Positions 1-64,000 of a stretch of DNA of 64,000 nucleotides are shown piece by piece. Location: contig OX597830.1 of the NCBI GenBank assembly GCA_951406725.2, forward strand, positions 75,888,001 through 75,952,000. Reading direction: 5' to 3'. Position 1 is the first letter of the stretch, and every line of letters starts with the position of its first letter. The stretch comes from Octopus vulgaris (Eukaryota). The position numbers and the translations under genes were made by a program. The notes beneath the pieces are model-generated. The model made no database searches, was not told where the DNA came from, and saw only the letters and a program-made list of their open reading frames with translations.

Positions 1-47
<47 letters not shown>

Positions 48-294
48 TTATGTGTGCTCTAACATGGTCACAGCCTTTGGATTGAAATGTATAAAATATG
101 TACGACGGGCTTCTTTCAGTTTCCGTCAAACAAAGTCACTCATAAGGTTTAGTCGGTCCGAGGCTATAGTAGGAGATATTTGCTGTTTTAAACCGGCTGT
201 TTTAAGGATAACCAACAAGTAGCAATGGGTGATCCGATCAAAAGCTTCCGACTGATCTGAGTTCACATGAGCATAACCGTAACTAACCTTTTTA

Positions 295-1022
295 CCAAAG
301 ACGGATCAGGACCCATTGAAGCCCTAAGTCCTGAAAAGATTTTGGTGCCCCTATTTATATGTAATGCAAAATATAGATAATAATGAGTCAAAATATAAAT
401 TTTTAGTTCTCAAAATTAAACAAAGCTAATAGTAAGATGGAAAATAATGTTTATTTTTGTATACTTTTACATGGTTCAGTCGTTAGAGCGTCGAGCTTAC
501 GATCGTGAGGTTGTGAGCTCGAATCCCAAACCGGGCTGCGTGTTGTGTTCTTGAGCAAGACACTTTATTTCACGTTGCTCCAGTTTACTCAGCTGTAGAA
601 ATGAGTTGTTGCGACGTCACAGGTGCCAAGCTGTATCAGCCCCTTTGCCTTTCCCTTGGATAACACTGAGAGGGGAGGCCGGTATACATGGGCGACTGCT
701 GGTCTTCCATAAACAACCTTTCCCGGACTTGTGCCTGGGAGGGTAACTTTTTAGGTGCAATCCTATGGTCTGTGTCGTGACCGAAGGGGGTCTCAACAAC
801 TTTATTTATATATGAAAAGTCCTTGACGAGATCTTCACTCTAGCATCATGAACACTTCGACATTATATTTCCGATCGTATAAACCACTTCGAATATCATT
901 TTAGCAAGTTTAAAGTGATTTCTTTTTTACCGTCAACCATTTACCATTTCTGTGGTGCCTACCTTTAGTTTGGTACTCTAAGCACGTGCTTATTTTACTT
1001 AATGGTTAGTCTAGCGATGCCT
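295..1022. mobile_element. Degenerate non-autonomous hAT-like DNA transposon, interrupted by a SINE at ~472-797
   Basis: Ends resemble hAT-MITE termini (left 'acggatcaggacc...gccctaag...tggtgcccct'; right 'tggtactctaagcacgtgcttattttacttaatggttagtctagcgatg'). AT-rich interior continues on both sides of the SINE. Confidence 0.45.
472..797 (+). mobile_element. tRNA-derived SINE; related copies at ~31060-31290 (+), ~16395-16575 (-, 3' part), ~32435-32530 (+, 3' part)
   Basis: A-box TGGTTCAGTCG and B-box-like GCTCGAATCC, central 'gtgttcttgagcaagacactttatttcacgttgctccag', shared tail 'ccatgg..gaaggggg'. Confidence 0.8.
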
Positions 1023-1399
1023 TTTTACGATCTATTGCAATAAAGTGGATATTGTCGTTGATAGACATCTTAAGGATCGCGCAAGTCAGTGCATCACTGA
1101 CCAAACTGCAAAGGACAAGCGCCAACCTATTCGCTAGAACTTTGACCAAAATCTTTCATCCTCGTTCATCAGAATTATGGGCCAGAAATTATCAATAATA
1201 CCCCTTATTCCTCGTTCGCCTCTTTCTTCAGTATCGCAGCCAATATGTAGATCCCTGAAATGAGATTTCTCCCGCCCTCCTGCTAGTTCCAGCACCCATT
1301 TAACAAGACATTGGTGAACAAGTCCGGTATCTTGCTCTTTCCTCTTTCAGTCGTTGAACTGCGGTCATGCTGGGGCACCACCTTGAAGCGCTTCGTTTA

Positions 1400-1645
1400 G
1401 AGGTTCTCAGCCATTTTTGTTTATGGACCCTTTGATTTCTATGTTAACTTTACTGGACCCTATGTTTAAAAAATCTTGTTATATTTGTATAATAAAATAC
1501 TACCAGGAATTGTATAAGAAATTGTTAAAAATATTTAAGTATTGTAGAATTATAATTAATTTATTAGACGTAAACTTTAACACTAAAATCTTCTATGGAC
1601 CCACAAGTGTCATGTGGGCCACCAAAGGTCATGTGAACCACTAGT
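1400..1645. mobile_element. hAT/Charlie-like MITE inserted within a minus-strand SINE (~1345-1975)
   Basis: Termini 'gaggttctcagcc...' and '...gaaccactag' resemble CAGTGGTTCTCAACC-type TIRs. SINE sequence resumes on both sides. Confidence 0.45.
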
Positions 1646-2738
1646 TTTGTAGAACAAATCGCCCCTTAATCTATCATTTTTTTTTTTTTTGCTGAAATGC
1701 AAAGTTACGGTGACGTAAACAACTCAGCACCCGGTTTTCAAGCGGTGGAAGGAGCACACACACACACACACACACACACACAGGCATATATGTATATATG
1801 TATACGACAAGTTTCCACACAGTTTCCGTCTACAAAATTCACTCACAATGCATTAGTTGGCACGTGATGATAACAGAAGATATTTGCCAAAAATTACCGT
1901 GCAGTGGGATTGAACCCCTGATATAACGTATTTGCAAAGCGAGTTTCTTAACCATTCAGCCATCTCTGCAAAACAGAATGATAGAATAAGTATCTGGCTT
2001 TAAAAAAAAAATTTTTAATAAAAAATAAAAAAAAAAAAACAGTAACTACTGAGGGTCGATTTGTTCGACCAAACTCTTCAAACTGTTGCCCCAACATGGC
2101 CGCAATCAAATGACAAACAAAAAAAAGACAAAACATATGTTACTATTCATATTATTACTATTCATATCATCTTTAGGGTGGCGAGCATTTCGCCCAGCGT
2201 GCTAATGGTTCTGCCAGCTCGCCGCCCCTTTTTTGTGCATCTATTGGCTTAGTGGTAGGGAATGTTTGGAATCTGTGAAGAGGGTGCAAGTTTCCATTAC
2301 TTTTTGAAAACGCTTTGCTTTTTTTTTTTTTTTTTGTCCTCGTCTTCTAATAGTAATTACCCAACTTTCTAGTCTCTACTCACAGCTATCTCACGTTAAA
2401 AAATAATACGGGTATTTTTTAAATTTTCATTCCATAAATAATGTTTTTATATTACATATACGTTAATAGCGAATTAAAACTTAAAAAAGAAAGCGAGACT
2501 TTGCAAATGAATCCACTGTGAATGCAATGAGTATATGAATTTGTAAAGAATTGGACGCAATGAATGCAATGACTATTTAAATTTGCGAGAAATTGGAGTT
2601 AAAATATTCAATAAACTTGAGAAATCGAAATTATAAGAAATTTCTTAGAACATGAACTTATAAAAATATTTCCAGACGGTCAAGCCTTTAGAAATGACTT
2701 TCTTTTAGTACTGTTAGTAATCGTTACACACATTCCAG

Positions 2739-3113
2739 GAGCACTCAGAGAGTGGAAGCCTCCGCCAAGGCAGCACCAATGTCCTTTCAACGATTAGCCA
2801 GAGATGATTTTTAAAATGAGAATATCTGAAATACACTCGACTTCTCTAACATAAGAAAATACTAAAGATGAACCCGACCGCTCCCAAAGATTAAGTAAAA
2901 AAAAAAAAAAAGAGGGTAAATCATCCAGAATCATTGTCCGGTACCGCCGATCGATTCCCAAATCTAATCAATTCGTGCCAATCACGAAGCCAAACATCCC
3001 TGAAAGTTTCATCCGAATCTATCAAGCGGTTCTTGGGATGTCTTGGCCACGGACAAACGAACAAATAAACAAAGAACGCGAGTTACCTCCTCCTTCGCTA
3101 AGGCGGAGGTAAC
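2739..3113. mobile_element. Non-autonomous DNA element (Crypton/Helitron-type ends) with terminal hairpin
   Basis: Left 'gagcactcagagag..cctccgccaagg'. Right terminal hairpin GTTACCTCC-TCCTT-cgct-AAGG-CGGAGGTAAC (3082-3113) repeats the CCTCCGCC motif inverted. Confidence 0.45.
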
Positions 3114-3210
3114 GAATAAGCAGCTTTCTCCATTATAGTATAGATATATAGCATAACGAAGGCAGCTATATGCAATATAAAACCAAAAAGGAAAACTTCA
3201 GTTGTAATGA

Positions 3211-3248
<38 letters not shown>

Positions 3249-3249
3249 G

Positions 3250-3286
<37 letters not shown>

Positions 3287-3288
3287 AA

Positions 3289-3361
<73 letters not shown>

Positions 3362-3395
3362 TGCATATGCATTTATTCATATATTTTCATATTTG

Positions 3396-3623
3396 TATTC
3401 TGTTGTGTTTGGGGAGAGTCATTTTCTTTTTGTGCCTTATAATTTAACACACTCACCGGTAAAATTTCCACTTATTTCTTATTTTTATTTTCTTAAAATT
3501 TTCCAGTGAGTGTGTTAAATTATAAGACACAAAAAGAAAATGACTCTCCCCAGACACAAGAGAATATGCTTCAACACACGAACTCATATAAAGAATCTTG
3601 CAAACCAAATCCAAAAACGAAAT
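3396..3623. mobile_element. Fold-back family A, copy 1 (Penelope-like pseudo-LTR remnant) between (TA)n tracts
   Basis: 3396-3467 is the reverse complement of ~3496-3567. Same sequence at 42411-42648 and 60575-61012. Confidence 0.75.
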
Positions 3624-3836
3624 ACATATTTATACGTATATTTATGCATATATATATATATATATATGTATGAATATGTGTGTGTAAATAATTATATGCA
3701 CACACACACATGCATACATACATACATACATACATACATACATACATACATACATACATACGTACATACATATAATATATATATAGGTTTCGGCCAGTAT
3801 TGCCTCAGTCCCTGTCTAACTTAATAGCACCACCTG

Positions 3837-3874
<38 letters not shown>

Positions 3875-4026
3875 TAAAGATATGTGTATACAAGTATATA
3901 AGAATATATGTGTGTGTGTAAGTATATATACATGCATATGTGTAAGTATATATGAATATTTGTGTGTGCGTATGCATGAACATATATACTTGTACGAGTA
4001 CACGTAATATTTATACACGCACGCAC

Positions 4027-4063
<37 letters not shown>

Positions 4064-4167
4064 CCTACATATATACATACGCATATACACATATGTACCT
4101 TCATGCACACACATCAACACAAGCATATACATATATATATACACACATAGAGAGACAGACAAACCGC

Positions 4168-4265
<98 letters not shown>

Positions 4266-4344
4266 TTCGATGAAAGTAAATAGCGAAGAGAGGAGAGACG
4301 AAAAGCGGAAGAAGAAGAGGAAGAGAGAGAGAGAGAGAGAGAGA

Positions 4345-4557
4345 GGGCGTCCACCTCATTTACGTGGTATGGCTGAGTTGTTTTTAATGAAGCATGCAAC
4401 AAGAAGCGACACCTCGCACTGTTTATTCAAATACCGAACCCTTATCTTCAAAGAAGACTTTTTAATTTATTGACCGTAAGATAGTTTTAATTGCATTAGC
4501 AACACTTTAACTGCTTGATTTACACAGGTAGAAGCAATACTGTCAAACCTTATCGGA

Positions 4558-4560
<3 letters not shown>
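4345..4560. promoter_or_regulatory. Putative enhancer island
   Basis: Unique sequence between (GA)n and (CT)n tracts, with TGATTTAC (4516-4523, PBX-HOX) and CTGTCA (4540-4545, MEIS). Confidence 0.4.
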
Positions 4561-4643
<83 letters not shown>

Positions 4644-4932
4644 CTCTCTCTCTCTTTCTTTCTGTCTCTCTTTCTTTCTCTCTTTCTTGCTCGCTCCTTG
4701 CCTCTCCTCTTTTATCTTTTACATGCGCACATTGTAGATATGTGTACGTGTGTGTGTGCATGTGTGTGTGCATGTTTGTGTGTTCGTGCTTGTGCCTCTG
4801 AACGCATGTTTGTATATATATATATATATGCATGTATGGACGTATGTATACACACACACACGAGTGTATACATATATATATATATATATATATGTTTATA
4901 TATATATATGTATGTTTTTATATATATATGTC

Positions 4933-5023
<91 letters not shown>

Positions 5024-5454
5024 GCATGTGCAAACACACACACACACACTCACACTACACACTCATACACATATAAATGGCTTTATACTTTTGCGCAAAT
5101 TTTTATGCGCGTGTGTGTCGATACATATATGTATAACTATATTTCTTGTCACTATATATATACAAAATGGAATTATACGTTTTTGTTTTATATGCATTGT
5201 ATTGGTGAAGTATAATATCGTTGGTTACTGATTCGCAATGGACCTAATCCTTCATTCGAGGAAATGCTGATGGCCTGAGTGACAAGGGAGTTCCTGTGAA
5301 TCGATGCAGAACAAATATTGGAAAGCACTTCCTTCGAAGAGTAGGTGTTTCAAATTTGTCATTGATTTTTGCCATTCCTGAAAGATGTACATACCCGCGT
5401 GCGCTAACACACACGCTCACACCCAAAAATTCACGCAGAGTAACATCCATATAT

Positions 5455-6107
5455 ACATTCATCTTCCCATACCGCCTCACACTCAACACGGAGGCCTACA
5501 TTAAGTGCCTGGAGGAGGTAGTGCTGCCCTGGGCCAAGAGGGGGGATACTGGAAGACCTTATGTGTGTGTGTGTGTGTGTACAGGGTGCAATGGGTAAAT
5601 TATCCCCATTTTATGTTTAATTTCGCGTATGCAGCATTGTTTCTCTTTTAATTCTGTCGACTATACAGTATAGTAGGGTCAGTTGGGCACTCTCTGTAAG
5701 AAAAACAGTACCTTGATGCAATTCACTCTACCAGAAACTTGGAAACGATATGCTGTACTGCTTGGCATTCACGCCGGAAGCTCCAATACGAACATTTCAG
5801 AGTATTTGAGTGTCAATCTAAGGACAGTGCAATCTGAGGGCATGTACTGAGAATGATAAAAATCAGACATGCAGTCAACATCTTGATGTTTGAAGTGATC
5901 ACTAATGATGGCGATGTTATGCTTCCATTTATCTTCCCACACGACCTCACACTCAACACAGAGGCCTACATCAAGTGCCTAGAGGAAGTAGAGCTGCTCT
6001 GGGCCAAGAGGGTGGATGCTGGAAGACCTTATGTCTGGCAACAGGACTCTGGACAGTACCACACAATCAGGAGAACCTAATTATGGTTGTTAGACAATTT
6101 CTGCGAC
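5455..6107 (+). pseudogene. Tc1/mariner-superfamily (maT/DD37D-like) transposase remnant, internally deleted, with a partial duplicate at ~5455-5565
   Basis: TA-CAGGGTG terminus at 5580. Translation DGDVMLPFIFPHDLTLNTEAYIKCLEEV..GRPYVWQQDS. The PFIFP..LNTEAYIKCLEEV..GRPYV segment occurs twice. Confidence 0.75.
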
Positions 6108-6121
6108 ATATATATATATAT

Positions 6122-6540
6122 AAAATAAGAAAATGGAGAAATACACCTTAATCAATAATCAACTACCAGATAATACCCAATCACATAATTTATTAAACCA
6201 CTACATATGAACATCAAGGTCAAACATAATAGTATAGAACAAAACAATGCACATCAATGAGTAATATGATACAATAAGTACAGTATGTATAAGTGAGTAT
6301 AAATAAATATAAATAATAAACTACATCTTACAGCTGTTTCAGCTATGCAGATATGGGTATCTCATTATGCTCATATTAGCCAGTTGTGATAAGTTAATAT
6401 GTGGTTATAAATGAGACACTTACAAAAATATCCCCAGGCCTCTTCAGAGATTATAAAGTACAAACTAAACTAAATATGAATATCAGAGGAGGTACACCCA
6501 TACAAGAGTGGGTACATACCCATAATATATAATATACACA
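6122..6540 (-). mobile_element. TA-embedded, hammerhead-bearing Penelope-like remnant
   Basis: Begins directly after (TA)n and truncates the maT element. 6124-6230 resembles 43685-43790. Contains the 6321-6455 ribozyme. Confidence 0.6.
6321..6455 (-). ncRNA. Type I hammerhead ribozyme motif (canonical core, extended stem II)
   Basis: Minus strand: ATCT-CTGAAGA-[~100 nt hairpin: GATAT/ATATC, GTGTCTCATT/AATGAGATAC, CATATTA/TAATATG]-GAAAC-AGCT-GTA-AGAT. Palindromic stem III ACAGCTGT, GUA cleavage triplet. Confidence 0.8.
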
Positions 6541-7165
6541 TACATATGAGTGCATATACCCATACTCTTATATATATATGTACATATACATAATAATATA
6601 CAACAATATACAAACATATGTTCTATATTCAAGGTTACAGTTGGTCAAAGCAATATATTAGAATATTACAATATAGAAACATACACATATCTATATTCAA
6701 ATGCACATATACAAAGTCAAGAGTTCATTATATTAAGTTACAAAATGCCATTAATATTACCATCATTACTATTACCATTGCTATTATTGCTACTAATATT
6801 ATTATTATTATTAATAACAATAATACCAGCAAAACAATATATGCATCACGCGGTGAGCAACACAACAGCAGCAACAACAACAACAACAACAACAATAATA
6901 CAGTACAATGCAAAGCATTATAGATCGGCAAATACATATAAAATAGAAAATATTAATTTACATCATAGCAAATTTCACAAGTGCACAAGCATATAAACGC
7001 ATGCCAACCATATTTTTTACTGTGATATGTATAAAGTATTAAGTTTAGAGATAGTTTAAGATCGAAAGCTCAATACGATTGGCTAGCACATTTGAATTTC
7101 AATTGTCTTAGTTACGGTTGGTTTGTTAAGAAATACTTACATACGTACACACGTGTGTGTGCGCT

Positions 7166-7222
<57 letters not shown>

Positions 7223-7551
7223 GGATAAATCACAATACAGGAAATACAAGCCTACATACACACATACATGCTTACATACATAACTACTCACGTATATATC
7301 TATAAATATATATATGTATGTAAGCAAACACCCATACACAAAATTAGCCACGCACACATATATGTACATATATACATACACACACATACAATTTGTGGTA
7401 AAACATTTTACCTTTGCCCATATAATACAATAAATGAATTAATTGCATCGCAATTCTTAACATTTATGTATTAAATTTCTTGGGTGCTTTACTGGCAGTA
7501 TATTGGATATATGTTATCCCATGGTGGGTTGCACTCACAACCCCTATCTCA

Positions 7552-7612
<61 letters not shown>

Positions 7613-8180
7613 TGTATGTATGTATGTATGTATGTATGTATGTATGTATGTATGTATGTATGCATGTATGCATGTATGTATGTATGTATGTTGTTTAATA
7701 TAGTTTGATTCGGTTCCCTGTGGCTTAAAGTTTCGCTGGCTTCTAACATATATAACTAATAAACATATACACGTGTGTTCACGCGGACAGACAGACAAAC
7801 AGAAAAATAGGTCGAGGCTGATGGAAGAACGACAGAAATTAGAGTTTGTACGTGTATGTGTGAACTGTGTTTTAGACTGTAGCACATAAAAATGGAATAA
7901 TCGGCAGCAAAGATTAAGAAGGCGTTCACTATAAATAGACACAATAATACAGAGTTTGCACTGCAGTGTAGAAGAGATGGCATAGTAAATAAAAATCAGA
8001 ATGATTAAATGTGTCAAACAGCTCGTTAAAAGACAATTAGGAGTGCGAGAGAATGGGGAAAAAACAACAAAAATGGAAGATACTACAATGGGGGCAGACT
8101 GACAGACAGAACTAATGTATTTCACTATCATAGTGAAATACATAATAATTTTTTTATACATGTATTGTATGTGTGTGTGA

Positions 8181-8217
<37 letters not shown>

Positions 8218-8380
8218 AAAAATTAATATTTAACATTATAATCGATTGTATGACATAATCATAATCGTTAAAGTTTCTAGTTTGATAATAGAGTTTTTTA
8301 TAAGAAAAATTATTCATTTATTTATTTCTTTAAAAAATATTGTTTAAATATATTTGATTATTTATTTAACTATTATCATT

Positions 8381-8476
8381 AACCTGAAGATTGACTATAA
8401 CCATAATTCGAATTATTAATTGAATTTAAATTATTGTTATTCGAATTAGGTTATGGACATGAAACGATCGTAGTGG
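8381..8476 (+). ncRNA. Type I hammerhead ribozyme motif (canonical core)
   Basis: CTGAAGA (8384-8390), long stem II (TGACTATAACC/GGTTATGGACA and TAATTCGAAT/ATTCGAATTA), GAAAC-GATC-GTA (8461-8472) with palindromic ACGATCGT. Stem I is weak. Confidence 0.7.
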
Positions 8477-8779
8477 TTTTACTTTTTATCTTATACTACT
8501 TTTTATACTTTTTGATAGTTATATATATTTAATAAATAAATAAATAAATAAATTTTTAAAAATAAATAAATAAAAAATAAAAAATAAAAAATATATATAT
8601 GTGTATATAAATTTATAAATATAAATTAATAATTTTAAATTTTTAACTTTAAATTTAAATAATTTAAATTTCGAATTATATGTTATATATATATATTGGA
8701 AGGTTTGGTGATGATGTACAGGTATTTTATATTCGAAGAAATGAGGTACTCAGAAATTCGGATGGTTTTATATTTACAG

Positions 8780-9140
8780 ATATTTATTTGTATATTACAT
8801 ATTTTTATACATCATATAACTTAGATGATGTATTAGCGCTTTCTCCCATTCTAGTGGGGTTTTCAAATCAAACTAAGTTCCTGTGTGAAAAGTTTTGACC
8901 ATTTTATAGTGTTATTGAGTTTGTAGTGGTGGGGAGGAATATAAGACAGTACAAGAGGGTGATGGATGAGGAGAAAGTGAACTGTCTTATGTCCCTCCCC
9001 ACCACTACAAACTCAATAACTATAAAATGGTCAAAACTTTTCACACAGGAACTTCGTTCGATTTGAAAACCCCACTAGAATGGGAGAAAGCACTAGTACA
9101 TGATCTAAGTTATATGATGTATAAAAATATGTAATATACA

Positions 9141-9148
<8 letters not shown>
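8780..9148. repeat. Long inverted repeat (~170 bp arms, 30 bp spacer) flanked by (TA)n
   Basis: 8780-8950 is the near-exact reverse complement of 8981-9148. Confidence 0.9.
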
Positions 9149-9176
<28 letters not shown>

Positions 9177-9178
<2 letters not shown>

Positions 9179-9511
9179 AACTATGGTTGCAGAACAAACA
9201 AATACAAGGTCATCCACATAACATTTATTTATTTATTATTTTTACGTAATTATTATTCTAGGTGTTGTAATGTTTTAAAAATATATATATTTCTTAATCG
9301 CTAAAGTATTAACTTTTAACCGTGATGAACTGTATTCATACATTTTTCTTGCATTTTCTTATATGCTTGTACTGATGAGTTGTGTTTCATCTTCCGTGAT
9401 GTTATACATGTACATTCTATGTGAAAGAAAACGCATTATGTGATTAAATGTTCGAGATATGAAATGTTACGTGGATGACCTTGTATTTGTTTGTTCTGCA
9501 ACCATAGTTTA
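9177..9511. mobile_element. TA-flanked element with ~50 bp terminal inverted repeats
   Basis: 9177-9226 inverted at 9462-9511. Internal CTGATGA at 9372 with a degenerate stem II. Confidence 0.75.
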
Positions 9512-9564
9512 ATATATTTGTCTCAATTGAGAACTTCTATGTATGTATGTATGTATGTATTTAT

Positions 9565-9608
<44 letters not shown>

Positions 9609-9609
9609 G

Positions 9610-9677
<68 letters not shown>

Positions 9678-10499
9678 CGTAAATGTAGAACGTTAAAATG
9701 AGTGCTCAACACCGCATTGGTGGATAAATAATTTCTTTATTTGTGAATTAAGGCTACAATTGATCAGCTTGTAAAGTTAAGATACTTCGATATTCTCCTA
9801 CACTTCTGAACATGAAACCAATGGTAGCCTACATACATACTTACATACATAGAGTATGTAAGTATACACACAAACACACATTTATACGTATGTGTATATA
9901 TGTATGTAATATGCACGAGTATATATGTATAGACAAACATACTTACATACATACATACGTGCATACTTATATTTATTGCCATGCTCCTCAAGAATTTAAT
10001 GTCAAAGACTTAATGCATGTCTAGTAGCTTCAATGCTCTTACAATGCCATAAACAAGAATTGGTAAATTGTCTCAGTGGAATCCATAAAGAGAACACCAT
10101 AAACCGGAAGTAGGTCGTTCTCAAGTAAGGTGTCGGCTTAGTAAGAATCATAACTGTGTTTCACCTACCACGTTGGTCCCTCACTGTATGTTGTGCTATG
10201 GTTGTTAAAATTGTTTTTAGGCGATTCTTTTAGGAACGGATGTGTAATCGTGTCAGTAAAACGGGTTCTTAATAAATTAGGGAATTAATAGCAGGGAGTT
10301 AATGTAGGTGTAGAAACTGTGTTTGTGTGAGTGTGTGTGTGTGTGCTTGTGTGTGTGGATGTGTGTGTGTGTGTGTGTGTGTGTTTGTGTGTGTGCGCAC
10401 CCGCGTGGCATAGAGTGGTGGATAAGGAGCTAAAAATCAAGGAAAACACATTTGAAGCAAAATTGTGGAGTGATAGATGGAGCTGGAATTTAGGAAGAC

Positions 10500-10500
<1 letters not shown>

Positions 10501-10579
<79 letters not shown>

Positions 10580-10822
10580 TACAGCAGCAGCAGCAGTAGT
10601 AGTAGTAGTAGTAGTAGTTGCAGCAGCAGCAGCAACATAAGAAGATGCACTAGGGGGTGGAGGAGGAAGATATGGGAATGGGGAAGGAAATAAGAACGAG
10701 AAAGTGGGAGGCTGATTGAGCGAAGAAGAAAACAATAAGGAAATGGGGGAGAGGAGGAGGTGAATGAGAATGAGTTTAAGGAAGACGGGGAAAGAAGCAG
10801 AAAGAAGAAGAAGAAGAAGAAG

Positions 10823-10906
<84 letters not shown>

Positions 10907-10920
10907 CAGCAGCAGCAGCA
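10501..10920. repeat. Compound (TAG)n/(CAG)n/(AAG)n microsatellites
   Basis: Direct reading of the sequence. Confidence 0.95.
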
Positions 10921-11855
10921 GTTCGAAATGGCTTTGGAACCAAAGATCCTGGAAAATCGATGTCGTACTTGTATTTCCTTGCTGACCATATTAATGATAA
11001 GATTTTAATAACAAATAAAACGAGACGTTAAACTATAGCAGTATCGGAGACTTCGCCGTCTCAGTTAACAGAAAGCAAGTTCTAAATGTAAACAGGTGTT
11101 AATTCTAGCTTAGATGTATAAAAACGTTTTACGAATTCTGAGGTTAGAATTGCTGTAAACCAGTTGGAATGAGTAAGCGAAAACCTCTGGCACTTTGTTT
11201 TGACACACTGCAATGTTTGTTTCCGTGCAGATATCTTGCCAAACTTTTCGTTAACTGAATTAAAGATTCTTTCCCTGATAGCAGTAAGGAAAATATCATT
11301 AACGATCCAACAGAAAACATATTTTAGAATACACGTACACATCTTAATGATCAGATAAGATTTAATATGTAACAGACAGATCAGTTATTAAAACTCCATA
11401 TCCAATATAATACAAACGGTTCAAAAATTGCATTTTACGTTTGACTGAAAATTATAATATCTTAATGCAACTATCTAATACTTGAATTAATTTTCAAGTG
11501 TCGTAGTCTGAACCATTTGTTTTTTTCTGAGAAACCTCATTTTCCTTACGAAGTGAGTAAAATCAAGTTTTGGGATGGGGTAAAAAAGGGTTTTAATGTC
11601 AATCCTTTCTGCATATACGTCATTCATTAGATTTAAGAAATTACTTTTTGCTATTGCACTTTCAAGAATAAATAATGTTGCTTTGTATATCCTTACATTA
11701 TGCGCGCTTTATATTTCGCGATATTTAGCCAATCAAAGAATTGTTTCATATTAGCATACTTAAATAATATGAACTTCATTACATTACATATATTTCTGCT
11801 AGCTCGTCATTTGCAATTCCACATTTATGTGCCTCTTCTAAGAATCATATTAATA

Positions 11856-12078
11856 ATCCTTTCTACTATAGGCACAAGGCCTGAAATTTGGGGAAGGGGT
11901 TAGTCGATTAAATCGACCCCAGTTACTCAACTGGTACTCGACTGGTACTTATTTTATCGACCCCGAAAGGATGAAAGGCAAAGTTGACCGCAGCGAAATT
12001 TGAAATCAGAACGTAGTAACGGGCTAAATACCACTAAATATTTCGTCCAGCGTGTTAACGATTCTCCCAGACCGCCGC
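11856..12078 (-). mobile_element. tRNA-derived SINE family B; further copies at ~20502-20708, 48090-48474 (nested pair), 58073-58200 (all -) and ~29150-29320, 61960-62110, 63580-63760, 63875-64000 (+)
   Basis: Shared 'ggcggcgagctggcagaa..gagttcaaattccgccgaggtcgactttgcctttcatcctttcggggtcgataaa..aagtaccag' and tail 'ggccttgtgcct'. B-box GAGTTCAAAT. Confidence 0.85.
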
Positions 12079-12082
12079 TTTG

Positions 12083-13220
<1,138 letters not shown>

Positions 13221-13970
13221 ACACCGACAATAAAACACGAGAAGAAAGAAAGAAAGGAAGAAAGAAAGAAAAAGGAAGAAAGGAAAATAATGATGTTTTG
13301 TTTATTGCCACCGAGACCTTGACTGTGGGACTGGAATAATATTAATAATAAAAGATAAAATCACGCACACTCAAAATGGAAAACGAAAACGAGAAACTAA
13401 AACGAGAAAGAATGCCAAACATGGCTATTATGTGTTCGAAGAAATTCCATGGAATAAATTAGCGAAACTGGAAACGAAAAAGAAAAACATTTGAGAACTA
13501 AAGAAATAACACAAATATAATAAAAAGAAAACATCTACGAAAATATTTTAAGATCCGAAGTATGGTGAGCACAACATAATTGAGAAGCAAAAATATTGGC
13601 TAGAGGCTTATTATATAGATACACACACACACACACACACACATTCACACACACACACACACACACACACGTACACACACACACACATTTTGAATGATTG
13701 GAGCCCTGGGCCACCAAAGAAGTTTTGTATGTTCGTATGTATGCAGTGTATGCATAGATGTGTGTGTGTGTTGTATGCGTGTGTATGTGTGTGTGTGTAT
13801 GTGCATGTGTGTGTGTGTCTGTGCGTGTGTGTACACTTACCATATTTACCCATGAAAGAATGTTAATATGGTGTTTGCAAGATATTTAATACTTAAATAT
13901 CATTCCTTTTTTTATCTACACAATGCGAATGCAAATTTCAGTAGATTTCGCAGAAACAGACAGACAGACA

Positions 13971-14016
<46 letters not shown>

Positions 14017-14428
14017 ATACATGCACACACGCGGCACATGTGCAGGCACATACAAACATGCATGCACACACACACACACAAGCACACATACACACGGACA
14101 TGCACACAAGTAGACACGATTCCAAAGACATATACGCATACACGGTATTTCGGCCTCTATAGAGATGACAGGCTGACATTCTTTCACTGTATGAAGTACA
14201 AATTTAGGAAAAGATTAATGTTTATATTTAAAGCAACAGTGAACAAAACAGGGCACAAAAATGCAATATGGTAACAAGAAAATAATTTATCAGTATTTTG
14301 CTTTTTATCATTTACTCGTTTCAGTCATTAGATTGCACCCGTCTAAAGCACCGCTTCAAAAGGTTTAGTGAAACAACACGACCCCAATGCTCATTTTTTA
14401 AAAAAATCTGCTACTTCTTGTATCACGT

Positions 14429-14930
14429 GGAGGCGCGTGGCTTAGTGGTTAGGGTGTCAGCATCATGATCGTAAGATTGTAGTTTCGATTCCTGGACCGG
14501 GCGACGCGTTGTGTTCTTGAGCAAAACATTTCATTTCACATTGCTCCAGTCCACTCAGCTGGCAAAAATGAGTAATCCTGCTACGGAGCGGCGTCCCGTC
14601 CAGGTGGGGAAATTCTACGCCACCGAAACCGGGAAACCGGCCCTTATGAGCCTGGCATGGCTCGAGAAGGAACATTTATTAGTGGAGGCGCGTGGCTTAG
14701 TGGTTAGGATGTCGGCATCATGATCGTAAGATTGTGGTTTCGATTCCTGGACCGGGCGACGCGTTGTGTTCTTGAGTAAGACACTTCATTTCACGTTGCT
14801 CCAGTCCACTCAGCTGGCAAAAAGGAGTAACGCTGCGATGAACTGGCGTCCTGTCCAGCTGGGGAGCACATACGCCATAGAAACCCGAAAACCGGGCCCG
14901 TGAGTCTGGCTAGGATTTAAAGGGGCGCAT
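14429..14930 (+). mobile_element. Head-to-tail dimer of a tRNA-derived SINE (14429-14674 and 14684-14930)
   Basis: Both units start GGAGGCGCGTGGCTTAGTGGTTAGG (A box) with GGTTTCGATTCC-type B box and similar bodies. Confidence 0.9.
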
Positions 14931-15341
14931 TTATTTTATTTTAATTATTATACCGCTTTCTTGCCAAAATGTTGCATAAACAAACTAACACCGGTTGTGA
15001 AGTGGCTGTGGGGAACAAATACAACAGAAACACAAAGACACATGTACACACACACACACTCACACACACGCACACACACGGTAGGCTTCTTTCAATTTCT
15101 TTCGACCTAATCCACTCAGAGAACTTTGGAGCTATAATGGAAGACCTTCGCCAAAAGTCCCGCACAGTTAAGCATCATTGGAAGAATATAAAATGTTTCT
15201 ACATGATGCGTTGTAAATAAATGGTAAGAAAGATTATTGGAATGTGTGATATGAAGCGCACAATTTTATAGAACTTGTAAAATACTGATCATCTATGCGA
15301 AAACCTTTTAATTTTTGCATGAGTGTATCATATAATGGGAT

Positions 15342-16016
15342 GGAGGCGCAATGGCCCAGTGGTTAGGGCAGCGGACTCGCAGTCATAGGATCGCGGTTTC
15401 GATTCCCAGACCGGGCGTTGTGAGTGTTTATTGAGCGAAAACACCTAAAGCTCCACGAGGCTCCGGCAGGGGATGGTGGTGATCCCTGCTGTACTCTTTC
15501 ACCACAACTTTTTCTCACTCTTTCTTCCTGTTTCTGTTGTACCTGTATTTCAAAGGGCCGGCCTTGTCACTCTCTGTGTCACGCTGAATATCCCCGAGAA
15601 CTACGTTAAGGGTACACGTGTCTGTGGAGTGCTCAGCCACTTACACGTTAATTTCACGAGCAGGCTGTTCCGTTGATTCGGATCAACCGGAACCCTCATC
15701 GTCGTAACCGACGGAGTGCTTCCACATATAATGGGAGGCGCAATGGTCCAGTGGTTAGGGCAGCAGACTCGCGGTCGGAGGATCGCGGTTTCGATCCCCA
15801 GACCGGTCGTTGTGTGTGTTTATTGAGCGAAAACAACTAAAAGCTCCATGACCCCTGTTATACTCTTTTACCACAACTTTCTCTCACTCTCTCTTCCTGT
15901 TCTTTGAGTAATGCTGCGATGGATTGGCGTCCCGTCCAGTTGCGGGGGGGGGACACATACGCCACAGAAACCGGGAAACCGGGCACATGAGCCTGGCTAG
16001 GCTTGAAAAGGGCGAC
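15342..16016 (+). mobile_element. Two tRNA-derived SINEs; the first (15342-15724) is inserted at the head of the second (15735-16016)
   Basis: Heads GGAGGCGCAATGGYCCAGTGGTTAGG and GGTTTCGATYCC. 12-bp direct repeat CATATAATGGGA at 15329-15340 and 15725-15736. Confidence 0.85.
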
Positions 16017-16176
16017 GTTTATCGTTTTTATCGTATCATATAATACATCGAGAAATTTCCTGTCGATGATACAAACGTTTCCCTACTGGCCACAAATATC
16101 TTACATATATTTATGAAGAATAATGTGAATTTTAGTTATAGCTGCAAGGAAAGCAACACTAGGTAAATATCCTAAC

Positions 16177-16372
16177 AATAACCAAACGTCAGTTCTATAT
16201 TTCAGAGATGAGGAATTATGTACATTATTTACATTCGACGGATATTTGTCCTCATCTTGTTTATTGATAACACAACGAGGGTATATCAGCCGAAACGTTG
16301 TGTTAACAACAAACAAGATGAGGACCAATATATGTCGAATGTAAATAATGTAAATAATGTAAATAACCAAAC
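16177..16372. mobile_element. Penelope-like inverted pseudo-LTR remnant with apparent TSD
   Basis: ~16220-16277 inverted at ~16295-16352 around 'agggtatatcagccgaaa' (3' half of a hammerhead). AATAACCAAAC at 16177-16187 and 16362-16372. Confidence 0.65.
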
Positions 16373-17288
16373 ATGTTGAAAAAATAGAAGGTAAAGAGAG
16401 GACAAAGGCCTCCTTCAGTCACAAATGACCATGGGATTGTACCTAGAAAGTTCCCCTTCAAAGCACACGCCCAAGCAACATTGTTTGTAGAAGGCCAGTA
16501 GTCACCCATGCACATCAGTCTCTCCTATACACACCACCGGTTTTGTCCAAGGGAAAAAGCAAAGGCCATTAACGACAATATGAGACTTCGAAAGGCACTT
16601 GCACCCGCGAACCAAGATAAAATTTGGGATTTGCGGAGGGTCAAAGTTGGTAACAAAAACAGGACAGTGGAGACATACAACAAATCAAACGAAAACAAAC
16701 ATGGAGGGCCATTAGACCAGACCAGAGGTAAGGTAACAAACGATGGAGGAATATTGTATTTGACAAGAGAAAAGATAGAGGAGGAAACTAGATAAGAAGG
16801 CGTCTGGTTTGTATAACAGACTGACGGGAAAGAAAGATGATCACGTGAGGAAAAGAAAGATGGACGATGATCACGTGTGAGCAACGAGAGAAAGTAAAAA
16901 GGAAAAAGAGGGAGAGAGAGAAAGACAAAGACATATAGAAAACGGTGAAGGGGGAAAAAAGAATTACAAAAAGGATGAGAGGGAAAAAGACGAGAGGAGA
17001 AGAAGGGGAGAAAAAGAATTAGAGAAAAGAAGAGAGAGAAAACGAAATGGGGAGAGAGAAAACAGTACAGGGTAGAGTCGCATCAAAATTATTCAGATAA
17101 ACATACTTGGAAGTGGATGCGTGGCGTTCAATCATATAATGATATAAATAAAATGTGTGTGTGTCTGTGTATATATATACAAACATATTTATGTGTCTAT
17201 ATATGCATATATAGGTACAGGACGTCACAAAAGGCAAACAACATGAAATACGCTTTGTGATATCCTGTACCCATATATGCATATAAAT

Positions 17289-17334
<46 letters not shown>

Positions 17335-17393
17335 ATATCGTTATTATTAGAAACAGATAAATAGATACATACATACAATACATGCAGGTAGAC

Positions 17394-17493
<100 letters not shown>

Positions 17494-18044
17494 TGTGTGT
17501 GTGTGTGTGTGTACTTTCGTATTCATTTCCGAATTTGTATATCACTTATGATATCGTTTCATATCGAATTATCATATCTAATCATATTTGCATGCTTACA
17601 CAGTAATTCCTTCGCCCCTTTGTATATACACATACACAGAAGTATGCACGTATGTATGTATGTATGTATGTATGTATGTATGTATGTATGTATGTATGTA
17701 TGTATGTATGTATGTATGTATGTATGTATGTATGTATGTATGTATGTATGTATGTACGTATGTTTGCATGTATATATGCATGTACTTATCTCCTGATAGC
17801 TTTTCAAACTTCAATTTTTGATACTGACAGACTTACACACACAAACACACACACATACATTGCTTTTCCCTACCCATCTCAGTCACTTTTGCACAAGCAC
17901 ACTAACAAATAACAATACACATATAACCACACACACACAAGCACACTCACGAACACAAACACGACACAAATAAACTCATGCATAAATACAAACTCATTTA
18001 GCACAAGAAAATGAAAAAAAAAAAGCAAGAAGAAAAGAAAAAAA

Positions 18045-18440
18045 ATGTCTCTAGCTCTGGGTTAACAATAACAAGCCACATCTCATTTTTACTCTATTTG
18101 GCAGACGATAAACCTTTTTTTCCACAAAGCCCCTGCAACGATAATAGCGAACAAGTAACATATTTACCCATGATTCATAGCTGTCGCTCTGAATAATGGC
18201 GGTATTTAATAAACCAGTGTTGAGAGTTGCTTGACAGATTTACGGCTGTACAGGACATTAACAATCTCCCATTCAATCAGCTTTGACCCCCTAATAGTCA
18301 GTCACCCTTTCCCTTTGCGCCCCACCTTATTTAAGACCCCAAAACGCTTAGTTTATATATGTATGTATGTATGTATATATATATATATATGCATACATAC
18401 ATATATATTTGAACCGTAAATTCCAGGTCGTAAAAGAAGT
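18045..18440. promoter_or_regulatory. Putative enhancer island with MEIS + PBX-HOX composite
   Basis: TGACAGATTTACGGC (18232-18246) and GGTCGTAAAA (18426-18435, posterior Hox/Abd-B-like) in unique sequence. Confidence 0.4.
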
Positions 18441-18666
18441 TATTTGGTGAGTTTTCTCTAAATTGTTCTAAACGCTTCGTGGGTTTTTTTCTAAATCTTT
18501 ATTTATACATATATTTATTTATACATTTATATATTTATTTATTTATTCATATATTTGTACGTTCTTTCACCATTATCGAGGTTTATGATCACCGTTGTCA
18601 TCATCACCAGCATCACCGTCATCATAATCGTTGTCAACATCATCATCATCGTCGTCATCATCATCA

Positions 18667-18721
<55 letters not shown>

Positions 18722-18970
18722 AGATCCGCATCGTTATTATAACTGCTGTTAATATCGTTGTTTCTCTGAACTTTTAATTATTGCTTTAATACTATTTCAA
18801 GTTTACGTACATATGCGTCTTGGTTTACGTACACACACGTCTTGGTGCATGCATATACGCATGCATGCATGTATGTATGTATGTATGTATGTATGTATGT
18901 ATGTATGTATGTATGTATGCGTGTGGTTTACTGGCATATATAAGCATAGTCACACACACAGACACACACA

Positions 18971-19008
<38 letters not shown>

Positions 19009-19275
19009 CATGTGGCTTGTATGATAAATGAAGTCCGATAGATTTCAGTTGCTATCTGTTCTTATAATTGTGTTTACCGCCACAAGTATGTATATGCGAA
19101 TTAATATAGTTGTGTGCGCTAGTGTGTATACAAATATATGTGTGTATGTAAATTTGGATGGATGGAAGAATGGTTCAGTTTATCGACTCAAATTAGCGAC
19201 GTCCAACCTCAAATAAAAGATATATACATACATATATATATATCCATATATGCATACATACATTATATCATATAT

Positions 19276-19317
<42 letters not shown>

Positions 19318-19372
19318 CACATAATATATGATATAATGTATGTATGCACATATGGATATATATATATTTATG

Positions 19373-19462
<90 letters not shown>

Positions 19463-19467
19463 CATAT

Positions 19468-19818
19468 AACCACATGGTCCCGGATTCAGTCCCACTGCGT
19501 GGCATCTTGGGCAAGTGTCTTCTACTATAGCCTCAGGCCGACCAACTCCTTGTGAGTGGATTTGGTATACGGAAACTGAAAGTAGCCCGTCGTATATATA
19601 TGTAAATATGTATATGTACCTGTGTCTGTGTTTGCACACCGCACCATCGCTTGACAACCGATGACTTTGTGTTTACGTCTCCGTAACTTAGCGGTTCAGC
19701 CAAAGTGTTCGATAGAATAAGTACTAGGCTTACAAAGAATAAGTCTTGGGGTCGATTTGTTCCACTAAAGTCGATGCAACAGCATGGCCGCTGTCAAATG
19801 ACTGAAGCAAGTAAAAAA
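19468..19818 (+). mobile_element. CORE-type tRNA-derived SINE family A (5'-truncated)
   Basis: GGATTCAGTCCC B-box, 'cttgggcaagtgtcttctactatagcc' core, internal (TA/TG)n, tail 'cagcatggccg..gtcaaatgactgaa'. Confidence 0.85.
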
Positions 19819-19891
19819 ATATTTTTATATATTATAAATGTATAATATATATATGTATATATTATAAATGTATAATATATATATATATATA

Positions 19892-19938
<47 letters not shown>

Positions 19939-19941
19939 ATG

Positions 19942-19979
<38 letters not shown>

Positions 19980-20159
19980 ATAAGGGTAGAATTGATATTA
20001 ATCAATTAAATCCAATGGCTTAGCATATTTTAAAAAAATCCTACGATTTCAGATTATATATATATACACGAGTAATACAAACACATATACAAATACATAC
20101 AGACACATATATACAACCCCGCACACTCACACACACACGCACACGCACACGCACTACTA

Positions 20160-20420
20160 CTTCACCATCTGTAATGATCTACTCTGGCAATGTAAAAGCG
20201 GAGAAACAAACATGGTTTTTTATTATCACTCCACCCTTCCATATCTAATTCCCGTTGATTTGTAGTCGCGCTGCCCGCTGTTGCCCGCCTTCTCTCCTTG
20301 TAAATTCTAAATTCCCCGCCTTTTTCTCCCTCCTTCATCGCTCTCGGATCATCATCCCCTTGCCACCCATTCCCACACCACGAAAAACCTCTTCTCCTAC
20401 TTACTAACTGATTCATAATA
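20160..20420. promoter_or_regulatory. GC-enriched unique island, possible regulatory element
   Basis: CpG-containing non-repeat sequence with GCCCGC and CCCCGCC boxes amid AT-rich repeats. No recognisable ORF. Confidence 0.3.
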
Positions 20421-21293
20421 TAGCGTTGGTAGTGATAGAGTGATGGGGACGCTATTAGTGAGGAGAGATTAGATCTATTTGTACGAAGAGTGTTTCATAA
20501 TATTCTTTTCTTCTCTAGGCACAAGGCCCGAAATTTTGGGGGAGGGGGCAGTCAATTAGATCGACCTAGTACGCGACTGGTACTTAATTTATCGACCCCG
20601 AAAGGATGAAAGGCAAAGTCGACCTCGGCGGAATTTGAACTCAGAACGTAGCGGCAGACGAAATACCGCTAAGTATTTCACCCGGCGTGCTAACGTTTCT
20701 GCCAGCTCTCTGACACAGTGTTTCATAATATGCGTTGAATAACACAGTTGTCTGGTTCATATCTATTGTGTACCAGTAATACTTGAGGACAATGTTTACT
20801 CTCCTTCTTTCGATAGAATTAACCAACATAAACTCTAGGTCATCCATTTGTCCCTTTACTAGTTTCAGTCACTGGACTGTGGTCATGCTGGAGCACCACC
20901 TTGAACATATATATATATTATCTTTTATATATAAACTTTTACTTGTTTCAGTCATTCGACTGGGGCCATGCTGGGGCATCGTCTTCAGAAGTTTTAATTG
21001 AATAAATCGACCAACAAATACTTTTTCGTTTAAGTCTCGTACATATTTTATCGATATCGTTTGCCGGACCGCTATGTTACGGGTTCGTAAACACACCAAC
21101 ACCAGTTGACAAGCGGTGATGGGGAACAAACACAGACACAAAGACACACGCGCGCGCGCGAACACACACGCACACACACACACACACACACATATATATC
21201 AATGATTTCTTTTGTCTCTGTCTCAATTTCATTGGAGCTCTTCTTTTTTGAAGTCCTACATATCTCTTTTTCTTTGTTTTGGTTTCCAACGGA

Positions 21294-21363
<70 letters not shown>

Positions 21364-21535
21364 TCCGTTTTTTTTTATGGAATATATAATTTCCGTTTTT
21401 ATTATGCCCAAAAGATATATAGGACTGCGAAAAGGAAATGTTCAAATGAAATATTTTTTCAGTTACTGTCTACCAAATCCACTCAGAAGGCTTTGGCCAG
21501 CATGAATCCTGAATTCTATAAAAAGAACTTATAGC

Positions 21536-21609
<74 letters not shown>

Positions 21610-21986
21610 GGTATGTAGAAAAATACAACATGGACAAGAACGTATAACTCTTAGAAGACGATACAATAAACACGGACAGGACATTCGAAACCCTCAGTCT
21701 TCAGTCAAGAACCGGATCATCGTAGTAATTTCGGCTGATTAATCTTGAGATTACTAGATCACGGCCAGCCCTCCAAGAACTAAGCAACGAGCATTAGAAA
21801 AACTAAGCTGGGAGCGTAGATTTCCTGGAAGAAGGATCGAATGCATACGGACACCAGGACAGCAAAAGAGACGATTATAAAAAAAACAAAAAACAATAAT
21901 GGAATACAGAAACATGAAATACAGAAGCATTAACGGTGAAAACAACAACGAGTGTCTTACGACTGATAACAAGCAAACAAATTTTT

Positions 21987-22045
<59 letters not shown>

Positions 22046-22148
22046 ATCCAAACAAGGAAACACAAAAGAAAACACAAAAAAACACAGCAACGCGAGGACG
22101 TGGAACAAATAAAGTATTATTGGACGCTCAGGAAAGAAGGGAATGAGG

Positions 22149-22183
22149 GTTTAACGTTTCGAGCGGAGCTGTTCGTCGGAAAC
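22149..22183 (-). ncRNA. Minimal hammerhead-like motif, U4C variant, in a TA-flanked repeat (~22041-22257)
   Basis: Minus: GTTT-CCGACGA-A-CAGC-TCC-GCTC-GAAA-CG-TT-AAAC. Stem I GTTT/AAAC, palindromic AACGTT. Confidence 0.55.
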
Positions 22184-22367
22184 AAAGAAGGAAAGATCCC
22201 GAGAAGGGAAGACAGAGGAAAAAAAATTGCTGGCGGTGCTCACGAGGTCACATGTTAGAGAGAGAGAGAAAGAGAGGAAAAGAGAGATAGTTTTTTTGTC
22301 TCCATTCTTGTTTTTCACAATGTTCATGATGTGTTTACGTGTATGTGTATGTATACACACACAAATA

Positions 22368-22429
<62 letters not shown>

Positions 22430-22435
<6 letters not shown>

Positions 22436-23288
22436 CCAAAAGTAACCGGAAATGTTCTCTGTGGGACAAGCCCATTGTAGTTCTGGCTTCCGCTGCTAGA
22501 AATACTTGATGCGATCCTCAGACATGTCTACCTCCCGGCATCGTCGTTTGATGTCGTACTGCCACGTGGTACTTCTTTGTTTTGCAGCTCTTTTCTCCTG
22601 CCCCTCGGTGTTTTGCGATGACTGAAACGAAAGAACAGCGTGCTGGTGCAAACGGTGTCTGAAACAGTTGTTACACTTCAAACAGCATATAAGGTCGCTA
22701 CTATGAGCATAACGCAAGTTTACGAGTGGTTTACACGGTTTAGGAATGGTCACCTGTCGCTTGAGAACCAATAGTCGACCGCCCGAACGAATGAAAACAT
22801 CATGAGAATCCATGAACTGATCCTGGTGGAACGTCACCGAACAATTGAAGTATTTGTTGATATGACCAGTGAGTCCTGGAGTTCCTGCCAAGGAATTTTT
22901 AGCAAGAAATTATGAATGAATAGAGTCTTCGCTTGCAAAATTCGTTCTTCGCTTGCTCACGAAAAATCAAAAGCAGTCACGACTGAATGCGTGTCCTGAA
23001 CTGAAAGAACAATTGGAATTTCATCTGGACCTCTTGTCGAAGGTCATCACTAGTGACGAAAGTTTGTGCTACGGAATTAAAAGATATGGAAGAGCGAAGG
23101 AAATTACGATGGAGGTGTTAAAAGGCATCACTTCGCAAGAGTTCCAGGACTGCTTCCAACAGTGGAAAACGCTTTTGGACCTATGCATTGCTTCAAACGG
23201 AAAATGATTTGAAAGCTATTAAAGTGTAAACAGCTAAAATCAAGTGGGTAAAATAACATTGCAAAATTCCGGTTTCTTTGGGTATTAT
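22430..23288 (+). mobile_element. Internally deleted mariner element
   Basis: Imperfect TIRs (cagtatccaaaagtaaccggaaat / attccggtttctttgggtatta). Translation KFVLRLLTKNQKQSRL..KVITSDESLCY fused to the C-terminal FQDCFQQWK..CIASNG. Confidence 0.8.
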
Positions 23289-23517
23289 ATACACATAATA
23301 TTATTCTTTCTAAAGACATGTGACCTGAAATTTTGGAAAGGGGACGAATTGTTTATATTGAGCCAAGTAATTGGTAGATACTTACTTTTATGATCATTGA
23401 CAAAATAGAAAGCTATTTTGACCACGGAGAATTTTGAGCTCAAAATGTAAAGACATTAATAAAATATGTACAGTTATATGAAATATATGTATTTATTGGC
23501 GCAAGCGTTGCCACATA

Positions 23518-23620
23518 GGCGCAGCGTGGCTGTGTGGTAAGAAGTTTGCTTCCCAACCATTTTGTTTGAGTTTCAGACCAACTGCGTGGCGTTTTGAGCA
23601 AGTGTATCTAAATATAGTTT

Positions 23621-23658
<38 letters not shown>

Positions 23659-23858
23659 AAGAGAGAGAGGGAGAAAATATACTAGAAGTTATTGTTAACT
23701 GATGAGAATGAGGCCTAATTTCTTTATATTCTATATCTAAATTCAATAAACAGTTGAATTCCTTATTGACATTAGATACTAAACAATTTTCTTTTTAATT
23801 TTTTTTTGTTTCAGTCTATACATATATATATATAGATATACGTATCTACATATGTATG

Positions 23859-23924
<66 letters not shown>

Positions 23925-24214
23925 TGTATATGCACAACACACACACATACACACACACACACATATATATATGTGTGTGTGTGTGTGCGCGCGTGTTCGC
24001 GTGCTTGTCTGTATGTGTCTTTGTGTTTGTCTCACCAGCAACACTTGACAACCGGTGTTGGTGTGTCTACGTCCCCGTAACATAGCGCGATTCGGCAAAA
24101 GACACCGATAGAATAAGTACTAGGCTTACAAAGAATAAGTTCTGGGCTCGATTCTTTCGACTAAAGGCGGTGCTCCAGCACCGCCACAGTCAAATGACTG
24201 AAACAAATAAAAGA
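23518..24214 (+). mobile_element. SINE family A split by microsatellite expansion or insertion
   Basis: Head at 23518-23620 and tail at 24000-24214 match the 27169-27563 copy. Confidence 0.75.
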
Positions 24215-24985
24215 CCAAAAGTACATGTAGTCGGCTCATTCAACAAAAAATTCTTCAATGACTGACGTAGATTAAAAATAAAATATTTGTTTTCTGTGTG
24301 TGTGCGTGTGTGTATGTGTGTGTGTATGCGTATTCTTGGCCAGAATAAATTACATAATTAAAAATAATTATATACTATAAATACACACACAAACACTTGT
24401 GCATGATGGATTAATCGAGAATCTTTCCTCTCAGAATACAGAAACATTTCTCATGGCTCCAGCAGACAAAATGGAAAAGGCGGTGCCTCGGTGGATGGCA
24501 AGAGAGGATTGCCTACGGCCGGCTCCCACATAAGGTTTTGATGCCAAAGTTTATGTGGAATAAATTGATCATACATCTACAATGTATAAAACATTTGAAA
24601 AATTTTCCTAACAATTCCTTTTAATATTTGATTATAGAAATATAACTGGAATTGTTCAAACATCAAATGACTTCGGGGGTAGAATAAGATGTGAATCAAG
24701 AGAGTTCCATACACAAAAAAAAAGTGGTTTAACATCATACGTCTAAAGACTGGGTTCTCTTGAGTGTAATGCTCTTGTCTGTATTTGTCTCATTTCTATC
24801 GGCAGATTTTCTTTTTCAAACCAAATTTTTATTTTCTATGTAAAGTTATGGCTTCATACACAGTACGGAGTATAAAATAAAACCGAGGTCTTAATTAAAG
24901 TTGCTGATAATAGAGTAGATTCATGTACATCACATACAGCAGATACGCATATATATAAAAAATCTAGAATTCACACACACACACA

Positions 24986-25039
<54 letters not shown>

Positions 25040-26154
25040 TATATATATATGTATATTTACATATATATTTCTTTTATTTGTTTCAGTCATTTGATTGCGG
25101 ACATGCTGGAGCACTGCCTTTAGTTGAACAGATCGACCCCAGGACTTATTGTCTGTAAGCCTAGTACTTATTCTATCGGTATGTTTAGTCGAACCGCTAA
25201 GTTACGGGGACATTAAACATGTATATATATATATATACACACACACACACATAAACTTATATATACATAATTATGTATGTGTGTTTGTGTATAACACAAA
25301 TACGTACAGGTACATGTGTATATCCACGTTTGTGAATGTGTTTGTGTGTGTTTGTGTTTGTGTGTGTGTGTGTCTGTCTGTCTGTCTGTATGTATGTATG
25401 TATGTCTGTTTGCGCGCGAGTGTGCGTATGGTGAGTGCTTAAAATTATACAGTAATTTAAGATGAAGTGTATACTAAGTTTATATTGAAATGCATATATA
25501 CTAACAAGCGGAACCAAACGAAAGCACAAAACTATATGTATATTTAAACGCTTATACGCATACAATGCTATCGTATATACCCATACAATAATATATGAGA
25601 CCAAGTATACATACGATATATATACATGTGTGTGTGTGCGTGTACAGTCATTATAAAGCAATTAAAAGGTCTTCGTATCGTCTAATGGCAGAGGCCGTGT
25701 AAGGTCGATGTATTTTATGACTAAGCTGTCACTGAAGGTACTGCCGATGACATTTAACGAGATCATAAATTTTGAGACCAGTCATAAAACTGTCGTATCT
25801 TCAAAGGTTTTATGCTTATATGCTTACATGTATGTATATAAACATATATACATACGAGTGCGAGGGGAATTTGTTCAAATATGAATCAACTCTCTCTCCC
25901 TCTCTCTCTTGCTGGTAAATATATCACTTTTACTTGTTTCAGTCATTTGATAGTGGCCATGCTGGGGCACCACATTGAAGAATTTTTATTCAAACAAATG
26001 TATTTATTTAATCGGTCTCTTTTGAAGAACCCCAAAATTTCAGGATGTCAACAACAAACCCACACCGGTTGTCAAGCAGTGATAGCCTAAAAATACAAAC
26101 GCTAAAAAACATACACATATAGATGTACTATATGGAAACATACATAAATGAATG

Positions 26155-26215
<61 letters not shown>

Positions 26216-26570
26216 CGAGAAATTGAGGTTATAAGAGATAATGGTGTCATTGAGACCCAAAGGCGTCAGGTAATGCTGAATAAGTGCTATAGACAGACCA
26301 TAGTAAAGTTCCACGTTCGCTGATTTTGCGACATATATATATACACTGCTGGATTTTACTCATAAGGTATTGGAATCTTAACAATTTGAAATACTGTTGG
26401 ATTTTTCTGATAAGATTATTGGAATCTTACATATATACTATTCTGCCTAAAAATGGATCTACAAATTCAATATCCCTACATATGTAGGGATATCTATTTT
26501 CTTTCCTCCACCTCACTCTCTATTTTGTATCCTATGTAAATTAATTATTACTTAACCATCCTCTCACACC

Positions 26571-26622
26571 GTCTCTGATGAAGAGATATAATTAATAAAT
26601 ATCCTGGAAACAGCAGTCAGAC
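26571..26622 (+). ncRNA. Type I hammerhead ribozyme motif (canonical core) inside a TA-flanked insertion (~26214-26695)
   Basis: GTCT-CTGATGA-AGAGATAT-aattaataa-ATATCCTG-GAAAC-AGCA-GTC-AGAC. Stem I GTCT/AGAC, GUC triplet, stem III one substitution from palindromic ACAGCTGT. Confidence 0.75.
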
Positions 26623-26819
26623 CTTTTATCTATAACTGTTCTAATATCTACACAACCTTAGTTTTTTATCTCATTACGCAAAAAATTATTTTTATATATA
26701 TATATATATATGCGATGCTTGCATACTGTCTCCAACATAGAACTGAGGGACCATATGCATAACAGTGAGGTACTAACAAAATGCAACATATCAGCTATTG
26801 AAACCATCTTCATCAAAAT

Positions 26820-26936
26820 ACACGCCCTGATACCGTCGGTATCTACATATCAAATTTGAACTCAATCGGATGGAAGATGACCGAGATTCTAGAAGACACA
26901 TACACAGACAGACAGACAGAACGGATTTTATATAAG

Positions 26937-26940
<4 letters not shown>
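26820..26940 (+). mobile_element. Helitron/Helentron-type non-autonomous end; similar ends at ~32150-32370 and ~40740-40922
   Basis: 'caaatttgaactcaatcgg..(acag)n..ttttatataagat' resembles DINE/HINE-like termini. Confidence 0.35.
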
Positions 26941-26971
<31 letters not shown>

Positions 26972-27168
26972 GCTTACCAACCATATGGCTCTGGATTCAG
27001 TCCCACTGTGTGGCACCTTGGGCAAGTGTCTTCTACTATAGCCTTGGGCCAACCAAAGCCTTATGTATGTATGTATGTATGTATGTATGTATGTATGTAT
27101 GTATGTATGTATGTATGTATGTATGTATGTATCTTTGTGTGTATATCTGTATATTTTCTTTCTCTTTT

Positions 27169-27563
27169 CTCTTTTACTTGTTTCAGTCATTTGACTGTGG
27201 CCATGCTGGAGCACCGCCTTTTAATCGACAACTCGACCCCGGGACTTATTCTTTTGTAAGCCCAGTACTTATTCTATCGGTCTCTTTTGCCGAACCGCTA
27301 AGTAACGGGGACATAAACACACCAGCATTGGTTGTCAAGCAATGCTAGGGTACAAACACAGACACACATACACACGCATATATATATATATACATATATA
27401 CGACGGGCTTCTTTCAGTTTCCGTCTACCAAATCCACTCACAAGGCTTTGGTCGGCCCGAGGCTATAGTAGAAGACACTTGCCCAGGGTGCCACGCAGTG
27501 GGACTGAACCCGGAACCATGTGGTTGGTAGACAAGCTACTTACCACACAGCCACTCCTGCGCC
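27169..27563 (-). mobile_element. Full-length SINE family A; other copies at 28465-28876 (+), 40289-40723 (-), 47610-47804 (+), 54716-55205 (+), 25068-25220 (-) and many fragments
   Basis: Head GGCGCAGGAGTGGCTGTGTGGTAAG (A box), GGGTTCAGTCCC (B box), CORE-like 'ccttgggcaagtgtctt', internal microsatellite, LINE-like tail. Confidence 0.9.
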
Positions 27564-27959
27564 TATATACGTATGTATGTATGTATGTATGTATGTATGT
27601 ATGTATGTATGTAGGAGACGGATAGAATTAGCCCTGGGGTCAATTTGCTCGACTAAAAGCGGTGCTCCAGCATGGCCGCAGCCAAATGACCGAAACAAAT
27701 AAAATGATGTGTATGTGTGTTTGGTAAATTTTGTCTACTACTATTTAAATGGCGATTTCCTCAACCAATCTTTGTTTTAGACCCTCACGTACCATTCTTT
27801 CTCTCAGACTCACTCTCCCTGTCTCTGCCTCTCTATCCCAACCTCACACTATTATTATTATTACTACTATTACTAATACTACTGCTCACCACTCACCACC
27901 ACCACAACTCACCGTCTCCAACCTTGCGCCAAGCGGGACACTTTAAGAAAAAGAAAAAA

Positions 27960-28215
27960 CACTGTCCGTGTCGAACGATTCGCGAGTGTATGAAGGAGCC
28001 CCAGTCCAACCAGCCAGCCAATGAGGCTTATCGTAGCTGCTGCTTTGAAGATCTAAAGGAGAGAAGCCGCCTGGCCCGCCTCATTAAGCTACTGGCTTTA
28101 CCCACAGCCAGCCGCCACCTCATTAATCGACTGGCCTTATACAGAGCCCAGCCGCTGTCGCTGCTTGACTCTGTTGTCGCCATCACACTCACCGACTTCA
28201 CCGCGCTATGAAAAG
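27960..28215. promoter_or_regulatory. GC-rich island with repeated homeodomain motifs (candidate promoter or enhancer)
   Basis: GCCAATGAGG (28017-28026), CCGCCTCATTAA (28076-28087), CCACCTCATTAA (28115-28126), CAGCCAGCC twice. Among the most GC-rich unique stretches in the window. Confidence 0.5.
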
Positions 28216-28637
28216 TTTCAAAGATAAGTGTTGGATTCAGAGAGGGAGAGAGGGAGAGAGAGAAAGAAGGGGTAGAATGAGAGAGGAAGTGAGAGAAAGA
28301 GAAAATATCCTTGTTTATAAATATATTTCGGTGATACTTCGGTATGCGATCTACATGTTTCATTTATTTATTGTGCCTTAAATAAAACATTCATACATTT
28401 TCATACATTTATTTAAAAAATATTAAAATGAAGCAGATTTGAAACATGTTTACTAATTTTATGGGGCGCAGCAATGGCTGTGTGGTAAGTAGTTTGCTTA
28501 CTAACTACATGGTTCTGGGTTCAGTCCCAATGTGTGGCACCTTGGGCTAGTGTCTTCTACTATAGCTTCGGGCCGACCAAAGCCTTGTGAGTAGATTTGG
28601 TAGACGGAAACTAAAAAAAGTCTGTCGTATATATATG

Positions 28638-28668
<31 letters not shown>

Positions 28669-29435
28669 TTGTATGTGTGTGTGTGTGTTGTGTGTATATG
28701 TTTGTGTGTCTGTATTTGTCCCCCCAACATCACTTGACAACCGATGCTGGTGTCTTTACGTCCCCGCAACTTAGCGGTTCGGCAAAAGAGAGCGATAGAA
28801 TAAGTACTAGGCTTACAAAGAATAAGTCCTGGGAGCGATTTCTTCGATTAAGGGCAGTGCTCCAGCATGGCCGCAGGGAGGGAGAAAGATAAATATAAAC
28901 ATACCCGTGACTGTGTGTATATGTGTGTGAGTAGTGTGTGTGTGTGTGCGTGCTTTTATATACATATACATGATTGTGTAGTAAGAAGTTTGCGACACAA
29001 CCACAAGTTTCCGGGTTCAATTCCACTGCGTGATACCTTCGCCATCTGTTTTCTATGGTAGCCCCGGGTTGACCAAAGCTTTGTGAGTGGATTTGAAAGA
29101 TGGAAACCAGTTGCATAGTTAGAGTGTGTGCTTAGTGACAAAATACCGCTAAGCCTTTTTGCCCGTCTTAACGATTCTGAATTTAAATTCCACCAAGGTT
29201 AGCTTTCCCTTTCATCCACTCGGGGTCGATAAAACAAGTACCAGCTAGGTAACGTGGGTCAATGTAATCTACTGAACCCCTCTCTCGAAGTTGATGTCCT
29301 TCTGCCAAAATTTGAAACCATTATATATAGCTGTAACAAAGGCAGCAAGCTGGTAAAATCGTTACCGCCCTGGACGAAATTCTAAGCAGCATTCCTTACG
29401 ACATTTTATGTTCTGAGTACAAATCCTAGTACTAG

Positions 29436-29730
29436 GCAGCAGAACCAGAGGCAGACCTCAGATTGTGTGGATTGATGGATGGAGTGAGGAAAGCTTTGGT
29501 GGTTAGAGGTGTTGGACTGAGAGAGGCAAAAGAGTTTGACAGGAAAGCTTGGGGAGTGTTTGTGGACGGATTAGTGAATTTTTGATGCTGCACAAAGGGG
29601 TGCGGAACCAGCATCATGCGGCAGAGGTAGACTAGCATATGTTGTCAGGCCCCGCGGCTGATATCGGGGGTTGCGTTCTATGCTTTGATCCGGGACTCGC
29701 ACCTTTGAGCTGTGAAAGGATTGGAATGCT
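29436..29730 (+). mobile_element. 3' end of an RTE-clade LINE
   Basis: Frameshifted translation SRTRGRPQIVW..DGVRKAL..GLREAKEFDRKAW matches the RTE C-terminal GRP-W-D...DR-W signature. Confidence 0.6.
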
Positions 29731-30828
29731 TGGTGCAGGTCCTAAAAAATGGAGAATAGGCCTGGGTATATGTATATGTATGACTTCAAATCCCACAGAA
29801 ATCAACATTGCCTTTAAATCCCTGTTGGGGCGATAAAATAAAGGGCCAATCAAGTACTGGCGTCGATGTGGTCGACTTGCTCCCACTCCTCAGACATTGC
29901 AGATCTTGTATCAGAATTAGAAAGACTTATTCATAGCGTCATCTGCTTCGAGTAGAACCGTTAAAAACGATTTATTCTATATCTCGAGCAGCTTCTAAAA
30001 TACTTATGATGAAAACAACATGCAGCTGCATCTTGTAGGAACAAATCTCTAAAATGAACGGAGAAATAGTAACAGAAACATCTGTCGTTGTAGTAGTATT
30101 TACAGAAGCGATGGCAGTAGTAGATGTTTTGGTGGTGGTGGTGGTGGTGGAATGATGTTGTAGGGGTGATGTTGACAACGATGATGTCGACGACGACTAT
30201 GAGGATGATGATGATTATAATGATGATTATGATGATGATTATGATGATTATGCTGATGATGATGATAATGATGATGATGATGATGGTGCCAAAGGTAAAG
30301 CTGTTCGTGTTCATTTTAATTGTTTTAAACAATGTTTTTTCGGAACGTTAATGTTTATGTATATGTATGCATGTATGCAACGTATGTATGCATGTATATA
30401 TGCATGTATGTGTATATAAATAGATAGATAGATAGATACAAACATACATACATACATACATACATACATACATACATACATACATACATACATACATACA
30501 TACGCTCGCACACACGTATGTATACACACACGCACACACACACACACACATACATATATTTGCGCATGTGCCTGTGCGTATGTTGGTGTTAATGTGAATC
30601 TGTCGCTAACCTTCAAGGTCTTTGGTGAATTCACAGAAGGGGGCAGCAGGGATTTTGAATTTTATGTTGATAAATGACACACTTGTCATGAGCGGCAGTG
30701 GATGTCGGTGGTGGTAGTCGTGGCGGTGATTATGTGTCTCTCGTAAAGGTGGTGGTTGTGGTGGTGCTATTAGCTGTGTTCGTGGGGATGGTAGTGTTGA
30801 TGGTAGTGGCGACGACGACGACGACGAC

Positions 30829-30859
<31 letters not shown>

Positions 30860-31359
30860 GCGGCGGCGGCACAAGGTGTAGATGGAAATTTTGACGTTAT
30901 ATTGTGTTAAAGATTGTAGTTGTGATATTGCAATTACTGAATGCGTCATGTCTTGTTGTAGTCGTAGGGAGATGTAATTCATTTTGTAGTTGTTGAATGC
31001 CAGGACAACCACATTTAAGCGGACATGGTCACAGCCTGTGTCCCCTGACAATGTTGTATTAGTGGTTAGGGCGTTGAACTCACAATCATGGGATAGTGGG
31101 TTTGATTCTCGTACCGAGCTGTGTGTTGTGTTCTTGAGCAAGACACTTTATTTCACGTCGCTCCAGTTCACGCAGCTTCAGAAATGAGTTGCAACGTCAT
31201 TGTTGCCAAGCTGTATCGACCTTTGCATTTCCCTTGGATAACATCAGTTGCATGGAGAGGGGATGATTTCTGGTCTTCTATAAACAACCTAGTATTTCTC
31301 ATTCGCAAAATGAGCCCACTTTATTCTTGCTCAGATTGCTTTCAATTTTGATGTATCGA

Positions 31360-31620
31360 TGCAGCTCTGAATAGTGATTACGATCAACCAATTACTTTAT
31401 CTCGTAAAATAAAGAATCTGATGTTATTTGGAATTAAAGTTGGGAAACTTGGGTAAGTTTAGCCAATCAACAGACAGCGAGGCATTAACAGCTTGTTGCC
31501 ATAACAATCGTACGCTGTGTTGTGTTTCATCCGAATGTGTTGATTCTTCATACCACGTGATTTACTTCACCCGCGTGCTTGGTTTTAATAAAAATTTATA
31601 TTTATCAATTAGAATCTTAT
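31360..31620. promoter_or_regulatory. Putative enhancer island
   Basis: CTCGTAAAA (31401-31409), AGCCAATCA, CACGTGATTTAC (31554-31565), TAATAAAA. Confidence 0.4.
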
Positions 31621-31894
31621 TATAGATATTTTTCGTCAATTGTCTTAATATTTTACATATTTTTCATATATAGCAAAAGTTGTTTGCGATGTTTATACAG
31701 TTTCTTGGCATTATGAAGGTGAATGGAATATGTGAACTTAGTACAGATAATTCTGCATGCAAAAACATATAAAATGCAGGTATTCTTTTTCTTGGGACAA
31801 ATTCTTTGTTGACCAGTGTTGTTCTTGTAGTTTACAAATCTAAACATGAAAATGTTACTCGACTTTGAAGTTTTGGAGACGGACTCCACCTTTT

Positions 31895-31946
<52 letters not shown>

Positions 31947-32852
31947 CATTATATATTCATGGTGTACACAAATACATGACAAGTATACATAATAGTGAAG
32001 TATGCATAAAGTGTACACTCGCAGACAAATATATTGATATAACAAATTTAAAAAATAATACAAACATACAATCAATGAAGAGACAAAAGAAACAATACGA
32101 TGAAAGATGTTGATTTTATTAGGTATTTCTGTTTATATAGAAACCTTCAATGAAGAGGTCATTTTACAGACGCTAAACTATAAATTTCACAGGGTACAAC
32201 CGTAAAAGTTGACACCGCTCCGCTTAATGCAGAAAAATTCTGTCTCGCTATTGGTTAATGATACACAAATTTTCGATTTTTAAACCTCTGTAACTTTTTC
32301 CTTCAAAAATTTTCTCCACAGCATCATACCTTCATAACAATTAGACAGGAAATCTTTATTATTATAGTGGATTTTCTGATTTTTTACTGTCTTTTAACAA
32401 AGTGTATATCTTGCGAATGAAAAAGTACTACATCCCCAACATTCCCTGGACTTGTGCATCGGAGGGAAGCTTTCTACGCCCAATCCCATGGTCAGTTATA
32501 ACTGAAGGGGATCTTTACTCTTTACCTTTAAAGTGGCCAATGGTAATTTCATACAATGCAGTGTGGTTAGAGGGAGCTTTGACAACTATTTTTAGATAGG
32601 TCTTGGTAAAGCGAACATATAAAGGTTTTTCCATCGACAGCCGTTATTGTTGTTGTTGTGTAGCACCAGCTCAATGCAGCCAAATTTAGCTTCACCAGCA
32701 GGTTGTTCCACCCTTGCGATCAGCTGGAAGAATAGTCGTCGTAAACGACGCAGTACCACTTTATATTTTAGGAGTTTCCTTTACAGTGGCCTTTATAAAG
32801 ATAATTCATAAATACGACAAAAATAAATTGGAATCCACCAGGTGCATTGTAA

Positions 32853-32958
32853 TTTACCTCAGCTGTTTCGACCATAATGCATCGTTCTCTCGACTTCAAA
32901 TACTGCAACGACTGGTTGCGGTGAACCTTTCTGTGCAGATGCGTCTCGTCAGGTCAGT
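32853..32958 (-). ncRNA. Degenerate hammerhead motif (cleavage triplet broken)
   Basis: Minus: CTGACGA-GAC-GCATC...GATGC..GTC-GAAAC-AGCT-GAG. Core and stem II are intact, but GAG replaces GUH. Confidence 0.55.
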
Positions 32959-33126
32959 TTTCACAAAGTGCCTTCCCATTAGACGCGGTTCCGCTTGGTT
33001 TGATAATACGGTATGAAGTTATTTGCATGTATATGGTTATATGCAGGTTTCATTGTTTCATATGTGTGTGTGTGAGTGTGTGTGTGTGAATGTGTGTGTA
33101 TGTATATATATATGTGTGTGTGTATG

Positions 33127-33157
<31 letters not shown>

Positions 33158-33203
33158 GATATGTGACGACTTTAATATATATTGATAGGTAGATAGATAG
33201 ATG

Positions 33204-33245
<42 letters not shown>

Positions 33246-33600
33246 TATATACATATACATATATTAGTATATTTATATATATATACGTATATTGATATAC
33301 GCATCTATACATACATACATACATAAAAATATACATATATATGTTTATATTCATATATATGTCAATGTGTCTATAAAATTTTTAATAGTTGTGCGTATGT
33401 ATGATATAATTATACATAACATATATGTATATAGAATATATATACGTGTATATGGTCAGTCGCCATGATAGATCGTTAGCCACTACACACATTTTTTTCT
33501 CTTTAACTGAAACCAGTGAAAGAATAAAAAAATATATATGTGTATGTGTATGTGTGTGTATATTTATATATATATATATATATATATATAAATATATATA

Positions 33601-34200
33601 CTTTGACTACTGCTCTCAGTTATGGTCACCATCCAGTGTCAAGTTGATCACAGAGCTCGAGGCGATCCAACGTAGCTACACGAAGAAGATAGCCTCTATG
33701 CAGAATGTAAGCTACTGGGAAAGACTCAAGAGATTAAAACTATATTCCCTGGAGCGTAGGCGGGAAAGATATGCCATAATATACATCTGGAAGATCCTGG
33801 AGGGACGTGTCCTGAACTTTGGCATCGAGAGTTACGCAAATGCCAGAACTGGGCGCCACTGCATGGTGCCTAGGACTCCAAACTTGCCATCAAGATGTAG
33901 GACAAGATTCTGTGATAGCCTGGGCTTCCGAGGCCCACAGCTCTTCAATATCCTCCCGAAGAACCTGAGAGACCTGCATGGGGTGGATGCAGATGTCTTT
34001 AAAATGAAGCTGGATCTCTTCCTGTCAGGTGTCCCAGATGAACCAACTTCACGGCAGGAGGGGCAGATGAGGGCAGCTGCATCGAACTCTCTCATGCACC
34101 AAATGGCAGTTGCTAGAAACCAAGTAGCAACACCAAATGGCGGTGCCCCAGCATGGCCACAGCTCATAAGCTGAAACTAGAATCAATCAATCAATCAATC
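33601..34200 (+). mobile_element. 5'-truncated CR1-group LINE (3' 600 bp) inserted in (TA)n
   Basis: Open frame FDYCSQLWSP..SYWERLKRLKLYSLERRRERY..FKMKLDLFL, 3' stem-loop, (AATC)n tail. Highly similar to 55648-56265 in reverse orientation. Confidence 0.92.
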
Positions 34201-34312
34201 ATATATATATACATAACACACACACACAAACATACATATATATATGTATGTATACATACACATCTGTATGTATACGTATACATGCATATCAACATCTATC
34301 TATCTATATATC

Positions 34313-34348
<36 letters not shown>

Positions 34349-34505
34349 CATACACACGCACACACACACACACACATATATATATTACACATGTATGTGT
34401 GTTTGTGTGTGTCTGTGTGTGTACATACTTAGTCATATACATCCATATTTTATATATGCATCAATAGATTACTAACGCACACATCAATACACACATAATG
34501 AGGTG

Positions 34506-34545
<40 letters not shown>

Positions 34546-34627
34546 CACACATTCACATACAAACACACATACACATACATACATACATACATACATACAT
34601 ACATAAATATATACATACATACATACA

Positions 34628-34661
<34 letters not shown>

Positions 34662-35086
34662 CATACATACATACATACATACATACATACATACATAAAT
34701 ACACACATACCTCAAACTCCTTAATTCACCAAATGCAACATATAAGAGGAAGCTTCTAATAGAGAAAGTGTAGCAAAGCCAACATCGGCGCCCTACTTTG
34801 GCCGCACCAATTGTGCTGAAAGGACTAATGTACGTATATACATGTAAGATATATATGTACGTGTAATATGTACACGATATATATATATGTATGTATGTAT
34901 ACATATATGCATATATATGTATGTATGTATACATACATGCATAATGCATGCATATATGTGTATATATATGCATTATGTATGTATTTATATATATGTATAT
35001 GTGTGTATATATATATATACATGTATGTATATATATATATGCATGTATGTATGTATGTATATATATATATATGTACATACACACAC

Positions 35087-35170
<84 letters not shown>

Positions 35171-35219
35171 GCCCAATATATATATACATGCATATATACA
35201 TATACATATATATATACAT

Positions 35220-35270
<51 letters not shown>

Positions 35271-35514
35271 TTTACACGCATTCGTTCATGTATATGTACC
35301 ATGTACATAGAACTTATACATTTCTTATGTGTAAGAAATGTATTCTTAAGAACTTATACACTTCTTAAACACAGTATATGTGTACATATTTATGTATGTT
35401 TATGCACACGCACTCATTGTTATATATACACACAGGCGCGCATATGTATAAATATTTTTTTCATGTCTGTATATAGTTAGATAGGTAGATAGATAGATAG
35501 ATAGATAGATAGAC

Positions 35515-35558
<44 letters not shown>

Positions 35559-35618
35559 TGATAGATAGATAGATAGAAAGATAGATTGATAGAAAGATAG
35601 ACAGACAGACCGACAGAC

Positions 35619-35699
<81 letters not shown>

Positions 35700-35823
35700 T
35701 CCATGAATGTATATATTCATTCATACACCTACATCCATTTTTGACCAGAGGCAAAAATCACCGCTTCATTGCCGCTACGTCTAACGATCTAAATTTAATA
35801 TTAATTTGTCTTATATTAAGGTT

Positions 35824-35935
35824 TACGTGATTTGTTTGAAATTGAAATTAATTTTCCACTGTCCTATTTCGGATATATTCTACTCCTCGTAGAGTTATGG
35901 CTTGGGTCAATATGTATAAAAATACATATATATAA

Positions 35936-36003
<68 letters not shown>

Positions 36004-36090
36004 GTGATTTGTCTGAAGTTAAAATTAAGTTTCCACTGTCCTATTTCGGATATATTCTACTCATCGTAGAGTTACGGCTTGGGCCAATAT
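35824..36090. repeat. Direct repeat (~90 bp x2) separated by (TA)n
   Basis: 35824-35913 and 36001-36090 are near-identical. Confidence 0.85.
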
Positions 36091-36103
36091 ATATATATAT
36101 ATA

Positions 36104-36135
<32 letters not shown>

Positions 36136-36255
36136 AATAAAATTAAATAGTAAGGGTAGAAATTCATATTAATCAATTAAAACCAGTGGCTTAGCATATT
36201 TAACATATCCGAAGTTTAAAAATTGTTACATAAAAAATACATATATATAATTATT

Positions 36256-36288
<33 letters not shown>

Positions 36289-36339
36289 ATATATATATAT
36301 ATATGTGTATGTATGTATGTATGTATGTATGTATGTATT

Positions 36340-36480
36340 TATACAGAATTAAGAGGAATGACCACTAAAGTGAACACCTAATATTTTGGGTGTTTCGCTG
36401 AGATTTTTCTTGAGAATGCAATCTTCGTGGTAATAGTGATTTGACGTCTATGTTTAGTATATTTCACTTAATTCTGTATA
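36340..36480. mobile_element. Short TA-flanked element with terminal inverted repeats
   Basis: TATACAGAATTAAG...CTTAATTCTGTATA. Confidence 0.7.
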
Positions 36481-36502
36481 TATATATATATATATAAATA
36501 TG

Positions 36503-36533
<31 letters not shown>

Positions 36534-37026
36534 ATATATATGTATATATATTTATATATACATACACACAAATATATATGTATATATATGCATTTAAGCA
36601 CATAAATATATACGTATAGTTATATGTATAAATGCAAATATATGCATATATGTCTATGTATGTATGTATGTATGTATGTATGTATCTATACATATGCATG
36701 TGTGTGTATGGATACATATGTATATATATATATATGTGTGTGTGTGTATGCATATATATTTATATACCTGTATATATGTATATAAATATGAAAATATATA
36801 TGAATCCGCCTATGTATGCATGTATGTATATAAGTATCTTTGTATGTACATGTATGATTAATCAATAACAGTTTTGAGATTAATTCTATTCTATGGACAA
36901 CGATTCTACCTCAAATATCAATATGATAGTTTTATCATAGCTTAATACATGTTACCATACAAAGCAAATATATGAATACATAACACACATATATGTAAGA
37001 ATATATAGTCTTACAATATATAATGG

Positions 37027-37088
<62 letters not shown>

Positions 37089-37156
37089 ATATATTTTTTG
37101 CTTGTCCGAATGTCATATTTTTACTTCGTCCTTACGTCTGTATTTTTTAAAGTAAT

Positions 37157-37214
<58 letters not shown>

Positions 37215-37450
37215 CGTACATATACACATATACATACATATACATACATATATGCATATAGTTGTGGTATATTCTGTTAAGAACGTAGTTCAGTACAGTA
37301 TAAGGCGCGTAAACCTCAGAGTTCACCCTTTGCTATCCACTACTCCAAATTTTTTCAATTATATTTTTTATACTTTAATATCATTCAGCTTTGGGGTGCG
37401 GTCATGCTGGGGCACCGCCACTGAAAGCATATATATATATATATATATAG

Positions 37451-37486
<36 letters not shown>

Positions 37487-37789
37487 GCATATATATATAT
37501 ATAACAAATATATATAATGCATTTATACATACATATATATATATGTATATATATATCATCTTTATATTTACCTGACTACTTACTTTTCGTTAGTGACATA
37601 CATATACATAGTTTTTAAATTCATATATATCCATATATATACATATATATGTACATACGGACACACACATACTCGCATATATATATGCATCCATACATAT
37701 TCACATAAATGCAACAATGTTGTAAAAATTATTTCTTTATTCATAATATATACAACTGTATAATATATGTGTGTATGTATGTATGTATG

Positions 37790-37833
<44 letters not shown>

Positions 37834-38059
37834 ATATATGTATATGTATGATTGTATGTATATCGATATAGTTGTGTACGTACACAAACATTTTCATACA
37901 TACATATGTGTGTGTAAATATATGTACATATATACATACTTACATACATATATATATATATATTTATATATATATATATGTATATATATGTATATATACA
38001 TACTTACATACATACTTATATATTATATATATATATATATATACACATACTTACACACA

Positions 38060-38106
<47 letters not shown>

Positions 38107-38202
38107 TTACATACATACATACATACATACACATATATTTATATATATATATATATATATATATAAATATATATATATATATTATATATATATATTATAT
38201 AC

Positions 38203-38245
<43 letters not shown>

Positions 38246-39072
38246 AATAGTTAAGAAACGTAATAATTCCAAGCTGACAGTGAAAAACAAATTTCAATTT
38301 ATCACACTATATATATAAAATTCAGAAACACTGTTTGATTTGTTATGAGATTTTTAGAATAATAATTATAACCTACTTAATTAATTTCTATGTGGTTATT
38401 ATAGATAATATCTTTTCACTATTGTTGGAATAACTAGATAGCGCTTTGTCTCTAAATACTATATATATATATTGCATTTTAATATTGGAACGTAGATGTT
38501 GAATATTTGGATATACTCTGTTTTGTAACCGTTCGGCATCCATGAAACACGCGTACATTATTCATTCAGTGAAGTGCATATTTTATTTTATGCAATAAAT
38601 ATATATTATTATTTGTGGGACTTATTGGAAACCTGTTGTTTTATAATCCCGAATTAAATAACGCCGTGAATTATTAACAGATTTAGTGACATACGGAAAA
38701 AATATGCTTTGAGGTATTTCTTCTATCTTTAGGTTTTGAATTGAAATTTCCAGGTGGTTGATTCTACCTGTGCGGGTAAAGTAATTACCAGTCAATTACT
38801 AGCATCTTGTTAATAGGTTTCCCTCCTATGACCCCACCTCCAACACCACCGTCAAAAACTGCCGGCCACGTGTCAAAATTTGAAAGTATTATTAAAAAGT
38901 AAACATATTTATGATTTTGGTTATGCATATCAATATCAGAATGTACTTACGCATGCATATATTCGTATCAATTCTATTTGTATCTATTATTGCGTACATA
39001 AATGTATATATAATAAATATTTCTATATTTCCTTTATCTCAACATTTACATGATTTGCGTATATATCCATAA

Positions 39073-39113
<41 letters not shown>

Positions 39114-39209
39114 TTGAAGTAGATAAATGAATTATCTTATTACGGATTATTCAAATGATAACCGACACCTGGGTAGCAAATCTTCGTTCAGCTCCATTTC
39201 TTCCTACAC

Positions 39210-39256
<47 letters not shown>

Positions 39257-39294
39257 TCACTGATGCATACACACACATACGCAAACACACACAC

Positions 39295-39326
<32 letters not shown>

Positions 39327-39431
39327 CATAGAGAGAGAAACGGTGAGAGAAAGAGTGTGTGTGTGTCAGTGAGAGAGAGAGAGACAAATAGACAGATAGA
39401 TAGACAGACAGCCAGGTAGATAGATAGATAA

Positions 39432-39498
<67 letters not shown>

Positions 39499-40520
39499 TG
39501 TGTGATTTTGTGTCATGCTCTAATACATACAATGTGTTCTATAGTAATATATATATATATATTAATAAATATACAAGCAAAATTTATGTGTGTATATATT
39601 TTTGTAGAAGGGTGCATATGAATATATATCAATGCTTGATATAAAATGCTCACATGTGTGTGTTTGTATATATATATATATATATACATACACGCACGCA
39701 CACAAACACACTCACCTACACACACTCACACATATATACATATATATAAATAAATATATATATATACACAAATAGAATTACTCACGCAGACAGTCACACA
39801 CACATATATATGTTGCACAATGAATTAACATTTTGAACGTTGTGTTGATATATCATTTTTATCATTTTATCTAGTTTCAGCTCACGACTTGTGGCCATGC
39901 TGGGGCACCGCCGTTCTATATATATTTTATTGATGTATTTTGTATCCATACAATATTATATGTGTGACAAAGTATATATTAGCGTGTTACAGTGTCATTG
40001 GCGGGTAGCTTTGTAAGTTTTCTTTTGACAGTTTTGGTTAATACCTGAAAAATGAATAATTTAATTTATTATTTATAACTTAACTTTTACCAAATCTCAT
40101 GGTGCTTAAACGAAATTTGTAAAGGAATAAAACCTCGAAAAAAATAGAATAAAATAATATTCATAAGCTTAAAATAAAATTAAATAAACTAGGGAGAGTA
40201 TTGTAATTCGCTTGAAGCATTGTCTATTGTTTGTAAAACATATTATTACTAAATAAACGAAATTTCTCATCTCTTTCTCTAACTTTTTCTCTTTTACTTT
40301 TTCAGTCATTTGACTGCGGCCATGCTGGATCGCCGCCTTTAGTCGAGCAAATCGACGCCAGGACTTATTCTTTGTAAACATAGTACTTATTCTATCAGCC
40401 TTTTTTTTTTTGCCGAACCGATAAGTTACGGGGACGTAAACACACCAGCATCGGTTGTCAAGCGATGCTGGGGGACAAACACAGACACACGCACGCACAC
40501 ACGCACGCACGGACACACAT

Positions 40521-40560
<40 letters not shown>

Positions 40561-41202
40561 TATATATATATATATACATATTATACGACGGACTTCTTTC
40601 AGTTTCAAATCCGCTCACAAACTATAGTAGAAGACACTTGCCCAAGGTACCACACAAAGGGGAATGAACCCAGAACCATGTCGTTGGTAAGCAAGCTACT
40701 TACCACACAGCCACTCCTGCGCCTGTGTACATACAATAAAAATGTTTCTAATTTTATAAATTTTATAAATGTAACCTTAAAGCGCTACATAGGAAATCTA
40801 TCTGCAAAATTTCAGAAATGTGTTGTTCCGAAAGTTACATATATATATCCTGGGTCTGTTGCGTTAACTTTCACTGTATCTCACTTTTTCCTCATTTTTT
40901 CACTTCCTATATTTTATAGGATGTAAAGTGTGAATGGCGATTCAACCCTGGAACTTTTTGACACGATGGCTATTACTGAATAAAATATACGCGTGCGTGT
41001 ACATGTGTACAATTATATGCGTTTGTTTGTGTAGCTGGAGTGTGTGTTTGCTTGTGTGTGTGTGCCTGTATGTGCCTGTGTCTGTGTCAAAGTACATTAC
41101 AACTTACAACCATTATATATGTACACACATACACATACGCACACATATATATATATAATATGTATGCATATATTTATATACATATATGTATATAAATTGA
41201 TG

Positions 41203-41278
<76 letters not shown>

Positions 41279-41559
41279 TGGAGTTTAAATGCGTTAAACT
41301 TTATTTATTTATATATTATACAAAAAATTTCACGTAAACCCGAAGTTTCTACCTTTAAAAACAAGGAGTTACAACCTCTTTACGTGTGTGATTTTTTTGC
41401 TACCCTGGTAACTATTTATCTATTTTTTTCCGTGTTAATTGTTAACAAGGGAAAATACACTCATCTATTTATATATATATATATATATATGTATGTATAT
41501 ACAAATTCACACACACATGTATATATATGTATACACACACACGTCTTGCCTATATACGT

Positions 41560-42305
41560 ATGTCTATGTTTGTTTAACAGTGGTTCGTTTATTTATTTTA
41601 TATCGTTATATTTATCAAAAATTAATTCGTATGTCTTTGTCTTTTCAAGTTCATTTACGCTAATGGAAATTCTTGGTAGGATCCTTTTGTGTTCGAGACA
41701 GATGGTATAAGCAAAAATTTTTATATCGTTGTTAGTGTGGAATGATGCATACGTCAATATTGTATTGCTGACTCCTACCTATATGTATAACTATATGTAT
41801 GTTTTTTTATGCCTTTTGAAACTAGGTATGTGTTCGAATCAGTCATCGGTTGCTGTAGATACCGTCGGATATAATATTACTACAAGGCGTTGAAACTACG
41901 ATGTTTATCAAAGGAACAGCTGATGATGGGTGATTATTTGGTTTGGAGTGAGCTCTTTTACAAATTGATGAGATCCCAATTTCTTTCACTAAGTTTTAAA
42001 TTAATCTTGTACTTGGCATGAGTTTGGGTCAATTATATTTTTGCCTTTCTTGTTTCCTGATCTGTATAGGTTTTATGGGGCTAACATTTTAATTGATCTA
42101 TTTGGATGTTATATTTCATATTTACTACTTGCTGTAGCATTTTGAAATCATTATACATATTAGGTTCACATTTCGGTTATAGTTAGTAAGTTATGGTGGA
42201 CCTGTGAGATATACATTATTGTTCTTGAAGTTGATTTTTATACCTACTACGGACTGCTCGAGGCTTACTAACATCCTACACCTTGATTCATGGATCTTAA
42301 AATTA
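41560..42305 (-). pseudogene. Possible highly degenerate LINE fragment (endonuclease region)
   Basis: A-rich minus strand with YNIDVCII near 41745-41770, reminiscent of the APE endonuclease N-terminus. Many stops. Confidence 0.3.
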
Positions 42306-42324
42306 TAAATTATCTCTTTGCCTG

Positions 42325-42365
<41 letters not shown>

Positions 42366-42378
42366 GTATATATATATG

Positions 42379-42410
<32 letters not shown>

Positions 42411-42414
<4 letters not shown>

Positions 42415-42648
42415 CGTTTTTCGGATTTGGTTTGCAAGATTCTTTATATGACTTCGTGTGTTGAAGCATATTCTGTTGTGTCTGGGAAGAGTCATTTTCT
42501 TTTTGTGCCTTATAATGCAACACACTCACCGGTAAAATCTCCACTTATTTCTTATTTTAAATTTCCTAAATAAGTGGAAATTTTACCAGTGAGTGTGTTA
42601 TATTATAAGGCACAAAAAAAAATGATTCTCCCCAGACACAACAGCATA
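42411..42648. mobile_element. Fold-back family A, copy 2
   Basis: Inverted arms homologous to 3396-3623 and 60575-61012, flanked by (TA)n. Confidence 0.75.
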
Positions 42649-42840
42649 TATATATATATATTTACTATTTTACTCTATTACTTGTTTCAGTCATTTGACT
42701 GCAGCCATGCTGAAGAACCATGTTTAGTCAAACAAAATCGACCCCAGGACTTAATCCTAGTACTTATTCCATTGGTCTTTTAGGCCGAAACACTAAACAC
42801 ACGGTGGTCAAGTGATGGTGGGCAATACAGATCCACAAAC

Positions 42841-42992
<152 letters not shown>

Positions 42993-43118
42993 CGTTAGAT
43001 AATTAGGGTTCTGAACTTTTAGAAATAGCAGCCAAAAAATCTTAGCTATTTCTTCTATTATAAGAAAAATCTCCCAGACAATGTATACTCAAAAATAATT
43101 CACAATATATATATATAT

Positions 43119-43217
<99 letters not shown>

Positions 43218-43637
43218 TAAATATCGATATATATACATATATACATACATTTACACACACACACACACAACACAAACAACACTTAATGGAGTAAATATAA
43301 TGGAGTAAATATAGTGATCACTTTTTCTGCAATTCATGTAGATTTTTAATAATCAAAGAAAGATAAGTTACACTTCGTATGTGTGCGTGTATGTGTGCGT
43401 GTGTGTGGGTATAGATTATATTTATATTTATATTATATAGAAGAAATTTTATTCATTTTACAGATAGTCAATTATATTCGACGAATTCATTATATATTTA
43501 ATACAAATATATTTGACGCAACGTACAAATAATGCAAATATATTTGTATAAAATTTATTATATATGATCCGAGATATGTGTGTGTGCGTGTTTGTATACA
43601 CACGCTCACACACAAACACACGCATACATAGATACAT

Positions 43638-43686
<49 letters not shown>

Positions 43687-43870
43687 AGATAAGAAAATGG
43701 AGAAATACATCTAAATCAAATATCAATTACCAGATAATACTCAATCACATACTTTATTAAACCACCACATAAGAGACTGTAGGGTTAAACATATTGGATA
43801 TATGGATATATATGTATATTGGATATATGTTATCCCATGGAGGGTTGCATTTACAACCCCTATCTCAATT

Positions 43871-43922
<52 letters not shown>

Positions 43923-44706
43923 TATATACATATATATATATACATATATATATAGATAATAAATATATTTACAGTAGTAGTAGTAGTAGTAGTGGTAGTA
44001 GTAGTAGTAGTAGTAGCAACAACAAATCTTAGCAAACATAAAGAAAGAAGAAAATTAATTACAAATCAAATGGAGTGTGTGTTATAGAAATTATGAATAA
44101 GTATTTTTACACTGAGAATATTTCATGTGGACGCTTAACTTCTTCCCGCCCACTTTGGAGAAAGAATATTTCCTAAGAAAATAAATGGTTAGGAATAGAA
44201 GAAAAATCCTTGGTTTTATTTATTTTTTTGGGGTTTTTTTTTAGCTTTATCTTCAACCAATTCTCTCGTACACTCATTCATTTTATTCAACTAACTTCAA
44301 AATAGATTAGCTAGACCACGCATATTTGTTTTCTCAGAAAGACTCCTCGATTTATTTCGGCGGCAGTGGTGTTGGTGATAGTGGTGGCGGTGGTGGTGGT
44401 GGTGGTGGTGGTGGTGGTGCTTGTGTTTGGTCACTTTGGTCGTGGTGTTGGGCGGATGGATGGATGGTTGCTTGGGTTGTGTCGTTTCTTCGGTTCTAGT
44501 TATTAATTCTTAGCATTTGCTTTGTATTTGTATGTGTTTGTGTGTTTGTGTTTCATAAACTAACTATATTCATATAAAAGTCACGTTATATGATGTATCG
44601 AGAACACACAAACACACACATACACACATATATATATGCACACACATATATATATACACAAACGTACACATATATACATATAAATAAATACATCCATTTG
44701 TATGTA

Positions 44707-44865
<159 letters not shown>

Positions 44866-44945
44866 ATGTATATATATAAATGTGTTTGTGTGTGTGTGTA
44901 TAACTGTACAGATATGCACGCTTGCATTCATACATATATGTATAT

Positions 44946-44976
<31 letters not shown>

Positions 44977-44992
44977 CATATGTGTATGTATG

Positions 44993-45026
<34 letters not shown>

Positions 45027-45033
45027 ATGTATG

Positions 45034-45103
<70 letters not shown>

Positions 45104-45199
45104 TGTGTGTGAAATAGTTTTCATAATTGTATAACCAAAATGCGTTTCTAATAACGAAACGCTGATGTAGGGAAGAAGGAAACAAGCGTAAAACAAATG

Positions 45200-45300
45200 A
45201 AACTAAACATAGTAATATAACATTTATCACGTGATTTATTAATAATCGGTTGCGCAAAATTTTACCGCTTCTCTGCTCATTCATTCACTGTCATCCACAA
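45200..45300. promoter_or_regulatory. Putative enhancer island
   Basis: CACGTGATTTAT (45228-45239), TTGCGCAA (45250-45257), CTGTCA (45288-45293). Confidence 0.4.
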
Positions 45301-45368
45301 ACTCCTCCTCCTTTTTTTTTCTTTCACTCCTTCGCCTTCTTATCTCTATAATCATCATCATAATCATT

Positions 45369-45416
<48 letters not shown>

Positions 45417-46619
45417 TTCATCATCACCATCATCATCATCATTAGTATAATCGTTACTATTAGCATCAGAATCAACGTCGCCGTCACCGTCAATGTGGGC
45501 AGCATCTCCTCCCCCACCTTTTTCTTCTCCCCACCCCTCTCTTCCTCCTCCGCCTCATTCTCATCAACATCATCATCATATCCATAGCATTCATCAGCAT
45601 GATTCTCATCCTCACTGATTCCATAATAATAATAATAACATATATAAATTGTAGAATATGTATTCTACAATTTATATACGTTATTATTATAATTTATTTT
45701 TTTTGCAATTTACTTACTCTTTGACATTTTATTATTTTAATGTTAATATTTCTATTATATGTAATTTTCAAGATGGTGTTATTTAATTGTTCATTTTGAA
45801 TTGATAAAAGGTGGGTTTTTTCCAATTTATATATATATATATATATATAATAAAAGTCTTCCAAATAAAGAAGCGTAGTGCTAGGAAACACAAAAAGGGA
45901 TAAATTCATGAAAGTAATGAAAATTAAAAACATTTACCATCTCAGCTAAATCCCAGACCGAACGGTTTCTTCCTCTTTTTTAGCAAACACACAGAATATA
46001 TTTGCCAGGCCAGGTTCTTCAGTGGGAAGCCTTATATATATATATATATATATATATAGCATGGGGCCAAATCAAAGACGTAATAAACAAAGATTAGAGA
46101 AAAAAACAACACCTGGTTACAGAGAGGCATTGCAGTCGCTTCTGGCTTTTTCTTGCTCAAAAAGAAATGGAGACTACGAAACTTCATGTTACGTGAAGTC
46201 GAATGAAACTGATTTGCATAATAAGAAATATAGAAATGAAAGCAAGAAATGGTATAATCATGAGTCAAACAAGGTACATGACAACGACCAGGAGACAAAC
46301 ATCTGAGATATGCCTGTCCAATCTGATAAAGGAATCATGCCAATTGTCTAGACGTCATAGAAGATTTCAATAAAAATTCATTGAGAAATTCATTTTCAAC
46401 GAATGTGACTAAAAGTTATAATAATACATACCTTTTGAGACTACAGATTAACAAACAGGAATCCTATACATAATGTGTGTGTTTGCGAGTATGTGTGTGT
46501 AATGTATAACATAATATATATAAAAGTATTTGTATATATATGTATATATATATACATATATATATAATACATATTTATAAATATATATATATGTGTATGT
46601 GTATATGTATGTATATAAG

Positions 46620-46652
<33 letters not shown>

Positions 46653-46956
46653 ATATATATATATATATATACAAACGTACACACACATATATACATATGT
46701 ATATGTAAGCATGTATATATGCATGTATATATGTATGTATGTATGTACGTTAATTAGCCCGTTTTTCATATATTCTTAGTAATATAAAGTTTTCCTTTCA
46801 GAAATCTCGATTGACTTCGGTGGTTGCAAAAGATTTGGTTGAGGTGTGTCATATGTGGATACGTGGAGGCCAGATAAATATGTGTCCGAGTCTCACATGT
46901 GATAATACAGGACAGGCAAAGTATTAAACATCACATGCGACAGCTAGCTAGCTAGC

Positions 46957-47078
<122 letters not shown>

Positions 47079-47426
47079 CACTTAAGCACGCATACACGCA
47101 CATATACACACAGGTACCAAGCACACAATGTTATAATTTTCCCTGTACTTTATTTAGTTTTACCAGCTTTAAACTAAATTTAGATAAATGATATTTCAGA
47201 CATTCATTTTGAGATGTATCAAATTAATTTTCGAATTTAATCTAAACTATGAGTATCAAAATTATAGGCATTTTCTTAATATTAGATTATTTCCTACAGC
47301 CAATGCATGGTACAGGTTCATAACTTTTATTTACAAAATTACACATGCCGCTGTTTCCTAATTTACATAAAATTCGTATATTTTTGTGAGCATACATACA
47401 TATATACATATATCTGTATGTATATA

Positions 47427-47503
<77 letters not shown>

Positions 47504-47516
47504 GTCTATCTATCTA

Positions 47517-47571
<55 letters not shown>

Positions 47572-49069
47572 TATATGTATATATGTATATATGTGTGTGT
47601 ATGTATGTTTGTGTGTCTGTGTTTGTCCCCCTAACATTGCTTGACAACCGATGCTGGTGTGTTTACTTAGCGTTTCGGCAAAAAAAAAAGAGGCCGATAG
47701 AATAAGTACTAGGCTTACAAAGGAAAAGTCCTAGGGTCGATTTGTTCGACTAACGGTGTGCTCCAGCATGGCCGCAGTCAAATGACTGAAACAAGTAAAA
47801 GAGATATATATTATATATTATAAATTGCATATAACATAATGCTTGTTCAAATAAAATTTATATATGAATGTTTTATTTCTCTTTTTAATTTAGAATAAAA
47901 TTCTGACCAGCCACCTCATTCACAGCAGAGTTGTGAAGGAAAGCATCTTCCAAAAGGAACTGGAACCATAATAAAAGATTTACACTTGGTGAAGTTTGAT
48001 TTGAAGCATGTAAAGACGTTGTATTGATCACGTTGAATCACGTATTCTTGAAAACGATCATGTAATGAAATATTCGATATGATTGTAATATTCTTTTCTA
48101 TTCTAGGCACAAGGCCTGAAATCTTTATAGAGGGGACCAGTCGATTGGATCAACCCCAGTACGTAACTGGTACTTAATTTATCGACCACGAAAGGATGAA
48201 AGGCAAAGTCGACCTCAGCGGAATTTGAACTCAGAACGAAAAGACAGATGAAATACCTGTTTCTTTACTATCCACAAGGGGCACAAACAAGGACAGACAA
48301 ACGGATTAAGTCGTTTATATCGACCCCAGTGCCTAACTGGTACTTAATTTATTGACCCCAAAAGGATGAAAGGCAAAGTCGACCTCGGTGGAATTTGAAC
48401 TCAGAACGTAACGGCAGACGAAATACGGCTACGCATTTCATCCGGCGTGCTAAAGTTTCTGCCAGCTCGCCGCCTTGATTGTAAATATATAACGGAGAAA
48501 TAAATTGCTCGTTCACAATAAAAGACACAAGTTTGTGAGTATGTATTCGAGATTGTTTTCCCCTTTGTGGTTGGGCCTGTAAGTAAAGAAACAAAAATAC
48601 CAAATCCCCAAATATTTTTCAGCATATAACTCGAATTTTTCAGACCTAAATTTACTGCTGAGAAAGGTATGTCGACTATACACAAACACAACTTTGGAGC
48701 ACCAAAAATTTCACGTGAAACGCAACCGGATTTGGAAAGATGTCGGAAAAAACGGTAGTCTGGAATTGTAAATTCGGGAAAGGGGCTGATGGTAGGAACG
48801 TATATGATCATTGGAAGATGCCGAATATTGAGGAGAATTTTTTTTTTTTGTTTGTTTGTTCTCCACAGAAACTTGTTTGTTTGGGACGGAAAGATCTATG
48901 AGGAAGAGACGAGCTATCGAAGGGTGGATTAAGGATTGGAGCTTTGTGTATCGAACCGCTGAGGTCGATAAAATGAAGTACTGGCGAAGTACTATAGTGA
49001 AATATGTTTGACTACATACGTTCCTCGGATTTGAAACCTTGAGGCAATGAATGAAAAGCAATAATGTTA

Positions 49070-49369
49070 ATTCTGATGATAATGAGGATGAGGATGAGGA
49101 TGATGATACTTGTGGTGATGATGATGATGATGATGATGATGATAGTGGTGATGGTAGTGGAAATGGTGCTTGTAGTGGTGATAGTGATAACGATGGTGAT
49201 AAGTATGGTTGTAACAATGTTGTTTGTGGTGGTGGTTGTGATGATGATAATGATGATGGTGGTTTTGGTGGTGGGGATGATGATGATGATGAGGAGGAGG
49301 AGGAGAAGGGCGAGCTGCAGCAGCAGGATGATGAGGATGATGAGGATGATGACGACGACGATGATGATA

Positions 49370-49434
<65 letters not shown>

Positions 49435-49480
49435 AGCTGGAATGAGGATAGTGGGGATGCTGAAGATGATGAGGTGTAAG
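49070..49480. repeat. Degenerate (GAT/GGT/GAG)n trinucleotide tract; similar tracts at 30120-30290, 50420-50690, 54220-54520
   Basis: Direct reading of the sequence. Confidence 0.9.
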
Positions 49481-49882
49481 AAGATGGCAAAGAGGTAGAG
49501 TATAAAGAGAAGGAAGAGCGTGCTGAAGAGGGATGAGGAAAATGATGAGGTTAACGCCGAGGACGCTGATCACAATAAAATTGATGTGTTGAATCGTTGA
49601 ACACAAACATGGTCAAATCCTTCCAACCCCACAAAGCAGCGAAAAATACTTCATTAATTACCAAAAGCGAATGTTTATAACATTGAAATTCTCTGCCAGC
49701 AATGAGTGTCATAAATGAATGCTAGAGGCATAAAACTACATGACCGTTTATCAGGTATGTGTATGTTTGTATACGTGTGTGCTTATGTGTATATATATAC
49801 GTGTGTTTGTGCGTGTGTGTGTGAGTGTGTGCATTTCATTTTTCTGCAGGAGTGCGAGTATGCACACACATAAATACACACG

Positions 49883-49989
<107 letters not shown>

Positions 49990-50054
49990 GATGTTATGTA
50001 TTATTCATTGTATTTTATCATAGTTAAAAGAGCATGAGAGAGAATGAGATAGAG

Positions 50055-50225
<171 letters not shown>

Positions 50226-50642
50226 GAGTCTGTCAAGCTGTTATAGGAGCGAGAACAAGGGAGAACCAATCAGGAACGAGGAAGATAAAACGTGGTGAAA
50301 CACTAAAGGTGTAAAAATCCGTCACGAAAAGCGATCAATTCTGAGCGAAGGAGTGACTTAAGTGGAGTTTACCGTGTTAAGAGGGTCTAATGGAATTGAT
50401 GGGGACTGAGTATTGTTGGTGGCGTTCATGTTGTTGTTGATGATAATGATGGTGATGATGATGATGATAATGATGATGACGACGATGATGAAGATGATGA
50501 CGATGATGGATAATGATAAAAAGGGAGATGGTGATGGCGGTATTGGCGGTGACGGTGATGATGATGATGATGATGATGATGATGACGACAATGATGATGA
50601 TGATGACGATGTTGATGACGATGATGATGGTGGTGGTGGTGG

Positions 50643-50688
<46 letters not shown>

Positions 50689-50771
50689 AGGTGGTGGGTG
50701 ATGGAGAAGAAAGGGAAATGAGAACAAGAAAGTGTTGGTTAAAAGAAATGAGACAAATGGAAGAAGAAGAA

Positions 50772-50803
<32 letters not shown>

Positions 50804-50823
50804 TAATGATGAAGAAAAAGAAG

Positions 50824-50896
<73 letters not shown>

Positions 50897-51009
50897 CAGA
50901 GAGAGAGAGAGACAGACAGACAGAGTCAGTCAAGCTGTTATAGGAGCGAGAACAAGGGAAAACCAATCAAGAAGAGGAAAAAGAAGAAGAAGAAGAAGAA
51001 GAAGAAGAA

Positions 51010-51045
<36 letters not shown>

Positions 51046-51432
51046 AAAGAAGAAGATGATGATGATGATGATGATGATGACGACGACAACGATGAACAGT
51101 CTGCTGGAAACACAAAGAAGCAAAGAAGGCAATGAGGGGATGTGTTGTTGGGTTGTATACAGTAATGTATTGTCAAAGATTCGTTTGGGGGGGTCATCAG
51201 GGTGCAATGTATGCTAACAGCGACAATAGTGACAAAGGTTGTGTTGGCGGTGGTGATGATAGTGGGGGTGGCGGTGAGTATATATTCAAGGGTGCTGGTG
51301 AGTATTATTCATGTGTTATCGTTGCTGTTTAGCCCCTGGTCACATTTGACCCGAAAAAATACAACTGAGAGCGTTCCATTTGTAACCTTCGTTGTTTTTA
51401 CTTTTGTTTTTATTCAAACAGTTTATGTAAGT

Positions 51433-51580
51433 CAGGCATGAGGAACCCTTTTCTGAGAAGTGGGCCGCATAAGACATGACTTATTATCAGGTGGGCCGCA
51501 CCACTAAAGATATTGAAGATGTGGTATTCAGAAAGTGCCTTGGGCCACATGTGACCACTGGCGGGGATTACCCATGACAG
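51433..51580. mobile_element. Small hAT-like MITE
   Basis: 'caggcatgaggaacc' ... 'ggattacccatgac' imperfect TIRs with repeated subterminal GTGGGCCGCA. Confidence 0.5.
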
Positions 51581-51846
51581 ATCCAAGACGAGGCTATTTC
51601 ATGTATCTCTTCATTTCAAGGAGCGCAAATGTGATTACGAAAAAATTTCGTTGTTATTTCTAGCAAATCGATTGCCCAGTCTAAAGGGTTGTTTCTTCCT
51701 CACTCCGTCTCTCGTGTTTGTGGTGATGGTCGGCTGATGGGGTATGATTTGGGGATTTAAGATGGTTGCACATGTGGCCACCACCATAAACATACAAACA
51801 TGCCTAAGTACATGGGTATATAGCTTGATACGCACACCCGCACCTA

Positions 51847-51889
<43 letters not shown>

Positions 51890-52017
51890 ATGTTTTATAT
51901 GCTTCACTCATTGCACTACAGCCATGCTGGATTACCACCTTGATGGGTTTAGTCGAAGAAACCGATTCAAGTACTACCTTTTTCAATTTGGTATATGTGT
52001 GTGGGTGTGTGAGTGAA

Positions 52018-52086
<69 letters not shown>

Positions 52087-52132
52087 GAAATATGTTACGA
52101 AAAGAAAATGTAAAATACACGTGAAAATGTAA

Positions 52133-52463
52133 GGGTAAAATCTGAAAAATCAACGAAAATGCATATTGCAAATAGAAAAAGGCTATTTATGACAGGTAGC
52201 GACAAATATATACATTTAGATTGACTGAGGTGGTATTACGAGTCATAAAGGTCATTATTATGACATGATTATAAGATGATAATAAAGTAAGAGAACAAAA
52301 CGAACCAATGCTTTACGCGAAGCTATTCATCGTTTGTTCAAATGACCTTTATAACTCGTATTACTACCTCAGTCAATCTAAATGTATATATTTGTCGCTA
52401 CCTGTCATAAATAGCCTTTTACTATTTGCAATATGCATTTCGTTGATTTTTCATATTTTACCC
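52133..52463. repeat. Long inverted repeat (~123 bp arms) between (TA)n tracts
   Basis: 52133-52256 is the near-exact reverse complement of 52341-52463. Confidence 0.9.
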
Positions 52464-52465
52464 AT

Positions 52466-52496
<31 letters not shown>

Positions 52497-52565
52497 AAGC
52501 ATATTACTCGAATACGAGAGGCAGAGTAATATGCTTTAGTGAAAAGCGCTACTAAAAAGATTAGT

Positions 52566-52819
52566 ATGTCCGCAGATCTAATTATTATTGAACATTTATG
52601 GTGCGTTTTAGAAAACCTGTAAGGAGTCGCTATCCTCCACTGGAGACTGTTTTAGCTGAAGAATGGACAACAATTCCTTTGGAAACAATGCAAAAAATGT
52701 ACTACTTTATACCTCATAGAATTCCTGCTGTAATTACTGCCAAAGGCAGTCCTACTCGATATTAAAATAAAATTGTTTGGAATTTTAAGGTGTTTCCATT
52801 ATTTAGTCGAAACCCTGTA
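52566..52819 (+). pseudogene. 3' remnant of a Tc1-like transposon
   Basis: SADLIIIEHLW..EEWTTIPLE..RIPAVITAKGSPTRY* and terminal ...CCCTG-TA. Confidence 0.8.
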
Positions 52820-52935
<116 letters not shown>

Positions 52936-53616
52936 TATAAAGTCAGAAACCATGGTCCAGGAGATAGATGGCAAATGTTTTTATTTTTCATTCCCTTAAA
53001 ATATTATCCCTAAAAGTGGTTTGAATTTTAGCTATTCCTTCTAGCGTGCCAGGTATCCTATGATGGATACCTCTTATGTGATTAAATATTCACTGCATTT
53101 ATATGAATTATATATATATAATGATGTATTAATAAGAATGAAGTTGTCTTAATTCTCATTTATTTATTATTAATATTTGCTCAGCAGTAAATGTACAACA
53201 ATTTACTAGACTCACCTTGGACTTACCGCATGCCTCGTAATATTATTAATTAACTAGTTACCGCTACATTAATTGGTTAATCCACAAGGGGTATTCATGA
53301 TACACATTTCGAGGTGTCCATTAGCATGAAGTGCTACCGAGTTAATTGCCTTGATCGTAAAGATCCCTAGTAGATGGATGTATATTTATGCATGCATGTA
53401 TATACGTTTGCGTGTGCGTGTGTGTGCGCGTGTGTGTATCTGTATTTGTGTGTATTTTCAGATTTCATGTATATGTATATGTACATATATGTGTGTGTGC
53501 GTGTATGGTTGAGCGTATGGGTGTGCGTGTGTGTGTATACATATACTCACACGCAAGGGACGTATCTAGATATGTATGCGTATGCATAGGTGTATCTCTC
53601 TCTCTCTTTATATATT

Positions 53617-53667
<51 letters not shown>

Positions 53668-53708
53668 GTGTATGTTTATGCATACATGTCTATCTATCTA
53701 TCTATCTA

Positions 53709-53761
<53 letters not shown>

Positions 53762-53778
53762 CCATCCATGTTCATATT

Positions 53779-53861
<83 letters not shown>

Positions 53862-54024
53862 CCATCCATGTTCATATATATGTGTGCGCGCGTGCGTGTA
53901 TAGCTATATCATCGCATTTATGTGTTTATATATGTGTGTATTTACGCCTGCATATGTGTATGTCAATTTTAAAGGCTGGAGTCCTGCAGTATTTTCAACC
54001 CAGACCCTACTAACACTACCACAG

Positions 54025-54200
54025 CAGCGGAAAATCCATTAATCCAATCAGAAAATTAATTACGTTTTCCATGGGGCCAATATCACTTACAAAATGGAGG
54101 CTACTTCCGGTTTCCAACAATTTTAATTCTTCCCAATCAATTTTATCCCCATAATCGTGTCCCTTACGTTTACAACTAACTCGGGAGTTCTTTATCAACA
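54025..54200. promoter_or_regulatory. Promoter-like island (CCAAT x3, YY1, ETS, TAATCC)
   Basis: CCAAT at 54044, 54077, 54133; CAAAATGGAGGC 54090-54101; ACTTCCGG 54103-54110. Confidence 0.4.
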
Positions 54201-54859
54201 GCTAGAACCAGAACTACCATGTACACCACCATCACCACCACCATTAACACCACTGCCATCTCCATCACTACTACCACCACCACCACCACCTCCACTACCT
54301 CCTGCACCAACACCACCATAACCAGCACCATTACATCTAGTCCCTTCTCCGCAGCCACCGCTATGAACACTACCACCAAAAGAGATATACCTCCACCACA
54401 CCCAACACCAGCATTACAACAGCTAACTTCAACATTATTGATGGTGTCGCATATATAGTCATCATCATCGTAGTCGTCGTCGTTGTCCTCATCGTCATCA
54501 TTATCATCATCATCATCACCTCTTCGAAACGACATTACTTACTAGGAGACGCCAACGGGAATGTTTCAGCGTAGTCATGCTACTTGCTTGAAAAAGAAAC
54601 CGAATCTAGCTCACTGTCTTAAACAAAATAAGGACGTAATTTAAAAGTGTAGTCCTAGATAACCATATATTAGTAAAAACTGGTTCAATAAAACACACAT
54701 ATATACCTACGATACGCGGCTGTGTGTTTTAGAAGCTTCCGACACAACCTTATGGTAGTGCATGGCACCTTCGGCAAGTACCTTCAACTATTGTTCCGGC
54801 CACCCAAAGTTTTTGAGAGAATCTGGTAGACGGAAATTAAAAGCAGTCCGTCATATAAC

Positions 54860-54985
<126 letters not shown>

Positions 54986-55217
54986 GGTGTGTGAGTGTAT
55001 GTATGTCTGTGTGCGTGTCTTTGCATTTGCGTTCCCTCCCACCGCTTCACAATCAACCGATTGTTAGTTTGTTTACGTCCCCGTACCTTAATGGAGAACT
55101 ATAATTGCCCGACTTACAAATTAAGTACTGGGGTTGATTGTTCGACAAAAACTCTTCATGGTGCAGCACCAGCATGGCCGCAATACGATGACTGAATAAA
55201 CAAAAGTAGTATGCATA

Positions 55218-55262
<45 letters not shown>

Positions 55263-55307
55263 ACACATATATATATATATTTATATATATATATTCATAT
55301 ATATAGA

Positions 55308-55356
<49 letters not shown>

Positions 55357-55450
55357 CAGGGTGAATACTTGATAACTGTAAGTACCTGTATATGCCAGCT
55401 AGTCGTGTAGGTGATAGGATATATATATGTATCAATCTATATATATATCG

Positions 55451-55563
<113 letters not shown>

Positions 55564-55647
55564 GAGACAGAGAGAGCTTTTGAAGTGATGTATAGTTATT
55601 GTATATTTAGAATAATGAGGTAGTCAGAATGTTGGATGATTATATAT

Positions 55648-57091
55648 GATTGATTGATTGATTGATTCTAGTTTCAGCTTATGAGCTGTGGCCATGCTGG
55701 GGCACCGCCATTTGGTGTCGCTACTTGGTTTCACTTCATGGAGGCTTTCTAGCAACTGCCATTTGGTGCATGAGAGAGTTCGATGCAGCTGCCCTCATCT
55801 GCCCCTCCTGCCGTGAAGTTGGTTCATCTGGGACACCTGACAGGAAGAGATCCAGCTTCATTTTAAAGACATCTGTATCCACCCCATGCAGGTCTCTCAG
55901 GTTCTTCGGGAGGATATTGAAGAGCTGTGGGCCTCGGAAGCCCAGGCTATCACAGAATCTTGTCCTACATCTTGATGGCAGGTTTGGAGTCCTAGGCACC
56001 ACGCAGTGGCGCCCAGTTCTGGCATTTGCGTAACTCTCGATGCCAAAGTTCAGGACACTTCCCTCCAGGATCTTCCAGATGTATATTATGGCATATCTTT
56101 CCCGCCTACGCTCCAGGGAATATAATTTTAATCTCTTGAGTCTTTCCCAGTAGCTTACATTCTGCATAGAGGCTATCTTCTTTGTGTAGCTTCGTTGGAT
56201 CGCCTCAAGTTCTGTGATCAAACTTGACACTGGATGGTGACCATAGCTGAGAGCAATAGTCAAAGTGGCTTAGGACAAGTGTCTTCCAGAGGACCATCAT
56301 TGTTTCTTGTTCTCTTGTTCTAAAGGTTCTAAGAATCCATCCAGCCAGCCGTCTACATTTCATTGTCAGTTTAGCAACATGTACATGAAAGGTCGCGTCA
56401 TCACTCATGTGAATACCCAGGTCACGCACTGATTGTGCCTCTGGGATTGCAATCCCTCCGGGTCCAGTGTATTCATTGGGTATTGCATTCAGTTTTGCAT
56501 GCTGATAGTATAAAGCTTGAAACTTTCCAGCATTGAACTGCATGCTATTCTTTTCAGGCCACTTGTATATTTCGTCCAGCTCACATTGCAGGTGTTTAGT
56601 GTCCTCAGGGTTCTGTATTGCCTGTGAAACTTTTGTATCATCTGCATAACTTGTGATCGTGGCTCTCTGCGTGGCTGAGGGCATGTCTGAGAGGGCCATT
56701 ATGAACAGTAGTGGTCCCAGAACAGTGCCCTGCGGAACACCGCTCACTATTTGTGTGTTAATGGAGGTGGCCCCATTGGCTACTACCACCTGACTTCTAT
56801 CCTTCAGAAAGTCATGAAGCCATTCTCCCAGTTTTCCAACTATGTTGAGATCACGCAGTTTGTGACATATCATTCCATGATCGACTTTATCAAAGGCCTT
56901 TGCAAAGTCGAGATATATCACTTCCACATTTGAGTGGTTGAGCAGCCGTTTCAGCACCCAGTCATAGTGTTGTAGGAGCTGAGTTAAACAGCTTCTCCCT
57001 GGTCGGAAACCATGTTGGGTGTCGGGCAGCAAGTCATTCTCTTCAAGGAAGGTGATCAGCTTCCTTCTGACTATTCGTTCCATGACCTTGC

Positions 57092-57097
<6 letters not shown>
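55648..57097 (-). mobile_element. 5'-truncated CR1-group LINE with reverse transcriptase domain and one frameshift (~56220)
   Basis: QHGFRPGRSCLTQLL, YLDFAKAFDKVDH, GVPQGTVLGPLLF, YADDTKV, RDLGI, LYSLERRRERY. (AATC)n tail, flanked by TA repeats. Confidence 0.95.
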
Positions 57098-57133
<36 letters not shown>

Positions 57134-57136
<3 letters not shown>

Positions 57137-57362
57137 TTTACATCTTATTCATATTTATAGCGCTTTCTTCCCTTATCAGATTTATCAAAAAAATGCTTTA
57201 AAGTCAGATTGCTTGGCATTTTCATATATATATAAAGAATTTTCTGGGGTTTGCCAAGCAATTCTTTATATATAATAACCACAAGAAATCTAATTTTAAA
57301 TCATTTTTTGATAAATCCGATAACGGAAGAAAGCGCTAAGAATGTAAATAAGATGAAAATAA
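57134..57362. repeat. Imperfect fold-back palindrome in (TA)n
   Basis: 'tagcgctttcttcccttatcagatttatcaaaaaaatg' pairs with 'cattttttgataaatccgataacggaagaaagcgcta'; centre ~57250. Confidence 0.85.
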
Positions 57363-57509
57363 ATAAATAATATATACATAATCATCCAAATTTCTCACTA
57401 CCCTACTATTCTATACATACATACATATATATATATATATATGGATGTATATATATATGAATATATACATATATATATAAATATATACATACACATATAT
57501 ATATATATA

Positions 57510-57579
<70 letters not shown>

Positions 57580-58289
57580 TATGTATGTATGTATATGTAT
57601 CAAAGTCATCTGTTATTACAGTATGACCTTAGACTAGTGGTCCTCACATAAACAAATGTCAATCCCTTTATAAAACAAAAAAGAAATTTCGAAATTTTAT
57701 CGGTTCTCTCCTCACTGTAAATGCTGAGTTATAGCTTGTATCTACATAACTCTTTGCTTTGCCAAGTCGTTGGATATGTTGAGAACTTTACAGTCATCTA
57801 AAATTGGTAAGCGTTGCAATATGTCGGATTTCTTTTTCAAAGAAGGTAAGTCTCCTCCCACCGGATATGGGGGCTGATGCCTCTATTAGTTTGTTACATT
57901 GGAGTGATTTTAACTTAAAGAGTAGTAACTATATACCGCAAGCTCTTTTCAACACTCTAGCAATTCTGTCAATCCATAGATATCGCTTTCACTACGTTAG
58001 TCTTCAAGCGGGAACTGATACGGGATGGCCAACAACATAAACATCAACAGCATCAACAACAGCAGCAAGAACCCTTTCTTTATATTATAGGCACAAAGCA
58101 TGAAATTTCGTTGGAGGGCGGCTAGTCGATAACATCGGCTCCTGTGCTAGATTGGTACGGATTTATCGACCCTGAAACGATAAAAGATAAAGTCAAATAT
58201 TTCGTATTAATAACTACATTGTTTCTTTCCAGGTAAACAGATATGAGACTATTCGGAGAAGGCTTCTAAAGTAACTAGTAGCGACTCTT

Positions 58290-59260
58290 CTTGAAAACCG
58301 TCAAAATTTTACAGCTGAGGAATTTAGCCCTTAACGATATGCATGCCGGTACATTAGAAGATGACGCTCCAGCTTTAACGACAGAACAAAAGTAGACAGC
58401 TCAATTTATGAGGGAAAGAGAGAGTGTTAAAGATGACCCTATGGCTGGACGTCCTGCACCTACCACCAACAAAGAAAACATTGATTGCATTCACCACGTA
58501 GTGATAGATGAGAAGCGATTGATTATAAATAAAATAGCCATTGCTATTACTAGATAACATTGAGAGAAGAATATTTTGCACAATGTATTTGGCATGACGG
58601 AGGTTTCTTCTTAGTGAGTACCACGTCCTCTGATATTTGATCAAAAGTGCATCAGGCTGATAACATCACGGGAGAATCTAGCATTGTTTGCGGTAGATCA
58701 AGCTGATTTCCTTGGACGTTTCATAAGCCAGAATGAGTGTTAGATTTATCACTTTGAGCCTGCGACAAAGAGACAATCCATGCAGTGGAAACACTCCTCT
58801 CCACATGCTTCAAAGAAGGCCAAGGACGTTTCATCCCCGGGAGAGTGATGTCTTCAGTTTTTGTCAGATGCAAAAGACATTGTGTTCCTTGGCTGTCTTC
58901 AAAAAGGCCATACCATCAATGAAGAGTAATATGCTAACTTGTTGAGTCAGTTAAAAACGGCTACAAACACCAAACGCCGAAGAAAACTGACGAAATGGAA
59001 TCTTGCTTCATCAGAGCAATGCTCCAGCATGCAAACACTTGGTTTCAATGGGTGTTGTGCACGACTGTAGCTTTGAACTGTTTAACCACCCTCCAAATTC
59101 TCTTGATTCTCCATATTCTCCTCAACACACTATCATCTGTTCCCCAACATGAAAAAAATACTTGGCTGGGAACTAGTGTCACAGTGATGATGACGTAATA
59201 TCCGCTGTTGATAACAATTTTTATTCAGCAGGATGGATGCTTCTTCACCAATGTGATCAT
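58290..59260 (+). pseudogene. Degenerate mariner (DD34D) transposase
   Basis: Fragments DDPMAGRP, VPRPL (WVPxxL-like), HFEPATKRQSMQWKH, HQSNAPA, HPPNSLD (YSPDL-like), YHLFPNMKKYLAG with many stops and frameshifts. Confidence 0.85.
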
Positions 59261-59320
59261 CGTACGAGCTATATCGACCCTATTGTTGATGTGAGCACTC
59301 CTAGGTTTCCTATATATGTT

Positions 59321-59362
<42 letters not shown>

Positions 59363-59501
59363 GTTCATAGACCTCTCAATAAACGCTTACCGTTCGTCTG
59401 TGCATCTTCTATATATTTTTTCACTATATACATATATATAGATACACAAACACACACACATATATATATATATATGTATATATATACATGCACATGCATA
59501 G

Positions 59502-59547
<46 letters not shown>

Positions 59548-59774
59548 ATTTGTATGTATTTGTATGTATATATATATGTTTATATATATATATATATATG
59601 TATGTATGTGTGTGTATGTGTATATATCTATCTATCTATATACATATATATTATTATTATTATTATTATTATTATTATCATTATTATTATTATTATTATT
59701 ATTATTAATATTATTATTATTAGCGTCGGAAGCAGTATTAGTTCAAAATTAGCGATTTGTATTGACACTTCAAG

Positions 59775-59838
<64 letters not shown>

Positions 59839-59993
59839 CATATATAATACTTTTTAAACTGCTGTATTTGTCTTATAGATTCCATCATTTGAATTTAAGA
59901 TGAGTAAAAGGTTACATATTTATTTGCATAGAAATTGCAAGGCTTTTCTGAAATTAACCAATTTCTAGATTGTTGCTTTGCTTTGTTATATTG

Positions 59994-60083
<90 letters not shown>

Positions 60084-60574
60084 CGGCATTCCAGTAGTAA
60101 ACCCTATATTAGATGATCATAATATTTGTCTGAAAACCATAATTTTTCGAGATTATCACTCAGACATAAAAACATAATATGAATTCAAATATTAAATTTA
60201 TAAAGTGGGAATAGAAATTTGAGAAGTTGTACGTAGTGGGGCAGTGGTCCGGAAATATTTCTTTCTCAATGATTCCGTAGAAATGGTAACATCTGTACAG
60301 CAGCTGACGTATATTCAATGTTTTTATATGTTCTTACGTGTTTATTTTCAAAATTCCTTAATTTCTTTCCCACTGAATAAATGATCCACTTTGCAGTGTG
60401 CGTTAATATGCTTACGTATCCAAAGACGCATGTAAATAAGTGTTTGTGTGTGTGTATGTACGTATACATGTATGCATGCATACACGTATATATGTATGTA
60501 TAAATGTATTCATGCACCTATGTATGTATATATTCATGCATATGTGCATATAAGATGGATATGTGTACGTCTAT

Positions 60575-61012
60575 ATATTCTGTTGTGTCTGGGGAGAGTC
60601 GTTTTCTTTTTGTGCCTTATACTTTAACAGACTCACCGGTAAAATTTCCACTTATTTCTTATTTTTATTGTCCAAAAATTTTCTTTGCGTGTTGCAACCT
60701 TTTCAGTAGTCTTAGTCAAAACTATTGAAACGGTTGTAAAACGGAACGTAAATTTTAGGACAATGAAAATAAGAAATAATTGAAAATTGGACAGACGAAC
60801 CTAGTCAATACAATCGACATGAGTCAAGACTATTGAAAACTTTGCAAGTGGCAACGAAAATTTTAAGAAAATAAAAATAAGTGGAAATTTTAGCGGTGGG
60901 TGTGTTAAATTATAAGGCACAATAAGAAAATGACGCTCCCCAGACACAACAGAATATGCTTCAACACATGAACTCATATAAAGAATCAGCAAACCAAATC
61001 CAAAAACGAAAT
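60575..61012. mobile_element. Fold-back family A, copy 3: one inverted plus two tandem pseudo-LTR units, each with a variant hammerhead-like core
   Basis: Unit 60575-60712 (-), partial unit ~60719-60790 (+), unit ~60822-61012 (+). Motif CTA-TTGAAAA-N-(G/T)TTGC..GCAAC-GAAA-ATTT-TA(G). Confidence 0.7.
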
Positions 61013-61264
61013 GTATGTATGCAGTTATGTATGTATTTATGGATGTACTTGCACTTCGGCTGGTTGGTTGGCTGTAAGTATACATATATGCATGTACTTA
61101 TTGTATGAGTGTGTGTGTGTGTGTGTATACATATATATATATATATATATAATAACAAAGGGGGAAATTAATTAATTAAGAAGTAATCAGTAATTTCACC
61201 AAGTAGGATTCGGCATGTAAAAGACCAATTCATGGTAAGTTTAGTATTATTTAGTATTATTTAG

Positions 61265-61305
<41 letters not shown>

Positions 61306-61897
61306 GTATGTATATGTATATGTAAGCATGTATGTATATATATGTGTGTGTGCGTGTAAATACATGCATGTATATGTGTATACATATATAAATATGTAGG
61401 TGTTTATGTGTAGATGGATGAATGAATGTCTATGAATGTATGTATTTATGTATGTGTATTACTAGGTAGGTGCATATGAGAGTATGTATGTGTGTGTATG
61501 TATGTATGTATGTATGTATGTATGTATGTATGTATGTATGAGTGTATCGATGTCTGAGTGGCTGGTCGGACGGGCGGACGGAGGGTGTACTGATGAGTGT
61601 GCGTGCGACCTCCATTAAAACTGATAAGGTAATACAGTAACGAGGAACAGAAATATAGCACGAAAATGCTTCATATTCTTTAGTATCATGTTTAAAGAAA
61701 TTACATTGGACGAAATGTGATATGGAAAAATATATCTATATAGCACGCATATACATACATACATATATATATACACAGACGCACACACATATATATGCGC
61801 ATGTACGTAGTTGTATAAATGTATGCATGTGCGTATGTCTAGGTATGTGTGTATATATATATATATATATATGTATGATAATATGAATGTATGTATG

Positions 61898-61956
<59 letters not shown>

Positions 61957-62394
61957 TTTATGCTCTCAGTACAAATTTTGCCTAGGTCGACTTTGCCTTT
62001 CATTCTTTTGTGGGTGATATAAGAAATACCAGTTCAACAGTGGGGTCGAATTAATCGACTTCTCCACTCTCCACAAACTGCTGGCCTTGTGCCAGAATCT
62101 GAAACCGATATTTTAACATTCGTGCACCAGCAAGCCTGCTGCTCTCGGCCTAGAAATAGTGACGAAAAAAGCTCTACCTGGACTTTCTTCTACTCTCCTA
62201 CACCTGGACTTCTGCACTTCGGCTGCACTTCTCCTACCCATGGATTACACTGGAATCTTCCTTTGATGAGAAATCCCTCCAATACACCATGACATTTGAC
62301 CCTTTTGAACTTTTCTAAACCCTTTTTGTACTTTCTGCTGTTTCCTATTGTCGTTTCTCTCAATCCGTACTTGTCCTTGTTTACTTTTGTGTTC

Positions 62395-62431
62395 CTTTTT
62401 GTCGAAGAGGCCTAGGCTCGAAACGTAAAAG
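62395..62431 (+). ncRNA. Minimal hammerhead-like motif with variant core in repeat ~62120-62535
   Basis: CTTT-TTGTCGA-A-GAGGCC-TA-GGCTC-GAAA-CG-TA-AAAG. Stem I CTTT/AAAG, palindromic ACGT, GUA triplet. Confidence 0.5.
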
Positions 62432-62720
62432 ACTTTCTCACTTCCCGAGCGTTAAACTAATACATCTGTTTGTTGTTTACAAACCCGTCATCGTCTTTTG
62501 TTATTCTTTTTTTTTTTTTTTGCAAATTCTCACTATATATGTGTGTGTGTGTTAATGTTTGTTTTTATGGTATAATGAAAGTAGTTTTTCATTAAATTGA
62601 AGGATTAAGCAATAGGTCTGGTAGAGTACAATGTCCGATGATGGCTTAGCAGTGCGACTCTTCGATTCACTGTCAATACTATTCATCATAAAAATCATAC
62701 ATGTATGTATTTATATGCCC

Positions 62721-62765
<45 letters not shown>

Positions 62766-62811
62766 GATATAGATATGTGTATGAGTATACATTCGTATAT
62801 TCATATATGCA

Positions 62812-62864
<53 letters not shown>

Positions 62865-62865
<1 letters not shown>

Positions 62866-63214
62866 ATATTAACTTAGAGATAAAACCACTATTAGGCAAA
62901 TCAAACAGTGAAAAGCATAAGCCAATACATAAAATTAATTTTAAAATATAAAAGTTAAGAATAAAAAATTATTTAAATAATTTAAGCTTAAATAAATTTA
63001 TATATATATGTGTGTATGTATGTATATTTTTATATTTATATATTATTTTATTTATTAATTATTTATTTATTTATTTATTTATAAATATCAAAAGTATTAC
63101 AAGTTTAATAAAAGATAAACTTTTAATACTTTTGATATTTATAAAAAAATAAATAAATAAATAAATTAATTAATTAATTAATTAATTAATAAAATAATAT
63201 ATAAATATAAAAAT

Positions 63215-63248
<34 letters not shown>

Positions 63249-63360
63249 TTGTATATATATATATAAAATTCATAAGCTTAGATTATTTAAATAATTTTTT
63301 TATTTTTAACTTTTATATTTTTGATTTGCCTAATAGTGGTTTTATCTCTAATTTAATATA
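62865..63360. repeat. ~500 bp AT-rich fold-back palindrome flanked by (TA)n
   Basis: TTAGAGATAAAACCACTATTAGGCAAATC at the left end is inverted at the right end. Symmetry continues inward to a centre near 63110. Confidence 0.88.
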
Positions 63361-63425
63361 ATATAATATATTTATACTATAAAATTGGATTTAATGCTAA
63401 ATCTAATTTTTCCCTAATATTATTA

Positions 63426-63456
<31 letters not shown>

Positions 63457-64000
63457 ATATGCATGTATTCATATATATATATATAGATATATGTATTTAT
63501 GTGAGTATATATATATATATTTATATATCTGTATGTGTGTATGTTGTATGTGTGCATAACTGAATGCTTATGCATGATGATGTCAAACTGGCAGAATCGG
63601 TTAAACACGATATGCTTAACTTCTTCCAGCTCTTTGCACTGTGAGTTCAAATCCTTCCTAGTTAGACTTTGTTTTTCCTTCTTTCAAGTTCTATAAATTT
63701 AATACCGGTTGCATACTCATGTCGATTGTATTGACTAGGTTCTTCTGTCCAATTTCATTGCTACCTCACCAAAGACTAGTTCTCTGAGAATGTTAGTGAT
63801 GCATTCCTCTCAACTGTATCAGAAAATTCCGTTCTGCACCCCCCTCCCCCACGTAAATGTATACCACTAAGTGGCATTTCGTCCGTTTTTAAATTTTGAA
63901 ATCAAACACAGCAGAGGTCAACTTTGCATTTCATCCTTTCGGGATCGATAAAATGAGTACCAGTAGAGCATTGGGGTCGATGTAATCGACTTACTCTCTC

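Follow-up and report, generated by a model that had tools for sequence, protein, structure and literature searches.

Degenerate A8 hammerhead motifs in a fold-back insertion of Octopus vulgaris, probably derived from the end module of a Penelope-like element

Minimal hammerhead ribozymes have been described in Penelope-like elements (PLEs). About 1,300 minimal motifs with a U3-A8 core pair were reported in Schistosoma mansoni, where they were found via the Cercyon PLE (Cervera and De la Pena 2014, PMC4209133), and one of these motifs (Fig. S3, row S. mansoni(4)) shares the UUGAAAA core and the U17 of the motif described here. According to these reports, the minimal hammerheads of PLEs lack a genuine helix III and are believed to act as dimers, with low activity (PMC4209133; PMC6765202). 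Covariation of C3-G8 to U3-A8 was also described in natural hammerheads and the variant was active in vitro (Perreault et al. 2011, PMC3088659). The U3-A8 core pair is therefore not new, being already published for PLEs and for other natural hammerheads. In descriptions of endonuclease-bearing (EN+) PLEs, an insertion consists of a 5'-truncated partial tandem next to which lies an inverted, likewise truncated copy; it has a one-sided tail of 30-40 bp, is frequently located in (TA)n and may contain host DNA captured between the repeats (PMC8557442; PMC3846280). The role of hammerhead cleavage in the spread of PLEs has been called unclear (PMC8557442). Penelope-like families have been counted in an octopus genome, in a text that gives no sequences (PMC13282606).

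We analyzed a window of 64,000 nt of Octopus vulgaris DNA (contig OX597830.1, positions 75,888,001 to 75,952,000), in which a repeat that we call family A forms a fold-back insertion at 60575-61012. The insertion begins with an inverted, 5'-truncated arm without a tail (60575-60713, minus strand), which stands head-to-head with a partial unit (60714-60788, plus strand) whose 3' end is cut short. A 41-nt spacer (60784-60824) separates this partial unit from a full unit of about 190 nt (60822-61012, plus strand), which has lost 7 nt in comparison with the other arms and ends in a 55-nt tail (60958-61012, plus strand), present on this side only and followed by a TA/TATG microsatellite. Two more family A fold-backs, at 3396-3623 (plus strand) and 42411-42649 (minus strand), have both arms truncated and are without the hammerhead core. 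An inverted truncated arm, arms of unequal length with differing joining centres, a tail of 55-56 nt on one side and TA-rich microsatellite flanks were observed in all three copies, and a partial tandem in one of them. The two other copies, near 3.4 kb and 42.5 kb, carry the same tail sequence, which all three inverted arms lack. The search for target-site duplications in the microsatellite flanks of two of the three copies gave only AT-rich matches of 5-7 nt, none of them standing out.

The spacer is identical at 40 of 41 positions to 63715-63755 on the opposite (minus) strand, 2.9 kb from the insertion, which is its probable donor, and short runs of letters are shared at both spacer joints (microhomology). 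As judged from these matches, it is likely a locally templated insert, probably made when copying jumped to a neighbouring DNA template as the element integrated. Contig depth over the spacer was 58-68 in X1 and X2 and 0 in X3 and X9, four public runs that are presented below. The inverted-plus-tandem, Penelope-like layout proposed in the earlier note agrees with the descriptions in PMC8557442 and PMC3846280: as in EN+ PLE insertions, we observed a head-to-head inverted truncated arm, a partial tandem, a one-sided tail, (TA)n targets and captured DNA. Unlike the insertions described there, family A consists of the end module only, and its tail measures 55 nt instead of 30-40.

Three degenerate hammerhead units lie in the insertion, at 60673-60709 (unit 1, minus strand), 60722-60758 (unit 2, plus strand) and 60830-60866 (unit 3, plus strand), where the earlier note had placed them, and their gap-free alignment (48 nt, 88% mean column identity) returned the consensus given there. 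This three-unit majority reads CUA, UUGAAAA, G, GUUGC/GCAAC with a 5-nt loop, GAAA, AU, UU and UAG; unit 1 departs from it at three of 48 letters and the other two units at seven each. Stem II of the majority has five of five pairs, is closed by G10.1-C11.1 and leaves one extra base after A9. The GAAA of positions 12-15.1 is kept in two of the three units, AU-UU (palindromic 15.2/16.2, U16.1-U17) in all three, and helix I CUA/UAG, of 3 bp only, in the majority and unit 2. The statement that no single copy is perfect was borne out, with none of the three units intact and two or three structural positions defective in each. Unit 1, with the core CUGAAAA (C3 at 60706, A8 at 60701), has C3·A8, G10.1·A11.1 and a U·U in stem I. 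The defects are a C at position 9, a U at 13 and a G·G in stem II for unit 2 (U3 at 60725, A8 at 60730), and U10.1·C11.1 and a C·A in stem I for unit 3 (U3 at 60833, A8 at 60838), the predicted cut of which falls between 60863 and 60864, after UUU. The U3-A8 pair is thus found in two units, and not three times as had been claimed; the C3·A8 pair of unit 1 is, judging by its letters, broken. Units 1 and 2 share one variant downstream of the motif and so were possibly derived from one template.

We then compared the majority with a minimal-hammerhead descriptor (C or U at position 3, G or A at 8, a perfect stem II of at least 4 bp and a stem I of 3 bp). The majority matches this descriptor, as does only one of 50,000 dinucleotide shuffles of a 187-nt element composed of the three-unit majority and the remainder of the right unit. 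Single units folded no better than their shuffles (z of -0.78, 0.35 and 0.62). Over the whole window, the strict descriptor gave neither canonical nor U3-A8 motifs, and with one stem mismatch allowed it returned unit 1 and one unrelated match at 57305. With Rfam, 17 matches at E up to 10 were obtained on 60575-61020, none a hammerhead, and 642 on the whole window, of which the 150 listed were all microsatellite-driven and under gathering scores. On its sequence, the three-unit majority is a minimal type I hammerhead, a real motif with predicted self-cleavage.

The predicted fold of the whole locus is a hairpin of -182.7 kcal/mol (z = -19.7), and none of 100 shuffles was as good. Long inverted arms with such a fold, together with the absence of an ORF and of an Rfam match, would suit a DNA-type fold-back element, MITE-like or similar, whose likeness to a hammerhead arose by chance. 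We consider this very unlikely, given the unequal arms and different joining centres of all three copies, the tail on one side and the single descriptor match among 50,000 shuffles.

The motif resembles that of Cercyon in S. mansoni by its type I order, UUGAAAA, the extra base after A9, G10.1-C11.1, the near absence of helix III, the palindromic 15.2/16.2, U17 and the 3-bp helix I, and Cercyon motifs also lie often on opposite strands, 100-700 bp apart (PMC4209133). In contrast, family A has different stems and flanks, A-U at 15.2/16.2, no linked PLE ORF, and a G as bulged base where the consensus in PMC4209133 has H (not G); the C3·A8 pair of unit 1 is not among the rows of its Fig. S3 that we compared. 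The hammerheads of Perreault et al. are not described, in the sections of PMC3088659 considered, as PLE-borne minimal motifs, whereas the copies in the window are defective.

Published features of PLE minimal hammerheads include the extra base between 9 and 10.1, the G10.1-C11.1 pair, the palindrome at 15.2-16.2 and the swap to U3-A8. The explanation that we favor, and hold with good confidence, is that the locus is an old insertion, now dead, of a module from the 3' end (pLTR and tail) of a PLE family with an endonuclease, and that this module carries a minimal type I hammerhead with A8. Several points argue against a PLE: the tail of 55 nt in comparison with the 30-40 nt described, the stem I of 3 bp, the UUU triplet, the lack of an Rfam hammerhead match and the lack of a target-site duplication that stands out. 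No PLE ORF was detected with Pfam among 149 filtered frames of the window, nor was an autonomous partner found, and the only match above the cut-off in these frames was RVT_1, in a LINE-like fragment at 56208-57137. This domain (E 4.4e-25) belongs to a non-LTR retrotransposon at 55649-57137 (minus strand), a 3' fragment of which, 95% identical, lies 21.6 kb away in opposite orientation at 33601-34199 (plus strand).

To describe family A beyond this locus, contigs of four public runs (coded organisms A, A, B and E) were placed on 60500-61100, and 16,606, 21,433, 7,073 and 7,679 contigs matched in the respective runs. Family A is very abundant, in several related genomes; the summed contig depths given below are no measure of copy number. 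Eight majority changes inside the hammerhead motifs were found among the 40 listed of 64 difference rows. Six of these eight, at 60674, 60684, 60731, 60737, 60744 and 60866, restore structure, with contig shares of 77-99% in each of the four runs, and the other two are in loop II (60691 and 60850). Unit 2 is repaired by the contig majorities at 60731, 60737 and 60744, while stem II is restored at 60684, 60737 and 60744, and stem I at 60674 and, in unit 3, at 60866. For the U10.1 of unit 3 the contigs offered no repair, with no T>G left over and no C>G listed; this defect may be common to a subfamily or hidden by clipping. The six repairs and the rarity of the motif in shuffles both uphold the hammerhead reading of the earlier note.

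In the listed rows, the contig majority differs from the locus at no fewer than about 7 of 139 left-arm positions and about 8 of 191 right-unit positions. This divergence of about 4-5% suggests that the insertion is old. The locus itself is most likely dead, since every unit is broken and two of them would be buried in a hairpin of -183 kcal/mol. Within the predicted hairpin, unit 2 pairs with the antisense of unit 1, and unit 3 is exposed, without an intact partner.

Positions 3 and 8 were read across the family indirectly, by comparing the per-run counts of each change type with the listed rows (40 of 64). The sign expected of a G8 is T>C at 60701 or, at 60730 and 60838, A>G. In X2 and X3 neither change was left over, whereas X1 retained one T>C (and no A>G) and X9 one A>G (and no T>C); therefore, no canonical G8 class of at least 5% is present in X2 or X3. 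These counts suggest, if indirectly, that A8 is fixed in the family and that position 3 is a mixture of C and U.

The evidence on position 3 points both ways. For C3, the change 60706 G>A is absent from the 40 listed rows (of 64), in which the smallest summed depth is 34,000, despite a summed depth of at least about 500,000 passing 60710-60713, and five of 15 listed long left-arm pieces end 3-5 letters beyond 60706, which fits a match at that position. For U3, four of the same 15 pieces break off precisely at 60705, the point at which a mismatch at 60706 would end them, no T>C of at least 5% is left in X2, X3 and X9 for 60725 or 60833, so that the contigs spanning these positions carry U3, and 1-3 G>A changes per run are unexplained. 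The 15 come from 32 listed pieces of about 53,870, one piece spanning the centre being excluded; contigs sort onto the best-fitting unit, and what is drawn from them depends on the ranking and clipping rules. Taken together, these indirect signs suggest that both C3 and U3 are common in family A, and a large class of its members probably carries C3·A8. A compensatory change might be present here in both of its steps, the broken C3·A8 and the repaired U3-A8, within one PLE family of high copy number; we rate the odds of this reading as slightly less than even. Alternatively, selection could maintain U3-A8 as the consensus of the whole family, in which case the C at 60706 would be a mutation specific to this copy. 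This is possible and we regard it as rather doubtful: it accords with the U3-A8 of two of the three units, with the U3 signs above and with the downstream variant of units 1 and 2, which may come from one template, but it does not sit easily with the missing G>A at 60706 or with the pieces that run past this position. For UUGAAAA as the variant of the family, the part that stood is its presence in two units; the third has C3·A8, and the contig tables suggest that both are common. Given this unit, the mixed contig signs and the publication of U3-A8 in 2014, the pair is weakened as the defining, notable state of the family.

Inosine at position 8 supports hammerhead cleavage. An amplified, abundant C3·A8 class, rather than a product of decay, might accordingly be imagined as a natural editing-switched hammerhead, in which A-to-I editing of A8 within the double-stranded transcript of the fold-back would restore a C3-I8 pair. 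Very high hyper-editing and dsRNA are described in octopus (PMC5625713). We consider an editing switch of this kind extremely improbable: editing along a long hairpin would also affect A6, A9, A13 and A14, and the motif is buried in the predicted hairpin.

Joints between contigs and the locus were concentrated a few bases upstream of stem I, with 10 of the 15 listed (of 333) at 60821-60826 or at the equivalent 60714; none of the 15 lies at the predicted cut of unit 3. A step in summed depth at the predicted cut site, seen as a drop between 60654 and 60674, is confounded by mismatch density and was given no weight. In the other copies, two of four truncated arms have 5' ends that fit the cut site; this is a weak sign, as both joints lie in AT-rich microhomology and none of the 15 listed family joints falls there. 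These results also bear on an origin from a non-LTR retrozyme, a small circular RNA of tandem repeats whose hammerheads are active. The definition of such elements asks for two or more tandem units in succession, each with a complete hammerhead, and their origin from PLE pLTRs has been argued (bioRxiv 10.64898/2026.07.22.740005). The unit of family A is non-coding, about 190 nt long and has a type I hammerhead, and two units stand in direct order. However, in 60575-61012 full units do not follow one another head to tail, nor do two complete tandem units stand in succession: the unit in the middle is partial, none of the motifs is complete, and among the 15 listed joints most cluster upstream of the motif and none lies at the cut. 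A retrozyme is therefore an unlikely source.

Under the PLE explanation, a PLE reverse transcriptase/GIY-YIG enzyme encoded elsewhere would have copied into a TA microsatellite a short RNA whose start lay several bases 5' of the hammerhead, with an inverted truncated copy added during insertion and one template switch onto DNA 2.9 kb away. By analogy with published PLE work, two tandem U3-A8 motifs of the ancestor may have paired via the palindromic AAUU, which would supply two shared pairs, into a double hammerhead with weak cleavage behind UUU. Copies with C3·A8 would be expected to be crippled, which suggests that cutting is not needed for the spread of short copies. Similarly, the 5' ends of the copies lie upstream of the motif, so that they would have been made from uncut templates, and cleavage seems dispensable for short copies.

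Hydra-1_Obim, an octopus PLE of the Hydra clade, was considered as the parent of family A. Like family A, it has a hammerhead near its 3' end and (TA)n targets (PMC8557442, file S2), and unlike family A, its core is the canonical CUGAAGA, with unrelated stems (PMC8557442); it was rejected on this difference between the hammerheads. In the supplement of PMC8557442, four family A motifs had no matches and a fifth, an 8-mer, occurred at five unrelated places. Pattern scans of viral, genome and metagenome collections gave no further family A copies. The literature covered contained no report of the family A motif or of C3·A8 as an amplified class, although C3·A8 forms may already be described by Lünse et al. 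(2017), who treated hammerhead variants of PLEs. As a probable PLE, family A is a further abundant family whose hammerhead has A8. A mixture of C3·A8 and U3-A8 across many copies, if true, would offer a test of whether cleavage matters for the spread of PLEs, by comparing the amplification of the broken class with that of the paired class.

Other features were observed in the window. A second fold-back family at 8712-9159, with arms at 8769-9159 that are 88% alike, has a one-sided piece (8712-8773) that recurs at 55586-55647. Both of its arms have a hammerhead-like UUGAAAA core, at 8831-8869 (minus strand) and 9060-9098 (plus strand), followed in the minus arm by a palindromic AGCGCU after GAAA; these motifs have two defects, and 2.5 such matches are expected per shuffled window. 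A degenerate minimal hammerhead of canonical type lies at 62395-62431 (plus strand), with U3·G8, U6 and a stem I CUUU/AAAG, in a single-copy segment of about 62140-62545 that may represent the 3' terminus of a different PLE family. At 58822-58860 (minus strand), an intact CUGAAGA core with GAAA and GUC has flawed stems I and II; it is single copy in the window and a possible relic of another PLE hammerhead. The CUGAUGA at 61590-61672 (plus strand), with a later GAAA, a 4-bp stem, a loop of about 55 nt and no stem I, is probably due to chance. An AT-rich fold-back of about 540 nt at 62844-63381, with arms 76% alike, has no second copy in the window and no hammerhead match. Finally, SINE-like interspersed repeats are present in many copies of 70-88% identity, among them 19469-19812, 27170-27570, 28424-28876, 40282-40765 and 47585-47803.
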